The translations under genes were made by a program, and so were the position numbers. From an uncultured Aliarcobacter sp. (GTDB taxonomy: Bacteria; Campylobacterota; Campylobacteria; Campylobacterales; Arcobacteraceae), in contig CAXXLV010000002.1 in NCBI GenBank assembly GCA_963664305.2, positions 128,001-192,000 on the forward strand: 64,000 nt of DNA. Direction: 5' to 3'. The notes under the pieces were generated by a model. The model was not told where the DNA came from and searched no databases. It saw only the letters and a list, made by a program, of their open reading frames with translations. Below, piece by piece: positions 1 through 64,000 of this stretch. How positions within the stretch are numbered: the first letter of the stretch is position 1; every line of letters starts with the position of its first letter.

Positions 1-192
1 CAAGTATTTGCAGATTTAGCACAACATTTTGAGAATAAATTATTTAAAGTTGATGATAATTCATATGTTGTGATTCCAAGAAATGTAAAATTAGCAGAAA
101 GTCCAAGTTTTGGGAAACCAATCATGCTTTATGATACAAATTCAAGTGGAACAAAAGCTTATACAAATTTAGCAAGAGCAATTGCAGGATAA
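1..192 (+). CDS. parA: ParA/Soj family ATPase, 3' end (partial)
   Basis: Frame 1 reads ...VIPRNVKLAESPSFGKPIMLYD...YTNLA, the typical ParA C-terminus. Stop at 190-192, directly before parB. Confidence 0.9.
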   Translation, partial: QVFADLAQHFENKLFKVDDNSYVVIPRNVKLAESPSFGKPIMLYDTNSSGTKAYTNLARAIAG

Positions 193-213
193 TTTTATTT
201 TATAGGATACAGT

Positions 214-1071
214 ATGGCATTAGGAAGAGGATTAGGAGAATTATTAGGAGAAGTTGAATCAGCATATGAAAATTCAACTGGAAACAATAAATCAGGTGTA
301 AGAAAACTAGATGTTTCATTAATTAAAGCTAATCCAAATCAACCAAGAAAAATATTTGATGAAGAAAAATTACAAGAATTAAGTGAATCTATAAAAGAAC
401 ATGGATTATTGCAACCAATAGTAGTAGTAGAAAATGATGATAATAGTTACACTCTAATTGCAGGGGAGCGAAGATTAAGAGCTCATAAACTTGCAAAAAT
501 TGAACAAATAAAAGCAATTATTGTTGATGCAGATGAATTAAAATTAAGAGAATTAGCATTAATTGAAAATATTCAAAGAGATGATTTAAATATTATTGAA
601 TTAGCATACTGTTACGCACAGTTACTAAATGAACATAACATTACTCATGAAGAACTATCAAAAAAAGTGTTTAAAAGTAGAACTTCTATCACAAATACAT
701 TAAGACTGTTACAATTAAACTCATATGTACAACAATTTTTAGCAACGGACAAAATTAGTGCAGGGCATGCAAAAGTTATGTTAGGTCTTAGTTCAGATGA
801 ACAAAAAATGGTTGCAGATTCTATCGTTGGACAAAAACTTTCAGTTAGAGAAACAGAAAAATTAGTTAAAGAATTAAAAGAAAGAAATACAGATAAACCA
901 AAGAAAGAGAAAGCTATTTACGACTATAACGTAGCTCCTTTAAAAAATCTAATGACTAAATTACAAGAAAATAATTTGAAAGTAAAAGTAGAAAAAAACT
1001 ATTTTAAAATTGAATTTAACTCACAAGAAGAAATTGACAAAATATCTAGTTACTTTAATATACAATTGTAA
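214..1071 (+). CDS. parB: ParB/Spo0J partition protein
   Basis: LGRGL N-terminus, NPNQPR, GERRLRA, ENIQRDDL and an HTH region. Confidence 0.97.
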   Translation: MALGRGLGELLGEVESAYENSTGNNKSGVRKLDVSLIKANPNQPRKIFDEEKLQELSESIKEHGLLQPIVVVENDDNSYTLIAGERRLRAHKLAKIEQIKAIIVDADELKLRELALIENIQRDDLNIIELAYCYAQLLNEHNITHEELSKKVFKSRTSITNTLRLLQLNSYVQQFLATDKISAGHAKVMLGLSSDEQKMVADSIVGQKLSVRETEKLVKELKERNTDKPKKEKAIYDYNVAPLKNLMTKLQENNLKVKVEKNYFKIEFNSQEEIDKISSYFNIQL

Positions 1072-1184
1072 CAAAATCCGAAAATTTATAATCTAATTTT
1101 TTCATTTAATATATTTTTATACTTAGTTTTGCTAAAATATTTGAGTTTTAGTTAAACTAAACTGTAAAAAATATGGAGGAATGA

Positions 1185-1607
1185 ATGTTAGACATAAGTC
1201 CTGTATTATTGCTTAGCTCTGGTATCATCTTTCTTTTAGTTGTTGCTAGACTAAACAGTTGTCTTTTCAAGCCATTATTAAAGCACATGGATGATAGAAC
1301 AGCTTCTATAAAAAAAGATTTAGAAGATGCAAAATCAAACGGTGCTGATGTTGATGGTTTGTTAGCGGAAGCAAATGAAATCATTTCTAAAGCTAAAAAA
1401 GAAGCAGCTGCAATTAGAGAACAAGCTTATAAGGAAGCAAAGGATAGTGCTGATGCAAAACTTGCAAGTGCTAAATCTAATTTAGAAGCAAAATCTGTAG
1501 AATTTGCTAAAAACTTACAAGACGAGACTAAAGCTCTAAGAGATTCTTTAGTATCTTCTATGCCTCAATTTAATGAGAGCCTAAAAGCTAAGCTTAGCTC
1601 TATTTAA
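1185..1607 (+). CDS. F0F1 ATP synthase subunit b'
   Basis: N-terminal TM plus Ala/Lys/Glu coiled coil; first of two b-like genes before atpH. Confidence 0.9.
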   Translation: MLDISPVLLLSSGIIFLLVVARLNSCLFKPLLKHMDDRTASIKKDLEDAKSNGADVDGLLAEANEIISKAKKEAAAIREQAYKEAKDSADAKLASAKSNLEAKSVEFAKNLQDETKALRDSLVSSMPQFNESLKAKLSSI

Positions 1608-1622
1608 TAAAGGGATTAGAAT

Positions 1623-2135
1623 ATGAAAAGATTATTATTACTTGGGTTAGCTTTAGCTCCTGTTGCATTATTTGCAAGCGAAGGTGCGGTAGAAACTGAT
1701 ATAGTACAAAGAACCGTTAACTTTATTATATTTGCTGGAATTTTATGGTATTTACTTGCTGATAAAATTAAAGCATTTTTTGCCAATAGAACTTTATCTA
1801 TTCAAGCAGAACTTGACAAAGTTCAAGAGACTTTAAAAGCTTCTCAAGATAAAGTTTCAGATGCACAAAAAAAACTTGAAGAAGCAAAAAAAATTGCTAC
1901 TGAAATTATTGAAGGTGCAAAAGCTGATATTGATTCAGTTAAACAAAAAGTTGCAACTGCTGTTGATGCAGATATCGCTAATCTAAATAAAAATTTAGAT
2001 GAAATGATGAAAGTAGAAACATCAAAAGCTAAAAGAAAAGTTGTTACTGAGGTTCTTGAAGAGCTATTAAGTTCTGAAAATATTCAATTAACTCAAAGCG
2101 AGTTAGCAAATATTGTTCTTAAAAAGGTAGCATAA
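1623..2135 (+). CDS. atpF: F0F1 ATP synthase subunit b
   Basis: RTVNFIIFAGILWYL TM plus coiled coil; position in the atp operon. Confidence 0.92.
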   Translation: MKRLLLLGLALAPVALFASEGAVETDIVQRTVNFIIFAGILWYLLADKIKAFFANRTLSIQAELDKVQETLKASQDKVSDAQKKLEEAKKIATEIIEGAKADIDSVKQKVATAVDADIANLNKNLDEMMKVETSKAKRKVVTEVLEELLSSENIQLTQSELANIVLKKVA

Positions 2136-2665
2136 TGAAAGATTTAGTAGCAAAAAGATATGTAAAAGCTTTAATTGATGGTAGAGATAGTTCATCTATT
2201 AATACTATTAGTGAGAAGTTAAATGAAATTTCAACAGCATTTGCTGATGAAAAATTTAATTCTATTATTTCTTCACCAGAAATTTCATCGACTGAAAAAG
2301 TTAATTTAGTAACTTCATTTGTTGACGGTATAGATTATGCTTTAAGCAATTTTATTAAATTATTAGGTGAAAAAAGAAGATTAACTTTATTACCAAACAT
2401 TGCAGCTGAGTTAAGTGCTCAAATTGCAAAAAATAATAATAGTTATGTTGGTGTTGTTTATACTAATCAAGAATTATCAAGCGATTATGTATCTTCAATA
2501 GAAGAACAATTTAGTAGAAAATTTGATGTTAAATTATCATTATCACAAAATGTTTGTGACTATGATGGTATTAAAGTAGATATTGACGGACTTGGGGTTG
2601 AAATATCTTTTTCTAAAGATAGATTAAAATCACAGTTAATTGATCATATTTTAAAAGCAGTTTAG
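2135..2665 (+). CDS. atpH: ATP synthase delta subunit
   Basis: VAKRYVKAL start, NFIKLLGEKRRL; position before atpA. Confidence 0.93.
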   Translation: MKDLVAKRYVKALIDGRDSSSINTISEKLNEISTAFADEKFNSIISSPEISSTEKVNLVTSFVDGIDYALSNFIKLLGEKRRLTLLPNIAAELSAQIAKNNNSYVGVVYTNQELSSDYVSSIEEQFSRKFDVKLSLSQNVCDYDGIKVDIDGLGVEISFSKDRLKSQLIDHILKAV

Positions 2666-2686
2666 AACTTATAAAGGAGAAATTGA

Positions 2687-4204
2687 ATGGGTGCAAAAAT
2701 TCAAGCTGATGAAATCAGTTCTATAATAAAAGAAAGAATTGATAACTTTGAATTAAGTGTAGATGTAAATGAGACAGGGAAAATAATCTCTTATGCAGAT
2801 GGTATTGCTCAAGTTTACGGATTAAAAAATGTAATGGCTGGTGAGCTTGTAGAGTTTGAAAACGGTGAGAGAGGTCTTGCTTCAAACTTAGAAGAGTCTT
2901 CAGTTGGTATCGTTATCCTTGGAAAAGGTGAAGGTCTTAGAGAAGGAACATCTTGTAAAAGACTTGGAAAATTATTAGAAACACCAGTTGGTGAAGCTAT
3001 GGTTGGAAGAGTTGTTAATGCATTAGGTGAGCCAATTGATGGTAAAGGTCCTATTGCAGCAGCTGAGCATAGATTTGTTGAAGAAAAAGCTCCTGGAATT
3101 ATGGCTAGAAAATCTGTTCATGAGCCATTAACAACTGGTATTAAAGCTATTGATGCATTAGTTCCAATTGGAAGAGGACAAAGAGAGCTTATCATTGGTG
3201 ATAGACAAACTGGTAAAACTACAGTTGCAATCGATACAATTTTAAATCAAAAAGGTGAAAACGTTGTTTGTATTTATGTTGCTATCGGACAAAAAGCATC
3301 TTCAGTTGCAGCAGTTGTAAGAACATTAGAAGAGTCTGGTGCTATGGATTATACAATTGTTGTTAATGCTGGTGCTGCTGATTCATCTGCATTACAATTC
3401 TTAGCTCCATATACAGGTGTTACAATTGGTGAATATTTCAGAGATAATGGTAAACATGCATTAATCGTTTATGATGATTTATCAAAACATGCAGTTGCAT
3501 ATAGAGAAATGTCATTAATCTTAAGAAGACCTCCAGGAAGAGAAGCTTACCCAGGGGATGTATTCTATCTACACTCAAGATTATTAGAAAGAGCTGCAAA
3601 AATGTCAGATGAAAAAGGTGCTGGTTCTATGACTGCGTTACCAATCATCGAAACACAAGCTGGAGACGTTGCTGCATATATTCCAACAAACGTAATTTCT
3701 ATTACTGATGGACAAATTTTCTTAGAAACAAACTTATTTAACTCAGGTATTAGACCTGCAATTAATGTTGGTTTATCTGTTTCTAGGGTTGGAGGAGCTG
3801 CTCAAATTAAAGCTACTAAACAAGTTGCAGGTACTTTAAAATTATCTTTAGCACAATATAGAGAGCTTGAAGCGTTTGCTCAATTTGCATCAGATTTAGA
3901 TGAAGCTACAAGAAGAGAATTAGAACTTGGACAAAGAATGGTTGAAGTTTTAAAACAAGGTGTTAATAAACCACTTGTTATTGAAAAACAAATCGTTATT
4001 ATTTATGCAGGTACTAAAGGTTATTTAAATGATATCGCAGTTAAAGATGTTGTAAGATTTGAAAATGAATTACATGCATTCTTTGAGCAAAAATATTCAA
4101 ATATTTTAGAATCAATCAAAACTAAACAAAAATTAGATGATGATAATGAAGCTGAATTAAAAGCTGCATTAGAAGAGTTCAAAACTGTATTTAATGCAAA
4201 ATAA
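2687..4204 (+). CDS. atpA: ATP synthase alpha subunit
   Basis: GDRQTGKT Walker [25 protein letters not shown]. Confidence 0.99.
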
Positions 4205-4214
4205 GGATTAGCAA

Positions 4215-5099
4215 ATGGCTAATTTAAAAGAGATAAAATTAAAAATCGGTAGTGTTAAAAATACTCAGAAGACAACAAAAGCTATGAAGCTAGTTTCTTC
4301 TGCTAAACTTACTAGAACAAGACAATTGTCTGAGCAAGCTAGAAGTTATGCAGCGAAAATTAATGATGTTCTTTCTGATATTGCTGCTAGAGTGAGTACA
4401 GCTCATGAAGGTGGAAACATTAGTAGAGCTTTTGTTAGCAATGATAATCCAAAAACAGTTGATATTGTTTTTGTAACAGCTGATAAAGGTCTTTGCGGTG
4501 GATTTAATATGTCAACAATTAAAACTGTAAGTAGATTAATTGCTGAATATAAATCTAAAGGAATTAATGTAAGATTAAGAGCAGCTGGTAAAAAAGGTGT
4601 TGAATATTTTACATTCCAAAAGTTTAGTTTAGAACAAAAAGTAAGTGATTTAAGTTCTGCTCCTGATTATGACAGAGCTGCAGATTTTATAAATGCTGTT
4701 GTAGAAGATTTCAGAAATGAAGTTACTGATAAAGTAGTTTTAGTTTACAATGGTTTTTTAAATATGCTATCTCAAGAAATTAGAGTTAGAGAATTATTAC
4801 CAATTGGTTTAGATAATATTGAAGCTAAGAAAACTGAGTCAATGTTAGAAATTGAACCAGATGATGATGAAGAAGTATTAAACGAATTAACTGATAAATA
4901 TATTGATTTCAATATGTATTATGCATTAATTGACTCTTTAGCTGCTGAGCATTCTGCAAGAATGCAAGCAATGGAAGCTGCAACTAAAAATGCAAAAGAA
5001 AAAGTTAATAGTTTAACTGTTGAATATAATAAAGCTAGACAAGCTGCAATTACAACTGAGCTGATAGAAATTATCAGTGGTGTTGAAGCATTAAAATAA
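4215..5099 (+). CDS. atpG: ATP synthase gamma subunit
   Basis: DKGLCGGFN, EHSARMQAM, RQAAITTELIEI. Confidence 0.99.
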   Translation: MANLKEIKLKIGSVKNTQKTTKAMKLVSSAKLTRTRQLSEQARSYAAKINDVLSDIAARVSTAHEGGNISRAFVSNDNPKTVDIVFVTADKGLCGGFNMSTIKTVSRLIAEYKSKGINVRLRAAGKKGVEYFTFQKFSLEQKVSDLSSAPDYDRAADFINAVVEDFRNEVTDKVVLVYNGFLNMLSQEIRVRELLPIGLDNIEAKKTESMLEIEPDDDEEVLNELTDKYIDFNMYYALIDSLAAEHSARMQAMEAATKNAKEKVNSLTVEYNKARQAAITTELIEIISGVEALK

Positions 5100-6512
<1,413 letters not shown>

Positions 6513-6534
6513 CAAAAAACCATTAAGGCATAAC

Positions 6535-6912
6535 ATGGATACAATTAGATTATCAATCGTTACACCTAATGGAGAAATATTTAATGATGATGTGAAAACT
6601 GTAACTCTTCCTGGAAAAGAGGGAGAGTTCGGTGTTCTACCAGGACATTCTTCATTAGTTTCTTCATTAACTGTTGGTGTAATTGTTATTGAAAAAGCAA
6701 ACTCTACTGAAGCTGTTGCTATTAACTGGGGACATGTTAAAGTAGATGAAAAATCAGTTGATGTATTAGCAGATGGAGCTATTGCATTAACAGCTGGAAA
6801 AGATTCTGAAATTGCTAAAAATATTGAAGCAGCAAAAGTATTAGTTAACTCTGTAAAAGATTCTAATATTTCTCTTGCATCAGTTGAAGCAAAAATCAAC
6901 TCATTTGCATAA
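6535..6912 (+). CDS. atpC: ATP synthase epsilon subunit
   Basis: IVTPNG...LPGKEGEFGVLPGH. Confidence 0.97.
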   Translation: MDTIRLSIVTPNGEIFNDDVKTVTLPGKEGEFGVLPGHSSLVSSLTVGVIVIEKANSTEAVAINWGHVKVDEKSVDVLADGAIALTAGKDSEIAKNIEAAKVLVNSVKDSNISLASVEAKINSFA

Positions 6913-6918
6913 AAGCTC

Positions 6919-7479
6919 ATGATTACTACATTACTAAATTATTTGGCAAATAGTAGTGCTATAACTTATATAGTTTTAGCACTATTGTCAACATATATTG
7001 TTATCACTTTCTGGGTTTTCTTTTATAGAAGAAGTATATTAAACGCACTTATCAGTAATGAACAAAAATCCTTAGAAGCATTGACTTCTAGAGAAACAAG
7101 ATTTTCTCCATTATCTGCATTAAATAAATGCTCTAATAACATAACTTCAAAAGAATTATTACATGCATGTGAAATTAATATTATGAAAGATGCAAGTTCA
7201 GGTTTATCATGGTTAGCAATTATTTCTTCTACATCACCATTTATCGGTCTTTTTGGTACGGTAGTTGGTATTCTAGAATCATTTGCTAAATTTGCAAATC
7301 AATCAAAAGTAGCGTTTTCAATTATTGCACCAGCTATTAGTGAAGCGTTAGTTGCTACAGCAGCAGGTATATTAGTGGCAATTTTTGCCTATACTTTCCA
7401 TCAAATTCTCACAAGAAAAGTTTATGAATTAAATGTTTTTCTTAAGGCACAATCACAAATTTTAATTGCTAAAGGGTAA
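6919..7479 (+). CDS. tolQ: MotA/TolQ/ExbB proton channel protein (TolQ)
   Basis: SPFIGLFGTVVGI, APAISEALVATAAG; upstream of tolR/tolB/pal. Confidence 0.88.
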   Translation: MITTLLNYLANSSAITYIVLALLSTYIVITFWVFFYRRSILNALISNEQKSLEALTSRETRFSPLSALNKCSNNITSKELLHACEINIMKDASSGLSWLAIISSTSPFIGLFGTVVGILESFAKFANQSKVAFSIIAPAISEALVATAAGILVAIFAYTFHQILTRKVYELNVFLKAQSQILIAKG

Positions 7480-7483
7480 TAGA

Positions 7484-7873
7484 GTGTATGATCTTAATCA
7501 AAAACCAGATTTAAATATTACTCCTTTAGTAGATATTATGCTAGTTTTACTAGCAATACTTATGGTAACAGCACCTGTTATCGAATTTGAAGAACCGATT
7601 ACTCTTCCAACAGGAAGCAGATCTCAACAAACACAAGATGTTCAAAAAATTGATATTATTATTACAAAAGATAGAATCGTTACACTAAATAAAAATAAAA
7701 TAGAAATAGGAAATTTTGCAGATAGCTTTTTGCAATTTTCAAATGGAAAAGATCAAAATACACCCGTTTATATTCGTGCAGATAAAAGTTTAAAATATGA
7801 TGATATTATTTTTGTTTTAAAATCAGTTAAAGAGGCTGGTTTTTTCAAAGTGGCATTAGTTACAGACGGATAA
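7484..7873 (+). CDS. tolR: ExbD/TolR protein
   Basis: LNITPLVDIMLVLL, IRADK. GTG at 7484 after AAAGGG is a likelier start than 7466. Confidence 0.88.
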   Translation: MYDLNQKPDLNITPLVDIMLVLLAILMVTAPVIEFEEPITLPTGSRSQQTQDVQKIDIIITKDRIVTLNKNKIEIGNFADSFLQFSNGKDQNTPVYIRADKSLKYDDIIFVLKSVKEAGFFKVALVTDG

Positions 7874-7876
7874 TGA

Positions 7877-8602
7877 ATGCAAAATAATTTTTCATTTATA
7901 GTTTCAGGTATAATCGCATTTTCTTTATATATTTGTTTATGTTTCTCTGTACTTTTTTATATTATGAGTCCAGAACAAAATATGATTAATATTACTCCTA
8001 CTTCAACTTCAATTGAACTTGATATGATAGTAGAAAAAGCAGAGAAAAAAATGGTTGAAAGAAAGGTTGAAAAAATTATTGAAGAAAAAGAAGTTGTTGA
8101 AAAACAAACTTCTGCTCAACAAGAAAAGAAACCAGATTTAAAATCATTATTTGCAAATGTTAAAGAAACAGCCAAAACTGTTACAAAAGAAGAAGTTAAT
8201 AATGTTCAAAAATCAATTGATCCTAAAAGATTTAAATCTAAATTTGAAAAAGAAAAGAAATCTTCAAATATTAAGATTGATAGATTGTTAGAAGACGAAA
8301 AAACAGCTACAAATACAAAAAGTACAAATGCAGCAAAAGGTGTTGAAACAGATGAATATTTTGCACAAATTAGTGAGATGTTATCTGCTTGGGTACCAGT
8401 TGGATCTGGATTAAAAGCGGTTGTTTTAATTATGATTGATTTAGAAGGTAGATTTGATTATAGTTTTGTAAAAAAATCAGGTGACAGTACATTTGATACA
8501 TCACTAGAAGCTTTTTTAAGTGAGCAGAAAAATATTGCTTATCCTAAACCAACAAAGGGTAAAGCAGTTAGAATTAATGTTGATTTCAAATCAGAAGGAT
8601 AA
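7877..8602 (+). CDS. TolA/TonB-like energy transducer
   Basis: Single N-terminal TM, Lys/Glu-rich stalk, TonB_C-like end (KSGDSTFD); lies between tolR and tolB. Confidence 0.78.
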   Translation: MQNNFSFIVSGIIAFSLYICLCFSVLFYIMSPEQNMINITPTSTSIELDMIVEKAEKKMVERKVEKIIEEKEVVEKQTSAQQEKKPDLKSLFANVKETAKTVTKEEVNNVQKSIDPKRFKSKFEKEKKSSNIKIDRLLEDEKTATNTKSTNAAKGVETDEYFAQISEMLSAWVPVGSGLKAVVLIMIDLEGRFDYSFVKKSGDSTFDTSLEAFLSEQKNIAYPKPTKGKAVRINVDFKSEG

Positions 8603-8606
8603 AATT

Positions 8607-9878
8607 ATGTTTAGAATATTTTTGTTAATATCAATGATATTAAGTTCAGTTTTTGCAGAAGTAGATGCAAATTTAGAAATTATTAAAAAAGCAAATTCTG
8701 TACCTAAAATATTGGTATCAGTTGCAAGTGATACAATGGAAGTTGAAACTCTTAATAAAATAAAAAAAGGTATAGCTGATGACTTAAATGTTAGTGGTCA
8801 CTTTGAAATCGCAACGATTAATAGTCAAACAGCTTATGATAGTATACCTGATATTTTAAGTTTATCAAATCAAGGTGTAGGATTATTTTTAAATATCTCT
8901 GCAAAAAAAGAAGCTACAGGTGATTTTACACTTATGACTAAACTTTATAATATTGGTGCAAGAGCTTTAATTTTAGAAAAAAATTTCACTACTTCACAAG
9001 AGGATAGATATATATTTTTAGCTCATAAAGCTGCTATTTCTATTAATGATTTCTTTAAAGCTCCAAGTATTTCATGGATGGATAAATTTGTTGTTTTTTC
9101 AACGTATAAAGGGGCTGGTAAAGCTGATATTATGATTGGAGATTATACTTTAACTTATAAGAAAACAGTTGTTACTGGTGGTTTAAATATTTTCCCAAAA
9201 TGGGCAGATAAAGAGCAAAAAACAATTTATTATACATCTTATAACTATAAAAAACCTACATTAGTTAAATTGAATATATATAACAGAAGTAAAGACATAA
9301 TTATGGATTCTGATGGAATGTTAGCTTGTTCAGACGTAAATGAAGATGGAACTAAACTTTTAGTTACTGCATCTCCAACAGGTCAACCTGATATTTTCTT
9401 ATATGACACAAGAACAAGACAAAAAAGTCAAATCACAAGATACAGTGGAATTGATGTTGGTGGACAATTTATAGAAAATGGTTCAAGAATTGTTTTTGTA
9501 TCTGATAGATTAGGAAATCCAAATATTTTTGCACAAGGAATTAATTCTACAGCTGTTGAAAGATTAGTATATCACAGTAACAATAATTCATCTGCAACAG
9601 CACATGAAAATAATATTGTATATAGTAGTAAAGATTCAGATAATGAATTAGGTGGAAAAAGTTTTAATCTATATTTAGTTTCTACTAAAACAGATAGTTT
9701 AAAAAGATTAACTTCAAGTGGTGTTAATCAATTCCCAAAATTCTCTACAGATGGTGAAACTTTATTATTTATAAAAACATATGCTGGAGAGAGTTCAGTT
9801 GGTATTATTAGATTAGATTACAATAAATCTTTCTTATTCCCATTAACAGGTGGAAGAATTCAATCTATTGATTGGTAA
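8607..9878 (+). CDS. tolB: Tol-Pal beta-propeller protein TolB
   Basis: Signal peptide from ATG 8607 (AAGGA SD upstream); PD40-like repeats (FVSDRLGNPNIF, FPKFSTDG). Confidence 0.93.
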   Translation: MFRIFLLISMILSSVFAEVDANLEIIKKANSVPKILVSVASDTMEVETLNKIKKGIADDLNVSGHFEIATINSQTAYDSIPDILSLSNQGVGLFLNISAKKEATGDFTLMTKLYNIGARALILEKNFTTSQEDRYIFLAHKAAISINDFFKAPSISWMDKFVVFSTYKGAGKADIMIGDYTLTYKKTVVTGGLNIFPKWADKEQKTIYYTSYNYKKPTLVKLNIYNRSKDIIMDSDGMLACSDVNEDGTKLLVTASPTGQPDIFLYDTRTRQKSQITRYSGIDVGGQFIENGSRIVFVSDRLGNPNIFAQGINSTAVERLVYHSNNNSSATAHENNIVYSSKDSDNELGGKSFNLYLVSTKTDSLKRLTSSGVNQFPKFSTDGETLLFIKTYAGESSVGIIRLDYNKSFLFPLTGGRIQSIDW

Positions 9879-9885
9879 TTCTTAT

Positions 9886-9913
9886 TTAAAGTATGGTTTA
9901 AACCATACTTTAA
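9886..9913. terminator. Bidirectional terminator-like perfect 28-bp palindrome
   Basis: TTAAAGTATGGTTT/AAACCATACTTTAA between the convergent tolB and ferritin-like genes. Confidence 0.75.
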
Positions 9914-10425
9914 TTTAAATTCTTTTTTATATCTATAATAAATTCTGTAATATCATCATGAAGAGTTTGTAAATCTTCCTCATGTTCAACTTCATCAGCT
10001 AAAATCTGACTTACAATATCATAAGTAACTATATCTTTATTTCTTGTTATTTCAACAATAGTTGAATATGTGTTTATTGCACACTGTTCACCTTTTATTG
10101 CATCCGTTAATATAGCAACAACATCAAAATTAGTTGGAGCATCATAACCACAATTTGTACTTTTTATCCAATCATTTGGATGAAGTAGAGGAGTACCTCC
10201 TAATTGAAGAATTCTATCTGCTAACATATTTGCATGTCTAAGTTCATCAGTTGCATGTTGTGTTAATTCAACAATTGCAGCATCTTTCATAATACCTTTA
10301 ACAACTTTTGCTTCAATAAAGTACTGATAGTATGCTAACCACTCATCTGCATATGCATTATTTAGAAGTTTTATGATTTCATTTATTTCAATACCTTTAA
10401 TGATTGAATTACCAATTCTAGCCAT
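9910..10425 (-). CDS. DPS-like (DPSL/thioferritin-type) ferritin-family protein
   Basis: ADEWLAYYQY, DELRHA, RILQLGG, GEQCAI, DEVEHEEDL di-iron ligands and a Cys pair. Confidence 0.85.
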   Translation of the reverse strand: MARIGNSIIKGIEINEIIKLLNNAYADEWLAYYQYFIEAKVVKGIMKDAAIVELTQHATDELRHANMLADRILQLGGTPLLHPNDWIKSTNCGYDAPTNFDVVAILTDAIKGEQCAINTYSTIVEITRNKDIVTYDIVSQILADEVEHEEDLQTLHDDITEFIIDIKKNLN

Positions 10426-10573
10426 TTTATCCTCCTATTTTTCATTTAATTTCTATATTACAAGAGAAATTCTTAATTTAAAGTTACAATAGATGCTAAG
10501 ATTACAAAAATATAAACAATTATTAAGGTTCAATTTAATATTATTTCAGGAAATTTTATTTCAAGGAAAAAAT

Positions 10574-11110
10574 ATGAAAAAGTTAGGTATTTACTCGGTT
10601 TTAGTTGCAGCATTATTATTCACTACTGGTTGTAGCGAAAAAAATGTTGATATGAATGTTGATAACGGTGCTACTGCAGATGTTGCTCCAGCTACTGATA
10701 CAAATTTAGCTGATGGAAGCTTCTCTGCTTTAGAAAAAGCTGGAAACGGTAACTGGTATATGATCAATGGTCAAAAAGTTTTAATTGAGCACGTTTACTT
10801 CGGATTTGATAAATACGATTTAACTGCTGAAAACAAAGAAAAAGCTACTTCAAATGCTTCAAAATTATCACCATTAACTGCTGATACAACTGTAAAAGTA
10901 TTTGGTAACACTGACGAATGGGGAACTGATGAGTATAACTACGCATTAGGATTAAAAAGAGCTAACGCTGTTAAAGATGTTTTAGTAGCTAACGGTGTTT
11001 CTGCTAATATCTCTTTAGTATCTTTAGGTGAAAGTAACCCAGTTTGTACTGAAAAAACTAAAGATTGTTGGGCAAAAAACAGAAGAGTTGAACACGAATT
11101 AAGTAAATAA
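10574..11110 (+). CDS. pal: Peptidoglycan-associated lipoprotein Pal
   Basis: ATG 10574 after AAGGA; lipobox FTTGC; OmpA-like domain (YFGFDKY, GNTDEWGTDEYNYALGLKRA, NRRVE). Confidence 0.95.
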   Translation: MKKLGIYSVLVAALLFTTGCSEKNVDMNVDNGATADVAPATDTNLADGSFSALEKAGNGNWYMINGQKVLIEHVYFGFDKYDLTAENKEKATSNASKLSPLTADTTVKVFGNTDEWGTDEYNYALGLKRANAVKDVLVANGVSANISLVSLGESNPVCTEKTKDCWAKNRRVEHELSK

Positions 11111-11115
11111 TTCTG

Positions 11116-12090
11116 ATGAATAAGTATCTTCTACCTCTATTAGTAGTAACTTCATTAACCGTAGCCGAAGAGGTTTCGGTTTATGGAGCTGGTGGTTCTT
11201 CGGACACTCCTTATGGGCTTAGTTCGACAGAAAAGCATATTATGAAAAACCAGTCAAATATAAGTAATTTATCTTCAAAAATTGGAGATATAAATACTTT
11301 AGTTGAGTCTATTAATAGAAGGTTAGAAGGCTTAGAATCTACATATGAAGGTGATTCTGCAAAATTAAACACAACTTCAAGAAAAGTTGATGAATTGATG
11401 CAAAAAATCGGTGGATCTTCAGATTTAGCTTCTAACAATAACACATCTTCTACAAATCAATCATCAGATCCTCAATTAGCAGAAACTGTTAATAATCTGA
11501 AAACTGCTTTAACTAAATTAACAGCTTTAGTTAATAAAATAAATTCAGAATATGTTTCTTCAACTGAACTTGAAAAAAACATGCAACAGTTTATTACAAG
11601 AGAAGAATTTGAGGCCTTGAAAAAAGCTATGGGTGTTAAAACATCACAAGTAAATCCTACAAAAACTAACGAAAAAAAATCTGCTGATGTAGAAGATAGT
11701 GCTGAAATAAAAAAAACTTTAACAGCGGAAGATAAACCAAAACTTTTATCTGAAGCAAAAAAAGATTTCGATGCAAAGAAGTATGATAGCGCTATACCTA
11801 AATATGAAAAATTAGTTGAAGTTAATTATAAACCTGCTGAAAGTAATTATTATCTAGGTGAAATGTGGTATATAAGAAAAAAATATGATGTTGCAATAAG
11901 TCATTTTAAAAAGTCTGCAATTCTAAATGATAAAGCAGCTTATATGCCAACTTTATTATTGCATAGTGCTATTTCATTTGAAAATACAAAAGATAAAGAT
12001 AATGCAAAAAGTTTCTATTCTACTTTAATAGACCTTTATCCTGACTCAAGTGAAGCAAAAATAGCAAAAAAAAATTTAGCTAAGTTATAA
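11116..12090 (+). CDS. cpoB: CpoB/YbgF-like coiled-coil + TPR periplasmic protein
   Basis: Signal peptide, coiled coil, C-terminal TPRs (YYLGE, LYPDSSEAKIA); directly after pal. Confidence 0.8.
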   Translation: MNKYLLPLLVVTSLTVAEEVSVYGAGGSSDTPYGLSSTEKHIMKNQSNISNLSSKIGDINTLVESINRRLEGLESTYEGDSAKLNTTSRKVDELMQKIGGSSDLASNNNTSSTNQSSDPQLAETVNNLKTALTKLTALVNKINSEYVSSTELEKNMQQFITREEFEALKKAMGVKTSQVNPTKTNEKKSADVEDSAEIKKTLTAEDKPKLLSEAKKDFDAKKYDSAIPKYEKLVEVNYKPAESNYYLGEMWYIRKKYDVAISHFKKSAILNDKAAYMPTLLLHSAISFENTKDKDNAKSFYSTLIDLYPDSSEAKIAKKNLAKL

Positions 12091-12116
12091 TATATAAATA
12101 AAATTAAGGAAAAATA

Positions 12117-12698
12117 ATGTCAAATAAAGTAATAGGTATAGAATATACATTAAAAGATGCAAAAACTGGTGAACAATTAGATTCAAATGTTGGTCAAGCT
12201 CCATTAGAATTTATTTCAGGAAAAGGACAAATTATTCCTGGATTAGAATCTAAATTAGTTGAAATGGCTGCAAATGAAGAAGCTGATGTTTTAGTTGAAG
12301 CTAAAGATGCGTATGGTGAATATAATGATGAAGCTGTACAAACATTACCAAAAGAACAATTTGCTGGTATTGAATTAGTTGAAGGTATGTCATTATATGG
12401 AACAGGTGAACATGGTGAAACTGTACAAGTTGTAGTTAAATCATTTACTGATTCTGATGTAACAATTGATTACAATCACCCAATGGCTGGTAGAACATTA
12501 ATGTTTACAGTTGCTATTTTATCTTTAAGAGATGCAACTGAAGAAGAAGTACAAACTGGTGTTGTTGGTGGAATGGCTGCTATGGGTGGTGGTTGTTGTG
12601 GTGGCGGAGGTCACTCTCATGGTGGAGGTTCTTGTGGAACTGGTCATGATCATGATCATGGACACGGACACTCTCACGGTGGTTGTGGTTGTCACTAA
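12117..12698 (+). CDS. slyD: FKBP-type PPIase SlyD with His/Cys-rich tail
   Basis: GQIIPGLE, DYNHPMAGRTL, tail GGCCGGGGHSH...HDHDHGHGHSHGGCGCH. Confidence 0.96.
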   Translation: MSNKVIGIEYTLKDAKTGEQLDSNVGQAPLEFISGKGQIIPGLESKLVEMAANEEADVLVEAKDAYGEYNDEAVQTLPKEQFAGIELVEGMSLYGTGEHGETVQVVVKSFTDSDVTIDYNHPMAGRTLMFTVAILSLRDATEEEVQTGVVGGMAAMGGGCCGGGGHSHGGGSCGTGHDHDHGHGHSHGGCGCH

Positions 12699-12724
12699 TC
12701 TTTTTTATATAAAAAGTTTTTCTC

Positions 12725-12756
12725 TTTGCCCAGATGTATTTATACATTTGGGCAAA
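12725..12756 (+). terminator. Intrinsic terminator after slyD
   Basis: TTTGCCCAGATGTA-TTTA-TACATTTGGGCAAA hairpin followed by a T-rich run. Confidence 0.7.
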
Positions 12757-12838
12757 ATTATTTTTTAGGGTTATGAAGTTTAACTTTAAAAAATGATTTT
12801 AATAAATTTAAAACTTATATAATAAAGAGGTATTTAAA

Positions 12839-13768
12839 ATGAAAAAAGTTGCTTTTATATTTCCAGGACAAGGTAGTCAAACTGTTGGAATGGGAAAAGA
12901 TTTTTTTGAAAATAGTGAAATTGCAAAAGATATGATTTCAAAAGCAAGTGATAGATTAGGTATTGATTTTGAAAAACTTTTATTTGAAGAAAATGAAAAT
13001 TTAGGGAAAACTGAATTTACTCAACCTGCTATTTTACTTGTAAGTTCTATTGCAAATGCAATTTTTAAAGAAAAATTAAATATTACACCTGAATTTGTTT
13101 TAGGTCACTCTTTAGGAGAATTTTCAGCGTTAGTTGCTGCTGGTGCAATTGATTATTTAGATGCTGTTGAATTAGTTCATAAAAGAGGTTTATTTATGAC
13201 TGAGGCTTGTACTGGTGGAGGTGCTGGTATGATGGCATTAGTTGGAATTGATGATGCCACAGTTGAAAAAGTGTGTGCTGAACAAAGAGAACTTGGTAAA
13301 AAAGTATGGCCAGCAAACTACAATATGGATGGACAACTAGTACTTGCAGGTATTAAAGCAGATTTAGAATCTTTAGTTGATGTATTTAAAGGTGCAGGTG
13401 CTAAAAGAGCTATTGTTTTAGATATGTCTGTTGCATCACATTGTGAATTATTAACAAGTGCAGTTGAAAATTTAAAACCATATTTACAAGAGTTTTTAAA
13501 AGATGAGTTTTTACCTGTGATTTCAAATGTAAGTACTCAAGCTTATACAACTAAAGATGAAGCTATTGATTTATTAGCTGCTCAACTTACAAGTCCAGTT
13601 AAATATAAACAATCAATTAAAGCTCATGAAGATAAAGTTGATTTATTTATTGAATTTGGAAATGGAATAGTTTTAAAAGGTTTAAATAAAAAAATCACAG
13701 AAAAACCAACTCTGAATGTTTCTGATATGAAAACATTAGAAGCAGTAATAGGTGAATTAAATGACTAA
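12839..13768 (+). CDS. fabD: Malonyl-CoA:ACP transacylase
   Basis: FPGQGSQ, TQPAIL, GHSLGEF, ASHC. Confidence 0.97.
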   Translation: MKKVAFIFPGQGSQTVGMGKDFFENSEIAKDMISKASDRLGIDFEKLLFEENENLGKTEFTQPAILLVSSIANAIFKEKLNITPEFVLGHSLGEFSALVAAGAIDYLDAVELVHKRGLFMTEACTGGGAGMMALVGIDDATVEKVCAEQRELGKKVWPANYNMDGQLVLAGIKADLESLVDVFKGAGAKRAIVLDMSVASHCELLTSAVENLKPYLQEFLKDEFLPVISNVSTQAYTTKDEAIDLLAAQLTSPVKYKQSIKAHEDKVDLFIEFGNGIVLKGLNKKITEKPTLNVSDMKTLEAVIGELND

Positions 13769-14456
13769 ATTAGCAATTATGGGAGCAATGGAAGAGGAAA
13801 TTGAACCTCTTTTAGCTCATTTTGAAAATGTAAATGTAGTTGAATTTGCAAATAATAAATATTATGAAGTTAAATATAATGGTTTAGAAATTGTAGTTGC
13901 TTATTCAAAAATTGGAAAAGTTTTTGCAAGTTTAACAGCTGCAACAATGATAGAAAAATTTGGTTGTGATACACTTTTATTTTCTGGAGTTGCAGGTGGA
14001 ATTAATCCTGAACTTAAAATCGGTGATTTAATTATTGCAGATAAATTATGTCAACATGATTTAGATATTACAGCATTTGGTCATCCAAATGGATATGTTC
14101 CTGGTGGTAAAGTTTTTGTTGAAACTACAAAAAGCTTAAGAGAAATAGCAATTAAAGTTGCAAATGAAAACAATCTAAAAGTAATTGAAGGAACAATTGC
14201 AACTGGTGATCAGTTTGTTCACTCTACTGAAAGAAAAGATTTTATTCAATCTACTTTTAATGCAGATGCTTTAGAAATGGAAGGTGCAAGTGTTGCTGTT
14301 GTTTGTGATGCTTTAAATGTTCCATTCTTTATATTAAGAGCTATCTCTGATACTGCTGATATGGATGCTGGATTTGATTTTGATGAATTCTTAAAATCAA
14401 GTGCTAAAAATTCTGCAGATTATTTAATTAAGATTGTAAAAGAATTAATTAAATAA
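13761..14456 (+). CDS. mtnN: 5'-methylthioadenosine/S-adenosylhomocysteine nucleosidase
   Basis: IMGAMEEE, GVAGG, TGDQF, EMEGA, RAISD. Confidence 0.96.
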   Translation: MTKLAIMGAMEEEIEPLLAHFENVNVVEFANNKYYEVKYNGLEIVVAYSKIGKVFASLTAATMIEKFGCDTLLFSGVAGGINPELKIGDLIIADKLCQHDLDITAFGHPNGYVPGGKVFVETTKSLREIAIKVANENNLKVIEGTIATGDQFVHSTERKDFIQSTFNADALEMEGASVAVVCDALNVPFFILRAISDTADMDAGFDFDEFLKSSAKNSADYLIKIVKELIK

Positions 14457-14468
14457 ATTTTTTAAAAA

Positions 14469-14503
14469 ATAGAGTTGAAATTAAATAAATATTTCAACTT
14501 TAT
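14469..14503 (+). terminator. Probable terminator after mtnN
   Basis: ATAGAGTTGAAAT...ATTTCAACTTTAT hairpin followed by a T-run. Confidence 0.55.
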
Positions 14504-14588
14504 CTTTTTTGTCTATTTTTTCTCATTTAAAACCCTCTTTTAACACTCTTAGCAATGATAAAGTTTTCTAATATAAAAAGGAGACAAG

Positions 14589-16025
14589 ATGTTAGCTGAA
14601 ATAAATACATTTTTAAGTGATCTTATTTGGGGTTCTATATTAATTTATTTACTACCAATATTAGGATTGTTTTTTACAGTAAGTTCTAGATTTGTACAAT
14701 TTAGATATTTTTTTAAGATGTTTCATATTTTAAGAGAAACAGTTAGAGATAAAGAGGGTCATATCTCTTCTTTTCAAGCTTTAATGCTTAGTGTTGCTGG
14801 ACGTGTTGGTGGTGGAAATATTGCCGGTGTTGCTGTTGCTATAACGCTAGGTGGTCCAGGTGCTGTTTTTTGGATGTGGGTTATTGCTCTTGTAGGAATG
14901 GCAACAAGTTTCTTTGAATGTTCTTTAGCTCAATTATATAAAGAAAAAGATGGTATAGATTCTTGTGTTTATAGAGGTGGTCCTGCATACTATGCAACAA
15001 AAGCATTAAAACAAAGATGGTTAGGTGTGGTTATTTCTGTTTTATTAATGTTTACTTTTGGTTTTGCATTTAATGCGACTCAATCATTTATTATTTCAAC
15101 TTCTTTTGAAGCTTCATTTAATCTTCCAACTTGGGTAACTGGATTAGCATTAACTTTAGTTTTTGGTGTTACTATTTTTGGTGGGGTAAGAAGAATTGCT
15201 AGAATGTCTGAAGTTATTGTTCCAATTATGGCTTTAGGATATTTACTTATTGCTTTAGTTGTTATAGTTTTAAATCTTGATAAAATTCCTTCTTTAATCG
15301 TTATGATTGTAACTGAAGCATTTAATCCAAGTTCTGCAATTGGTGGAGGAATTGGAGCTGTTATTATTCAAGGTGCAAAAAGAGGTATGTTCTCAAATGA
15401 AGCGGGACTTGGAAGTGCACCAAATGTTGCAGCAGTTGCTTATGTAGCACATCCTGTTCAACAAGGAATAGTACAATCTTTTTCAGTATTTATTGATACA
15501 ATAATTTTATGTTCTTGTACAGCATTTATTATTCTTTTATCTGGTGTTTATACTCCAGGAATCAGTGGTGTTCAAGGGGTTTTATTAACTCAAAATGCTT
15601 TAATTGAACATATTGGACCATTTGGTGGAGTTTTTGTAACTCTTGCATTATTCTTATTTGGTTTCTCATCTATGATTTATAACTATTATTTAGCTGAAAA
15701 TAGTTTAAATTTCTTTAGTAAAGGAAATGTAACAGTATTTAATATTTTTAGAACATTATGTATTTTACTTGTTATTTGGGGTTCATTCCAAGATTTAAGT
15801 TCTATTTTTGCATTCTCTGACTTATCTATGGGATTATTAGCAATCATCAATATGATAGTTATTGCAATATTATACAAACCAGTACTTCAATTAATTAGAG
15901 GTTATGAAAGACAGTTAAAAGAAGGAAAAGTTCCAGTTCTTAGATACAATGATTATACAGAATTTAATTTTGACAAAGAAACGTGGAAAGAGATTGTTGA
16001 TAATATCAACGATAAAAAAGATTAA
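14589..16025 (+). CDS. Alanine/glycine:cation symporter (AGCS/AlsT family), probably for Asp/Asn/Gln
   Basis: RVGGGNIAGVA, GGPGAVFWMW, RGMFSNEAGLGSAP. Substrate inferred from the neighbours. Confidence 0.92.
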   Translation: MLAEINTFLSDLIWGSILIYLLPILGLFFTVSSRFVQFRYFFKMFHILRETVRDKEGHISSFQALMLSVAGRVGGGNIAGVAVAITLGGPGAVFWMWVIALVGMATSFFECSLAQLYKEKDGIDSCVYRGGPAYYATKALKQRWLGVVISVLLMFTFGFAFNATQSFIISTSFEASFNLPTWVTGLALTLVFGVTIFGGVRRIARMSEVIVPIMALGYLLIALVVIVLNLDKIPSLIVMIVTEAFNPSSAIGGGIGAVIIQGAKRGMFSNEAGLGSAPNVAAVAYVAHPVQQGIVQSFSVFIDTIILCSCTAFIILLSGVYTPGISGVQGVLLTQNALIEHIGPFGGVFVTLALFLFGFSSMIYNYYLAENSLNFFSKGNVTVFNIFRTLCILLVIWGSFQDLSSIFAFSDLSMGLLAIINMIVIAILYKPVLQLIRGYERQLKEGKVPVLRYNDYTEFNFDKETWKEIVDNINDKKD

Positions 16026-16045
16026 GAGTTAACTCTTAATCTTTT
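16016..16045 (+). terminator. Perfect 30-bp palindrome over the symporter stop codon
   Basis: AAAAGATTAAGAGTT/AACTCTTAATCTTTT. Confidence 0.65.
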
Positions 16046-16097
16046 AAGCAATTTTTAGACATCATACAAACTAAAAGATATAAGTAAAGGTTTTTTT

Positions 16098-17222
16098 ATG
16101 TTTAATAAAGAAGGAATACCATTTTTTATTATAGTTATACCTTTTTTATCAATATTATTTGTATCTTTCCTTTCAATCTCATACTATTTAAAACTATCAA
16201 ATGAAACTTATCAAACTGAAATAAATGAATATAAAAGACTTCATTTAAATAAATTAAGTGATACACAAATTGTTAATACATTTTTAGAAATAAAAATCAA
16301 AGAGCATGAAAAAGAAGAAAAAAAATTTAAAAAATTTTTACTTACTGCAACAGCTGTAATTTTAACTTTTATGGTACTTTTTACTTTTTTAATGTTATCA
16401 ATTATAAAAGATGTTATAAAAAAATATAAATTACAAGTTCAAAATAGAGAAAATGCTCTTGAAAGTTTAAATGAAAATTTATCTTTAAAAGTAAAACAAG
16501 GAATTGAAGAGGCTAAACAAAAAGATAGAAAAATTTTAGAACAAGCAAAACTTGCAAGAATTGGTTCTATGATTAGTATGATTGCTCATCAATGGCGACA
16601 ACCTTTAAGTCAATTATCTGGAATTTTGATGGAGTTGGAAACTACAACAAGATTTAAAAAAGTAGATAATGATTATATTTTAAATGCTATTGATAAAAGT
16701 GATAAAATGATTGAATTTATGTCAAATACAATAGATGATTTTAGAAACTTCTATAAACCAGACAAGAAAAAAGAAGACTTTTATGTTTCTGATACTTGTA
16801 AAAAAGCCATCAATATTATTGATGCGACTTTAGAAAATCTTGGAATAAATCTGATTTTAGATATAAAAGAAGATAAAAAGATTTTTGGTTATCCAACAGA
16901 ATTTTCTCAAGTTATCTTAAATATTATAAGTAATGCAAAAGATGTTTTAATTGAAAAAAATATAAAAAATCCAAAGATAGGGATAAATATTGAAACAAAA
17001 GGTATTTTATCAATAATTACTATAAAAGATAATGCAGGTGGAATTGAAGAAAAAAATTTAGAGTTGATATTTGACCCATATTATAGTACTAAAGATTCTT
17101 CAAAAGGGACTGGGCTTGGTCTTTATATTTCAAAATTGATTATTGAGCGAAATATGGGTGGAGAGTTAAGCGTATCAAATGACAGTGAAGGTGCTGTTTT
17201 TAAAATAGTTGTAGCAGGATAA
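16098..17222 (+). CDS. Sensor histidine kinase (2 TM, short periplasmic loop)
   Basis: IAHQWRQPL H-box, NAKD, DNAGGI, GTGLGL. Confidence 0.95.
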   Translation: MFNKEGIPFFIIVIPFLSILFVSFLSISYYLKLSNETYQTEINEYKRLHLNKLSDTQIVNTFLEIKIKEHEKEEKKFKKFLLTATAVILTFMVLFTFLMLSIIKDVIKKYKLQVQNRENALESLNENLSLKVKQGIEEAKQKDRKILEQAKLARIGSMISMIAHQWRQPLSQLSGILMELETTTRFKKVDNDYILNAIDKSDKMIEFMSNTIDDFRNFYKPDKKKEDFYVSDTCKKAINIIDATLENLGINLILDIKEDKKIFGYPTEFSQVILNIISNAKDVLIEKNIKNPKIGINIETKGILSIITIKDNAGGIEEKNLELIFDPYYSTKDSSKGTGLGLYISKLIIERNMGGELSVSNDSEGAVFKIVVAG

Positions 17223-17226
17223 AAAA

Positions 17227-17907
17227 ATGAAACCAGAATTAATTGAAGAGTTAAAAAATATTTCTATTTTATGTGTAGAAGATGAAGATGGAATTCGAGA
17301 AACAATTGTTAATACTCTTAATTACTATTTCAAAGATGTTTATGAAGCTTCAAGTGGAAATGAAGGATTTGAACTTTATGAGTATTATAAACCAAAAATT
17401 GTAATAACTGATATTCAAATGAGAGATGGAAATGGTGTTGATTTAGTTAAACGAATTAGAGAAAATGATTTTGAAACGATGATTATTATGTTAACAGCTC
17501 ATTCAAATGAAGAGAGTTTAATGGACTTGATAAATCTAAATATAAATCATTATATTCTAAAACCATTAAATCTAAAAAAATTGTCACAAGCTTTGGAAAA
17601 ATATCTTGTTAAATCTTCAAAAGCAGTAATGTTAAGTGATGATTTACTTTTTGATTTACAAAAAAGAGAATTAGTTTATAAAAACAGTGAAATAATTCCT
17701 TTAAGAAAGAGAGAAAAAGATTTTTTATATCTTTTATATGAAAAAAAAGGTTCTATTTTAAAATATGAAGAAATAGAGTTTGAACTATGGAATGATAAGG
17801 AGATGACAACACATGCTTTAAAATCATTTATAAAAGAATTGAGAAATAAATTACCAATAAATGTAATCAAAAATGTACCTCAAGAGGGATATACTTTACA
17901 AAAATAA
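17227..17907 (+). CDS. OmpR-family response regulator
   Basis: REC domain (VEDE, TDIQM, KP) plus winged helix (ELRNKL, GY). Confidence 0.94.
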   Translation: MKPELIEELKNISILCVEDEDGIRETIVNTLNYYFKDVYEASSGNEGFELYEYYKPKIVITDIQMRDGNGVDLVKRIRENDFETMIIMLTAHSNEESLMDLINLNINHYILKPLNLKKLSQALEKYLVKSSKAVMLSDDLLFDLQKRELVYKNSEIIPLRKREKDFLYLLYEKKGSILKYEEIEFELWNDKEMTTHALKSFIKELRNKLPINVIKNVPQEGYTLQK

Positions 17908-17973
17908 TAAAAGACACTTTTTGCATACTTTTATTTTATAAGATTTTAAAAATTATTAATCATAAGGATTTTT

Positions 17974-19386
17974 ATGGAAAAGCAATATAGAATTGAAAAA
18001 GATTTTTTAGGTGAAAAAGAGATAGAAACAAGTAAATATTATGGAATTCAAACTTTAAGAGCAAAAGAGAATTTTGATATAACAAAAACAAGTTTATCTT
18101 TATTTCCAAATTTTATAAAATCACTTGCAAAAGTTAAAAAAGCTTGTGCTTTAACTAACTATGAATTAGGTGATTTAACGGATGTTCAAAAAGATGCAAT
18201 TATTCAAGCTTGTAATGAGATAATTGATGGAAAATTTAGAGATCAATTTATTGTTGACCCAATTCAAGGTGGAGCTGGAACTTCTACAAATATGAATGTA
18301 AATGAAGTTATAGCAAATAGGGCTTTAGAAATTCTTGGAAAACCAAAAAGTTCTTATGACATCATTCATCCAAATAATCATATAAATATGAGTCAATCAA
18401 CAAATGACGTTTATCCAACAGCAATAAAATTAACTTTACATGAATTAATCTACAAACTAAAAGACAGTTTAAGATTTTTAAGAGATTGTTTTGAAGAAAA
18501 ATCTATCGAATTTAAAGATATTTTAAAAATGGGAAGAACTCAGCTTCAAGATGCTGTTCCTATGACTTTAGGACAAGAATTTAAAACATTTGCAGTAATG
18601 ATTGATGAAGATATTTTTAGATTAAGAGAGTGTCAAGCTCTTTTAAAAGAGGTAAATTTAGGTGCTACTGCAATTGGTACTGGAATTAATACAAAAGCTG
18701 CTTATCAAAGAAAAGTAATCTCAAATTTAAGAGAAGTTACTGGTGTTGATTATATAAGTGCAGGAGATTTAATTGAAGCTACACAGGATACTGGAGCATT
18801 TGTTCATATTTCTGGTGTTTTAAAAAGAGTTGCTATTAAAATCTCAAAAATTTGTAATGACTTAAGACTATTAAGTAGTGGACCAAGAGCTGGATTAAAT
18901 GAGATTAATTTACCACCATTACAACCAGGAAGTTCAATCATGCCTGGAAAAGTAAATCCAGTTATTCCAGAAGTTGTAAATCAAGTTGCTTTTGATGTTA
19001 TTGGTGCAGATACAACTATTTCAATTGCAAGTGAGCATGGACAATTACAGTTAAATGTATTTGAGCCATTAATTGCATATAAACTATTTAATTCAATAAA
19101 CATGATGAGAAGAGCATTTTACTCTTTAGGTGAAAAATGTGTTAAAGGAATTACAGCAAACGAAGAAGTTTGTATGAATAATATTTTAAATTCTGTGACA
19201 CTTGTTACTTGTTTAAATCCAATTTTAGGATATGAAAAAAGCTCAAGTATTGCAAAAGAGGCTTTAAAAACAAACAAAAGAGTTTATGACATTATCTTAG
19301 AACAAAAATTATTTACAAAAGAAGAGTTAGATGAACTTTTACAACCAAAAAATATGGTTCACAATTATGATAAAGGAATGAAATGA
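17974..19386 (+). CDS. aspA: Aspartate ammonia-lyase
   Basis: YYGIQTLRA, GGAGTSTNMN, GRTQLQDA, GSSIMPGKVNP. Confidence 0.95.
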   Translation: MEKQYRIEKDFLGEKEIETSKYYGIQTLRAKENFDITKTSLSLFPNFIKSLAKVKKACALTNYELGDLTDVQKDAIIQACNEIIDGKFRDQFIVDPIQGGAGTSTNMNVNEVIANRALEILGKPKSSYDIIHPNNHINMSQSTNDVYPTAIKLTLHELIYKLKDSLRFLRDCFEEKSIEFKDILKMGRTQLQDAVPMTLGQEFKTFAVMIDEDIFRLRECQALLKEVNLGATAIGTGINTKAAYQRKVISNLREVTGVDYISAGDLIEATQDTGAFVHISGVLKRVAIKISKICNDLRLLSSGPRAGLNEINLPPLQPGSSIMPGKVNPVIPEVVNQVAFDVIGADTTISIASEHGQLQLNVFEPLIAYKLFNSINMMRRAFYSLGEKCVKGITANEEVCMNNILNSVTLVTCLNPILGYEKSSSIAKEALKTNKRVYDIILEQKLFTKEELDELLQPKNMVHNYDKGMK

Positions 19387-19871
19387 AAATAACAGTATTA
19401 AATACAGGTGGAACTTTTAATAAAAGATATAATCCATTAAAAGGTGAACTTGAAGTTCCAACAGATAATATCGCTTTAGATGAGATAATTGAAAGTTGTT
19501 TTAATATTGAATTTGAAATTAAAAATGTAATTTCAAAAGATAGTTTAGAAATAGATAACGATGATAGAGATTATCTTGTAAAAACTATAAATGAAAGTAG
19601 TGAAAATATTATCATAGTTCATGGAACAGATACTATTGATATAACTTCAAAATATATTGATGAAAGAGTTAAAGATAAAAAGATAGTAATGACAGGTGCA
19701 ATGGTTCCTATGAGTATAAAAAAAGTTGAAGCAACTTTAAATTTTGCACAAGCAATAGGGTTTTTAAATGCACCAATATCAAATGGAGTTTATATTTCTA
19801 TGCACGGATGTGTGACAAATTATGCTAAACTTTTGAAAAATAGACAATTAGGACAATTTCTAATTTCATAA
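19383..19871 (+). CDS. Short single-domain L-asparaginase
   Basis: NTGGTF and HGTDT catalytic motifs, TGAM; only 162 aa; overlaps the aspA stop. Confidence 0.85.
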   Translation: MKITVLNTGGTFNKRYNPLKGELEVPTDNIALDEIIESCFNIEFEIKNVISKDSLEIDNDDRDYLVKTINESSENIIIVHGTDTIDITSKYIDERVKDKKIVMTGAMVPMSIKKVEATLNFAQAIGFLNAPISNGVYISMHGCVTNYAKLLKNRQLGQFLIS

Positions 19872-19880
19872 AGGATTTAG

Positions 19881-20480
19881 ATGAAAGAGTTTTTAGAAGT
19901 TTTAAAATCTTGTGGCTATGATGCTTCATTTGTAAAAAATAAAAATGAAGCATTAGAGTTAGCAAAAACATATATCAAACCAAATATGAGTGTTGGACTT
20001 GGTGGAAGTGTAAGTGTTCAAGAAATAGGATTATTAGACTATATATTAAATCAAAAAGATATAAAAGTTTTTAACCAATATGAAGATGGCATTTCTATGG
20101 AAGAGAATATTCATAGAAGAAGACAAGGTTTAGTTTCTGATATTTTTATCTCAAGTACAAATGCAATTACAAAAGACGGAAAACTTGTAAATGCAGACGG
20201 AAGTGGAAATAGAGTAGCTGCTCTTTCTTATGGACCAACAAATGTTTTATTGATTGTTGGTATTAATAAAATAGTTGATACTTTAGAAGATGGTTTTAAA
20301 AGAGTCATGGAAGTTGCAGCTGTTAAAAATATAAAAAGAATAAACAACAAAGCAATAGAAATGGGAAAAGAACCAAAATATAATCTTGAAAATATTGCAA
20401 ATAAATTCTCTTGGGTTAAAGGTGATGATATAAAAGGAAGAATAATTGTCATCTTAGTTGATGAAGAATTAGGATATTAA
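19881..20480 (+). CDS. LUD (LutC/YkgG-like) domain protein
   Basis: GGSVS, SSTNAIT.DG.LVNADGSGNRVAAL.YGP, GINKIV. Confidence 0.85.
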   Translation: MKEFLEVLKSCGYDASFVKNKNEALELAKTYIKPNMSVGLGGSVSVQEIGLLDYILNQKDIKVFNQYEDGISMEENIHRRRQGLVSDIFISSTNAITKDGKLVNADGSGNRVAALSYGPTNVLLIVGINKIVDTLEDGFKRVMEVAAVKNIKRINNKAIEMGKEPKYNLENIANKFSWVKGDDIKGRIIVILVDEELGY

Positions 20481-20503
20481 GAGTTAGAAAATCTAACTCT
20501 TAA
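20477..20503. terminator. Bidirectional terminator between the LUD gene and ferritin
   Basis: TTAAGAGTTAGA-AAA-TCTAACTCTTAA includes both stop codons. Confidence 0.75.
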
Positions 20504-21012
20504 GCTTTTAGTGTTGGGTCAACAAATACTCTTGTAGCCAATTCTTGGTCAATTACATAAAGACCATAACCATTATCTCCAATAAGTTTTATCTTATCAA
20601 TAATAGTGTTTAAAGTTGCCTCTTCTTCTACTTGTTCTGTTACATACCATTGAAGCATATTGTATGTTGCATGGTCTTTATTTTTCATAGTTAAATCACT
20701 AAGTTCATTTAGATATGAACTCATTGAAATTTCATGAACAAGAGCTTTTTCAAAAGCATCTAAAATAGATTCAAATTCAACATTAACTTTTTTAATTTCG
20801 GGTAAGTCAATTTTAACTTGATGACTCTCTAAATATTTAAACAATTTCATTGCATGGGCAAGTTCTTCTTGATACTGAACTAAAAACCAATTTGCAGATC
20901 CAGCTAGTCCTATTTTAGAAGCATAAGCAGACATTCCTAAATATATATAAGAAGATTGGAATTCTCTATTTAACTGTATAATTAACGCATTTGCAACTTC
21001 ATTTTTTAGCAT
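20500..21012 (-). CDS. ftnA: Non-heme ferritin
   Basis: NREFQSSYIYLGM, QEELAHA, LQWYVTEQVEEE. Confidence 0.93.
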   Translation of the reverse strand: MLKNEVANALIIQLNREFQSSYIYLGMSAYASKIGLAGSANWFLVQYQEELAHAMKLFKYLESHQVKIDLPEIKKVNVEFESILDAFEKALVHEISMSSYLNELSDLTMKNKDHATYNMLQWYVTEQVEEEATLNTIIDKIKLIGDNGYGLYVIDQELATRVFVDPTLKA

Positions 21013-21121
21013 ATGAACTCCTTAATTTTAATTGTGTTCAGTATACAAGAATTATTCTTTAAAATTAAAATAACATAACTTTAGATAAAATGCCCAAAAA
21101 TAAAAAATAGGACTTTATAAA

Positions 21122-22042
21122 ATGGCTTTATATACATGTGGACATATTATTCCTGATTCTGACTCAATTTGTTCAGCAATCTCTTTATCATATTTATTAA
21201 ATAAGATTGGAAGACCTGCAATCCCAGCAAGACAAGGTGAGCCAAATCCAGAAACTAAATATATTTTAGAAAGATTTGGATTTGAAGCACCAGTTTTAAA
21301 AACATCTTTTGCAGGTGATGAACTTTTTATCACTGATTATTCTGATGTTGCACAAGCTCCACAAGAATTAGATAAAACAACAATCGTTGGAATTGTTGAC
21401 CACCATAAATTAGGTGATATTACAACTTCAGCTCCATTAGAGTGTTGGATTAGACCTGTTGGTTGTACAAATACAATCGTAAAAGAGATGTATGATTTCC
21501 ATAAAGTTGAAATTCCTGCAAACATTGCTGGAATTATGATGTGTGCAATTTTATCTGATACAGTAATTTTCAAATCACCAACTTGTACAGAAACAGACAT
21601 TAAAGCTGTTAGAGAATTAGCAGCTATTTGTGGTATTGAAGATTTTGGTGCTGTTGGTATGGAAATGTTTAGAGTTAAATCAGCAGTTGCTGGAACTCCA
21701 ATAAGAGAACTTGTAATGAGAGATTACAAAAACTTTGATATGCATGGGTCTAAAGTAGGTGTTGGACAACTTGAAGTTGTTGATGGTTCAGTTTTTGATG
21801 CAATCAAAGATGAATTAATGGCTGATATCAAAAAAGTAAAAGAAGAGCAAGGATTACATACAGTTGCTTTACTTTTAACTGATATTATGAAAGAAGGAAG
21901 TGAAGTATTAGTTACTTCTGATGATGCTTCAATTTTTGAAAAAGCATTTAACTGTAAACTTGAAGATGGAAAAGTTTGGTTAGATGGTTGTTTATCAAGA
22001 AAAAAACAAATCATTCCTTTCTTAGAACCTGCATTTGCCTAA
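21122..22042 (+). CDS. ppaC: Mn-dependent (family II, DHH) inorganic pyrophosphatase
   Basis: GHIIPDSDS, VDHH, ILSDT, SRKKQI. Confidence 0.96.
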   Translation: MALYTCGHIIPDSDSICSAISLSYLLNKIGRPAIPARQGEPNPETKYILERFGFEAPVLKTSFAGDELFITDYSDVAQAPQELDKTTIVGIVDHHKLGDITTSAPLECWIRPVGCTNTIVKEMYDFHKVEIPANIAGIMMCAILSDTVIFKSPTCTETDIKAVRELAAICGIEDFGAVGMEMFRVKSAVAGTPIRELVMRDYKNFDMHGSKVGVGQLEVVDGSVFDAIKDELMADIKKVKEEQGLHTVALLLTDIMKEGSEVLVTSDDASIFEKAFNCKLEDGKVWLDGCLSRKKQIIPFLEPAFA

Positions 22043-22052
22043 ATAAAAAGAG

Positions 22053-22081
22053 TAAAAAGATAGCTTTTTGCTATCTTTTTA
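22053..22081 (+). terminator. Intrinsic terminator after ppaC
   Basis: TAAAAAGATAGC-TTTTT-GCTATCTTTTTA. Confidence 0.75.
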
Positions 22082-22101
22082 TCTTCAAATTATTACTCTA
22101 A

Positions 22102-22117
22102 TGGAACTTCAATTGCA
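22102..22117 (+). promoter_or_regulatory. Putative sigma54 (-24/-12) promoter
   Basis: TGGAACTTCAATTGCA has exact GG-N10-GC spacing, 24 nt upstream of ATG 22142. Confidence 0.55.
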
Positions 22118-22141
22118 ACTACAAAAATAGTAGGAGCAAAA

Positions 22142-22711
22142 ATGAATATAACTGTAAATACCCAAAATATAAAAGAAGAGCTGTTTTTAGAAGACTTAAA
22201 CGAATTTGATAATTTAGAAGAATTGGTTTATACAGTTATTGATGCTTGTCCTTATGATTTTGAATTTATTCCTACAATTGCTTCTTTTAAATATCTAACA
22301 AATTTTGACCAAATTGCAAAACTAAATGGTATTAGATATTTTTATAAAATGTATAAATTGATAGATTTATTATGTTTTTATAAAGCCTTAATTCAAAAAT
22401 ATGAAGAACAAACTAATCAAACAAATAATAAAATCTCAAATTGCACTCAACTAACTTTAGTTTTTGATGATAATCATCTATTTGAGAGTTGTCAAATAAA
22501 TGCAATAAAAATCTATAAAAATTGTTTTTTTACTCACAAAAATAAAAAACTAGATAATAAACTTTTAGCATATAGTTTAAATCATATTTTAAATGAATTT
22601 TTTGAGGAGTCTTATACTTCAAAATTAAAAGAGAAAGATATTAATAAAGATATAAAAGTAAGAGCTAATTTTATGGGTATTGATATTTTTACTTTTGAAA
22701 AAGAGTTATAA
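22142..22711 (+). CDS. Hypothetical protein
   Basis: 189-aa ORF with a strong AGGAG SD; no motif recognised. Confidence 0.75.
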   Translation: MNITVNTQNIKEELFLEDLNEFDNLEELVYTVIDACPYDFEFIPTIASFKYLTNFDQIAKLNGIRYFYKMYKLIDLLCFYKALIQKYEEQTNQTNNKISNCTQLTLVFDDNHLFESCQINAIKIYKNCFFTHKNKKLDNKLLAYSLNHILNEFFEESYTSKLKEKDINKDIKVRANFMGIDIFTFEKEL

Positions 22712-22759
22712 CTAAAATCTACAAATAAGCCTAAAATAGATAAAATCCAATTTCAAAAT

Positions 22760-22969
22760 TTATCAAGTGAATTTTTTTATTCATGGGAAATAGGTGAAAA
22801 TCCTATACTGCCCCCGCAACGGTAATCGCATATATAATAAAATTTTTATTATGCCAATTTTTTAAAACCACTGTCATTTTGATGGGAAGGTAAAAATTGG
22901 TTTGAAAAAGTATGCTAAGTCCGGAGACCGACTTGATAGATAAAATGCAAATCAGGCGGGGTGACCTGA
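22760..22969 (+). ncRNA. Cobalamin (AdoCbl-class) riboswitch
   Basis: P1 TTATCAAGT/ACTTGATAG; GGGAA-TAGGTGAAAATCCTA; CTGCCCCCGCAACGGTAA; CCACTG...GGGAAGG; B12 box AAGTCCGGAGACC; downstream TCAGG-CGGGGTGA-CCTGA hairpin complementary to CCCCG (kissing loop). Confidence 0.96.
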
Positions 22970-23049
22970 AAAAAGCCATAAATTTATTAATAGTTTATTC
23001 TTCAAACCCTAAATGATTCTTGTATTAATTTTTATTAATAGGAAGTTTC

Positions 23050-26000
23050 ATGCTTTTATTTCGACATTTTTTAGTGTTGTTTTTTATATTTTTATTTAGT
23101 ACAAATTTATTTGCTAAAGAAAATAAAACAATTTTTTCCATAGTTTCAGATAGGTCAGCAATAACTTTAAATAGTGGTGCAAATACATATCTAAAAAATT
23201 CAAATGATAAAATTATCATACGAACAGTGAGTCAAGTATCTTTGATGAATGATGAGGAGTTGGATAACTATTTAAAAAATTCAGATGTAGTTCTTTTATG
23301 TGCAGTTTTTGGTGATGTAGTTGATAGATTATTAGCACGAAAATATGAAGCTTCACAACTTAGAATTTCTCTTCAAGGAGATAGAAGGCTTCTTAGTTTA
23401 AATAATGATTTCTTAGGAAATTCTTATAGTGATAATATAGATACTATTCTTGAAAAAGATAAAGAAAATCTAGGTTATATAAATTTTTTAGAGAAAAAAC
23501 AAAAAGAGTTTTCTTCTTATGCTTTTTATTTACAAGCAAGAGCTTATTGGGATAATAGAGGAAATGAAAATATCTCAAATCTTTTCTCTTTTTTATCAAA
23601 TCCAAATCTACAAAAAAACTCATGGCCAAAAGTTGTTGAATTAAAATCTATAAGATATTTTTTAGATGCAGATGATTCTAAAACATATTTTGATGTGGAT
23701 GACGTAATCAAAAAAATAGATTCTTCAAAAGATATTTTATTTGTTTTAGATAATGATAGAGCAGATAGTTTAAATGAGTGGAAAATACATGAAGAGTTAG
23801 TAAAAAAATCAAATTTTCAAGTAATATCTATCTTATCTTCTTGGGGAAAATCAAGTTTTGAAGCAGTTAAAAGTCTTGAAAATATTGTTTCAAAATTAGA
23901 TAAAAATCAAGGATTTTCAATTATTTCTTTACATGACTTTGTAATTGGAAGTGGTTTAGGTAAAGATGAAGTAAGTAGTGTTTTAGAAAGATTAAATGTA
24001 CCAGTTTTAAAAGGTCTTAGAGTTTTAGATTTATCATATTTAAACTATTCATTATCAAGTGAAGGATTACAAAAAAATTCTGTTCATTATAGAGTTTCAA
24101 TGCCAGAACTTCAGGGAATTGGACAAGTTCATATTCTTTCTTTAAATGAGGATTATATAACTGATGAAAAAACAGGAGTTACTCTTTTTTCTGTAAAAAT
24201 TTTAGATGATGAAATAAAAAATATTATTGAAAAAGCAAATAATTGGATAAAACTAAAAAAGAAAAATAATAAAGATAAAAAAATTGCCATCATTTACTAT
24301 AACCATCCTCCAGGACGACATAATATTGGAGCTGATAATCTAAATGTACCAAAATCACTTTTTAATATCTTAACTTCTTTAAAAGCACAAGGTTATGATG
24401 TTGGGACTTTGCCTGCAAATGATGAGGAGTTATTAAAAATTCTTCAAGAAAAAGCTGTAAATTTACCAAATGATAAAAAAGCATTAAAACAAATGAGCCC
24501 AAATATAAATAAAGTTGATGCAACTGAGTATAAAAATTGGTTCAAAACTTTACCAAATTATATTCAAGAAGAGATGCAAGATGGACCATTGGCTTTACTT
24601 CATGTAGAGATAAGAAATTTTTTAACAGCTGAAATTAAAACAATATCTTCTACAAACAAATCTTTAGCTTATAGTTCAATGAAAGATTATATGCATAAAA
24701 CTATGGATAATCTTCATCATGCAATGGATGGAGTAAGAAGCGAAAGCAGACAAAGAGCTGTAAATTTACTAGCACAGTTAAGAGAAGAGTATGAAAATAT
24801 TTTAACTTTATCTCAAGAAGAAAAAGAGTTTTCATTTGAATCTATGGATAAACTTAAAAAAGCTGTTATTGATTTAGGAATTGAAGGGATAAAAGGTTGG
24901 GGTGAAGCACCCGGAAATGTGATGGTTTATGAAGATAAACTTTTACTTCCAAGTGTTGAGTTTGGAAATATTCTTTTAGCACCACAACCACCTCGTGGTT
25001 GGGAATTAAATGAAGAGTTACTTCATGCAAACTTATCTTTTCCTCCAACTCATCAATATTTAGCTTTTTATCATTTTATAAAAGATAGTTTTAAAGTTGA
25101 TGCTGTTGTTCATGTGGGAAGACACTCAACTTATGAGTTTTTACCAAGAAAAAGTGTAGGGCTTACTTCAAAAGATTATCCATATTTGATGATTGGAAAT
25201 ATGCCAAGTATTTATCCATATATTGTTGATGGAGTAGGTGAAGGTATTCAAGCAAAAAGAAGAGGTCAGGCTATAATGATTGACCATTTAACGCCACCTT
25301 TATCAATTACAAAACTTTATGATGATTTATTGCAAATAAGACAGCTAATTGAAAGTGCAGAATCTGCAACAGATGAAATAGTAAGAAAGAACTCTATAAA
25401 AAAGATTAAAGAATCTATAGATAAAGCAAATCTAAAAGATGAACTTATTAATAGTATGGATGAAGAGTTAAAAGTTCGTGGTATTGGATTTGATGAGGTT
25501 GATGATGAATTTTTACTTCATGAAGTAGGGCATTATTTAACTCATCTACAAGAAGAGTTTATGCCTTTAGGACTTCATACTTTTGGACAAGATTGGAATG
25601 ATGATGCAGTTAATATTATGCTTAAATCAATGGGTGAAGAGAATACTAAAGAGGTAAAAGCAAATCTTATAAAATCTCCAAAAAATGAGATGAACTCTTT
25701 ACTAAATGCATTAAATGGTGGATATATAATTGCAGGAAAAGGAAATGACCCAATAAGAACTAAAGAGGCACTTCCAACTGGAAAAAACTTTTATGCACTA
25801 GATGGAAGTTTGATACCAAGTAGTATTGGATATGAAATTGGAGTGAAGTTAGCTCAAAAGGTGCGTGAAAATAAAAATTATGATATCAGAAAAAAAGAAG
25901 CGATAATTTTATGGGCATCAGATACAGTTAGAGATGAAGGCGCGATGATAGCTTTTGGACTTGATTTATTGGGGATTAAACCTGTGTGGAATAGTAGAGG

Positions 26001-27402
26001 AATTTTGCAAGGATTAGAACTTTTACCTTTAGATGAAAATAGAGTAAGAAGATATGATGTGATTTTTACTGGTTCAGGATTGTTTAGAGATTTATACTCT
26101 TCACAATTGGCTTTACTTGATAAAGCAGTTTTGATGTCTTTAGATGCTAGTTACAATGAGATAGTTTCAAAATATCCTGCTTTAACGCTTGCGTTAAATA
26201 AAGCTTTAGAACCTCTTGGAGATTTAAAAAAAGCTGGAAATGAATCTTTAGAGACAAATAGTGTGGCTTTAAATTGGGTAGATGAAGCAAGAGAAATTTT
26301 AAAACAAAATCCAAATATAGATGCAAATGAGTTAGGAAAAATATCTAGTAAAAGAGTTTTTGCAACAGCACCTGGTGCTTATGGAGCTGGAATAAATAGA
26401 TTAGCAGAACGTTCAAGTGCATGGAATGATAGAAAAGAGCTAGCAGATGTTTTCATAAAAAGAATGGGATATTCATACTCAGAAGATGGTTATGCACAGT
26501 TATCAGTTGAAAGTTTTGAAAGACAACTTCAAAAAGTTGAAAATACATATTTAGGAAGAGCAAGTAATTTATATGGATTAATAGATAACAATGATACTTT
26601 TGACTATCTTGGAGGATTGAATTTAGCTATTGAAAAAGTAACTGGAAAACAACCAAATAGTTTTGTAATAGATAATTCAAATGCAAATAATCTAAAAATC
26701 ACACCACTTGAAACAGCACTTTTAAGTGAGTTAAGAGGAAGATTTTTAAATCCTCAATGGATAAAACCACTTATGAATGAAGGATATAGTGGTGCAAGAA
26801 CCATGGGAAGTGAGTTTGTTGAGTATTTATGGGGATGGCAAGTTACAAGTCCTGAGATTATAAAAGATTGGGTTTGGGAAGAGGTTAAAGCTGTTTATAT
26901 TGATGATAAATTGAATCTAAAACTAGATGAGTTTTTATCTTCAAATTATCAAGTGCAAGTTCAAACAAATATGTTAGCTGTTATGCTTGTAGCTATTCAA
27001 AAAGATTTTTGGAAAGCAGATGAAAAAACACAAAAAGAGCTTTCTGAAAAATTTGCAAAAAATATAATAGAACATGGAATTCCAGGAAGTGGGCATACAC
27101 ATGCAAATCATCCGATATATGATTTTGTAAAATCAAAAATATCTAAAGAAGAAGCTAATAAATTAGAAGAAGTTTTAAGTGAAAGTCGAATGGAAAAAGA
27201 GAAAAAAGATAGTGTAACTTCTATTCAAGAGATAAAACTAGAAAATCAGAAAAATAAAAATGAAGAAAAAACAGAAGAGTTAAGTGAGAGTAAAAATAGT
27301 AATAAAGATGATTCTTATATGAAATATTTATTGGGTATTGCTTTTTTAATTTTACTTGTTGGTTTAGGTAAATCAATATTTTTTAATAAGATAAAAGGAT
27401 AA
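23050..27402 (+). CDS. CobN/ChlH-family chelatase large subunit, exported and C-terminally membrane anchored (BtuS/HmuS-like)
   Basis: YYNHPPG, PQPPRG, PPTHQYLAFY, HVGRHSTYEFLP, QAKRRG..IDHLTPP, LPTGKNFY, RFLNPQWI; N-terminal signal peptide and C-terminal TM YLLGIAFLILLVGLG. Confidence 0.9.
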   Translation: MLLFRHFLVLFFIFLFSTNLFAKENKTIFSIVSDRSAITLNSGANTYLKNSNDKIIIRTVSQVSLMNDEELDNYLKNSDVVLLCAVFGDVVDRLLARKYEASQLRISLQGDRRLLSLNNDFLGNSYSDNIDTILEKDKENLGYINFLEKKQKEFSSYAFYLQARAYWDNRGNENISNLFSFLSNPNLQKNSWPKVVELKSIRYFLDADDSKTYFDVDDVIKKIDSSKDILFVLDNDRADSLNEWKIHEELVKKSNFQVISILSSWGKSSFEAVKSLENIVSKLDKNQGFSIISLHDFVIGSGLGKDEVSSVLERLNVPVLKGLRVLDLSYLNYSLSSEGLQKNSVHYRVSMPELQGIGQVHILSLNEDYITDEKTGVTLFSVKILDDEIKNIIEKANNWIKLKKKNNKDKKIAIIYYNHPPGRHNIGADNLNVPKSLFNILTSLKAQGYDVGTLPANDEELLKILQEKAVNLPNDKKALKQMSPNINKVDATEYKNWFKTLPNYIQEEMQDGPLALLHVEIRNFLTAEIKTISSTNKSLAYSSMKDYMHKTMDNLHHAMDGVRSESRQRAVNLLAQLREEYENILTLSQEEKEFSFESMDKLKKAVIDLGIEGIKGWGEAPGNVMVYEDKLLLPSVEFGNILLAPQPPRGWELNEELLHANLSFPPTHQYLAFYHFIKDSFKVDAVVHVGRHSTYEFLPRKSVGLTSKDYPYLMIGNMPSIYPYIVDGVGEGIQAKRRGQAIMIDHLTPPLSITKLYDDLLQIRQLIESAESATDEIVRKNSIKKIKESIDKANLKDELINSMDEELKVRGIGFDEVDDEFLLHEVGHYLTHLQEEFMPLGLHTFGQDWNDDAVNIMLKSMGEENTKEVKANLIKSPKNEMNSLLNALNGGYIIAGKGNDPIRTKEALPTGKNFYALDGSLIPSSIGYEIGVKLAQKVRENKNYDIRKKEAIILWASDTVRDEGAMIAFGLDLLGIKPVWNSRGILQGLELLPLDENRVRRYDVIFTGSGLFRDLYSSQLALLDKAVLMSLDASYNEIVSKYPALTLALNKALEPLGDLKKAGNESLETNSVALNWVDEAREILKQNPNIDANELGKISSKRVFATAPGAYGAGINRLAERSSAWNDRKELADVFIKRMGYSYSEDGYAQLSVESFERQLQKVENTYLGRASNLYGLIDNNDTFDYLGGLNLAIEKVTGKQPNSFVIDNSNANNLKITPLETALLSELRGRFLNPQWIKPLMNEGYSGARTMGSEFVEYLWGWQVTSPEIIKDWVWEEVKAVYIDDKLNLKLDEFLSSNYQVQVQTNMLAVMLVAIQKDFWKADEKTQKELSEKFAKNIIEHGIPGSGHTHANHPIYDFVKSKISKEEANKLEEVLSESRMEKEKKDSVTSIQEIKLENQKNKNEEKTEELSESKNSNKDDSYMKYLLGIAFLILLVGLGKSIFFNKIKG

Positions 27403-27404
27403 AA

Positions 27405-27854
27405 ATGTTTTCATCAATTTCAGTTGGTTTAATGCACCAAATCTCATCACTTCTTTTAGAGCCTGTCTCTTGGGCTTTGCTTTTTTTTGTAGTTTTTTCA
27501 CTTTATGAAATAGGAATAACTATAGGTGAAAGAGTTATCGAAATCAAAAGATTGATAAATACTAAAGATAAAACTTTGGTTTTAAATGTTGCAAAAAAAA
27601 GAATAGAAAGAGCAGATTTTATCACAAGACTTGCTCCCATGCTTGGACTTATGGGAACTTTAATTCCTTTAGGTCCTGGGCTTGCAGCACTAGGTGATGG
27701 TGATGTTAAAATACTAAGTACTGCAATGAGTGTTGCTTTTGATACAACAGTTTTAGGATTACTTTGTGGAATGGTAGGTTTTGTAATAGCAAGACTAAGA
27801 AGAAGATGGTATGACAAAGCTTTAACTTTAATGGAGAGTGAAGATGAAAAATAG
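27405..27854 (+). CDS. Short MotA/TolQ/ExbB-family proton channel protein
   Basis: APMLGLMGTLIPLGPGL, AFDTTVLGL; about 3 TMs. Confidence 0.9.
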   Translation: MFSSISVGLMHQISSLLLEPVSWALLFFVVFSLYEIGITIGERVIEIKRLINTKDKTLVLNVAKKRIERADFITRLAPMLGLMGTLIPLGPGLAALGDGDVKILSTAMSVAFDTTVLGLLCGMVGFVIARLRRRWYDKALTLMESEDEK

Positions 27855-28152
27855 ATTTTCAAGCGAACATTTTTCTAAAGAAGATGATGAACCTCTTGGT
27901 CCTTTAGCAAATTTGGTTGATATCATTTTAGTTTTTGCTTGTGGTTTAATAGCTGCTTTAGTTGCTCTTAGTCCTAATTTACAAGAGCATTTTAAAGTGT
28001 CAACAGATACAAAAGTTATAACTCAAGGAAAAGAGTTGGTTGAAATTCCAAAAGAAATAAAAGAAAATATGGAAACAAAAGAGGGATATAAATCTTTAGG
28101 ACAAGTTTATAAAGACCCAAAAACTGGGAAATTGATATTAATTTCTGAATAA
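27844..28152 (+). CDS. DUF2149 family protein (ExbD/MotB-like single TM with Asp)
   Basis: DEPLGPLANLVDIILVFACGL, LGQVYKDPKTGKLILI. ATG 27844 follows GGAG; GTG 27838 is an alternative start. Confidence 0.85.
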   Translation: MKNRFSSEHFSKEDDEPLGPLANLVDIILVFACGLIAALVALSPNLQEHFKVSTDTKVITQGKELVEIPKEIKENMETKEGYKSLGQVYKDPKTGKLILISE

Positions 28153-28230
28153 TTTTCAAGTTATATTAAAAAAATAACAAAATTAGATTATAATGAACTT
28201 GTTAAGATTTAAACTAATAAAGGATATAAA

Positions 28231-28806
28231 ATGAAACATGAATTAATGACTTTACCTTATGCTTTAGATGCCTTAGAACCATTGATGTCAAAAGAAACTT
28301 TAGAGTTTCATTATGGGAAACATCACCAAACTTATGTAAATAATTTGAATAATTTAATTGCTGGTACAAAATTTGAAGATTTATCTTTAGTAAATATCAT
28401 TTTAGAATCAGATGGTGGAACTTTTAATAATGCAGCACAAGTTTATAACCACGACTTTTTTTGGAATGGATTAACTCCAACTCAAGGTGCAATTCCATCA
28501 ACTGTTGAAGAAGCTTTAACAAAAACTTTTGGAAGTGTTGATAAATTTAAAGAAGAGTTTACAGCAAAAGCTGTAGGACATTTTGGTTCTGGTTGGGCTT
28601 GGTTAGTTCAAGATGAAAATCAAAATTTAAAAATAGTTACAACTGCAAATGCACAAAATCCTCTAACAGAAAATCTAAAACCTATTTTAGTATGTGATGT
28701 TTGGGAACATGCATATTACATAGATGTAAGAAATGCAAGACCTAAGTTTTTAGAAAACTTCTGGAAACTTGTAAATTGGGATTTTGTAGCACAAAATCTT
28801 GGATAA
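28231..28806 (+). CDS. sodB: Fe superoxide dismutase
   Basis: HYGKHH, NNAAQVYNHDFFW (Fe-type), DVWEHAYY. Confidence 0.97.
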   Translation: MKHELMTLPYALDALEPLMSKETLEFHYGKHHQTYVNNLNNLIAGTKFEDLSLVNIILESDGGTFNNAAQVYNHDFFWNGLTPTQGAIPSTVEEALTKTFGSVDKFKEEFTAKAVGHFGSGWAWLVQDENQNLKIVTTANAQNPLTENLKPILVCDVWEHAYYIDVRNARPKFLENFWKLVNWDFVAQNLG

Positions 28807-28810
28807 AAGG

Positions 28811-28835
28811 AAGTATGGATTTTTCCATACTTTTT
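28811..28835 (+). terminator. Intrinsic terminator after sodB
   Basis: AAGTATGG-ATTTTT-CCATACTT plus a T-run. Confidence 0.7.
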
Positions 28836-28839
28836 ATAA

Positions 28840-29625
28840 ATGAAATCAGATATTTTTAAAAACTCAAAATTAGACTTTATCGAGTTACGATATGTTGAAA
28901 ATATCGAAGATTGTGTAAAGATGCATTTACACGAAGAACTTACAATCACTGCAATAAAAAAAGGCTCATTAAACCTCATTTTCAATGATACTTTTATTGA
29001 ACTAAAACCAAATGAAATAGCTATCATAAATAGTCAAATTCCCCACAGTGCAACTACAAATGAAATCTCAAAAGATGGTTATGTTTTGTATTTGAAGAAA
29101 GAGTATTTGGAAAAAATAAATTTTAATTTTTCATCAGCTTTTGAGTTAATAAAACAAAAAAATATCTATAAGAATTTTATAAAATTATGTGATTGTTTAC
29201 TTAATGTTAAAGTATCTTTGATAGAAAAAGAGGAGATGTTTTATATTTTTTGTTTATCATTTTTTTCTTTTGAACAAACTATACAAAACCAAAATGAAGA
29301 ATCAATTTTAGCAATGAACATAAAAAAATATTTAGATAAAAATTATCTTGAAGAGTTTATCTTAGATGAGTTAGCTTTAAAGTTTGATTTAACAGTTGTT
29401 CATCTAATTCGAGTTTTTAAAAAAGAGTTTGGATTACCGATTCATTCGTATATTTTAAATAAAAAGGTTCATCTTGCAAAAGAGCTATTGACTTCAAATA
29501 TTCCTATATCTCAAATAGCTCAAGATAGTGGTTTTTTTGACCAAAGTCACTTAAATAGAAGTTTTAAAAGAATTTTTCAAATTACACCAAAAGAGTATCA
29601 AAGAAATATATTTTCAAAATGTTAA
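28840..29625 (+). CDS. AraC-family regulator with cupin ligand-binding domain
   Basis: HLHEELTI...PHS cupin; HLIRVFKKEFG, GFFDQSHLNRSFKR HTH. Confidence 0.94.
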   Translation: MKSDIFKNSKLDFIELRYVENIEDCVKMHLHEELTITAIKKGSLNLIFNDTFIELKPNEIAIINSQIPHSATTNEISKDGYVLYLKKEYLEKINFNFSSAFELIKQKNIYKNFIKLCDCLLNVKVSLIEKEEMFYIFCLSFFSFEQTIQNQNEESILAMNIKKYLDKNYLEEFILDELALKFDLTVVHLIRVFKKEFGLPIHSYILNKKVHLAKELLTSNIPISQIAQDSGFFDQSHLNRSFKRIFQITPKEYQRNIFSKC

Positions 29626-29688
29626 TTTTGTACAAGATTTTATTTTTTGTAAAAGTTATAATTTGCAAAATTTAAAAAGGAGTTTATT

Positions 29689-29751
29689 GTGAGTGTAAAT
29701 GTTATAAAACAAATTATCTCTTTTTCTTTCCTCTGCCTCAAAACTTTATAA
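29689..29751 (+). CDS. Putative leader peptide of leuA (MSVNVIKQIISFSFLCLKTL)
   Basis: AAGGAG SD at 29677-82, GTG start, 20 codons, two CTC and one TTA Leu codons near the end; TATAAT at 29657-62. Confidence 0.6.
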   Translation: MSVNVIKQIISFSFLCLKTL

Positions 29752-29804
29752 TAAAAAAATATACAAAAAACAAATCAAAAATAAAAATCATATCGGAGTA
29801 AACC

Positions 29805-31106
29805 ATGAGTTTCAAAAAATATCAACAATATCCTATTGTCAAAAATTTCAAAAGAGAGTGGGCAGATAAAACTATAACAGAAGCACCAATTTATTGTAGT
29901 GTAGATTTAAGAGATGGGAATCAAGCTTTGATAAATCCTTTAACAGTTGAGCAGAAATTGGAGTATTTTAAAGTCTTAGTAAAAATGGGATTTAAACAAA
30001 TAGAAGTTAGTTATCCAAGTGCTAGTGATACAGATTTTAATTTCACAAGAAAATTAATCGAAGAGAGTTTTGTGCCTGATGATGTAGCTATTCAAGTTTT
30101 AATTCCTGCAAAAAAAGAGTGGATTAGAAAAAGTGTTGAAGCTATGAAAGATGTAAAAAATGGAATTTTCCATTTATATAATCCAACAAATGAGTTTCAA
30201 AGAAGAGTTGTTTTTCAAAAAAGCGATGATGAGATAATTCAAATGGCTATTGAAGCTATGCAATATTTAGTTGAACTAACAAAGGATTTTAAGGGAAAAG
30301 TAACTTATCAATATTCACCAGAAAGCTTTTCTCAAACTACTTTAGAGTTTGCAGTAAAAATATGTAATGAAGTTATAAATGTAGTAAAACCAACGAAACA
30401 AAATAAGATGATAATAAACTTACCAAATACACTTGAAGCTTGTACAGCAAATGTTTATGCAGATAGAATAGAGTGGATGTGTAAAAATTTACACAATCGT
30501 GAAGCTTTGATAATCAGTGTTCATCCTCATAACGATAGAGGAACTTCTGTGGCAAGTGCAGAGTTAGCTGTACTTGCAGGAGCAGATAAGGTTGAAGGAA
30601 CTTTATTTGGAAATGGGGAGCGAGCAGGGAACTTAGACATAATAAATTTTGCTTTTAATATCTATTCACAAGGGATAGACCCAAAACTTGATTTATCAAT
30701 AATTGATGAGGTAAAAGATATGTATGAAGAAAAAACAGGAATTTTGGTACATCCAAGACATCCATATGTAGGTGATATGATATTTACTGCTTTTAGTGGT
30801 GGACATCAAGATGCTATAAAAAAAGGAATAGATTTTTATAGACAAACAAATAGCCAAAGTTGGAATGTACCATATTTACCAATTGACCCAAAAGATATAA
30901 AAAGAGGATATGAAAAAGTAATACGTGTAAACTCTCAATCAGGAAAAGGAGGAGCAAGTTTTATAATAAGTGAATTTTTAGGCGTGAATATGAATAAAGA
31001 TGAAGCTATAAAATTTGGTTTGGTTATAAAAGAAGAATCTGATAGATTAAAAAGAGAGTTAGATAAAGAAGAAATAATCGAACTATATAAAAAGTTAAAT
31101 AGTTAA
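29805..31106 (+). CDS. leuA: 2-isopropylmalate synthase (yeast/actinobacterial type) lacking the C-terminal regulatory domain
   Basis: SVDLRDGNQAL, YSPESF, HPHNDRG, GNGERAGN, AFSGGHQDAIKKG, VNSQSGKGG; ends at 433 aa. Confidence 0.85.
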   Translation: MSFKKYQQYPIVKNFKREWADKTITEAPIYCSVDLRDGNQALINPLTVEQKLEYFKVLVKMGFKQIEVSYPSASDTDFNFTRKLIEESFVPDDVAIQVLIPAKKEWIRKSVEAMKDVKNGIFHLYNPTNEFQRRVVFQKSDDEIIQMAIEAMQYLVELTKDFKGKVTYQYSPESFSQTTLEFAVKICNEVINVVKPTKQNKMIINLPNTLEACTANVYADRIEWMCKNLHNREALIISVHPHNDRGTSVASAELAVLAGADKVEGTLFGNGERAGNLDIINFAFNIYSQGIDPKLDLSIIDEVKDMYEEKTGILVHPRHPYVGDMIFTAFSGGHQDAIKKGIDFYRQTNSQSWNVPYLPIDPKDIKRGYEKVIRVNSQSGKGGASFIISEFLGVNMNKDEAIKFGLVIKEESDRLKRELDKEEIIELYKKLNS

Positions 31107-31132
31107 AAGTAAGTTTTAAAACTTACTTTTAA
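31103..31132. terminator. Bidirectional terminator, perfect 30-bp palindrome
   Basis: TTAAAAGTAAGTTTT/AAAACTTACTTTTAA between the convergent leuA and speB. Confidence 0.75.
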
Positions 31133-31134
31133 TT

Positions 31135-32196
31135 TTATCTATATTCGATTTTCCCTTGACTTGCAAGTAATGCACCACATAATTGGTATAAAACACGTGA
31201 ACCAACATTTGCATCCCAACCATCAGCACTATCGCCAACTTCACAAAGGTCAAATCCTATGATATTTTTTCCAGCTTTTACAACCATAAAGATTAGGTGT
31301 TCTAACTCTCCATATCTCAATCCTCCGGGAACTGGAGTTCCAGTATTTGGACAGTTTAATGGCTCTAAACCATCAATGTCTATTGATAAATAAATATTTT
31401 GAGGAAGTTGATTTATCAATGGAGCAAAAACATCTTCCAAAGATTTTCCACTAGCTAGTTTGGCTTGCATATGCGTATCATATAAACAGTCACCTTTATG
31501 ACCGTAGTTTATCATTCTAGTTGCTTCTTCATTACTATAATCTCTGATTCCAATTTGAATTAAGTTTGAAACATTTTGACATTCATTCATTACATTGTAA
31601 AAAATTGAAGCATGAGAGTAAGTAAAACCTTCATAAGCTTCTCTTAAATCGTGGTGAGCATCAACATGTAAGATTCCAAATGATTCAGTTTGAGTGTCAT
31701 TTAAAGCTTTGATAAGTCCTAGTGGTGATGAGTGGTCTCCTCCTACAACTGCTACAAATTTCCCTTTTTTTATTTGTTCCATTGATTTTTCATAAACTGA
31801 AGAGTTTAGTGTAGCTGATGCTTCATTTACATATTTTAATGCTTTTTCATTTATGTCACCATTTTCAAGTGCATCAATAACTTTTAAAGCTTTTTTTCTT
31901 GCTTTGTTACTTAGTTTATGTAAACTTTTATCAGTCTCTAACATAGCAATACCAGCAGTATATGGCTTGATATAATGAAAGTTTTCAACATCAAGTTGGT
32001 GGCTTGAAGTTCGTATCGCATCAGGAGCATTTGCAGTTCCCTCACCAAAAGAAACAGTTGCTTCCCAAGGAACTGGAACTAAAACTAAACTAGCTTCTTC
32101 TGGGTCTAATCTTCCACCGATAAATCCATCACCTTCTTGTGGAGGTAATCCTAACTCTAATACTTTTATCTCTTCTTCTAAAGTTCTATATGACAT
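31135..32196 (-). CDS. speB: Agmatinase (ureohydrolase family)
   Basis: GGDHS, DAHHD, YSHAS, SIDID, TGTPVPGGL. Confidence 0.85.
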   Translation of the reverse strand: MSYRTLEEEIKVLELGLPPQEGDGFIGGRLDPEEASLVLVPVPWEATVSFGEGTANAPDAIRTSSHQLDVENFHYIKPYTAGIAMLETDKSLHKLSNKARKKALKVIDALENGDINEKALKYVNEASATLNSSVYEKSMEQIKKGKFVAVVGGDHSSPLGLIKALNDTQTESFGILHVDAHHDLREAYEGFTYSHASIFYNVMNECQNVSNLIQIGIRDYSNEEATRMINYGHKGDCLYDTHMQAKLASGKSLEDVFAPLINQLPQNIYLSIDIDGLEPLNCPNTGTPVPGGLRYGELEHLIFMVVKAGKNIIGFDLCEVGDSADGWDANVGSRVLYQLCGALLASQGKIEYR

Positions 32197-32328
32197 AAAT
32201 TTTCCTAATACAATGTATGATATTTTTTAATTTTTAATTATAGGATAATTAAGGAAATAATAAAGTTAATTTTAATTATAAAAATAAAATTGTGATAATA
32301 TTAAAAGATTAAAATAGAAAGTAGAAAT

Positions 32329-33552
32329 ATGAGTAAATGTAGTTGTAAAGAATGTGATTTAGAAGTTTTTGAAAATAGTGATAAATGTATTTTACATTGT
32401 GAAAAAGATGATTGGAGAGCTAAAATTCCTGATAAAGAACTGGAAAAGATTTTTTCTGAAAAACCAATTCTTTCAGCAGAATATAAAATAAAATTAGAAC
32501 TCTTTTGGAATATATTCAAGCAACAAATTACAGAAGATAAAGTACAAAATTTTAATAATATAATTTTTCCTACAAATGCTGAATTTGAAATAAAGGAGCT
32601 TGAAAATAAGATTTTAAAATTTAATCATTGTAAATTTACTGATGTTTTTTATTTTAATTTTTTGAATAATGTTCAAAGAATCGAGTTTGATGACTGCCAC
32701 TTTTATAAATTTGTAAAGTTTGAAAATATTATTTTTAAAGAAGATTTTCTGTTTCAAAATTCTACTATCTATAAAGATGCAGAACTTCTTTTTAAAGATA
32801 TTAATTTTGATGGAGTAGTATCTTTTATAAAATCAACGGTTGAAACAGACTTCACATTTTCACAAGTTAGATTTAATGATATGGCTTTGTTTAATAATAC
32901 AATAATTGGAAATTTATTTTTTCAAAATACTTTTTTTAGAAAAGAATCAAATTTTTTGGATATAAAACTTTCAAATGTTGGAAGTAGGGAAACAGCAAGA
33001 ATAATAAAAGATTCATTTGAAAAGGAAAATAATATTATTGAAGCAAATAAATTTTATGCTTTAGAGATGAAAGAAAGAGAAAAAGAGTTAAGTCCTAAAA
33101 AAGATTTTTTTGAATGGTTAGTTTTTAAAATTCATGGCTTATCTTCAAATCATTCTCAAGATTGGACTTTAGCTTTATTTTGGATTATTAATCTAACATT
33201 TTTTTATTCATATTTGAATACTCAACCAAATGATAAAATATTAGTATTTAAAATTATATTTTCATTTATAGCTATTTTAATTATAGCTTGTATGACAATA
33301 AAAATACCAGAAGAAAACAAAGAAAAACGCTGGCTTACAACTATTCCCACGACAATAGTATGTTATGTTTTTTATGGATACTTAGTTGAAACTGATTGGG
33401 AACTATCAGAATTTTCAAAAAACTTAAATCCTTTTTCAATTATGAGAGGTGATGAACCAATAACATTAGGAACTTTGATTTTCAAAATTATCATTGCATA
33501 TCTAATCTATCAATTGATTATTTCTATTCGTCAAAACACAAGAAGAAAATAG
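32329..33552 (+). CDS. Pentapeptide-like repeat membrane protein of unknown function
   Basis: N-terminal CxCxxC...CILHC, Phe/Asn-rich periodic repeats (F.D.HF, F.NS.I, F.NT.F), C-terminal hydrophobic helices. Confidence 0.7.
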   Translation: MSKCSCKECDLEVFENSDKCILHCEKDDWRAKIPDKELEKIFSEKPILSAEYKIKLELFWNIFKQQITEDKVQNFNNIIFPTNAEFEIKELENKILKFNHCKFTDVFYFNFLNNVQRIEFDDCHFYKFVKFENIIFKEDFLFQNSTIYKDAELLFKDINFDGVVSFIKSTVETDFTFSQVRFNDMALFNNTIIGNLFFQNTFFRKESNFLDIKLSNVGSRETARIIKDSFEKENNIIEANKFYALEMKEREKELSPKKDFFEWLVFKIHGLSSNHSQDWTLALFWIINLTFFYSYLNTQPNDKILVFKIIFSFIAILIIACMTIKIPEENKEKRWLTTIPTTIVCYVFYGYLVETDWELSEFSKNLNPFSIMRGDEPITLGTLIFKIIIAYLIYQLIISIRQNTRRK

Positions 33553-33639
33553 ATGATAATAAAATCTTTCAAAATGAGATATATTTTATTTGAAAAACTA
33601 TTTTATACTACAATAAAATAAATTTTAAAAGGAAAAAAG

Positions 33640-33963
33640 ATGTTTGGAGTAATATTTGAAGTTGAGATAAAAGAAGATAAAAAAAATGAATATTTAAATA
33701 TAGCAGCTATTTTAAAAGAACAGTTAGTAAAAGAAGAGGGATTTATATCTATTGAAAGGTTTCAATCATTGGTAAATGAAAATAAACTTTTATCTTTATC
33801 TTTTTGGGAAGATGAGAAATCTATTTTAAATTGGAAGAAAAATCTTGACCATTTTGCTGCACAAAAAAAAGGTAGAGAGTCGATATTTGAAGATTATAGA
33901 ATACGAGTTGTTGAAGTAAAAAGAGATTATACTTTAGAATCTAGTGATTTTAAGTCAAATTAG
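33640..33963 (+). CDS. Antibiotic biosynthesis monooxygenase (ABM) family protein
   Basis: VIFEV, GFISIERFQS, LSLSFWEDE, H..AQ.KGR..F.DY.IRV. Confidence 0.9.
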   Translation: MFGVIFEVEIKEDKKNEYLNIAAILKEQLVKEEGFISIERFQSLVNENKLLSLSFWEDEKSILNWKKNLDHFAAQKKGRESIFEDYRIRVVEVKRDYTLESSDFKSN

Positions 33964-33969
33964 AAGAAA

Positions 33970-35055
33970 ATGGCAGAACTTTTAAAAAATTTATATTCAA
34001 AAGAGTTTATTGATAAATTAGCAAATAAACTATTTTTAACTTATCCAGATTTTAAAAAAGAAGATTTTATAAACTCTATTTTTGATAATACTTGGCAAGA
34101 TTTAGAACTAAAAGCTAGGATGAGACATATAGCTTTTACTTTAAATAAATTTTTATCTTTTTCATATAAAGAACAACTTGAAATTCTAAAAAAAGTAAAA
34201 GAAGATTTTGGTGGACTTGAAGCTATGATTTTTCAAGATTTTGTTGAGGTTTTTGGTCTTGATGATTTAACAGAGTCCTTAAAAGCTTTAGAAATTTTCA
34301 CTATAAATTCAAGTAGTGAGTTTGCAATTAGACAGTTTATTTTGAAATATGAAAATGAAACTATGGAGCAAATGAAGATTTGGACAAAATCACAAAATGA
34401 ACATATAAGAAGATTAGCAACTGAAGGATGTCGTCCAAGACTTCCTTGGGCAGTTGCTTTACCAAAATTTAAACAAAATCCTACAAAAGTTTTGGAAATA
34501 ATAGAACTTCTAAAAAATGATTCTTCTAAATATGTTCAAAAATCTGTTGCAAATAATCTAAATGATATTTCAAAAGATAATCCAGATTTAGTTATAAAAT
34601 TTGTGGAAGAAAATCTAGGAGTTTCAAAAGAACTTGATTGGATTTGTAAACATGGAAGTAGAACATTATTAAAAAAGGCAGATAAAAACATTTTAAAACT
34701 TTTTTCATTTGAGAAATCAAATCACATAAATATCATAGATTTTTGTTACGATAAAACTCTGAATTTAGGAGATGATTTTACTCTTTCTTTTGAAGTGAAA
34801 TCTGATGAAATATTAGGCAATATAAGAGTTGAATATGTTATTCATTATCTAAAATCAAATAATAGTCATTCAAAAAAAGTTTTTATGGTAAGTCAAAATG
34901 AGATAAAATCAACTTCTAAAAGATTTATCAAAAAACATAAGTTTAAAGATATGACAACTAGAAAACATTATGCGGGAAAACATTATATATCTTTGATGAT
35001 AAATGGTGAAGAATTTTTAAAAGAGGAGTTTTTCTTAAATGACACCAGCAATTAA
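33970..35055 (+). CDS. HEAT-like-repeat DNA alkylation repair glycosylase, AlkC-type with C-terminal Ig-like domain
   Basis: SSEFAIRQF, RRLATEGCRPRLPW, YVQKSVANNLNDISK, TTRKHYAG.H. Confidence 0.85.
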   Translation: MAELLKNLYSKEFIDKLANKLFLTYPDFKKEDFINSIFDNTWQDLELKARMRHIAFTLNKFLSFSYKEQLEILKKVKEDFGGLEAMIFQDFVEVFGLDDLTESLKALEIFTINSSSEFAIRQFILKYENETMEQMKIWTKSQNEHIRRLATEGCRPRLPWAVALPKFKQNPTKVLEIIELLKNDSSKYVQKSVANNLNDISKDNPDLVIKFVEENLGVSKELDWICKHGSRTLLKKADKNILKLFSFEKSNHINIIDFCYDKTLNLGDDFTLSFEVKSDEILGNIRVEYVIHYLKSNNSHSKKVFMVSQNEIKSTSKRFIKKHKFKDMTTRKHYAGKHYISLMINGEEFLKEEFFLNDTSN

Positions 35056-35506
35056 TTTGCTTAAAAAAAATAAGTGTGATTTTAAAATACACAAATATGA
35101 CCATGACCCAGAATGTACAAATTTTGGTGAAGAGGCTGCGGAAAAGTTAGGTTTAGATGAAAATCAAGTTTATAAAACTTTACTTGTTGAATTAGCACCA
35201 AAAGAATTGGTAGTTTGTGTATTACCTGTTGCAAATCAGTTGAGTTTGAAAGAGGTTGCAACTACTTTTGATGTTAAAAAAGCTGTTATGGCAAATAAAG
35301 ATGAAGCACAAAAAGTAACAGGTTATTTACTTGGAGGAATTTCTCCATTGGGGCAAAAAAAGCAATTAAGAACTGTACTTGATGAAAGTGTAAATAAGTT
35401 CAAAACTATTTTTATAAGTGGTGGTAAAAGAGGACTTGATATAGAGGTTATGCCAAAAGATTTACAAAATTTATTAAAAGCAAAAATAGCAAAAATTGCT
35501 TGTTAA
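35039..35506 (+). CDS. ybaK: Cys-tRNA(Pro) deacylase
   Basis: MTPAI, VYKTLL, TGYLLGGISPLGQK, SGGKRG. Confidence 0.93.
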   Translation: MTPAINLLKKNKCDFKIHKYDHDPECTNFGEEAAEKLGLDENQVYKTLLVELAPKELVVCVLPVANQLSLKEVATTFDVKKAVMANKDEAQKVTGYLLGGISPLGQKKQLRTVLDESVNKFKTIFISGGKRGLDIEVMPKDLQNLLKAKIAKIAC

Positions 35507-35592
35507 TTATATTTAGATAATAATTATTTTTTAACAAAAATTTAAGATATAAAAGGTAGTATCATATATAAAATCATTTTAAGGACTTATAT

Positions 35593-38500
35593 ATGGCTAC
35601 ACCTGATATTAATGCAATTTGTTCACAAATCTTAACATCTGATGATTTAATGGTTGAAGAAGAACTTTTTCAACAAGTTCTAAAAGATAAGATAGTAACT
35701 AAACTTTTAGATAATAAAGGTTTAAAATATATTAAAATTTTTTCAAAAGAACAACTTTTTTTATCTTATATAACTCCCCTTTTACATAATATTGGTTTTG
35801 AAATAATTGATGAAGTAACATATAATGTTATGAATAAAAAAGAGATGATTTATATCTCAAGATTTAATCTACACAATCCAAATTTAGAAAAAATAAATGT
35901 TGCAAAAAATAATATTGAAGATATTATTACTTATACTTTAAAAGATTGCACAGTAAAACACTCAAAAGCTTTTTCTTTAGTATATGAAGAGAATTTAAAT
36001 TTTAAAAAAATAAATATCTTAAGAGCTTTTATCGAATATATTGGGCAAGCTGTATTAACTATCAATACAGGAGCGATTTTAAATACCCTAACAGTTCATC
36101 ATGAAATTACTGCACTTTTTGTTGATTATTTTTTAACTAAATTTGACCCAAAAATAAAAGATAGGGAAAGTTTACTTGAAAAAATTGAAGAAAAAATAAA
36201 AGAAAAAATAAAACTTGTACCTCAGATTTTAGATGACAGAATTTTAAATATTATGATGACATTCTTAAAATCATTGTTAAGAACAAATTATTTTTTAAAT
36301 AAAGAGACTTTATCTTTTAAAATTGATACTAAAAACTTTTCAAAAGATTTAAAAGGTTTACAACCAAATATTGAAAATTTCATCTATCATAGTGATTTTT
36401 ATGGAGTTCACTTGCGAATGACAAAAGTTTCAAGAGGAGGTCTTAGATGGTCTGATAGACATGATGACTATAGACAAGAGATAAAATCATTGATGATTAC
36501 ACAAGAAGGTAAAAACTCTATAATTATTCCTGATGGAGCAAAAGGTGGTTTTGTAATAAACAAAGATTCTAGTGAAGTTTCAAAAGAATATTTTAAAGAA
36601 ATTTATTCATTATTTATAAATGCAAATCTTGACTTAGTAGATAATATGATAGATGGAAAAGTTGTAAAAAATCCTGAAATGGTTTGTTATGATGAAGATG
36701 ACGCATACTTTGTTGTTGCTGCTGATAAAGGAACTGCTGCTATGAGTGATGTGGCAAATGAAATAGCAAAACAAAGAAATTTTTGGTTAGGTGATGCCTT
36801 TGCTAGTGGTGGAAGTAATGGTTTTGGACATAAAGATTTAGGAATCACTGCACGAGGTGCTATGGTTTCAACTCAAAGATTTTTCATAGAAGAGGGAATA
36901 AATATTCACGAGGATGAAATTACTGTTGTTGGTATTGGTTCTATGAGTGGTGATGTTTTTGGAAATGGTATGATGGTATCTGAAAAGTTTAAACTTCTTG
37001 GTGCTATTTCTCAAAAAGAGATTTTTATTGACCCAAATCCAAACGTTGAAGTTGCATATAAAGAGAGAAAAAGGCTTTTTGAATCAAGAGATGGTGGTTG
37101 GGCAAATTATGATTTATCACTTATTTCAAAAGGTGGTGGTGTTTTTAAAAGAAGTGATAAACAAATAGAGTTAAGTAATGAAATTCAAAAATTGATTAAG
37201 ACTTCAAAAAGAACAATCTCTGGAGAAGAGTTATGTAGAAAACTTTTAACATTAGATGTGGATTTACTTTTTAATGGAGGAGTTGGAACTTACGTAAAAG
37301 CAAGTGATGAAAACAATCTTGATTTAGGTGACAAACAAAATGAAGCCGTAAGAGTAGATGCAAGTGATTTAAAAGCAAGAATTGTATGTGAAGGTGGAAA
37401 TTTAGGCTTTACACAAAAAGCAAGAATTGAATATGCTTTAAATGGTGGAAGAATTAATCAAGATGCGATTGATAATGCAGGTGGAGTTAATACATCTGAC
37501 CATGAAGTAAATTTAAAAATTTTATTAAATATCATAAAAAATCAAGGGATATTAAATGAAAAACAGGCAAATGAAACTCTACATTCTTTAACAGAACAAG
37601 TAGTTCAACTTGTTCTAAAAAGTAATTATGACCAAGCTTGTGTAATCTCAATAGATGAACAATTTTCAAGAAAATATCCAAATGATTACATAAAATCTAT
37701 AGAGGTTTTAGAAAATAATGTAGAAGCCTTTAATAGAAGAGATTTTTATATACCTAAAAATGAAAATCTAAGTGATATTATAGATATAAATGGTTCAATT
37801 GTAAGACCTGTTTTAGGCTCTCTTTTATCATATAGTAAAATCTTTATCAAAAAAATCATACTTGATTCATCATTGGTTGATGAACAGTTTTCTTTACAAT
37901 ATCTATTTAGATATTTCCCTCAATCATTTGTAGGAGCTTATGAACAACAAATTGTAAATCATCCTCTAAAAAGAGAGATTATTGCTACGATGATGGCAGA
38001 TATTGTTATAAATCATCAAGGAATAACTTTCCTTTCAGATTTTGCAAAACTTGGAAATGAGAAATTTTTATTAAAAATAAAATCATATTTAGTTGCAAAA
38101 CTTTTATTTGGTTCAAGAGAAATTAGAGAAAAAATTTATGCTCAAGATTCAAAAATGAGTGTAGAACAACAATACAAACTAATAAATAAATTAGAATATA
38201 TTTTATATGCAAGTACAAAATGGATGGTGAAATATCTTCAAAAAAATCAATTAGATTCAGTTCATATTTTAGACCATAAAGCCGAACTTTTTGCATTACT
38301 TTCTGAAGTTCACAAACAAAAAGTAGAGATATTAATCGAAAATGATGATGAATTTAATAAATTCTATAGTGTAATTGATTATTTAAGATTTGCAATTGCT
38401 GCAATTATTATAAAAGAAAACACTCCTCACTCATTTAAAGATGTGATAGTTTTATTTTATTCATTAATCCATGAATTTAATATATTAGAAATAATTGTTG

Positions 38501-38778
38501 AGTTAAATAGAGTAACAATAATAAATTCAACAGATATGGCTTTAAGAAATCAGATTTTACAATTTATTGAATATATTGTAGTACACTATACAAAGAAGAT
38601 TTTAGAGTTTCAAAGGGTAAATGAAGCCCCAGATTTAGCTTTTTCAAACTATATTGCAAATGAAAAAGATAAGTTTTATAAAATAAGAGACCATTTAGAT
38701 GTGTTTATGGTAAAAGATAATAAAGATATTAAAGATATAGCTATTACTGTAAATCAATTAATGGTTTCATTAATATAA
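35593..38778 (+). CDS. NAD-specific glutamate dehydrogenase (large GdhB-type, shortened form)
   Basis: GVHLR..VSRGGLRWSDR, VVAADKGTA.MSD, AFASGGS, GIGSMSGDVFGNG, EGGNLG, DNAGGV.SD.EVN.KI. Confidence 0.93.
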   Translation: MATPDINAICSQILTSDDLMVEEELFQQVLKDKIVTKLLDNKGLKYIKIFSKEQLFLSYITPLLHNIGFEIIDEVTYNVMNKKEMIYISRFNLHNPNLEKINVAKNNIEDIITYTLKDCTVKHSKAFSLVYEENLNFKKINILRAFIEYIGQAVLTINTGAILNTLTVHHEITALFVDYFLTKFDPKIKDRESLLEKIEEKIKEKIKLVPQILDDRILNIMMTFLKSLLRTNYFLNKETLSFKIDTKNFSKDLKGLQPNIENFIYHSDFYGVHLRMTKVSRGGLRWSDRHDDYRQEIKSLMITQEGKNSIIIPDGAKGGFVINKDSSEVSKEYFKEIYSLFINANLDLVDNMIDGKVVKNPEMVCYDEDDAYFVVAADKGTAAMSDVANEIAKQRNFWLGDAFASGGSNGFGHKDLGITARGAMVSTQRFFIEEGINIHEDEITVVGIGSMSGDVFGNGMMVSEKFKLLGAISQKEIFIDPNPNVEVAYKERKRLFESRDGGWANYDLSLISKGGGVFKRSDKQIELSNEIQKLIKTSKRTISGEELCRKLLTLDVDLLFNGGVGTYVKASDENNLDLGDKQNEAVRVDASDLKARIVCEGGNLGFTQKARIEYALNGGRINQDAIDNAGGVNTSDHEVNLKILLNIIKNQGILNEKQANETLHSLTEQVVQLVLKSNYDQACVISIDEQFSRKYPNDYIKSIEVLENNVEAFNRRDFYIPKNENLSDIIDINGSIVRPVLGSLLSYSKIFIKKIILDSSLVDEQFSLQYLFRYFPQSFVGAYEQQIVNHPLKREIIATMMADIVINHQGITFLSDFAKLGNEKFLLKIKSYLVAKLLFGSREIREKIYAQDSKMSVEQQYKLINKLEYILYASTKWMVKYLQKNQLDSVHILDHKAELFALLSEVHKQKVEILIENDDEFNKFYSVIDYLRFAIAAIIIKENTPHSFKDVIVLFYSLIHEFNILEIIVELNRVTIINSTDMALRNQILQFIEYIVVHYTKKILEFQRVNEAPDLAFSNYIANEKDKFYKIRDHLDVFMVKDNKDIKDIAITVNQLMVSLI

Positions 38779-38847
38779 TTATATCTTATAATTAGTATAT
38801 AAAGATTTTATTAGATATACTTATGAAAATATTATAAAGGAGTTATT

Positions 38848-39054
38848 ATGAGTAAATTAAATAATGGTGAACCAAGTTTAGATAAAATTGATGATTATAA
38901 TGGAAATGAATCAAAACAAAAAAGAAATACAGTAAGAGTTGTGATTATTTTTTGTTTAGTTGTTGGGGCTTTAGTTGCTTATTTTAAAGCTACTTCTGTA
39001 CCAGATGATTACATAGGTTCAAAAGAACAACCAGGAATTTCAACTACAAAATAA
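38848..39054 (+). CDS. Small single-TM hypothetical protein
   Basis: AAGGAG SD; 68 aa with TM VVIIFCLVVGALVAYF. Confidence 0.75.
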   Translation: MSKLNNGEPSLDKIDDYNGNESKQKRNTVRVVIIFCLVVGALVAYFKATSVPDDYIGSKEQPGISTTK

Positions 39055-39114
39055 TTTTTAAGTTAGGTTGCTATATACTGCTGAAATTTTTATATAAATC
39101 ATAGAGGAAAAATA

Positions 39115-39597
39115 ATGAAAAAAAGATATTTAGCTATTTCATTAGTAGCTGGTTTTATTACTTTACTAAATGCAAATGACTTTGATACAAAAGTTTCAGT
39201 AGGTGCAACTTCTGCAAAACTTGATGGAGAAACTTATACTCAATATGGTTTAGGATATACAGCAAATACAACTTTAAATAATGGAATTATTTTAGGTTTT
39301 GGTAATAGTGCTTATTATGGAAATGTAACAAGTGGAAAAGAAGTTACAACACTTGATTTAGATTTAAGAGCTGGATATGAAATTTATCGTGATTTAACAG
39401 CTTTTGCAATTGGAACAGGTGTTTATCAATATTATGATGATAGTTCTGCAACAGGTGTTGGTTATGGTGGTTCTTTAGAATATAAAATCACTCAAAATGT
39501 ATATGTTGAGGGAACTTATAAAACAACAAATATGAGATATTCAACAAATGACTATGATTATAGTTCATCAAATGTTGCTGTAAAGTTCAACTATTAA
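39115..39597 (+). CDS. Small outer-membrane beta-barrel protein
   Basis: Signal peptide, alternating Tyr/Gly beta-strands, C-terminal aromatic beta-signal (VAVKFNY). Confidence 0.8.
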   Translation: MKKRYLAISLVAGFITLLNANDFDTKVSVGATSAKLDGETYTQYGLGYTANTTLNNGIILGFGNSAYYGNVTSGKEVTTLDLDLRAGYEIYRDLTAFAIGTGVYQYYDDSSATGVGYGGSLEYKITQNVYVEGTYKTTNMRYSTNDYDYSSSNVAVKFNY

Positions 39598-39609
39598 TAG
39601 TTGAACTTT
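39582..39609 (+). terminator. Perfect 28-bp palindrome centred on the OMP stop codon
   Basis: AAAGTTCAACTATT/AATAGTTGAACTTT followed by a T-run. Confidence 0.65.
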
Positions 39610-39616
39610 TTTTAAG

Positions 39617-40918
39617 ATGTTAATTTCTCTAAATCAATACCATCAAAATACTAAACACTCTTATCTCTCAGTTAGAAATAATTCAAATCAAGTTGATTGG
39701 AACAATCCTCCAAATAGATTCAAAAACTATCCAGATAGTTATAAACGAATTCATTTAGATTCTAAAAATACAAACAATAATTTTTTATATTTAATCGCAG
39801 GAATAACAGCAAAAAAAACATATCCTGGAATAGAATATTATTTAAGAGTAAATCCAAGTGCTGGAGCACTTTATCCAAATGAACTATATTTTCAAGTAAG
39901 AAATGTAGAAGGATTTGAAAATGGAATTTATCATTTTGAAGTTTCAAGTTCAAGTGTTGTTTTATTAAAAAAATTAGAGTCTGATGAAGGAATAGAAAAT
40001 ATTTTAGGTTTAGATTTTAGTATAGATGGTTTTGTCTTTTTAATCTCATCTTTATATTTTCGTTCATCTTGGAAGTATAAAAAAAGAGCTTTTAGATATT
40101 GTTTATTAGATGCTGGACATCTAATAGGAAGTATTGAGGCAAGTTCATATCTATTTGATAAAGAGTTTGAAATTTTATATGATTTTTCAAAACAAAAATT
40201 AAATGAATTCTTTTGTTTTGATGAAAAAGAATTTTTTACATCAGTTTGTTTAGTTGGAACAAAAAAAGATGATAAAAAAAATGTTTTTTCTTTAACTCTT
40301 CCCACTCTTGATGGAAGTTCATATGAGGAAGGAAAACTCTCTTTTTTTGTAAAAAATGAATTAATCGAAAAAGTTTATGAAGAGACACTTGAAATAAAAG
40401 ATAAAAAAATTGAAACAAAAAAAACAAATTTTAATTTTCAAAAACAAAGATTTCAAGATGTGATTTTTAAAAGAAGGTCTATTCGAGAGTTTACAAAACA
40501 AAGTATTTCAAAACTACAATTTGAAGCAATACTAAATGTATTAAATCAACCAATAACTAGTGATTGCGATGAAGAGGTTGATATCTTTTATACGATAAAT
40601 AGAGTTGAAGGTTTAGAAATAGGACTTTATAAAAATGGAAAATTTTTAAAAAATGGAGATTTTTCATCAAAAGCTGGATATTTATGTTTAGAGCAAGATT
40701 TAGGGAAATCAAGTGCTGTTACATTTTTTTTAGCAACAAAAAGTAAAAACTATCAAGAAGCTTATCAAAAGGCTGGAATTATTGGACATAGATTATATCT
40801 TGCTTCAAACTATTTAGATATTGGTTGTAGTGGAATAGGGGCTTATTATGATGATGAAGTTTGTGAATTTTTAGAAGAGCAAACTATGATTTTATATGCT
40901 TTGGCTATTGGAAACTAA
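39617..40918 (+). CDS. SagB/ThcOx-like double nitroreductase-domain protein
   Basis: RVNPSAGALYP, RYCLLDAGH, RRSIREF, GCSGIGAYYDD. Confidence 0.88.
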   Translation: MLISLNQYHQNTKHSYLSVRNNSNQVDWNNPPNRFKNYPDSYKRIHLDSKNTNNNFLYLIAGITAKKTYPGIEYYLRVNPSAGALYPNELYFQVRNVEGFENGIYHFEVSSSSVVLLKKLESDEGIENILGLDFSIDGFVFLISSLYFRSSWKYKKRAFRYCLLDAGHLIGSIEASSYLFDKEFEILYDFSKQKLNEFFCFDEKEFFTSVCLVGTKKDDKKNVFSLTLPTLDGSSYEEGKLSFFVKNELIEKVYEETLEIKDKKIETKKTNFNFQKQRFQDVIFKRRSIREFTKQSISKLQFEAILNVLNQPITSDCDEEVDIFYTINRVEGLEIGLYKNGKFLKNGDFSSKAGYLCLEQDLGKSSAVTFFLATKSKNYQEAYQKAGIIGHRLYLASNYLDIGCSGIGAYYDDEVCEFLEEQTMILYALAIGN

Positions 40919-40923
40919 GTCTC

Positions 40924-43482
40924 TTATTTAAAAGAGACAAAGTTTTGAGAAGGTTTTCCTATATGGTAACCTTGATAGTAATCTATTTCTAATTCGTCAA
41001 GAACTTTAACAATTTCTTCATTTTCTACAAACTCAGCAATTGCTTGAACTTCTAATTCTTTTGCAAGTGTAACGATACTATTTACAAAGGCTTTATCTTT
41101 TGCATCTTTATTGATATTTACAATAAAATCACCATCGATTTTTACATAATCTATTGGGAATTTTTTAATATAGTGAAATGACGAGAATCCTGCACCAAAA
41201 TCATCTATCGCAAATTTATAACCTTCTGATTTTAAAATATGTACAAATTTTTCAAGTAAAGAGAAGTTTTTAACAGTTTCTCTTTCCGTAATTTCAAATA
41301 CAATTTTTTCTTTTTGAATGTTATATTTATCAACAAAACTATTTATTTTATTTATAAAATCACCCATAATTAAAGATTTAGGTGAAAGATTAATAAATAA
41401 AATTCCTTCATAAGAAGTTTCTTGAATTTTTCTAAATGCTTTTTCAATAACCATTAAATCCATAGTATTGATTAAACCTCTTGCTTCTGCAATTTCAATA
41501 AATTCAAATGCAGATACAACTTTACCATCTTGATGAATTCTCATTAAAAGTTCATGGATTACTAAACCATTATTATTTGTAGAAGAAGGTTTTATTGGTT
41601 GGAAATAAGCTTCTATTTGGTCATTTTCAATTGCTTTTATGAGAAGTGATGATTTTTCTTGTTTTTGTTTTAAAATTGAAGATACATCTTTTTGATTTGG
41701 TATTTTTATTGAATTTTTACCTTCTTCTTTTGCTTGATACATCATTGAATCAGCAATAATAAACATATCTTTTTGTGATAAACTATGTGTTGGATAAACT
41801 GATATTCCTATTGAAATTGTAATACCAACTCTTGTTCCATCAGGAGCTATTAGTTTTTCTTGTTCTATTTTTTTAGAAATTCTATTTGCAACTGTCATTG
41901 CTCCATTTTCATCACATTCTGGAAGAATTATTGTAAATTCATCTCCTCCATATCTAGCAACTATATCTTCAGGTCTTTTTTCTTTTTCTAAAATATCAGC
42001 AACTGTTTGTAAAAATTTATCTCCAAAAGAGTGCCCGAAATTATCATTAATTGGTTTAAAATTATCACAATCTATTACCATAAGAGCAAAAGGATATTTA
42101 TGTCTTTCAGCACGTTTGATTTCATATGCCATCATATCATTGAATACTCTTTGATTAAATAAATCTGTAAGTGGATCACGTGCAGCATAATATTCTAAAT
42201 CTTGAGTATATTTATGAATAGCTTTAACAGAACCAACAAGGTTTGCCATAGTTGTTAAAATAGAATCAATTACAATATATCTAACAGGGTCATTTGAGAA
42301 TACAGATTGAAGACCAATTCCTACAATTCCCCCAATTTTTGGTGTATCTAAGAATAGAGATTTTGTTCTATATTCAATATCATCTTCTTTTAATTCAGTT
42401 AATGAAATATTTTTATTTGCAACGATATGTTTTATTGTAAAATCTGTCATTCCTTGGAAATAGTCAGACTCTTTAACAATAGTATTTATATATCTATCAA
42501 ACATATCTTTTTGATGTTGTTTTGGTATAGCTAACCAAAAAATATCAACTTCAAATTGGTCTTCACCAACTCTAAAAATAGTCATTAAGGTATATGTTTC
42601 CATAATTTTGTTAATTTCTATTAGTAAGTCACAAATATACTCTTTCCAATCTTTTACAACATCTGAAGTTATAATAAATTTATCTAAAAGTTTTATTTCA
42701 AACTCTAATAACTCTTTATCAACAGCAATACCTTTTAGTTTTGTAGCCATTGAATCTACATTTTTAATAATTCGATTAAACTCTTTGAAGTATAAATCAA
42801 TATCTTTTGAGTCAAAGTCTTTAAAATCTTGAATTGAATTGATATTTTCAACTTTGTTATTAAATAAATCTAAATTATCAGTGATTTTTCTGGTGGTATT
42901 TCTTGAAGATATAAAAGCAATAATATAAAAAAGAGGAACAATTATTAGAAAAAATGCAATAAATTGGTATTTTGATTCTCTAAATATTGTGTTTAGATTT
43001 TGTTTTACTTCCAATACTCCTAAAACTTCACCTTCTTCTATATTTATATGACAAGCTTTACAATCTGTTGTTGCTTTTAGTGGTAAAATATTTCTAACTA
43101 TATTATTTTCAAAACTGTCTAAGTTCTCAATTTTTCCATTTAATACATCAACTAAAGTAGCATCTTTTTGTTTCTCAGCAATTTCTCCAAAAAGTTGTTT
43201 TACTTTATCTCCTCTATAGATATTAACTTCATAGTTACTAGTTTGAAAATTGTCTTCTAAAGATTTTGTAAACATCATTACATCATCTCTACTCCAACCT
43301 TTTCGCATAACTTGATACATTGATGAAAATATTTGATTTGATATAGCTTTTGAGTGATTTAAGGCTTCTTCTTTTGTGAGTTTAGTGTGGATATATGTAC
43401 TAAAAATAAAACAGACTAGAAAAATAATAGATACTAGAATAATTTGCCTAGAAAATATGTAGTTTTTGAAAGTTTTTTTCAT
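40924..43482 (-). CDS. Membrane GGDEF/EAL protein with a periplasmic c-type-heme sensor
   Basis: Two TMs flanking CKACH; RPED I-site plus GGDEF; ELL, NLSP, EITE, DDFGAG, KIDG, AEFVE, QGY. ATG 43482 is likelier than TTG 43494. Confidence 0.92.
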   Translation of the reverse strand: MKKTFKNYIFSRQIILVSIIFLVCFIFSTYIHTKLTKEEALNHSKAISNQIFSSMYQVMRKGWSRDDVMMFTKSLEDNFQTSNYEVNIYRGDKVKQLFGEIAEKQKDATLVDVLNGKIENLDSFENNIVRNILPLKATTDCKACHINIEEGEVLGVLEVKQNLNTIFRESKYQFIAFFLIIVPLFYIIAFISSRNTTRKITDNLDLFNNKVENINSIQDFKDFDSKDIDLYFKEFNRIIKNVDSMATKLKGIAVDKELLEFEIKLLDKFIITSDVVKDWKEYICDLLIEINKIMETYTLMTIFRVGEDQFEVDIFWLAIPKQHQKDMFDRYINTIVKESDYFQGMTDFTIKHIVANKNISLTELKEDDIEYRTKSLFLDTPKIGGIVGIGLQSVFSNDPVRYIVIDSILTTMANLVGSVKAIHKYTQDLEYYAARDPLTDLFNQRVFNDMMAYEIKRAERHKYPFALMVIDCDNFKPINDNFGHSFGDKFLQTVADILEKEKRPEDIVARYGGDEFTIILPECDENGAMTVANRISKKIEQEKLIAPDGTRVGITISIGISVYPTHSLSQKDMFIIADSMMYQAKEEGKNSIKIPNQKDVSSILKQKQEKSSLLIKAIENDQIEAYFQPIKPSSTNNNGLVIHELLMRIHQDGKVVSAFEFIEIAEARGLINTMDLMVIEKAFRKIQETSYEGILFINLSPKSLIMGDFINKINSFVDKYNIQKEKIVFEITERETVKNFSLLEKFVHILKSEGYKFAIDDFGAGFSSFHYIKKFPIDYVKIDGDFIVNINKDAKDKAFVNSIVTLAKELEVQAIAEFVENEEIVKVLDELEIDYYQGYHIGKPSQNFVSFK

Positions 43483-43618
43483 TTTTAAATCCAAATTCTG
43501 AGAAATATAATCGCTATATTATCAGAAAAAAAATATTTAGTACAGAAAAAAGAGTAAAAAATGTTATTAAATAAGATAGAAACTTTATAAAAAGGCTTAA
43601 TTTAAGTTATTATTTATT

Positions 43619-43649
43619 TTAAAAGAGGGTTTTATAACCACTCTTTTAA
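43619..43649 (-). terminator. Terminator after the globin gene
   Basis: TTAAAAGAG-GGTT-TTAT-AACC-A-CTCTTTTAA overlapping the globin stop. Confidence 0.6.
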
Positions 43650-44080
43650 TCTTGAGGTGTATTTACCATCCAAATTGAGAAAATATCTAAATAATTCCAA
43701 AAAGATTGTTTTAAATCATCTGGCATATCTAAGTTCTTTAAAATAATAATGTAAGATTCAAGCCAAATTTTTCTTGCATTTGGAGTGATTCTAAAAGGTT
43801 GATGACGACCAACCATTTGTGGTGCACCTCTATTTTGATTAAAATAATCAGGACCTCCACAAATTTGGATAAAGAAATCAGCAGAGTGTTGTTTCGCAAG
43901 AGCAAATCCTTCATCAGTTGGAGGAAATAGTCCTTTAATATCACTTTGTCTTAATAAATCATAATGGTCAGAGATTAATTTTCTCATCCCTTCTTCACCT
44001 AAAAATTCTAGAACTTTTGGGTCTGGTTTTACAACAGGAGGTCTAATACCCATTGGTGCTTCTGTAATAGTAAATTGCAT
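43646..44080 (-). CDS. Truncated (2/2) hemoglobin, group II-like
   Basis: DHYD, GGPDYF...RGAPQMVGRHQPFRIT...W, matching the trHbO pattern. Confidence 0.85.
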   Translation of the reverse strand: MQFTITEAPMGIRPPVVKPDPKVLEFLGEEGMRKLISDHYDLLRQSDIKGLFPPTDEGFALAKQHSADFFIQICGGPDYFNQNRGAPQMVGRHQPFRITPNARKIWLESYIIILKNLDMPDDLKQSFWNYLDIFSIWMVNTPQD

Positions 44081-44222
44081 TTTTATTAACCTTTTAAAAA
44101 TATATAAATAATTTTACGCTAAAAGCGTTTTATATAATACAATATATTTGATTTTAAATAGTTTTTACGATTAAAAAAAGTTAACTATGTTAGAATACCG
44201 AGATTTAAAAATTAGGATTTTG

Positions 44223-44819
44223 ATGCATAAAAATATGAACTCTATAATCGAATGTTATAGTTGTGGATTATTTATAAAAAAAGAGGCAAAAAAGAATGCC
44301 ACTTTTCGATGTCCAAGATGTAATAGTAAATTAGAAATCAATAAAAAACACTCTAACGATTCTTTATATTACGCGATTTCAGCGCTTTTATTATTTGGCA
44401 TTTTAAATATCTATCCAATTATAACTTTGAATATAAATGAGAGTGAATTAAAAGCAACTTTAGTTGGAACAGTCTCAATTTTACTTGAACAAAACTTCTT
44501 TTTTGTTGGTTTAGTTGTTTTTTTTACTATTATTTTTGCTCCTATTTCAAACTCTTTAATAATTATTTTTGCTTTTATACAAAAGAAAACAAAAGTCAAA
44601 TTGTTTACAAAAACATTATTACATGATAGTTTTTATTTTTTTAAGCATTGGGGATTTATTGAAGTTTTTATAATAAGTATTATTGTTACATATATAAAAC
44701 TTGTTGGAATGGTTAGTTCTACAAAATTTGATATAGGATTTTATGTACTTTTAGCTTATATTTTTTGTTTTTATATGTCTAATGTGAAATTTGAGGGTAA
44801 AAGTGTATTTGGAGAATAG
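44223..44819 (+). CDS. PqiA/LetA-family half-size membrane protein (N-terminal half)
   Basis: CYSC...CPRC zinc ribbon plus TMs, WGFIEVF, YIKL. ATG 44223 follows AGGA. Confidence 0.88.
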   Translation: MHKNMNSIIECYSCGLFIKKEAKKNATFRCPRCNSKLEINKKHSNDSLYYAISALLLFGILNIYPIITLNINESELKATLVGTVSILLEQNFFFVGLVVFFTIIFAPISNSLIIIFAFIQKKTKVKLFTKTLLHDSFYFFKHWGFIEVFIISIIVTYIKLVGMVSSTKFDIGFYVLLAYIFCFYMSNVKFEGKSVFGE

Positions 44820-45401
44820 ATGGTTTTAATCTCTTGTAAAAATTGTCATAAAGTATATGAAAAAGAAAATTATGATGATTTTATTTGTACTAGATGTAAA
44901 CATAAAGTTACAAGAAGAGTTAAAAACTCTTTACAAGTATCTTTAGCTTTAGTTATTTGTGCGATATTATTGTATATACCTGCGATGGTTTATCCAATAA
45001 TGGAAGTAACAAAACTAGGTGTTCAAGTAGAAAGTACAATTTTAGAAGGTGTAATCAGCTTTTTAAATATGGAGAGTTATTTTATAGCTATTGTAATTTT
45101 TACAGCAAGTGTGGCAATACCTATGATTAAACTAGTTGGTTTGCTTTTCATATTTGTATCTCTAAAAATAAATGTAAAAATGGAAAATAAAACAAAAAAT
45201 TTGATATATAAATTTATTGAAGCAATAGGAAAATGGTCAATGATAGATATTTATGTAGTTGCAATTTTAGCTTCTGTTGTTCAACTTGATGAAATTTTTA
45301 ATATAAAAGGGGGAATTGCTGCAACCTCTTTTGCTTTAATGGTGATTTTAACAATGATAGCAGCAAATAGATTTGATACAAGGATTATTTGGGATGAGTA
45401 A
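44820..45401 (+). CDS. PqiA/LetA-family half-size membrane protein (C-terminal half)
   Basis: CKNC...CTRC, LYIPA..YP, STILEGV, IGKWSMIDIYVV, FDTRIIWD. Confidence 0.92.
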   Translation: MVLISCKNCHKVYEKENYDDFICTRCKHKVTRRVKNSLQVSLALVICAILLYIPAMVYPIMEVTKLGVQVESTILEGVISFLNMESYFIAIVIFTASVAIPMIKLVGLLFIFVSLKINVKMENKTKNLIYKFIEAIGKWSMIDIYVVAILASVVQLDEIFNIKGGIAATSFALMVILTMIAANRFDTRIIWDE

Positions 45402-48060
45402 AGATTTAGTAAAAGAAGATGAATTGAAAGATATAGTTTATCAACCAAAGATTGAAGATAAAAAATCAGTATCATTTATTTGGATTTTACCTTTAATTAT
45501 ATTGGGAATTTTAGGTTGGATTGCTTATGAATCTTATATGAAAAAAGGTACAAAAATCACTGTTGTATTCAAAAGTGCAGAAGGTTTAAAAGAGGGTATT
45601 ACTCCTTTGGAATATAAAGGTTTACAACTTGGAAAAGTTACAAAAATCTCTATGCATGAAGATTTAAAAAGTGTAAAAGTAAATATTTTAGTAGATAATG
45701 ATGTGGCAAAATATGTTGCAAGTGAAAGTTCAGAATTTTGGATAAAAAAACCAACAGTTTCTTTAACAAAAGTATCAGGACTTAATACTTTGATTAGTGG
45801 TTATAAAATTGAACTTTCTCCAAAATTTAAAACACAAGAAGAGTATAACCAAGGTGTAAAAAAAGACTACTTTAAAGGACTAGATTCTCCTCCAAATGAT
45901 GAGTTTGATGACAATGGATATTATATTTCTTTGATAGCAAATGATAAAAGTAATATCGAAGTTGGAACACCAATATTTTATAATAAATTCCAAATTGGGG
46001 AAATAACAGCAAAAGAGTTTATATTTGAAAAAGTTTATTTTACAGCTTATATTTATGATAAATTTAACTATTTAGTAAACAAAAGCTCAAAATTTGTAAT
46101 AAATGAAGCTCTAAAAGTAAAATATGGAGCAAGTGGATTAAATGTTGAATTAGGTTCTTTATATTCAGCTTTAGTTGGAGGAGTTACTGTTGTAACACCT
46201 GATAAAAATGATACAAAAATTTCAAAAGATGAAGTTTACGTTTTATATGGAAAAGAAGATGATTTAAAAAACAAAGAGTATTTCACTATCAATTTTGCTG
46301 ATGTAAATGGAATAGAAGAAGGAACACCAATTATTTATAAGGGTATTGAAGTTGGAGAGATTTTAGAAGTTACTTTAAATAAAGAAACTTTAAATACAAA
46401 AGCTTATATTTATGATGAGTATAAATATTTACTTACAAAAAATACAAAGTTTTTTGTTGAAGAGCCAACTATTTCTTTAGATGGAGTGAAAAATTTAGGA
46501 AATATAGTAAAAGGTAACTTTATCTCTTTAGAGTATAAAAAAGGTGATTTTACAAATAATTTTAATGCAATAAATAAAAAAGATTTAAATAAAATTAGCA
46601 ACACAATAAAAGTTGAATTATTAAGTGAAAATCTAAATTCTATTTCTGATAAATCAAAAGTTTATTATAAAAATATAGAAATAGGAAATGTTGATAGTTA
46701 TACTTTAACACCAGATTTGAAAAATGTAAAAATCACTATTTTAATTGATGATAAATATAAAGATTTAGTAAATGACAATACACTTTTTTATGATATGAGT
46801 TCAAAACTTGTTGAGATGAAAAGTTTAAATTTAAATGTAAATTATAGTGGAATAGAGCCATTGTTAAATGGTGCTATTGGAATCATAGCTGAAAAAAAAG
46901 CTAATGAAAAACTTACAAAAAATGAATTTAAACTTTATAGTTCTTTTAAAGATGTAGAAAGACTTAAAAGATTTTATAATAGTGGATTTACTATTGAAGC
47001 AGATTTTGATAACAGCTTTGAAATAAAACAAGATATGGCAATAGTTTATAAAAATCAAGAGATAGGTTTTGTTAAAGATATAAAATTTGATGATAAAAAA
47101 TCAAAAGTTAATCTATTTATTTACTCTCCATATAAAAAATACATAACAGATAAAAGTAGATTTTTCAAACAAGGAATTGTTAATTTTAAAGCTAGTTTAT
47201 CAGGTGTTATTTTTGAAGTTGATAACTTTTCATCTTTGATTGATGGTTCTATTCATTTAGATAACTCTTCAACTACAACTTTGAGTAAATACCAAATCTT
47301 TGCTTCTGAAGATGAAATGAATAAAGCTATAAATAGTGTAACTATAGTTTTTGATGATGTAGAAGGCTTACAAGAAAACTTTTCACAACTAACTTATAAA
47401 GGTGTAAATGTTGGGAAAATAAAAAAAATCTCTTTAAATGAACAACAAAAAGTTGAAGTTCAAGCTTTGATTTATGATGATTATTCATCTTTTGCAAAAG
47501 AGGGAACAGTTTATTATTTAAAAAAACCTAGAATATCTTTACAAGAGATTGCAAATGCAGGTTCAACTGTAATGGCTGTTAATATTGGGGTAATTAAAAG
47601 TGAAAGTCTAAATAGACAAACAAAATTTGTTGGACTAGAAACTCAACCTTCAGTTGAAAAATCACAATTTGGAACAGTATTTAAAGTAGAAGATGTAACA
47701 GCATCAAGCGTAAATGTTGATGCACCAGTTTATTATAAAAATGTACAAATTGGAAAAGTAAGTAAAATTGACTTAAGTGAAGATGGTTCTAAAGTTGTAG
47801 TTGATTGTTTGATTTATGATAAATATACAAAACTTATTAGAAAAAATTCAGAATTTTATGACATAAGTGGTTTTGAGATGAAATTCTCTATTTTTAGTGG
47901 TTCTAAAATTGAATCAAATACTTTTACAAGTTTATTAAAAGGTGGTTTAGTTGTAGTTACTCCTTATGAATATGGTGAAATAGCAAATCCAAAAGATAAA
48001 TTTACTTTAGTAAAAACATTAAGAGAAGATTGGAAAAGTATAAGTCCAAGTATAAAATAA
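45394..48060 (+). CDS. Seven-MCE-domain lipid transport protein (LetB/YebT-like)
   Basis: N-terminal TM (IWILPLI) and seven Y(K/N)xxxxG MCE motifs. ATG 45394 overlaps the upstream gene. Confidence 0.9.
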   Translation: MSKDLVKEDELKDIVYQPKIEDKKSVSFIWILPLIILGILGWIAYESYMKKGTKITVVFKSAEGLKEGITPLEYKGLQLGKVTKISMHEDLKSVKVNILVDNDVAKYVASESSEFWIKKPTVSLTKVSGLNTLISGYKIELSPKFKTQEEYNQGVKKDYFKGLDSPPNDEFDDNGYYISLIANDKSNIEVGTPIFYNKFQIGEITAKEFIFEKVYFTAYIYDKFNYLVNKSSKFVINEALKVKYGASGLNVELGSLYSALVGGVTVVTPDKNDTKISKDEVYVLYGKEDDLKNKEYFTINFADVNGIEEGTPIIYKGIEVGEILEVTLNKETLNTKAYIYDEYKYLLTKNTKFFVEEPTISLDGVKNLGNIVKGNFISLEYKKGDFTNNFNAINKKDLNKISNTIKVELLSENLNSISDKSKVYYKNIEIGNVDSYTLTPDLKNVKITILIDDKYKDLVNDNTLFYDMSSKLVEMKSLNLNVNYSGIEPLLNGAIGIIAEKKANEKLTKNEFKLYSSFKDVERLKRFYNSGFTIEADFDNSFEIKQDMAIVYKNQEIGFVKDIKFDDKKSKVNLFIYSPYKKYITDKSRFFKQGIVNFKASLSGVIFEVDNFSSLIDGSIHLDNSSTTTLSKYQIFASEDEMNKAINSVTIVFDDVEGLQENFSQLTYKGVNVGKIKKISLNEQQKVEVQALIYDDYSSFAKEGTVYYLKKPRISLQEIANAGSTVMAVNIGVIKSESLNRQTKFVGLETQPSVEKSQFGTVFKVEDVTASSVNVDAPVYYKNVQIGKVSKIDLSEDGSKVVVDCLIYDKYTKLIRKNSEFYDISGFEMKFSIFSGSKIESNTFTSLLKGGLVVVTPYEYGEIANPKDKFTLVKTLREDWKSISPSIK

Positions 48061-48069
48061 AGGAAAAAA

Positions 48070-49362
48070 TTGTTAAACAATAATTTTTTAAGAATTTTAG
48101 TTTCTGGTGGGATTGCTACAGTTTTACAAAGAAGTTTAGGATTAAATCCTATCTCTTTGGAAGGATTTGTCTTTTTTTTATTGATTTTTTCAACAGTTAG
48201 TTATTTTTGGATATTTATTTTTCCAATGAAAAAAGAGGATTTAAGTCAAGAGGAAAAAGAGAAACTACTAAAACAAAAAGAGTTAAATAAAAAAATTTAT
48301 TTTGAGTACATAAAAAAATTTGTTGTTATAGTTTTTTCTTTAATTTGTTTAAATATTATTGTAAATTTTTTATCTTTTAAAACAGGATTATTTGATGATA
48401 GTTTTAAATATAGATTTAATACAAAAAAAGCTATTTCTTTAAATTTGGATAATGAAAATCTTGTAAAAGATATTCGACTTTATGATGAGTTTTACTCTTT
48501 ATATAAAAAAGATGGAAAATATTTTTTAGTTCAAAAAAATGAAGAATCAAATAAATATATTTTAACTCTTTATTCAAGTTTTTATATTTCAGATATTTTT
48601 GATAATTTAAAAGATGAAGAGAATTTTTTGGATATTTTAGAAAATATTTCTCCAACACTTTACAAAGAGATAACTTTTCAAGATTTTATTTTTAAACCTT
48701 TGTGGTTTTTTAATAATTCAAAAGATATTTATTGGTTAAGTGAAGATATTGAGTTTTATAAAAATGAGTATAAAAAATATATTGAACAAAAAAAAGCAAA
48801 AGAGAAAGAAGAAAAATATAAATCTTTGTTAAATAAAGATTTACAAAATCTAAGTGAAATAGAGTTGTTTAATCTTTTGAAAGATATTTATAAAATAAAT
48901 GCTTTTACGGAAGAAGAGAGTTATTTAATAGCTATTTTTAATGAACTTGATAAAAGAGATAAAAATAAAACAAAAAATTTGAATATAGATGCTTATAGAT
49001 TTGCTTTACTCGCATATTTTCATTTATATAAAACAAAAGTAGAGTTAAATTATATTTTGAAAAAATATGAAAAAGGTGTTGTTTATGCCTTTGATTTTTG
49101 GGATTTAAAACCTGATGTAAATATAAAGTTTTCCCACGCTAGATTTGTAAATCTAAAAAGTGATGAAGTAACGGTTTTTTATCAAGAGAATTTACAAAAT
49201 ATTGAAGTTTTAGGAAATGAAATAGTTGTTACTCAAAAAGATGGAACAAAAATCTCTTTAGGATTTTTTGAAAAAGAGGATGTAGAAACTATAAAAAACA
49301 AATTATCTATTTTAATAAGAGATGTTTATTTGGTTCAAAATATTTATAATAAGTTGAAATAA
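48070..49362 (+). CDS. Hypothetical membrane protein
   Basis: TTG start after AAGGA; about 3 N-terminal TMs and a large soluble domain. Confidence 0.75.
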   Translation: MLNNNFLRILVSGGIATVLQRSLGLNPISLEGFVFFLLIFSTVSYFWIFIFPMKKEDLSQEEKEKLLKQKELNKKIYFEYIKKFVVIVFSLICLNIIVNFLSFKTGLFDDSFKYRFNTKKAISLNLDNENLVKDIRLYDEFYSLYKKDGKYFLVQKNEESNKYILTLYSSFYISDIFDNLKDEENFLDILENISPTLYKEITFQDFIFKPLWFFNNSKDIYWLSEDIEFYKNEYKKYIEQKKAKEKEEKYKSLLNKDLQNLSEIELFNLLKDIYKINAFTEEESYLIAIFNELDKRDKNKTKNLNIDAYRFALLAYFHLYKTKVELNYILKKYEKGVVYAFDFWDLKPDVNIKFSHARFVNLKSDEVTVFYQENLQNIEVLGNEIVVTQKDGTKISLGFFEKEDVETIKNKLSILIRDVYLVQNIYNKLK

Positions 49363-49371
49363 GGATTTTAG

Positions 49372-50085
49372 ATGACTTATGTGATTGGTGATGTTCATGG
49401 AGAGTTTGATTGTCTAAGAAGATTAGTAAATAAACTTCCAAAAGAAGCTAAACTTATTTTTGTTGGTGATTTAGTTGATAGGGGAAGAAAATCAAAAGAA
49501 GTAGTGGAATTTGTAAAAAATAACAATCATTTATGCACTCTTGGAAATCATGAAAAAATGATGATTGAGTATGTAGAGGAGTTTGAAAAAACATATCCAA
49601 CTCTTCCTTGTATGGTCTATTATCATAGATGGATACACAATGGTGGGAAACAAACACTTCTTTCTTATGGTGTAATTGAACTTGATAAAAGTGATGGAAA
49701 GTTAGTTTGTGTTGAAGATAAAGAAAAATTTCAAAGACTTTTAGATGATGTGAAGTGGTTAAAAACTTTACCTTTATATATAGAGTTAGAAGCTAAAAAA
49801 AATGATAAACCAATAGTAATTTCTCATGCTTCTATGGCTGATGTTTGGTATTTAAAAGATGATGAAAAAAAACAAGAAACTATAGAAGAGTATGCTTTAT
49901 GGAATAGAAAAGAACCAAAAATTGATGTTCCAATTTTTAATATTTTTGGTCATACTATTCAAAAAGAAGTAGATTTGACAAAACATTTTATAGATGTTGA
50001 TACTGGATGTTGTTATGCAGATAAAGGTTATGGAAAACTTAGTGCTTATTGTGTAGAAACAAATCAAGTTATTTTTAGTGAATAA
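49372..50085 (+). CDS. PPP-family Ser/Thr phosphatase-like metallophosphoesterase
   Basis: GDVHG, GDLVDRG, GNHE, FGHT, DTG. Confidence 0.93.
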   Translation: MTYVIGDVHGEFDCLRRLVNKLPKEAKLIFVGDLVDRGRKSKEVVEFVKNNNHLCTLGNHEKMMIEYVEEFEKTYPTLPCMVYYHRWIHNGGKQTLLSYGVIELDKSDGKLVCVEDKEKFQRLLDDVKWLKTLPLYIELEAKKNDKPIVISHASMADVWYLKDDEKKQETIEEYALWNRKEPKIDVPIFNIFGHTIQKEVDLTKHFIDVDTGCCYADKGYGKLSAYCVETNQVIFSE

Positions 50086-50160
50086 AATAATTTTTTGTAT
50101 AGAATTTATGAGGAATTTTGCTATCATTTAAGAAATAAAGCTTAAATATTAAGGTTTTTT

Positions 50161-51273
50161 ATGCAAGACAATAAAACTCATAAACAAACAATTTTAGTTG
50201 TAGATGATACTCCTGATAATCTTTTTTTAGTATCAAATTTACTAAAAGATTTATATTGTGTGAAAGTTGCAAATAGTGGCGAAAAAGCCTTAAAATATCT
50301 TTTTGAAACAAATATTCCTCCTGATTTAATTCTGCTTGATATTATGATGCCAGTCTTGAGCGGTTATGATGTTTTAAAAAAAATAAAAGAAAATCCCAAA
50401 TTAAGTGCTATTCCAATTATATTTTTAACTGCAAAAAGTTCTGTTGAAGATGAAAAAATAGGCTTAGAATTAGGAGCTAGTGATTATATTGTAAAACCAA
50501 TTTCTCCTCCAATTTTATTAGCTCGTGTTAAAACACAACTTGAAAATAAAGCTGCTGCTGATTTTCTAAAAGACCATAATGTATTTTTAGAAAAAGAGAT
50601 TCAAAAAAGAACTCAAGAAATAGTTGCTATTCAAGATGTTACTATTTTTGCAATGGCATCTTTAGCTGAAACAAGAGACAATGAGACAGGAAATCATATT
50701 AGAAGAACAAGAAATTATGTAAAAGTTCTTGCTTTGAAACTACAAAATCATCCAAAATTCAAAGATTATTTAACTGATGATATGATTAACACTTTATATA
50801 AATCTGCTCCTTTACATGATATTGGAAAAATTGGAATTCCTGACCATATCTTATTAAAACCTGGAAAATTAACTCCTGAAGAGTTTGAAGTTATGAAAAC
50901 TCACACAACTTTGGGAAAAGAGGCGATTGAACATGCTGAAAATCAACTAGGATTTGAGGTTGATTTTTTAAAAACTGCTAAGGAGATAGCTTATTCTCAT
51001 CAAGAAAAATATGATGGTTCAGGATATCCTTTAGGATTAAAATGTGATGAAATACCAATTAGTGCAAGACTTATGACAGTTGCTGATGTTTATGATGCGC
51101 TAATAAGTAGAAGAGTTTATAAAGAGAGTTTCGATTTAGATGTAACAATAAAAATAATGAAAGAAGGGCGAGGAACTCATTTTGACCCTGATATGATAGA
51201 TGCATTTTTAGAAATAAAAGATGAGTTTGAAAAAATAGCAGAAAGTTTTAACGATAAACATAACGAGGAATAA
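50161..51273 (+). CDS. REC + HD-GYP c-di-GMP phosphodiesterase response regulator (RpfG-like)
   Basis: VDD, LLDIMMP; ETGNH, LHDIGK, HQEKYDGSGYP, ADVYDAL, HFDP. Confidence 0.95.
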   Translation: MQDNKTHKQTILVVDDTPDNLFLVSNLLKDLYCVKVANSGEKALKYLFETNIPPDLILLDIMMPVLSGYDVLKKIKENPKLSAIPIIFLTAKSSVEDEKIGLELGASDYIVKPISPPILLARVKTQLENKAAADFLKDHNVFLEKEIQKRTQEIVAIQDVTIFAMASLAETRDNETGNHIRRTRNYVKVLALKLQNHPKFKDYLTDDMINTLYKSAPLHDIGKIGIPDHILLKPGKLTPEEFEVMKTHTTLGKEAIEHAENQLGFEVDFLKTAKEIAYSHQEKYDGSGYPLGLKCDEIPISARLMTVADVYDALISRRVYKESFDLDVTIKIMKEGRGTHFDPDMIDAFLEIKDEFEKIAESFNDKHNEE

Positions 51274-51274
51274 A

Positions 51275-54200
51275 ATGAAAAAAGCTCTTTTTTTACTACT
51301 AATATTTCCTCTTTTTTTAATGGCAAATTTCAAAGATTCATTAACAAAGGAAGAAAAAACTTGGCTTGATAATCAAAAGGTTATAACAGTTGGAGCAATG
51401 GATAATTGGGAACCTATTAATTTTGTTGATTATAAAAATCAGCCTTCAGGAATAGGAGCTTCAATTGTAGAAATCTTAAATAAAAAATTAGATAATAAAC
51501 TACAAATTGTCTCTTCTTCTTGGAGTAATATTTATGAAAAAGCAAAAGCTGGAGAGTTAAATGCTATTTTAGATATAACGCCAAAAAAAGAAAGAGAAGA
51601 GTTTTTTTTATTTACAAAAGCATATTTACAAATTCCACATGTGATAGTTTCAAGTTCTCAACAACAGCCCTTTTCATCTTTAGCTGATTTAAATGGAAAA
51701 GTTGTTGCCCTTGAAAAAGGAATTGGTACTATTATTGATTTAGAAAAAAACTTTCCTAATATAAAAATAAAAACTTTTGAAAATACAACTTTTGCTTTAG
51801 ATGCAGTTTCTAGGGGAGTTGCAGATGCTTATATTGGAAATAGAGCAGTTGTAGATTATAAAATAAGAAATGAACTTTTAACTAATGTAAAAGTCGATAA
51901 TATTGATATTACAAGAAAACCAACACTTCTTACAATAGGTATTTCAAAGCAATATCCATTGTTAGCTTCTATTTTACAAAAAGCTATGGATGATATTCCA
52001 CTTGAAGAAATAAATAAAATCTATTCAAAATGGTCAAAAGAAAAAATTATTGATATTGGTTTAACTAAAGAAGAAAAAGATTATCTAACACAAAAAAGAA
52101 AACTTCGATTTGTAACTTCAAATGATAGTTGGGCTCCATATTTATTTATGGACAATAACAATAATATAAATGGTTTAGAAATAGATTTTTTTAATCTTTT
52201 AGAATCAAGAATTAGAGTTCCAATTGAACTTGAATATAAAGTTTGGAGTGAAGCTTTAGAAGATGCTAGAGAACATAAATATGATGGTGTTTTCCCAGCA
52301 ACTCCAACAACAGAACGAAAAAAAGATTTACTTTTTTCAAATCCTTATTATATTTCATCAATTGCAATAGTTACAAATAATAATCTAAAAGAGTTCAATG
52401 AAAACAATTTTTCAGGGAAAAAAATAGCACTTTTTAAAGATAGTTTTGTAAAAGATTTTATAAAACAAAGAATAAAAAATGTAAAAATCATTGAAATAGA
52501 AGGCGGAATAAAAGAGCTTTTAAATAAATTAAAAAGCGGTGAGGTTGATGCAATTGCAGATTATACAGCAGCTTTAAATTTTGGTATAAAAGAGAATAAC
52601 CTTGAAGATAAAATGAAAATCTCAAAAGTTTTCACTTCTGATGATTTAACTGGTTCTAATTATGGAACAACAAATAAAGAGCCTTTATTAAACTCTATTA
52701 TAAATAAAGCAATAAATTCTTTTACAAAAGAGGAAATTGAAGCTATTAAAAACAGATGGGAGGGAACATTACCTGCTGTTTTGAAAAAGAGTGAAAAACT
52801 CGTTTTTTTAACAAAAGAAGAAGAGTTATGGTTAAAAGAGCATCCCGTTATAAAATATGCAGGTGATCCAAATTATATGCCTTTTGAATCTTTTGATTTT
52901 AATGGAAATTATATTGGTATAGTTGCAAATCATTTAGATTTTATAGAAGAAAATCTTGGAATAAAATTTGAGATTTTGAAAACAAATTCTTGGGTAGAGA
53001 CTTTAGATTTTGCAAAAACAAATAAAGTTGATATGTTTTCAAATTATGTTGGAGTTGAAGATTTTAGTGATACACATATAACTGTTCCAATGGATATTGA
53101 AAGTCCAATTGTTGTGGTTGGAAAAAGGGATAGCAATCAAGATTTTATTTTTTCAATTTCTCAATTAAAAGGTAAAAAAATTGCTGTAATTAAAGATTAT
53201 TTTTATTTAAAAGAGATTTATAAAGAGTTTCCCAATCTAAATTATATAGAAGTTGAAAATGCAGAAGTAGCTTTAAATGGTGTTTCATTAGGAATTTATG
53301 ATGTTGCACTTTGTTCTTTACCTGTTGCTACATATAATATAAATCAAGGTTTATCAAATATAGAGATTATTGGAAAAACTGATAACTATATGCAACTAGG
53401 GTTTTCAATTAGAAAAGATTATGAAATCCTTTCAAAAATTATAGAAAAAGTTTTGATTTATCAAAATAATAATGAATTTAATGAAGTTATAAAAAATTGG
53501 CAAAATGTTACAAAAAAAAGAGATCTAAATTGGGATACTATTTTTAAAGTATTAATTATTATATTTCTTATGATTTTGTTTTTATTATTATGGAACTATC
53601 AACTTAAAAAACAAGTTAATAAAAAAACTTATGAATTATCTAAATTATTGAAATTTTTTGATGAAAATGTAATTGCTTCAAGAACTGATTTAGAGGGAAA
53701 TATTACTTATGTAAGTGATGCTTTCTGCAAAATTAGTGGAAATAGTAGAGAGTTTATGCTTGGTAAAAATCATAGAATTGGAAAACACCCAGATAATGAC
53801 CCCCAAATATATAAAGATATGTGGCAAACAATCATAGATGGTAAAACATGGAAAGGTAGAATAAAAAACAAAACTAAAGATGGGGGTTACTATTGGGTTG
53901 ATAGTATTATCGAACAAGAAAAAGATAATGATGGAAATGTAATAGGTTATTTATCTATAAGACATGATGTTACCGCTCAAGTTGAATTGGAAAAATTAAG
54001 TACAAATCTTGAAAATATTATAAAAGAGAGAACAGCTGAATTATATGAAATGAATCAAAAACAAAAAGCTATTTTTGATACGGCAAGTATTGGTATAGTT
54101 TTATTAAAAAATAGAATAATAAGTGAATTAAATGACAAAATTTGTAATATTTTTGGTTATGAATATGATGAACTTTTAAATCAATCAACTAGAATCTTTT

Positions 54201-56638
54201 ATTTAAATGATGAAGATTATAACAATGTAAGAGAAGAATATGAGAATTTAAAAGAGCATAAAGTTGTAACTTGGGAACAAAAATTTGCAAGAAGAAATGG
54301 TAGTGATTTTTGGGCGAGAATAAGTATGCAAGCAGTTGATTTTATGGATTTAGATAAGGGAACAGTTGCAATTATTGATGATATTACTTTAGAGAAAAAA
54401 GCTTTAGAAGATATCAAAAAAGCAAAAGAGTTAGCAGAAGAATCAACAAAATCAAAAAGTGAATTTTTGGCAAATATGAGCCATGAAATAAGAACTCCAA
54501 TGAATGCAATAATTGGTATGGCATATCTTGCATTACAAACTTCTTTAGATGAACAACAAAAAAACTATATTCAAAAAATAGATAAAGCCTCTAAAAATCT
54601 TTTAGGAATTATAAATGATATTTTAGATTTTTCAAAAATTGAAGCTGGAAAAATGCATTTTGAAAAAATAGATTTTTCACTTGATGATATTTTGTCAAAT
54701 ATTTCAAGTCTATTTACATTTCAAACACAAGAAAAAGGTTTAGAACTTCTATTTGATATTGATACAACTTTACCACTTGCTCTAAGAGGTGATGCTCTAA
54801 GATTAAATCAAGTTTTAACAAATCTTTTAAGTAATGCTATTAAATTTACTTCAAAAGGTGAAATTATATTAAGTATTAAACAACTATCAAGAAATGATAA
54901 TGAGGTTGAAATAAGATTTGATGTAAAAGATTCAGGTATTGGAATCTCTGATGAACAAAAGGCAAAATTATTTAATTCATTCTCTCAAGCTGATAACTCA
55001 ACAACAAGAAAATATGGAGGAACAGGTTTAGGTCTTGCCATTTCAAAACAGATTGTTGAACTAATGGGTGGAAGTGTTGGTTTAGAGAGTAAAGTTGGTG
55101 TTGGAAGTGATTTTTATTTTATTTTAAAATTTGATTTACAAGAGAAACAAAAAAATTTAGATTTATTGGGAGATGAAATTAATAGTTTAAAAGTTTTAAT
55201 TGTTGATGATAATGCTTCTTCAAGAGAAATACTAGAAAATATTATCAAATCACTTAAATTTGAGGTAAAAGCTCTATGTTGTGGGAAAGAGTCTTTGATT
55301 GAATTGAAAGATGCATATTCAAAAAATGAACCTTATAATTTGGTTTTAATGGATTGGAAAATGCCTGATTTAGATGGTGTTGAAACAATAAACAGAATTA
55401 ATGAAGAGATAAAAGAAATACCAGCTTTTATAATGGTTACTGCTTATGATAAAGATGAACTTATGGAAAAAGCAAAAGAGGTAAAAATATTAGGTTTCCT
55501 TGAAAAGCCAATTAGCCCATCAACACTATATGACACTATTCTTAAATCTTTTGGAAAAGAGATAGTTCAAAGTTCTACTAAAGAGATTAGACAAGACATC
55601 CATTTTGATGAGGTAAAAGCTTTAGTTAACGGGGCAAAAATTCTTCTAGTTGAAGATAACATTCAAAATCAAGAGATAGCAACAGAGTTTTTAAATAAAG
55701 CAAATATAAATATAGTTATTGCAAATAATGGAAAAGAAGCAGTTGATATTTTAAATGAAAATGAAGAGTTTGATGCTGTTTTAATGGATTGCCAAATGCC
55801 AATTATGAATGGTTATGAAGCTACAGAACATATAAGAGAAATAGAAAAATTTGCAAATTTACCAATTATTGCCATGACTGCAAATGCAATGGAAGGTGAT
55901 AAAGAAAAATGTATTAGTGTTGGAATGAACGATTATATCTCTAAACCTTTGGATTTTAATAAATTCTATGAGACTTTAGGAAAATGGATTAAAGTGAAAA
56001 ATCCTATAAAACAAAGAGTTCAAGAAAAAAATGAAGTTGAAGATATAAATATCGATAACTTAAAAATAGAAGGCATTGATATAAACGAAGCATTAGCAAG
56101 AATGGCTGGAAATAAAAAATTATTTTTAACTCAATTGGAAAGATTTGTTAAATCTCAAGAGGATTTTAAAACTAAAATAGTGGTTAAAGATTTAGAAGTA
56201 GCCATACGAGAAGCTCATACTTTAAAAGGTCTTTGTGGAAATATTGGAGCAAATAGTATATTTACTAAAGCAAAAGAGCTTGAATATCATTTAAAAGAGA
56301 AAGGTTTTGATAATAATAGTTTTCTTTTAATTCAAATTTTAAATGAAGAATTAGAAAAGTTAATTATAAAAATAAAAGAACAACTAAATAATTTTAATTT
56401 AGAAAAAGAAAATGTGAGTTTGGATAATTTAGAAATAGATAAAGAAAAAGTATCTAAATTGATAAATGAACTTCAAAATCTTTTAGATGAACTTGATTCA
56501 GATGCGATTATAAAAGCTAATGAGTTAAAAAATGAGTTATCAAAAACTTTCCATGATGAAAAGCTTGATAGATTAATGAGTAGTATAAATAATTTTGATT
56601 TTGATAAAGCTAGTGAAATTTTACAAACTATAAAATAA
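51275..56638 (+). CDS. Hybrid sensor kinase: 3x PBPb, TM, 2x PAS, HisKA, HATPase, 2x REC, HPt
   Basis: Three LTKEE-initiated PBPb domains, MSHEIRTPMN, GGTGLGL, MDWKMP, MDCQMP, AHTLKG. Confidence 0.95.
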   Translation: MKKALFLLLIFPLFLMANFKDSLTKEEKTWLDNQKVITVGAMDNWEPINFVDYKNQPSGIGASIVEILNKKLDNKLQIVSSSWSNIYEKAKAGELNAILDITPKKEREEFFLFTKAYLQIPHVIVSSSQQQPFSSLADLNGKVVALEKGIGTIIDLEKNFPNIKIKTFENTTFALDAVSRGVADAYIGNRAVVDYKIRNELLTNVKVDNIDITRKPTLLTIGISKQYPLLASILQKAMDDIPLEEINKIYSKWSKEKIIDIGLTKEEKDYLTQKRKLRFVTSNDSWAPYLFMDNNNNINGLEIDFFNLLESRIRVPIELEYKVWSEALEDAREHKYDGVFPATPTTERKKDLLFSNPYYISSIAIVTNNNLKEFNENNFSGKKIALFKDSFVKDFIKQRIKNVKIIEIEGGIKELLNKLKSGEVDAIADYTAALNFGIKENNLEDKMKISKVFTSDDLTGSNYGTTNKEPLLNSIINKAINSFTKEEIEAIKNRWEGTLPAVLKKSEKLVFLTKEEELWLKEHPVIKYAGDPNYMPFESFDFNGNYIGIVANHLDFIEENLGIKFEILKTNSWVETLDFAKTNKVDMFSNYVGVEDFSDTHITVPMDIESPIVVVGKRDSNQDFIFSISQLKGKKIAVIKDYFYLKEIYKEFPNLNYIEVENAEVALNGVSLGIYDVALCSLPVATYNINQGLSNIEIIGKTDNYMQLGFSIRKDYEILSKIIEKVLIYQNNNEFNEVIKNWQNVTKKRDLNWDTIFKVLIIIFLMILFLLLWNYQLKKQVNKKTYELSKLLKFFDENVIASRTDLEGNITYVSDAFCKISGNSREFMLGKNHRIGKHPDNDPQIYKDMWQTIIDGKTWKGRIKNKTKDGGYYWVDSIIEQEKDNDGNVIGYLSIRHDVTAQVELEKLSTNLENIIKERTAELYEMNQKQKAIFDTASIGIVLLKNRIISELNDKICNIFGYEYDELLNQSTRIFYLNDEDYNNVREEYENLKEHKVVTWEQKFARRNGSDFWARISMQAVDFMDLDKGTVAIIDDITLEKKALEDIKKAKELAEESTKSKSEFLANMSHEIRTPMNAIIGMAYLALQTSLDEQQKNYIQKIDKASKNLLGIINDILDFSKIEAGKMHFEKIDFSLDDILSNISSLFTFQTQEKGLELLFDIDTTLPLALRGDALRLNQVLTNLLSNAIKFTSKGEIILSIKQLSRNDNEVEIRFDVKDSGIGISDEQKAKLFNSFSQADNSTTRKYGGTGLGLAISKQIVELMGGSVGLESKVGVGSDFYFILKFDLQEKQKNLDLLGDEINSLKVLIVDDNASSREILENIIKSLKFEVKALCCGKESLIELKDAYSKNEPYNLVLMDWKMPDLDGVETINRINEEIKEIPAFIMVTAYDKDELMEKAKEVKILGFLEKPISPSTLYDTILKSFGKEIVQSSTKEIRQDIHFDEVKALVNGAKILLVEDNIQNQEIATEFLNKANINIVIANNGKEAVDILNENEEFDAVLMDCQMPIMNGYEATEHIREIEKFANLPIIAMTANAMEGDKEKCISVGMNDYISKPLDFNKFYETLGKWIKVKNPIKQRVQEKNEVEDINIDNLKIEGIDINEALARMAGNKKLFLTQLERFVKSQEDFKTKIVVKDLEVAIREAHTLKGLCGNIGANSIFTKAKELEYHLKEKGFDNNSFLLIQILNEELEKLIIKIKEQLNNFNLEKENVSLDNLEIDKEKVSKLINELQNLLDELDSDAIIKANELKNELSKTFHDEKLDRLMSSINNFDFDKASEILQTIK

Positions 56639-56659
56639 GAGAAATTCTCTTATTTTATA
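56629..56659. terminator. Bidirectional terminator between the kinase and ciaB
   Basis: TATAAAATAAGAGAA-A-TTCTCTTATTTTATA contains both stop codons. Confidence 0.75.
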
Positions 56660-58533
56660 TAGTTCTCTTTTTTGTCAACTGTGTCTAATTCTTGACCAAT
56701 CTCTTGATATCTTTTGAAATAGTATTTTACAAAAGAGTTTATAGTTTCATTACTTGGCATAAAATATTTCTCTTTTTTTGTTGCATAGTTATTTAAAAAT
56801 TTCGTTGCATCAAGTTTGTCTAAATAGTGTTTTGCTAAATCTGTGTAATTTTTGATATACCAAGTTTTTAAAACTTCAAATTTTGCATCACTTATATCTA
56901 TATTTAATTTTTTATTTTCATCATCCCAAGATAAAACACCACTATCAAAAAGTCCATTTAAGTGGATTAATCCTTCACAATAGTATGGTTGAACTTCATC
57001 AACTTCCATCCAACCAATAAGTCCAACACTTCTTTTAACAAGGTCTATTAAAACTTGCTCTTTTAAATGTAACTCGTCAGTATCCTCATCTAATAGGTAT
57101 GATATTAATCCACCTGTTGTTGCTTTGAACTCTTCAATGTTTTTAAAGTTTCCAGTTTTATTCATAACTGATTCAGTTTCATCATCACACCATAAAATAT
57201 GTCCATATTCATGTCCAACTGTACTTATATCATAAACTTGATGCCAAGATGTTGTTTCATTAAATAAGAACATTCTATCACGAGTAAGAAGTTCTTGCCC
57301 AAATATCTCTCTACTTAGTTTTAAAAATGGTTTAGCCCTGCTTGTTTGTAAAATCTCATCACTAAATGCAAAGATTTTTTTACCTTCTTCTAAAGATACA
57401 ACTTCATCATTTGGTACAACTTGTGCTGAAAATAGTCCATTGAACTCTGCTCCAAAGAATAGGGCTGGTCGACCCACATAAAGTTGAACTTTATCAAGTG
57501 ATTTGAAAGAAAAATCATAGATTTTTTTGTAACTTTCATTTGGTTCAAAACTATTAAAGATTTTAGAAAAAGCTGATTTTATTTTATTTACTCTATGGTC
57601 ATTTTGTGCAAATTTTGGATTTGTAAGTCTTATATCCCATTCAAGTGCAACAGCTTTTCTAAAGTGGTCTTCGTAGTATTCAAGTGGATGTCCGATTTGA
57701 ATTGGAGTTTTTATTTTCATCCAAGCTCTATCTACATCTGCCCATTTTGAAACTAATTCATTTATTCTATCTTCACTAAATGCTTTGATTAGTGCTTGAA
57801 TATATAAAACATAATCCCATTTTTGATTATAGATTTCATCTTCAAGTTCGATTAGTTTATCTGCAAATTCTTCAAGTGCATCCACAACTTCCGTTGTTTC
57901 TTTTTTGAAAGCTTTTATATATGCTTTTGAAGTGTATTTATCGCCATCTTTTACTAAAGCTGAATAACATCTATCAGCAGTAATTCCTCCATGTCCTAAA
58001 TCAAAAAGTTTTTCATCTTCAAGATATTTCATAATCTTTGCTTCATCACCTTCAAATTTGGCAACTAACTCTTTATTTATTCCATTTATAATATGCGCTG
58101 TCCAAGAAGTTTGCCATGCGCTCATTTGAAGTCCTACGTTATAAACTCCAATAAATACTTCCCTATAAAAAGGTGTTAAAAGTTTGTTTTCAACTATAAA
58201 ATCAATAAATTTTGTATGAATATCGTGCCAATACTCTTTTACAAATTGATAAGCTTTTTCTTGTAAAGAGATAATCTCTTTTTCATTTTTTTCAAGTTTT
58301 TTTAGAACTTGAACTAAACTATCATCTCTTAAATTTACAAGTCTTGTAACAAGTGCAAATCTTAAATCATCTTTCATTTCAAGATTTAAAGATTTTGCAA
58401 AATCATCAATTAATCCTAGTTTATCAAACTCTTTATTTTCTAAAAATTTTATTAGTTCATTTGTTTTTGTTTTTTGGTCATTTAAAAAATCATATATTTT
58501 TTGTAAGTCGTTTAGAAATTGCTCTTTTGTCAT
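56650..58533 (-). CDS. ciaB: CiaB (Campylobacter invasion antigen B) family protein
   Basis: GHPLEYYEDHFRKAVALEWDIR, GLFSAQVVPNDE, GHEYGH, NIEEFKATTGG; 627 aa. Confidence 0.85.
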   Translation of the reverse strand: MTKEQFLNDLQKIYDFLNDQKTKTNELIKFLENKEFDKLGLIDDFAKSLNLEMKDDLRFALVTRLVNLRDDSLVQVLKKLEKNEKEIISLQEKAYQFVKEYWHDIHTKFIDFIVENKLLTPFYREVFIGVYNVGLQMSAWQTSWTAHIINGINKELVAKFEGDEAKIMKYLEDEKLFDLGHGGITADRCYSALVKDGDKYTSKAYIKAFKKETTEVVDALEEFADKLIELEDEIYNQKWDYVLYIQALIKAFSEDRINELVSKWADVDRAWMKIKTPIQIGHPLEYYEDHFRKAVALEWDIRLTNPKFAQNDHRVNKIKSAFSKIFNSFEPNESYKKIYDFSFKSLDKVQLYVGRPALFFGAEFNGLFSAQVVPNDEVVSLEEGKKIFAFSDEILQTSRAKPFLKLSREIFGQELLTRDRMFLFNETTSWHQVYDISTVGHEYGHILWCDDETESVMNKTGNFKNIEEFKATTGGLISYLLDEDTDELHLKEQVLIDLVKRSVGLIGWMEVDEVQPYYCEGLIHLNGLFDSGVLSWDDENKKLNIDISDAKFEVLKTWYIKNYTDLAKHYLDKLDATKFLNNYATKKEKYFMPSNETINSFVKYYFKRYQEIGQELDTVDKKENYIK

Positions 58534-58616
58534 ATAAAATCCTCTTTTTTTCTGAAAAATTATTTTAGCAAATTATATTAATAGGAATGATTAATAAATA
58601 GAATAAATTATAAACA

Positions 58617-58643
58617 TTAGCACTCAAATATAAAAAGTGCTAA
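58617..58643. promoter_or_regulatory. CIRCE element (HrcA operator)
   Basis: TTAGCACTC-N9-AAGTGCTAA, one mismatch to TTAGCACTC-N9-GAGTGCTAA, upstream of htpG. Confidence 0.9.
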
Positions 58644-58727
58644 AATTTATAAAAACTTTAGCTAACTTTTATAAAGTTGCGATAAAATTATCTTCTAAAA
58701 ATCAAAAAATTTATAGGAGAAATTAGT

Positions 58728-60638
58728 ATGGCAAAACATCAATTTCAAACAGAAGTAGGACAATTATTACATTTAATGACACACTCTTTATACTCAAATA
58801 AAGAGATTTTTATAAGAGAACTTGTATCAAATGCAAGTGATGCTATTGATAAATTAAACTATTTAAGATTAACTGATGAAAATTTAAAAGATAAATATGC
58901 GCAGTGGAAAGGTGAGATTAATATCTCTTTTGATGAAAAAGATAAATCTTTAACTATTTCAGACAATGGTATTGGTATGAACAATGAAGATTTAATCGCT
59001 TCTATTGGTACTATTGCAAAATCTGGAACAAAATCATTTATTGAAAATTTAACTGGTGATGCTAAAAAAGATTCAAATTTAATCGGTCAATTTGGGGTTG
59101 GATTCTATTCAGTATTTATGGTTGCATCAAATGTTGATGTAATTACTAAAAAAGCTGGAGAAGATAAAGCTTACAAATGGTCATCAAATGGTAGTGGTGA
59201 ATTTGATTTAGGTGAATGCGTAAAAGGTGATTCTGGAACAGTTATTTACATCAAATTAAAAGATGAAGAAGCTGAAGAGTTTGCAAGTAAATATAGAATT
59301 AAAAATATTGTTGAAAAATATTCAAACCATATTGCTTATCCAATTTTCTTAAACTATAACGAAGAAGTAACTGTTGAACAAAGTGAAGAGGATAAAAAAG
59401 CTGGAAAAGAAGCTGAGAAAAAAACTGAAAGAAAACATGAACAAATCAATGCTGCAACTGCTCTTTGGATGCAACCAAAAGCTAAATTAACTGAGCAAGA
59501 TTATAATGATTTTTATAAATCAATCTCTCATGATAGTTCAGACCCAATGCTTACAATTCATACAAAAGCAGAAGGTGTTAGTGAATATACGACATTATTT
59601 TATATTCCAAAAACTGCACCTATGGATATGTATAGAGCAGATTTCCAAAGTGGTGTTAAACTATATGTTAAAAGAGTATTTATCACTGATGATGAAAAAG
59701 AGTTATTACCAACATATTTAAGATTTGTTAGAGGAATTATTGATAGTGAAGATTTACCACTAAATGTTAGTAGAGAAATTTTACAAGAAAATAGAATCTT
59801 AGCAAACATCAAACAATCAAGTGTTAAAAAGATTTTAAGTGAGATTAAAAAACTATCTAAAGATGAAGAAAAATATGCTGAATTTGTAGCTCAATATATA
59901 AGACCTTTAAAAGAGGGTGTATATCAAGATTATACAAATAAAGAAGCAATTTTAGAACTATTAAGATACAAATCAACAAAAACTGAAGCTTCTAAAATGA
60001 CTTCGTTAGAAGATTATAAGCAAAGAGCTAATACTGAGCAAAAAGCTATCTATTACATCATTGGAGAAAATGAAAAAGTATTAAAAAATTCTCCACTTTT
60101 AGAGTCATATAAGAAAAATGATATTGAAGTTTTAATCTTAGATGATAAAGAAATAGATGAGATTATAACTCCTGCAATTGGTGCATATAAAGAGTGGGAA
60201 TTTAAAGATATCACAGCTTGTGAGCCTCCAAAAGTAGAGCAATCTGAAGAAGAGAAAAAAGAAGTTGAAGAGAAATTCCAAGATATCACTAAAAAAATCA
60301 AAGATAAATTAGGTGATGCAGTTAAAGATGTAAAAGTTACTTCAAGACTTTCTGAATCTCCATCTTGTGTTGTAAAAGATGCAGCAGACGCTCAAATGGC
60401 AGCAATGGCTCATATGTTTAGAGCAATGGGACAAGCTATGCCAGAATCAGCTCCTATTTTAGAAATCAATCCAGACCATGAAATCGTGAAAAAATTGAAT
60501 GGTTGCCCAGATGAATCTACAATCGAAGATGTTTCTTGGATTTTATTAGACCAAGCAAAATTAAGTGAAGGTATGGAAATTACAGATACTGTGGCTTTCG
60601 CGCAAAGACTATCTAGAATTACTGCAAAAGCTCTTTAA
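58728..60638 (+). CDS. htpG: Chaperone HtpG (Hsp90)
   Basis: YSNKEIFIRELVSNASDA, IGQFGVGFYS, DSEDLPLNVSREILQ, ILEINPDH. Confidence 0.99.
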   Translation: MAKHQFQTEVGQLLHLMTHSLYSNKEIFIRELVSNASDAIDKLNYLRLTDENLKDKYAQWKGEINISFDEKDKSLTISDNGIGMNNEDLIASIGTIAKSGTKSFIENLTGDAKKDSNLIGQFGVGFYSVFMVASNVDVITKKAGEDKAYKWSSNGSGEFDLGECVKGDSGTVIYIKLKDEEAEEFASKYRIKNIVEKYSNHIAYPIFLNYNEEVTVEQSEEDKKAGKEAEKKTERKHEQINAATALWMQPKAKLTEQDYNDFYKSISHDSSDPMLTIHTKAEGVSEYTTLFYIPKTAPMDMYRADFQSGVKLYVKRVFITDDEKELLPTYLRFVRGIIDSEDLPLNVSREILQENRILANIKQSSVKKILSEIKKLSKDEEKYAEFVAQYIRPLKEGVYQDYTNKEAILELLRYKSTKTEASKMTSLEDYKQRANTEQKAIYYIIGENEKVLKNSPLLESYKKNDIEVLILDDKEIDEIITPAIGAYKEWEFKDITACEPPKVEQSEEEKKEVEEKFQDITKKIKDKLGDAVKDVKVTSRLSESPSCVVKDAADAQMAAMAHMFRAMGQAMPESAPILEINPDHEIVKKLNGCPDESTIEDVSWILLDQAKLSEGMEITDTVAFAQRLSRITAKAL

Positions 60639-60759
60639 AAGAGCTATTTGCATAAATCTTCTGCGTTGGATAAAGTTTTTAACTCAATCACATACTATTT
60701 GTATGCTCAATCGTTAAAAACTTTATCTGCCTTGAATCTTCATACAACAAACTCTTTTA
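60636..60759. repeat. ERIC/IRU-like miniature inverted-repeat element (124 bp)
   Basis: TAAAAGAG...CTCTTTTA termini, perfect 15-bp inner inverted repeat (60669-83/60713-27), core CAATCACATACTATTTGTATGCTC, flanking CTGCGTTGG and GCCTTG. Confidence 0.75.
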
Positions 60760-60945
60760 TAAATTTAAAGGAAAAATTTGAATTTAAAAGATTTTAATAC
60801 TGATAAATATATTGTTCACTATACTAAATTTGCAAATAATTAAAATAAATATATATTTTCTTCACAATTTCTTACTACTATCCTTGAATAAAAAAAATTA
60901 TTATGTTAAAGTACATTTCTTAAGATTAAATAAAAGGTAACCAAA

Positions 60946-61521
60946 ATGGGTATGGTAAAAGATGCTTTAAAATCACTTTTCAAAACAATCACAATATTAT
61001 CACGTCCATATTTTAGTCTTGAAGAAAATGAATTAAAATTCAAAGTGGATACTGACACTTTTTTTAAATTCCCAATTACAAATGTAGAAACAAAAACAAG
61101 ATATGATTCTTATATTTTCGAAGCTTATACATTGTGTGCAGATAGTATTTATGTTGAGTATATACATACTGATGCTGATGTGGCTTGGAATGGGCAAGCT
61201 TTAGGATATTTTATCTCTTTATTAAAAGATAAAATTGAAGCTAAAAACATGGAATTATTAGAAAAGTATGAGTTTAATCACTATGAGTTTTTGACATATA
61301 AAATTGATGATAGTTATATCTTAAATATCATATACATATATGAAGTGACAAAAGATATTTTTATAGTTGACAAAAAATCTGAACTTTATGAAAATTTATT
61401 AAAAAATTTTAAAAAAGATTATGAATATAAATTTGAAAAAAATGAAGATGTAACTTTAGATATCAATGTTAGTTTAGTAAAAAACAATGCTATGAATAGC
61501 TACTTTAATATTTCAAACTAA
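60946..61521 (+). CDS. Hypothetical protein
   Basis: 191-aa ORF with AAGG SD; no motif recognised. Confidence 0.75.
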   Translation: MGMVKDALKSLFKTITILSRPYFSLEENELKFKVDTDTFFKFPITNVETKTRYDSYIFEAYTLCADSIYVEYIHTDADVAWNGQALGYFISLLKDKIEAKNMELLEKYEFNHYEFLTYKIDDSYILNIIYIYEVTKDIFIVDKKSELYENLLKNFKKDYEYKFEKNEDVTLDINVSLVKNNAMNSYFNISN

Positions 61522-61537
61522 GAGAAAATCTCTTAGT
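61517..61537. terminator. Bidirectional terminator-like hairpin
   Basis: ACTAAGAGA-AAA-TCTCTTAGT between convergent genes. Confidence 0.6.
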
Positions 61538-62347
61538 CTATTTTCCAAATACCTGTTTTAAAAGTGAAGATGTTTGCTCAACAGGATTTTGTCTAATTGC
61601 TGCTTCTTTTTGTGCAATCATTGTAAATAATCCTTCAATTGCCTTATTTGTTACAAATTCATCAAGACTTTCATCTGAGTTTCCAGGTAGATAAGAATCA
61701 ACTCCAAAATTTTTAGCTAATCCCATAACTTGACTATTTTGAGTTAATCCTTTTGTATTTGATTTATAAAGATTATTTGCAGTGTCATAATAACTTGCTA
61801 CTTGATTTTCTTTCATTGTTTCTTGAATTATTGGAGTAATTGCTTTTTTTAGTGAAGCACTTGTATTTGATTTAAAATATTCAGTTGCTGCATTGTTACC
61901 ACCAGTTAAGATTTTTTGAGCATCTGTAACTGTCATTTTATCAATAGCATCTATGAAGATTTCAGCTGTTTTAGGAGCTGCTTTTGAAGCTGCATTATTC
62001 ATTGAAAGAATTAAATCATCAGCCATTTTATCTCCACCAACTGACCTAATTAATGTTTCTGCTTTTGCTAAATTATCTGGAAGAGGAATTTTAACTGCAG
62101 AATTATTTAGGTAACCATTTGTTGCCCCTAATTGTGTAGTTGCATATTTTACACCTGTTTTTAATGCTTCTTTTAATCCACTAGAAACAGTAGAATCACT
62201 TAGATTTGAAGAAGTTTGTGTTGTTGATTTTGTTTGATTAGTTGTTGTAGCTGTATCTAAAACACCTTTTGCAATAGAACCTAAGTCCAAAGCAAATACG
62301 AATGTTGTGCTTAAAATAAGCGTTGAAGCAATGATTGATTTTTTCAT
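61538..62347 (-). CDS. DUF4197 family exported protein
   Basis: Signal peptide; GLKEAL..G, VKIPLP, SMNNAA, DAQKILTGG..AATEYF, EAAIRQNP, LLKQVFG. Confidence 0.88.
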   Translation of the reverse strand: MKKSIIASTLILSTTFVFALDLGSIAKGVLDTATTTNQTKSTTQTSSNLSDSTVSSGLKEALKTGVKYATTQLGATNGYLNNSAVKIPLPDNLAKAETLIRSVGGDKMADDLILSMNNAASKAAPKTAEIFIDAIDKMTVTDAQKILTGGNNAATEYFKSNTSASLKKAITPIIQETMKENQVASYYDTANNLYKSNTKGLTQNSQVMGLAKNFGVDSYLPGNSDESLDEFVTNKAIEGLFTMIAQKEAAIRQNPVEQTSSLLKQVFGK

Positions 62348-62427
62348 GAGATATCCTAAAATTTTTGTATTTTATAGATTTCATTATATAATAGAGTTGA
62401 TGTAATAATTGTGAAAAAGGATTAAAC

Positions 62428-62868
62428 ATAGAACTTATAAATGAAATTTGCGATTTTATTTATTCTTTTAAAAATAAAATTGCTGAAGCAGATGAAATAG
62501 CAACAAAATATAATGAGAAAATCTCTTTATTTGCAAATAAATTAAAAGAAGAGAAATTAGATATAGAATTTGAAGAAAACTTTTTTACAATTCTTGGTTA
62601 TTCGTATCGATTAGAAGATATAAAACAAAGATTGTTTTTTACTTTTAGTGAAGCTGTTTATGCAATTGATTTAGATAAGTTGATGAGAAATCAAGACTCT
62701 TTAAAATTGAATTGTATAGTTTATATTTTAGTTTTAAATACCATAATAAAAGAGTATCTAACAAAAAATATTGATGAAGATTTAAAACAAAAAGCTCTTG
62801 AAGTTTATGGAAAAATAGAAGAGAGAAAAGCAGCTGAAAATAAAAAATATCATATGTATCAATATTAA
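62428..62868 (+). CDS. Hypothetical protein, probably 146 aa with a non-canonical ATA start
   Basis: Frame is open from 62401 to 62868; AAGGA SD 6 nt before ATA 62428; the first canonical start is only at TTG 62632. Confidence 0.6.
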   Translation: MELINEICDFIYSFKNKIAEADEIATKYNEKISLFANKLKEEKLDIEFEENFFTILGYSYRLEDIKQRLFFTFSEAVYAIDLDKLMRNQDSLKLNCIVYILVLNTIIKEYLTKNIDEDLKQKALEVYGKIEERKAAENKKYHMYQY

Positions 62869-62877
62869 AGGCAAATT

Positions 62878-63612
62878 ATGAAAATGAGATTAAATTGTGA
62901 TATGGGTGAAAGTTTTGGTATTTGGAAAATGGGAAATGATGAGGAGATTATGCCATTTATTGATATGGCAAATTTAGCTTGTGGTTTTCATGCAAGTGAT
63001 TCAGTTACTATGAACAGATCAGTACAATTGGCAAAAAAACATAATGTAACAATAGGCGCTCACCCTTCATATCAAGATTTGGTAGGTTTTGGAAGAAGAA
63101 GTATGCTTTGTTCACTTGAAGAAATAAAATCAATAATTTTATATCAATTAGGAGCTTTAAGTGCATTTTGTAGAGCGCAAGGAACAGTAGTTTCTTATGT
63201 AAAACCTCATGGTGCACTTTACAATGATATGATGAGAGATGAAAATATTTTCAAAGCAGTTTTAAATGCAATTGCATCTTTTGATAAAAATATAAAATTG
63301 ATGATTTTATCTGGTCCAAAAAATGAAGCTTATGAACATATTTCAAAATTATATTCTATAAATTTGATATATGAAGTATTTGCAGATAGAAACTATAATG
63401 ATGATGGAAGTTTAGTTTCTAGAATGAACGAAAATGCTGTAATCCATGATGAATTAGAAGTTGTAAATAGAATTAAAAATTTAAAAGATAGAGGTTATTT
63501 ATATAGTGTAAATGGACAAAAACTATTTTTAAAAACAGATTCAGTATGTGTTCATGGTGATAATGAAAAAGCTCTTGAATTTATAAAACTACTTAGAAAA
63601 GCCTTGTATTAA
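62878..63612 (+). CDS. pxpA: 5-oxoprolinase subunit A (LamB/YcsF)
   Basis: LNCDMGESFG, NLACGFHA, GAHPSY.D..GFGRR, VKPHGALYN, EVFADRNY, CVHGD. Confidence 0.95.
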   Translation: MKMRLNCDMGESFGIWKMGNDEEIMPFIDMANLACGFHASDSVTMNRSVQLAKKHNVTIGAHPSYQDLVGFGRRSMLCSLEEIKSIILYQLGALSAFCRAQGTVVSYVKPHGALYNDMMRDENIFKAVLNAIASFDKNIKLMILSGPKNEAYEHISKLYSINLIYEVFADRNYNDDGSLVSRMNENAVIHDELEVVNRIKNLKDRGYLYSVNGQKLFLKTDSVCVHGDNEKALEFIKLLRKALY

Positions 63613-64000
63613 TGGATTTTAAAGTTGTAAGTGTTGATTCATTTATTATCTATTTTGGAGATTTTATAGATGAAAAAATCGCACTTGATATAAAAAAAGC
63701 CTATTTTTGTATAAAAAACTTAAATTTAGAAGGAATTATAGAAATCATTCCTTCTTATACTTCTATTTTTATAACCTTTGATATTTTCAAATATGATTTT
63801 GAAACTTTAAAAACTTTAATCAAACAAAACATAAATTTAGAAATAGATGAAAATTTTGAAGAAAAGATTGTAGAGATAGATGTTTATTATGGAATAGAAG
63901 TTGGATTTGATTTAGAATATCTAAGTTCAAAAACAAATTTGAGTATAGAAGAGATTATAAAAATTCATTCAAATAAACTTTATGACGTTTATGCAATAGG
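63612..64000 (+). CDS. pxpB: 5-oxoprolinase subunit B (KipI-like), 5' part (partial)
   Basis: ATG overlaps the pxpA stop; reads MDFKVVSVDSFIIYFG...EIIPSYTSI...VYYG...GFDL...IIKIHS...YDVYAI and runs off the window. Confidence 0.9.
   Translation, partial: MDFKVVSVDSFIIYFGDFIDEKIALDIKKAYFCIKNLNLEGIIEIIPSYTSIFITFDIFKYDFETLKTLIKQNINLEIDENFEEKIVEIDVYYGIEVGFDLEYLSSKTNLSIEEIIKIHSNKLYDVYAI

Follow-up and report, generated by a model that had tools for sequence, protein, structure and literature searches.

The closest described counterpart of the locus analysed here is the HmuS–HmuU–HmuV system, part of the Bacteroidota hmuYRSTUV operon. In that operon, the gene for a CobN/ChlH-family protein that is bound to the membrane and about 1450 aa long is followed by genes of the MotA/ExbB and DUF2149 families, and an AAA+ partner is lacking. 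In PMC11681262, hmuU is annotated as MotA/ExbB and hmuV as DUF2149, and that paper and PMC12583661 describe HmuS of B. thetaiotaomicron (PDB 9d26/9p4s) as an envelope-placed heme de-chelatase. CobN-like proteins named BtuS (Rodionov 2003, as cited in PMC6460266), a B12-riboswitch Hmu-like operon in B. fragilis (PMC10100974) and the cobN-exbB-exbD-tonB cluster of G. lovleyi pSZ77 (PMC3403914) resemble our locus in combining a CobN homologue without cobS/T, ExbB/ExbD-like genes and a link to B12; their function is stated to be unknown. These clusters have TonB-dependent receptors (and TonB too in G. lovleyi), whereas the operon described here is a bare triad. CobN itself (7c6o, 9uk9; bioRxiv 10.64898/2026.07.21.739949) is cytoplasmic and is driven by the AAA+ ring of CobS through CobT.

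We analysed a 64,000-nucleotide window from an uncultured Aliarcobacter sp., in which a cobalamin riboswitch is followed by genes for a 1450-aa CobN-family protein, a 149-aa MotA/ExbB-family protein and a 104-aa DUF2149 protein. The triad is a module of the BtuS/Hmu-like kind, a B12-linked cousin of HmuS–HmuU–HmuV that is widespread and already known in print. It is very probably an envelope module repressed by B12, and its role is likely to be corrinoid salvage. An earlier sequence-only reading of this DNA had recognised the kinship to HmuS/U/V, in agreement with the annotations of hmuU and hmuV cited above, but it overstated the novelty of the locus, since Hmu-like operons with a B12 riboswitch, and cobN-exbB-exbD clusters that lack cobS/T, are in print (PMC10100974, PMC3403914 and PMC6460266). 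Judging by titles, we found no literature on the module in Campylobacterota. What we add is the lack of ring synthesis in a host that keeps the late genes, the enrichment of the module in cbiA-positive, cbiC-negative genomes of two families, and its adjacency to cbiA.

A cobalamin riboswitch precedes three tightly spaced genes

All features lie on the plus strand. The riboswitch aptamer (22748..22950) matches the whole of Rfam model RF00174 (positions 1-189; 83 bits, E 6e-19) and is the single match to this model in the 2.78-Mb, 99.96%-complete host genome. Immediately 3' of it we read a hairpin (22952..22969), a stem also in the minimum-free-energy fold, whose CGGGG loop is complementary to CCCCG of the aptamer's conserved CUGCCCCCGCAAC loop; after cobalamin riboswitch structures, we take it to be a candidate kissing-loop partner. 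The whole leader folded no better than its shuffles (z -0.37). A promoter-like site (TCTACA, 17 nt, TAAAAT; 22718..22746; 9/12 in a consensus scan) ends 2 nt 5' of the riboswitch. It is a candidate, because the region holds 21 sites of this kind and its shuffles hold 32.6 on average.

The CobN-like gene (23050..27402; PF02514 CobN-Mg_chel, E 4.9e-242) begins 4 nt after an apparent ribosome-binding site, AGGAAG (23040..23045); part of this site is base-paired in the minimum-free-energy fold, though not significantly. A gap of 2 nt separates this gene from the MotA/TolQ/ExbB-family gene (27405..27854; PF01618 MotA_ExbB, E 2.4e-10), which the DUF2149 gene (27838..28152; PF09919 DUF2149, E 3.7e-12) overlaps by 17 nt from its GTG or by 11 nt from an alternative ATG at 27844. 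The ATG would yield 102 aa and has the better-placed GGAG. Thus, the complete B12 riboswitch ahead of three tight genes that had been described in the sequence-only reading holds, as does the anatomy given there (an exported, signal-bearing CobN homologue with a C-terminal anchor, an ExbB-like gene and a DUF2149 transmembrane Asp), which agrees with hydropathy and with the homologues described below.

The CobN-like protein carries putative export signals and kept catalytic residues

Hydropathy analysis of the CobN-like protein gave two hydrophobic segments and no others, at residues 2-20 and 1427-1445. The first lies in a signal-peptide-like N terminus (residues 1-22, MLLFRHFLVLFFIFLFSTNLFA; 23050..23115) that resembles a Sec signal, with a short basic n-region, a hydrophobic core and NLFA before KE; signal-like N termini with AxA-like ends also occur in the CobN-like homologues that we inspected. 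The second is a predicted C-terminal transmembrane helix (27328..27384; hydropathy 2.36), preceded by an E/K/S-rich low-complexity linker of about 50 residues (approximately 1376-1426; 27175..27327; called by composition), with NKIKG as a basic tail behind it. All three elements were present in 72/72 full-length homologues, in which the linker is polar or acidic and the basic tail rich in R/K. The positive-inside rule would place the tail in the cytoplasm and the body in the periplasm, and from hydropathy and family conservation we infer a periplasmic protein that is exported by Sec and anchored at its C terminus. HmuS, in contrast, has an N-terminal anchor according to its authors.

Among PDB sequences, the best match was HmuS (9d26, E 6.5e-116), followed by ChlH (4zhj, 8.4e-99) and CobN (9uk9, 3.3e-94). 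H692 and E731 align with H554 and E593 of CobN, and H692 with the essential H538 of HmuS (catalytic residues as named in bioRxiv 10.64898/2026.07.21.739949 and PMC12583661). Both residues and a DNND-DYLGG motif were invariant in a 14-sequence alignment. At the second axial position, the window family has Asp1182, the fourth residue of DNND (residues 1179-1182), as CobN has the Asp of DSDD, whereas HmuS (His-1209) and ChlH have His. The invariant Asn1181 of this family probably lies opposite D1100 of CobN, judged by offset, so that the metal site would not be a plain CobN site. The domain III active-site region scored best against CobN (111.6 bits, compared with 91.3 for HmuS). The Met-rich insertion of HmuS is absent (at most 6 Met per 80 residues), the first 350 residues contain no invariant Met except M1 in the 14 sequences, and the head region gave no sequence match to HmuS.

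The two small proteins resemble a stator unit

The 149-aa protein has three predicted transmembrane helices, and LGLMGTLIPLGPGL and AFDTT..GL are invariant across 46 sequences. Its loop 41-75 has a net charge of +5, and its profile reached only MotA in the PDB (E 0.058). The DUF2149 protein has one predicted transmembrane helix, with Asp28 (ANLVD) at its start, and then a short periplasmic tail that closes in a hairpin; an AF2 model, weak overall (pLDDT 68.7, pTM 0.28), places a helix at 24-44 and strands at 90-92 and 99-101. Asp28 was invariant in 48/48 aligned homologues. The pair thus shares with ExbB–ExbD, TolQ–TolR and MotA–MotB a three-helix PF01618 protein with LGL.GT and TT..GL motifs and a single-pass partner whose helix has an invariant Asp close to its cytoplasmic end. 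It differs in the small size and short cytoplasmic loop of the ExbB-like protein and in the lack of an ExbD-type periplasmic domain. Profile methods detect no homology between DUF2149 and ExbD: the DUF2149 profile found no ExbD or TolR in the PDB, and hhalign against ExbD gave a probability of 5.7% over 22 columns, within which the Asp is aligned. Stator units drive TonB, TolA or a rotor, whereas the presumed output of this pair is an enzyme. From gene linkage, we infer that proton flux takes the place of an ATPase; contact between motor and enzyme, and coupling to the proton motive force, are presumed with it.

The host lacks corrin ring synthesis and keeps the late pathway

Searches for absent genes covered the CobN family, CobS and the ChlI/ChlD type over the whole genome minus 8,000 bases of contig C1. 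They found no second CobN-family gene, no AAA+ chelatase partner CobS and no gene of ChlI/ChlD type; the nearest candidate for the last was a 514-aa ORF whose size and full Mg_chelatase domain suggest a ComM/YifB-like protein. The absence of an AAA+ partner, noted earlier for the window, extends to the genome. CbiC/CobH was likewise not found in the host genome, and only 3 TP_methylase genes are present, a gene content that leaves the host unable to make the corrin ring. It does carry CbiA/CobB, CobQ (cbiP), CbiB, CobD, CobU, the late-pathway CobS and CobT, btuB-F-D-C and one MetH-like B12-binding ORF, so that the search proposed in the sequence-only reading recovered late cbi/cob genes, btuBFDC and a MetH-like ORF, and not a cognate chelatase cobS. 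The host genome yielded no corrinoid adenosyltransferase, either of CobA/BtuR or of PduO type, which leaves one step of the proposed salvage route without an assigned gene. The genome has 4 canonical ExbD genes, and its btuB locus is separate from the triad and has no riboswitch.

The triad was complete and in the same order in 73/80 related loci, and in the other 7 the sequence ends within or just past the large gene. Its members are the only neighbours kept across Campylobacterota, Gamma- and Betaproteobacteria and Nitrospinae. In 70/80 loci, a riboswitch on the same strand precedes the triad at a distance of at most 3.2 kb (62 by a two-motif scan, 3/3 of those rechecked being confirmed by Rfam, and 8 that Rfam recovered from the 18 loci negative in that scan), and 15/80 loci have cob genes beside the triad. 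Both counts favour the earlier suggestion of corrinoids rather than heme or zinc. cbiA adjoins the triad in 10/80 loci, on the upstream side in those of Colwellia type and on the downstream side in one Nitrospinae MAG, and cobO/btuR does so in 11/80. TonB-dependent receptor genes occur within 8 kb in 23/80 loci and are not found nearby in 57/80.

The triad concentrates in genomes that have cbiA and lack cbiC. Among 184 Arcobacteraceae genomes, the window-type module was present in 14/35 CbiA+CbiC-, 1/48 CbiA+CbiC+ and 2/101 CbiA- genomes; 6 genera hold it, and in 5/6 it sits in CbiA+CbiC- genomes. In a gammaproteobacterial family (121 genomes sampled), the respective counts were 7/18, 0/1 and 2/102. 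Together, 14/35 and 7/18 compare with 3/149 and 2/103 elsewhere, although the genomes are related rather than independent samples and the completeness of the 121, and of a further set of 50 triad genomes, is not established. That set comprised 31 CbiA+CbiC- genomes, 8 with both genes and 11 with neither; CbiC is absent from 16/17 Arcobacteraceae triad genomes and 42/50 of the others. The tie to CbiA is not obligate, as 21/35 and 11/18 of the CbiA+CbiC- genomes lack the module and 11/50 triad genomes lack CbiA. In G184, a de novo producer that also carries the triad, the cbi cluster is of anaerobic type and includes a CbiX-like chelatase of its own, so that the triad does not serve there as the ring chelatase.

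A possible periplasmic cobalt insertion and its alternatives

When adenosylcobalamin is scarce, the riboswitch would switch the operon on. The class-I-chelatase-family enzyme would be exported by Sec and tethered by its C-terminal helix to the periplasmic side of the inner membrane, where an ExbB-like ring around the DUF2149 helix, with its proton-binding Asp, may form a stator-like proton channel dedicated to it, at the place of the AAA+ motor (CobS/CobT or ChlI/ChlD) of cytoplasmic chelatases. Its job would be salvage rather than de novo synthesis, because the host lacks corrin ring synthesis and keeps the pathway from CbiA onward together with BtuBFCD. As the most likely of the reactions considered, Co(II) would be inserted in the periplasm into an early corrinoid, of the hydrogenobyrinic-acid type, that has been imported without a metal, and BtuFCD would bring in the product for CbiA, CbiP, CbiB and the nucleotide-loop enzymes. 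We advance this scheme of a chelatase assisted by the proton motive force only tentatively; insertion into a metal-free corrinoid, with substrate and direction as proposed, is likewise possible but doubtful. The canonical CobN substrate is the a,c-diamide, not hydrogenobyrinic acid, and a natural supply of metal-free corrinoids is described in old literature. Some triad loci place the CobN-like gene between cobB and cobO, matching the steps of the aerobic pathway; CbiA and CobO are cytoplasmic, however, so gene order gives no reaction order.

Kinship with HmuS raises the alternative that the enzyme strips cobalt or another metal from an imported periplasmic tetrapyrrole, the metal or the ring then being used. 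Among the solved relatives, HmuS scores highest over the whole sequence, it has a like envelope placement and two like partner genes (PMC11681262 and PMC12583661), its essential His is kept and the removal direction needs no ATP. Yet the hmu operon is controlled by iron and serves heme, its hmuY, hmuR and hmuT are absent from the window, and the HmuS marks (Met-rich insertion, His-1209, invariant Met, head match) are missing, whereas the gene company and hosts of our B12-controlled triad point to corrinoids. Hosts that do not make the ring could not use free cobalt for B12, a B12-starvation switch would induce the destruction of possible B12 precursors, and the cbiA and cobO fusions are biosynthetic company; we consider de-chelation unlikely. 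Cobalt removal, insertion and cobamide remodelling had all been left as options in the sequence-only reading, and removal for cobalt supply is now disfavoured because most triad hosts cannot make the ring. CobN binds its own corrinoid tightly, and an anchored CobN-like protein might capture highly charged early corrinoids of the cobyrinic acid type non-enzymatically, in the periplasm or from an outer-membrane receptor, with the motor driving release to BtuF in a TonB-like manner. The anchor, long flexible linker and stator-like pair do resemble the TonB arrangement, receptor genes lie near the triad in some loci, and such a shuttle agrees with PMC6593275, which reads CbiA+ ring-less genomes (the 'Aba' variant, CbiA-CbiP-late genes) as salvaging cobalt-containing cobyrinic acid, for which a chelatase is not needed. 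But invariant H692, E731 and DNND-DYLGG would be costly for a mere binder, no TonB-box-binding domain is evident, most loci have no receptor gene near and BtuF is already present for periplasmic hand-off, making this reading improbable too.

The pair could instead be an extra energiser for TonB and a B12 receptor, with the CobN-like protein working alone: B12-regulated uptake genes are common, and HmuU/HmuV have been assigned to powering the receptor HmuR (PMC12583661 and PMC10100974). We regard such a division as very unlikely given that the host already has canonical ExbD genes and a btuB locus elsewhere, DUF2149 has no ExbD-sized periplasmic domain, and the pair sits tightly 3' of the large gene in 73/80 loci, with or without a nearby receptor gene; moreover, DUF2149 was present in 24/24 of the Arcobacteraceae genomes that have a CobN-family gene at E <= 1e-90. 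An ordinary cytoplasmic cobaltochelatase whose partners were missed would fit the database name of the relatives ('cobaltochelatase subunit CobN') and the domain III scores. Such an enzyme is extremely improbable against a signal-like N terminus and a basic-tailed anchor kept family-wide, a genome search that found no chelatase CobS or ChlI/D type, and a host that does not itself make hydrogenobyrinic acid diamide. The CobN-like protein shares the superfamily and catalytic residues of CobN in CobNST and differs in its predicted export, in the putative proton-channel pair and in the Asn that probably lies opposite D1100.

A triad presumably of like kind is found in P. aeruginosa PA1922-PA1925, which comprises a zinc-starvation-induced receptor and CobN-like, ExbB-like and ExbD-like genes. 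Unlike the window operon, it is zinc-regulated and receptor-linked, and it is probably nearer to a second, higher-scoring DUF2149 type that appeared in our genome surveys.

A cobalamin riboswitch heads three coupled genes

Across the 64-kb window, Rfam recognised a single family, a cobalamin riboswitch (RF00174) at 22748–22950 on the + strand (83 bits against a gathering score of 31.5, E = 6e-19, model positions 1–189), and this is the only copy in the host genome (2.78 Mb, two contigs, 99.96% complete; all but 8 kb searched). Three co-directional open reading frames (ORFs) begin 100 bases 3′ of it. The first (23050–27402, +) encodes a 1450-residue CobN-like protein (PF02514 CobN-Mg_chel, E = 4.9e-242, 806.6 bits against a cut-off of 24.5), the second (27405–27854, +) a 149-residue ExbB-like protein (PF01618 MotA_ExbB, E = 2.4e-10, 40.7 bits against 22.9) and the third (27838–28152, +) a 104-residue DUF2149 protein (PF09919, E = 3.7e-12, 46.8 bits against 27.1). 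The CobN-like and ExbB-like genes are 2 nt apart, and the DUF2149 gene overlaps the ExbB-like gene by 17 nt, or by 11 nt if it starts at a better-placed ATG at 27844. The sequence-only reading had described a riboswitch followed by three coupled genes, and Rfam, Pfam and the gene spacing bear this out in every point visible in the sequence.

The leader 3′ of the aptamer did not fold above the level of shuffles (z = -0.37), and no terminator was found on the + strand between aptamer and start codon. Among the sequencing runs listed for this stretch, none is recorded as RNA. The 5′ neighbour of the operon is an ORF without a Pfam family, and sodB lies 78 nt 3′ of the triad, beyond a promoter-like site. 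A ferritin gene (20500–21012, −) is located 5′ of the triad and the Fe/Mn superoxide dismutase gene (28231–28806, +) directly 3′, a synteny retained only in the nearest Arcobacteraceae loci. Elsewhere in the host genome, Rfam found no cobalamin riboswitch at the btuB–btuF–btuD–btuC/cbiA locus (G000:C2:660281–667080 in genome coordinates; L021:5240–12079 as a locus); the single riboswitch of the host serves the triad, not the B12 importer.

The large protein is a predicted exported member of the chelatase superfamily

Hydropathy analysis revealed only two hydrophobic segments in the CobN-like protein. Residues 2–20 have the build of a predicted Sec signal peptide, and residues 1427–1445 are preceded by an E/K/S-rich linker and followed by a basic tail, which by the positive-inside rule predicts a cytoplasmic tail and a periplasmic body. 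The C-terminal build recurs in 72/72 full-length homologues from related loci, each with a linker that is polar or acidic, then a hydrophobic helix and a tail rich in R/K. In the homologue N termini that we examined, a hydrophobic core is present, as is an AxA-like motif approximately 8–15 residues ahead of a conserved VSDRS motif. Hydropathy and the homologues agree with the earlier prediction of an exported, C-terminally anchored CobN homologue, as does the topology predicted for BtuS1/2 in PMC6460266. With its signal-like N terminus and C-terminal transmembrane (TM) helix, the protein is predicted not to be soluble and cytoplasmic like canonical CobN.

We placed the protein among the chelatases by region-wise scores against PDB sequences. 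Over its whole length it scored best with HmuS (391.7 bits), followed by ChlH (335) and CobN (319.7). The domain III active-site stretch gave 111.6 bits with CobN, 91.3 with HmuS and 85.5 with ChlH, and the domain V/VI stretch gave 93.6 with HmuS and 72.7 with CobN. The first 290 residues had no match to PDB sequences, and the first 420 had no match to HmuS at E ≤ 0.01. The H-x-G-x-H motif of the window protein, H688-V-G-R-H692, aligns with HFGTH in HmuS and ChlH and with HMGKH in CobN; H692 aligns with the essential HmuS H538 and with CobN H554 (residue names from PMC12583661 and bioRxiv 10.64898/2026.07.21.739949), and E731 aligns with CobN E593. Both residues are invariant in our 14-sequence alignment of CobN-like proteins (A1).

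The second motif reads D1179-N-N-D1182-..-D-Y-L-G-G in this family, compared with D-S-D-D in CobN, S-L-D-H in HmuS and D-V-S-H in ChlH. The HmuS motif LSLDHxxEFMGG is replaced in the window protein by LIDNNDTFDYLGG, in which Asp1182 aligns with HmuS His-1209; the axial histidine of HmuS is an aspartate in the window family, as in CobN. The preceding residue is an invariant asparagine, Asn1181, whereas CobN and HmuS have aspartate there; judging by offset, this position probably corresponds to CobN D1100, with D1182 as the alternative. The CobN-like protein also differs from HmuS in having no Met-rich domain IV insertion: its 1450 residues contain 28 Met, with at most 6 per 80, whereas the HmuS insertion has 21 Met in about 120 residues (PMC12583661). 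Alignment A1 contains no invariant Met in residues 2–350 and no HGR motif; in HmuS, Met-79 and His-254 (of HGR) make up the heme site of head and neck. By these sequence criteria, the window protein belongs to the PF02514 superfamily but is neither an HmuS nor a canonical CobN. It fits the description of the BtuS type in PMC6460266, being CobN-related, distinct from CobN and ChlH, B12-linked and, as predicted, exported and membrane-attached.

The module is of a known kind, with B12-linked relatives already in print. PMC6460266 traces the 'BtuS' proteins, which are related to CobN, to Rodionov 2003. In the hmuYRSTUV operon of Bacteroidota, hmuS is annotated as CobN, hmuU as MotA/TolQ/ExbB and hmuV as DUF2149 (PMC11681262), annotations that match the triad and uphold its proposed kinship to HmuS/U/V; the window triad equals the S-U-V part of that operon, and the window locus has S-, U- and V-like genes only. 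In 2025, HmuS was described as a membrane-bound, NADH-dependent heme de-chelatase with a solved cryo-EM structure, and HmuU/V were assigned to energising the receptor HmuR (PMC12583661). Hmu-like operons of B. fragilis with a cobalamin riboswitch are 'perhaps involved in the metabolism of cobalamin' according to PMC10100974, and for cobN-exbB-exbD-tonB on G. lovleyi pSZ77, which occurs without cobS/T, PMC3403914 calls the 'exact biochemical role unknown'. Among the literature titles that we screened, none announced a functional test of the B12-linked branch.

The small partners resemble a stator, probably dedicated to the enzyme

The ExbB-like protein has three predicted helices and a loop (residues 41–75) with a net charge of +5, from hydropathy and charge, a predicted ExbB/TolQ topology in miniature; its invariant motifs across 46 sequences are LGLMGTLIPLGPGL and AFDTT..GL. 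The DUF2149 protein has one predicted helix (residues 24–44) with Asp28 close to its cytoplasmic end. This TM aspartate, singled out in the sequence-only reading, is invariant in 48/48 sequences. DUF2149 shares with ExbD/TolR a single N-terminal TM helix and a conserved Asp near the cytoplasmic end. Pfam assigned the protein to PF09919 only, not to ExbD/TolR (PF02472), and a DUF2149 profile retrieved no ExbD/TolR among PDB sequences, the best matches being unrelated (E = 0.43). When hhalign compared it with 20 ExbD sequences of the same bacterial family, the probability was 5.7% (E = 0.0066) over 22 columns, which align DUF2149 Asp28 with the ExbD Asp. An AF2 model of low confidence (pLDDT 68.7, pTM 0.28) shows a helix and a short tail.

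Of the four canonical ExbD genes in the host genome, one lies within the window; the ExbB-like/DUF2149 pair is thus an extra. From the gene arrangements, we favour a motor dedicated to the large enzyme because the pair is translationally coupled to the large gene, because the triad is constant with or without a nearby receptor gene (present in 23/80 related loci) and because DUF2149 occurs in all 24 Arcobacteraceae genomes that have a CobN-family gene at E ≤ 1e-90. The earlier suggestion that the proton motive force (PMF) would drive the enzyme is reasonable as a hypothesis. A separate region of the window (6919–9878) contains a canonical ExbB/TolQ-like ORF (6919–7479), an ExbD/TolR ORF (7466–7873; PF02472 match at G000:C2:135502–135864 in genome coordinates) and two more ORFs, and probably represents a cluster of the Tol-Pal type with no relation to the triad.

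The triad is conserved as a unit and in some loci keeps company with cob genes

Homologues of 63–96% identity are found in Arcobacteraceae, and those of about 45–54% in marine Gammaproteobacteria and others. A scan for relatives, with one genome per species, found 528 relatives, from which we took the best 80 loci. The triad is in the same order in 73/80; the other seven loci stop inside or just past the large gene. When flanking ORFs of the 80 loci were clustered, only the three triad genes emerged as conserved neighbours. In 70/80 loci, the upstream 3.2 kb include a cobalamin riboswitch on the same strand. A two-motif scan accounts for 62 of these (L072 and L102 included by hand; 3/3 calls rechecked by Rfam held), and an Rfam search of the 18 loci negative for the motifs added 8. 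Of the remaining ten loci, one has its riboswitch 7 kb upstream and nine lack one.

FastTree, run on 73 full-length proteins, grouped all 12 sequences from Arcobacteraceae in a single clade (support 1.0). This clade (L027–L037) is nested among gammaproteobacterial sequences (L038–L106) with an SH-like support of 0.969, under either midpoint or Nitrospinae-sequence rooting. DUF2149 is patchy, occurring in 25/184 Arcobacteraceae genomes and in 5/43 of the host's genus. The nested clade together with the patchy distribution suggests that the module moved horizontally between Arcobacteraceae and marine Gammaproteobacteria.

Some loci place the triad among B12 genes. In the Colwellia-type order, the riboswitch is followed by a 201-aa ORF, cbiA, the CobN-like, ExbB-like and DUF2149 genes and cobO, with cbiB, cobC and cobD divergent; in a Nitrospinae metagenome-assembled genome, the order is receptor, CobN-like, ExbB-like, DUF2149, cbiA and then a 184-aa ORF clustered with cobO. 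Among the 80 loci, cbiA directly neighbours the triad in 10 and cobO in 11, and 15 have at least one cob gene within 8 kb.

Most carriers lack a marker of ring synthesis but have later corrinoid genes

The sequence-only reading had noted no CobS or ChlI/D AAA+ gene in the window, and this absence extends to the genome, of which all but 8 kb was searched: the TIGR01650 profile found no CobS, and there was no ChlI/D, the one PF01078 match being a 514-aa ORF whose size and domain, our only criteria, suggest a ComM-like protein. The host also has no second CobN-family gene. A genome search for B12 genes recovered late-pathway genes, btuBFDC and a MetH-like ORF. CbiB, CobQ, CobD, CobS (the ribazoletransferase), CobU and CobT are encoded together in one cob cluster, btuB–btuF–btuD–btuC adjoins a cobyrinic acid a,c-diamide synthase gene (cbiA/cobB), and there are two other B12-binding ORFs besides the MetH-like one. 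With no CbiC/CobH and only three TP_methylase genes, the host does not appear to make hydrogenobyrinic acid a,c-diamide by the aerobic ring pathway. By gene content, its pathway is the 'Aba' incomplete variant, which Rodionov et al. 2019 describe as cobyrinic acid salvage (PMC6593275).

No corrinoid adenosyltransferase of the CobA/BtuR or PduO type was recognised in the host genome. Three ORFs of the cob cluster (L020:6008–6433, 11734–12714 and 13438–14046) have no Pfam or NCBIfam family, so one of them may be an unrecognised pathway enzyme.

We examined how the window-type module is distributed with respect to CbiC, a marker of ring synthesis, and CbiA, a marker of the a,c-diamide synthase step. 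Among 184 Arcobacteraceae genomes, where the low-scoring DUF2149 subtype served as the marker (adjacent CobN-like gene confirmed in 16/17 genomes), the module is present in 14/35 CbiA+CbiC− genomes, 1/48 CbiA+CbiC+ genomes and 2/101 CbiA− genomes; the 14 carriers in the first group span five genera. In 121 sampled genomes of a gammaproteobacterial family, picked for containing triad carriers, the corresponding counts are 7/18, 0/1 and 2/102, excluding a 50-aa DUF2149 fragment in G278. Another 50 triad genomes, representing 50 of the 69 non-Arcobacteraceae loci, comprised 31 that were CbiA+CbiC−, 8 with both markers and 11 with neither; 7 of the 50 (G210, G213, G217, G222, G223, G228 and one genome of the same family) are also in the 121-genome sample. 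In all these counts kin are not independent, and the completeness of the non-Arcobacteraceae genomes is not established. The cbiA/cobO gene fusions point the same way as the phyletic pattern, namely to corrinoid salvage.

The triad was also considered as the chelatase of the ring pathway in de novo producers, and this role was rejected. In five CbiC+ triad genomes checked, the triad gene is the sole CobN-family gene in 4/5 and CobS is found in 0/5; in G184, one of the five, an anaerobic-type cbi cluster includes a CbiX-like chelatase, so the triad is not the ring-pathway chelatase there.

Candidate functions of the module

The reading that fits best is that the module would render an early corrinoid usable in hosts that process corrin from the a,c-amidation step on, because B12 starvation would switch on a catalytic-looking chelatase in ring-less hosts equipped for the pathway from that step. 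Stripping cobalt just to obtain the metal would be of little use to such hosts, since they make no ring. The simplest chemistry would be insertion of Co(II) into a metal-free corrin in the periplasm, after which the product would be taken up and passed to CbiA, adenosylation and CbiP. Free metal-free corrinoids may occur in nature, and this route would depend on their supply. Several points count against it: the substrate of canonical CobN is the diamide, CbiA and CobO are cytoplasmic, Asn1181 is unlike CobN, the host has no recognisable adenosyltransferase, and about half of the CbiA+CbiC− genomes are without the module. A serious rival, by analogy with TonB, is that the large protein acts as a non-catalytic shuttle for the highly charged cobyrinic acid, which would match the published 'Aba' reading and make metal-free corrinoids unnecessary (PMC6593275). 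We regard it as unlikely, but worth stating, that the triad is a PMF-driven periplasmic cobaltochelatase that metallates salvaged metal-free corrins of the hydrogenobyrinic-acid type, as a third B12 route besides de novo synthesis and cobinamide or cobamide salvage.

If this cobaltochelatase reading were true, the protein would be the first class I chelatase to have a stator of the MotA/ExbB type as its motor in place of an AAA+ ATPase, its C-terminal anchor and linker taking the part that TonB plays for ExbBD, and it would exemplify how an enzyme of a kind that otherwise depends on an ATPase motor can operate in an ATP-free compartment. The same question applies to the heme de-chelatase HmuS; HmuU/HmuV are at present assigned to receptor energising. 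Many marine and sediment B12 'auxotrophs' or 'cobyrinic acid salvagers' could then complete B12 from ring precursors that lack cobalt and that leak from producers using the aerobic pathway, and the exchange of B12 and cobalt would have to be modelled differently for cobalt-poor waters. The pathway content of the hosts and the cbiA/cobO fusions reduce the possible substrates to a concrete list, and whether or not the reaction runs in reverse, the module offers a tractable three-gene system in culturable Arcobacteraceae.

Variant modules and riboswitch arrangements

DUF2149 proteins fall into two subtypes, the low-scoring window type (40–54 bits) and a second type (93–108 bits). The second accompanies a CobN-like protein that is shorter (about 1375–1405 aa) and whose match to the Pfam profile is split into two long pieces; this subtype is found in the Arcobacteraceae genomes G053, G091, G101, G152, G159 and G165–G167 and in about 30/121 genomes of the G213 family, and may be the receptor-linked, PA1923-like type.

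The 201-aa ORF of the Colwellia-type operons (L057:5779–6384, with counterparts in 9 loci) is conserved as the first gene past the riboswitch and looks, by eye, membrane-embedded. Neither it nor a 202-aa ORF of the host cob cluster has a Pfam or NCBIfam family, and the two, considered as possible relatives, proved unrelated. Several loci have two cobalamin riboswitches around the triad, some divergent and back to back; examples lie at L096:5525–6015, at L101:7607–7789 and 13245–13430, at L098:7719–7871 and 16738–16916, and, on the − strand, at about 7193–7316 in L049/L053.
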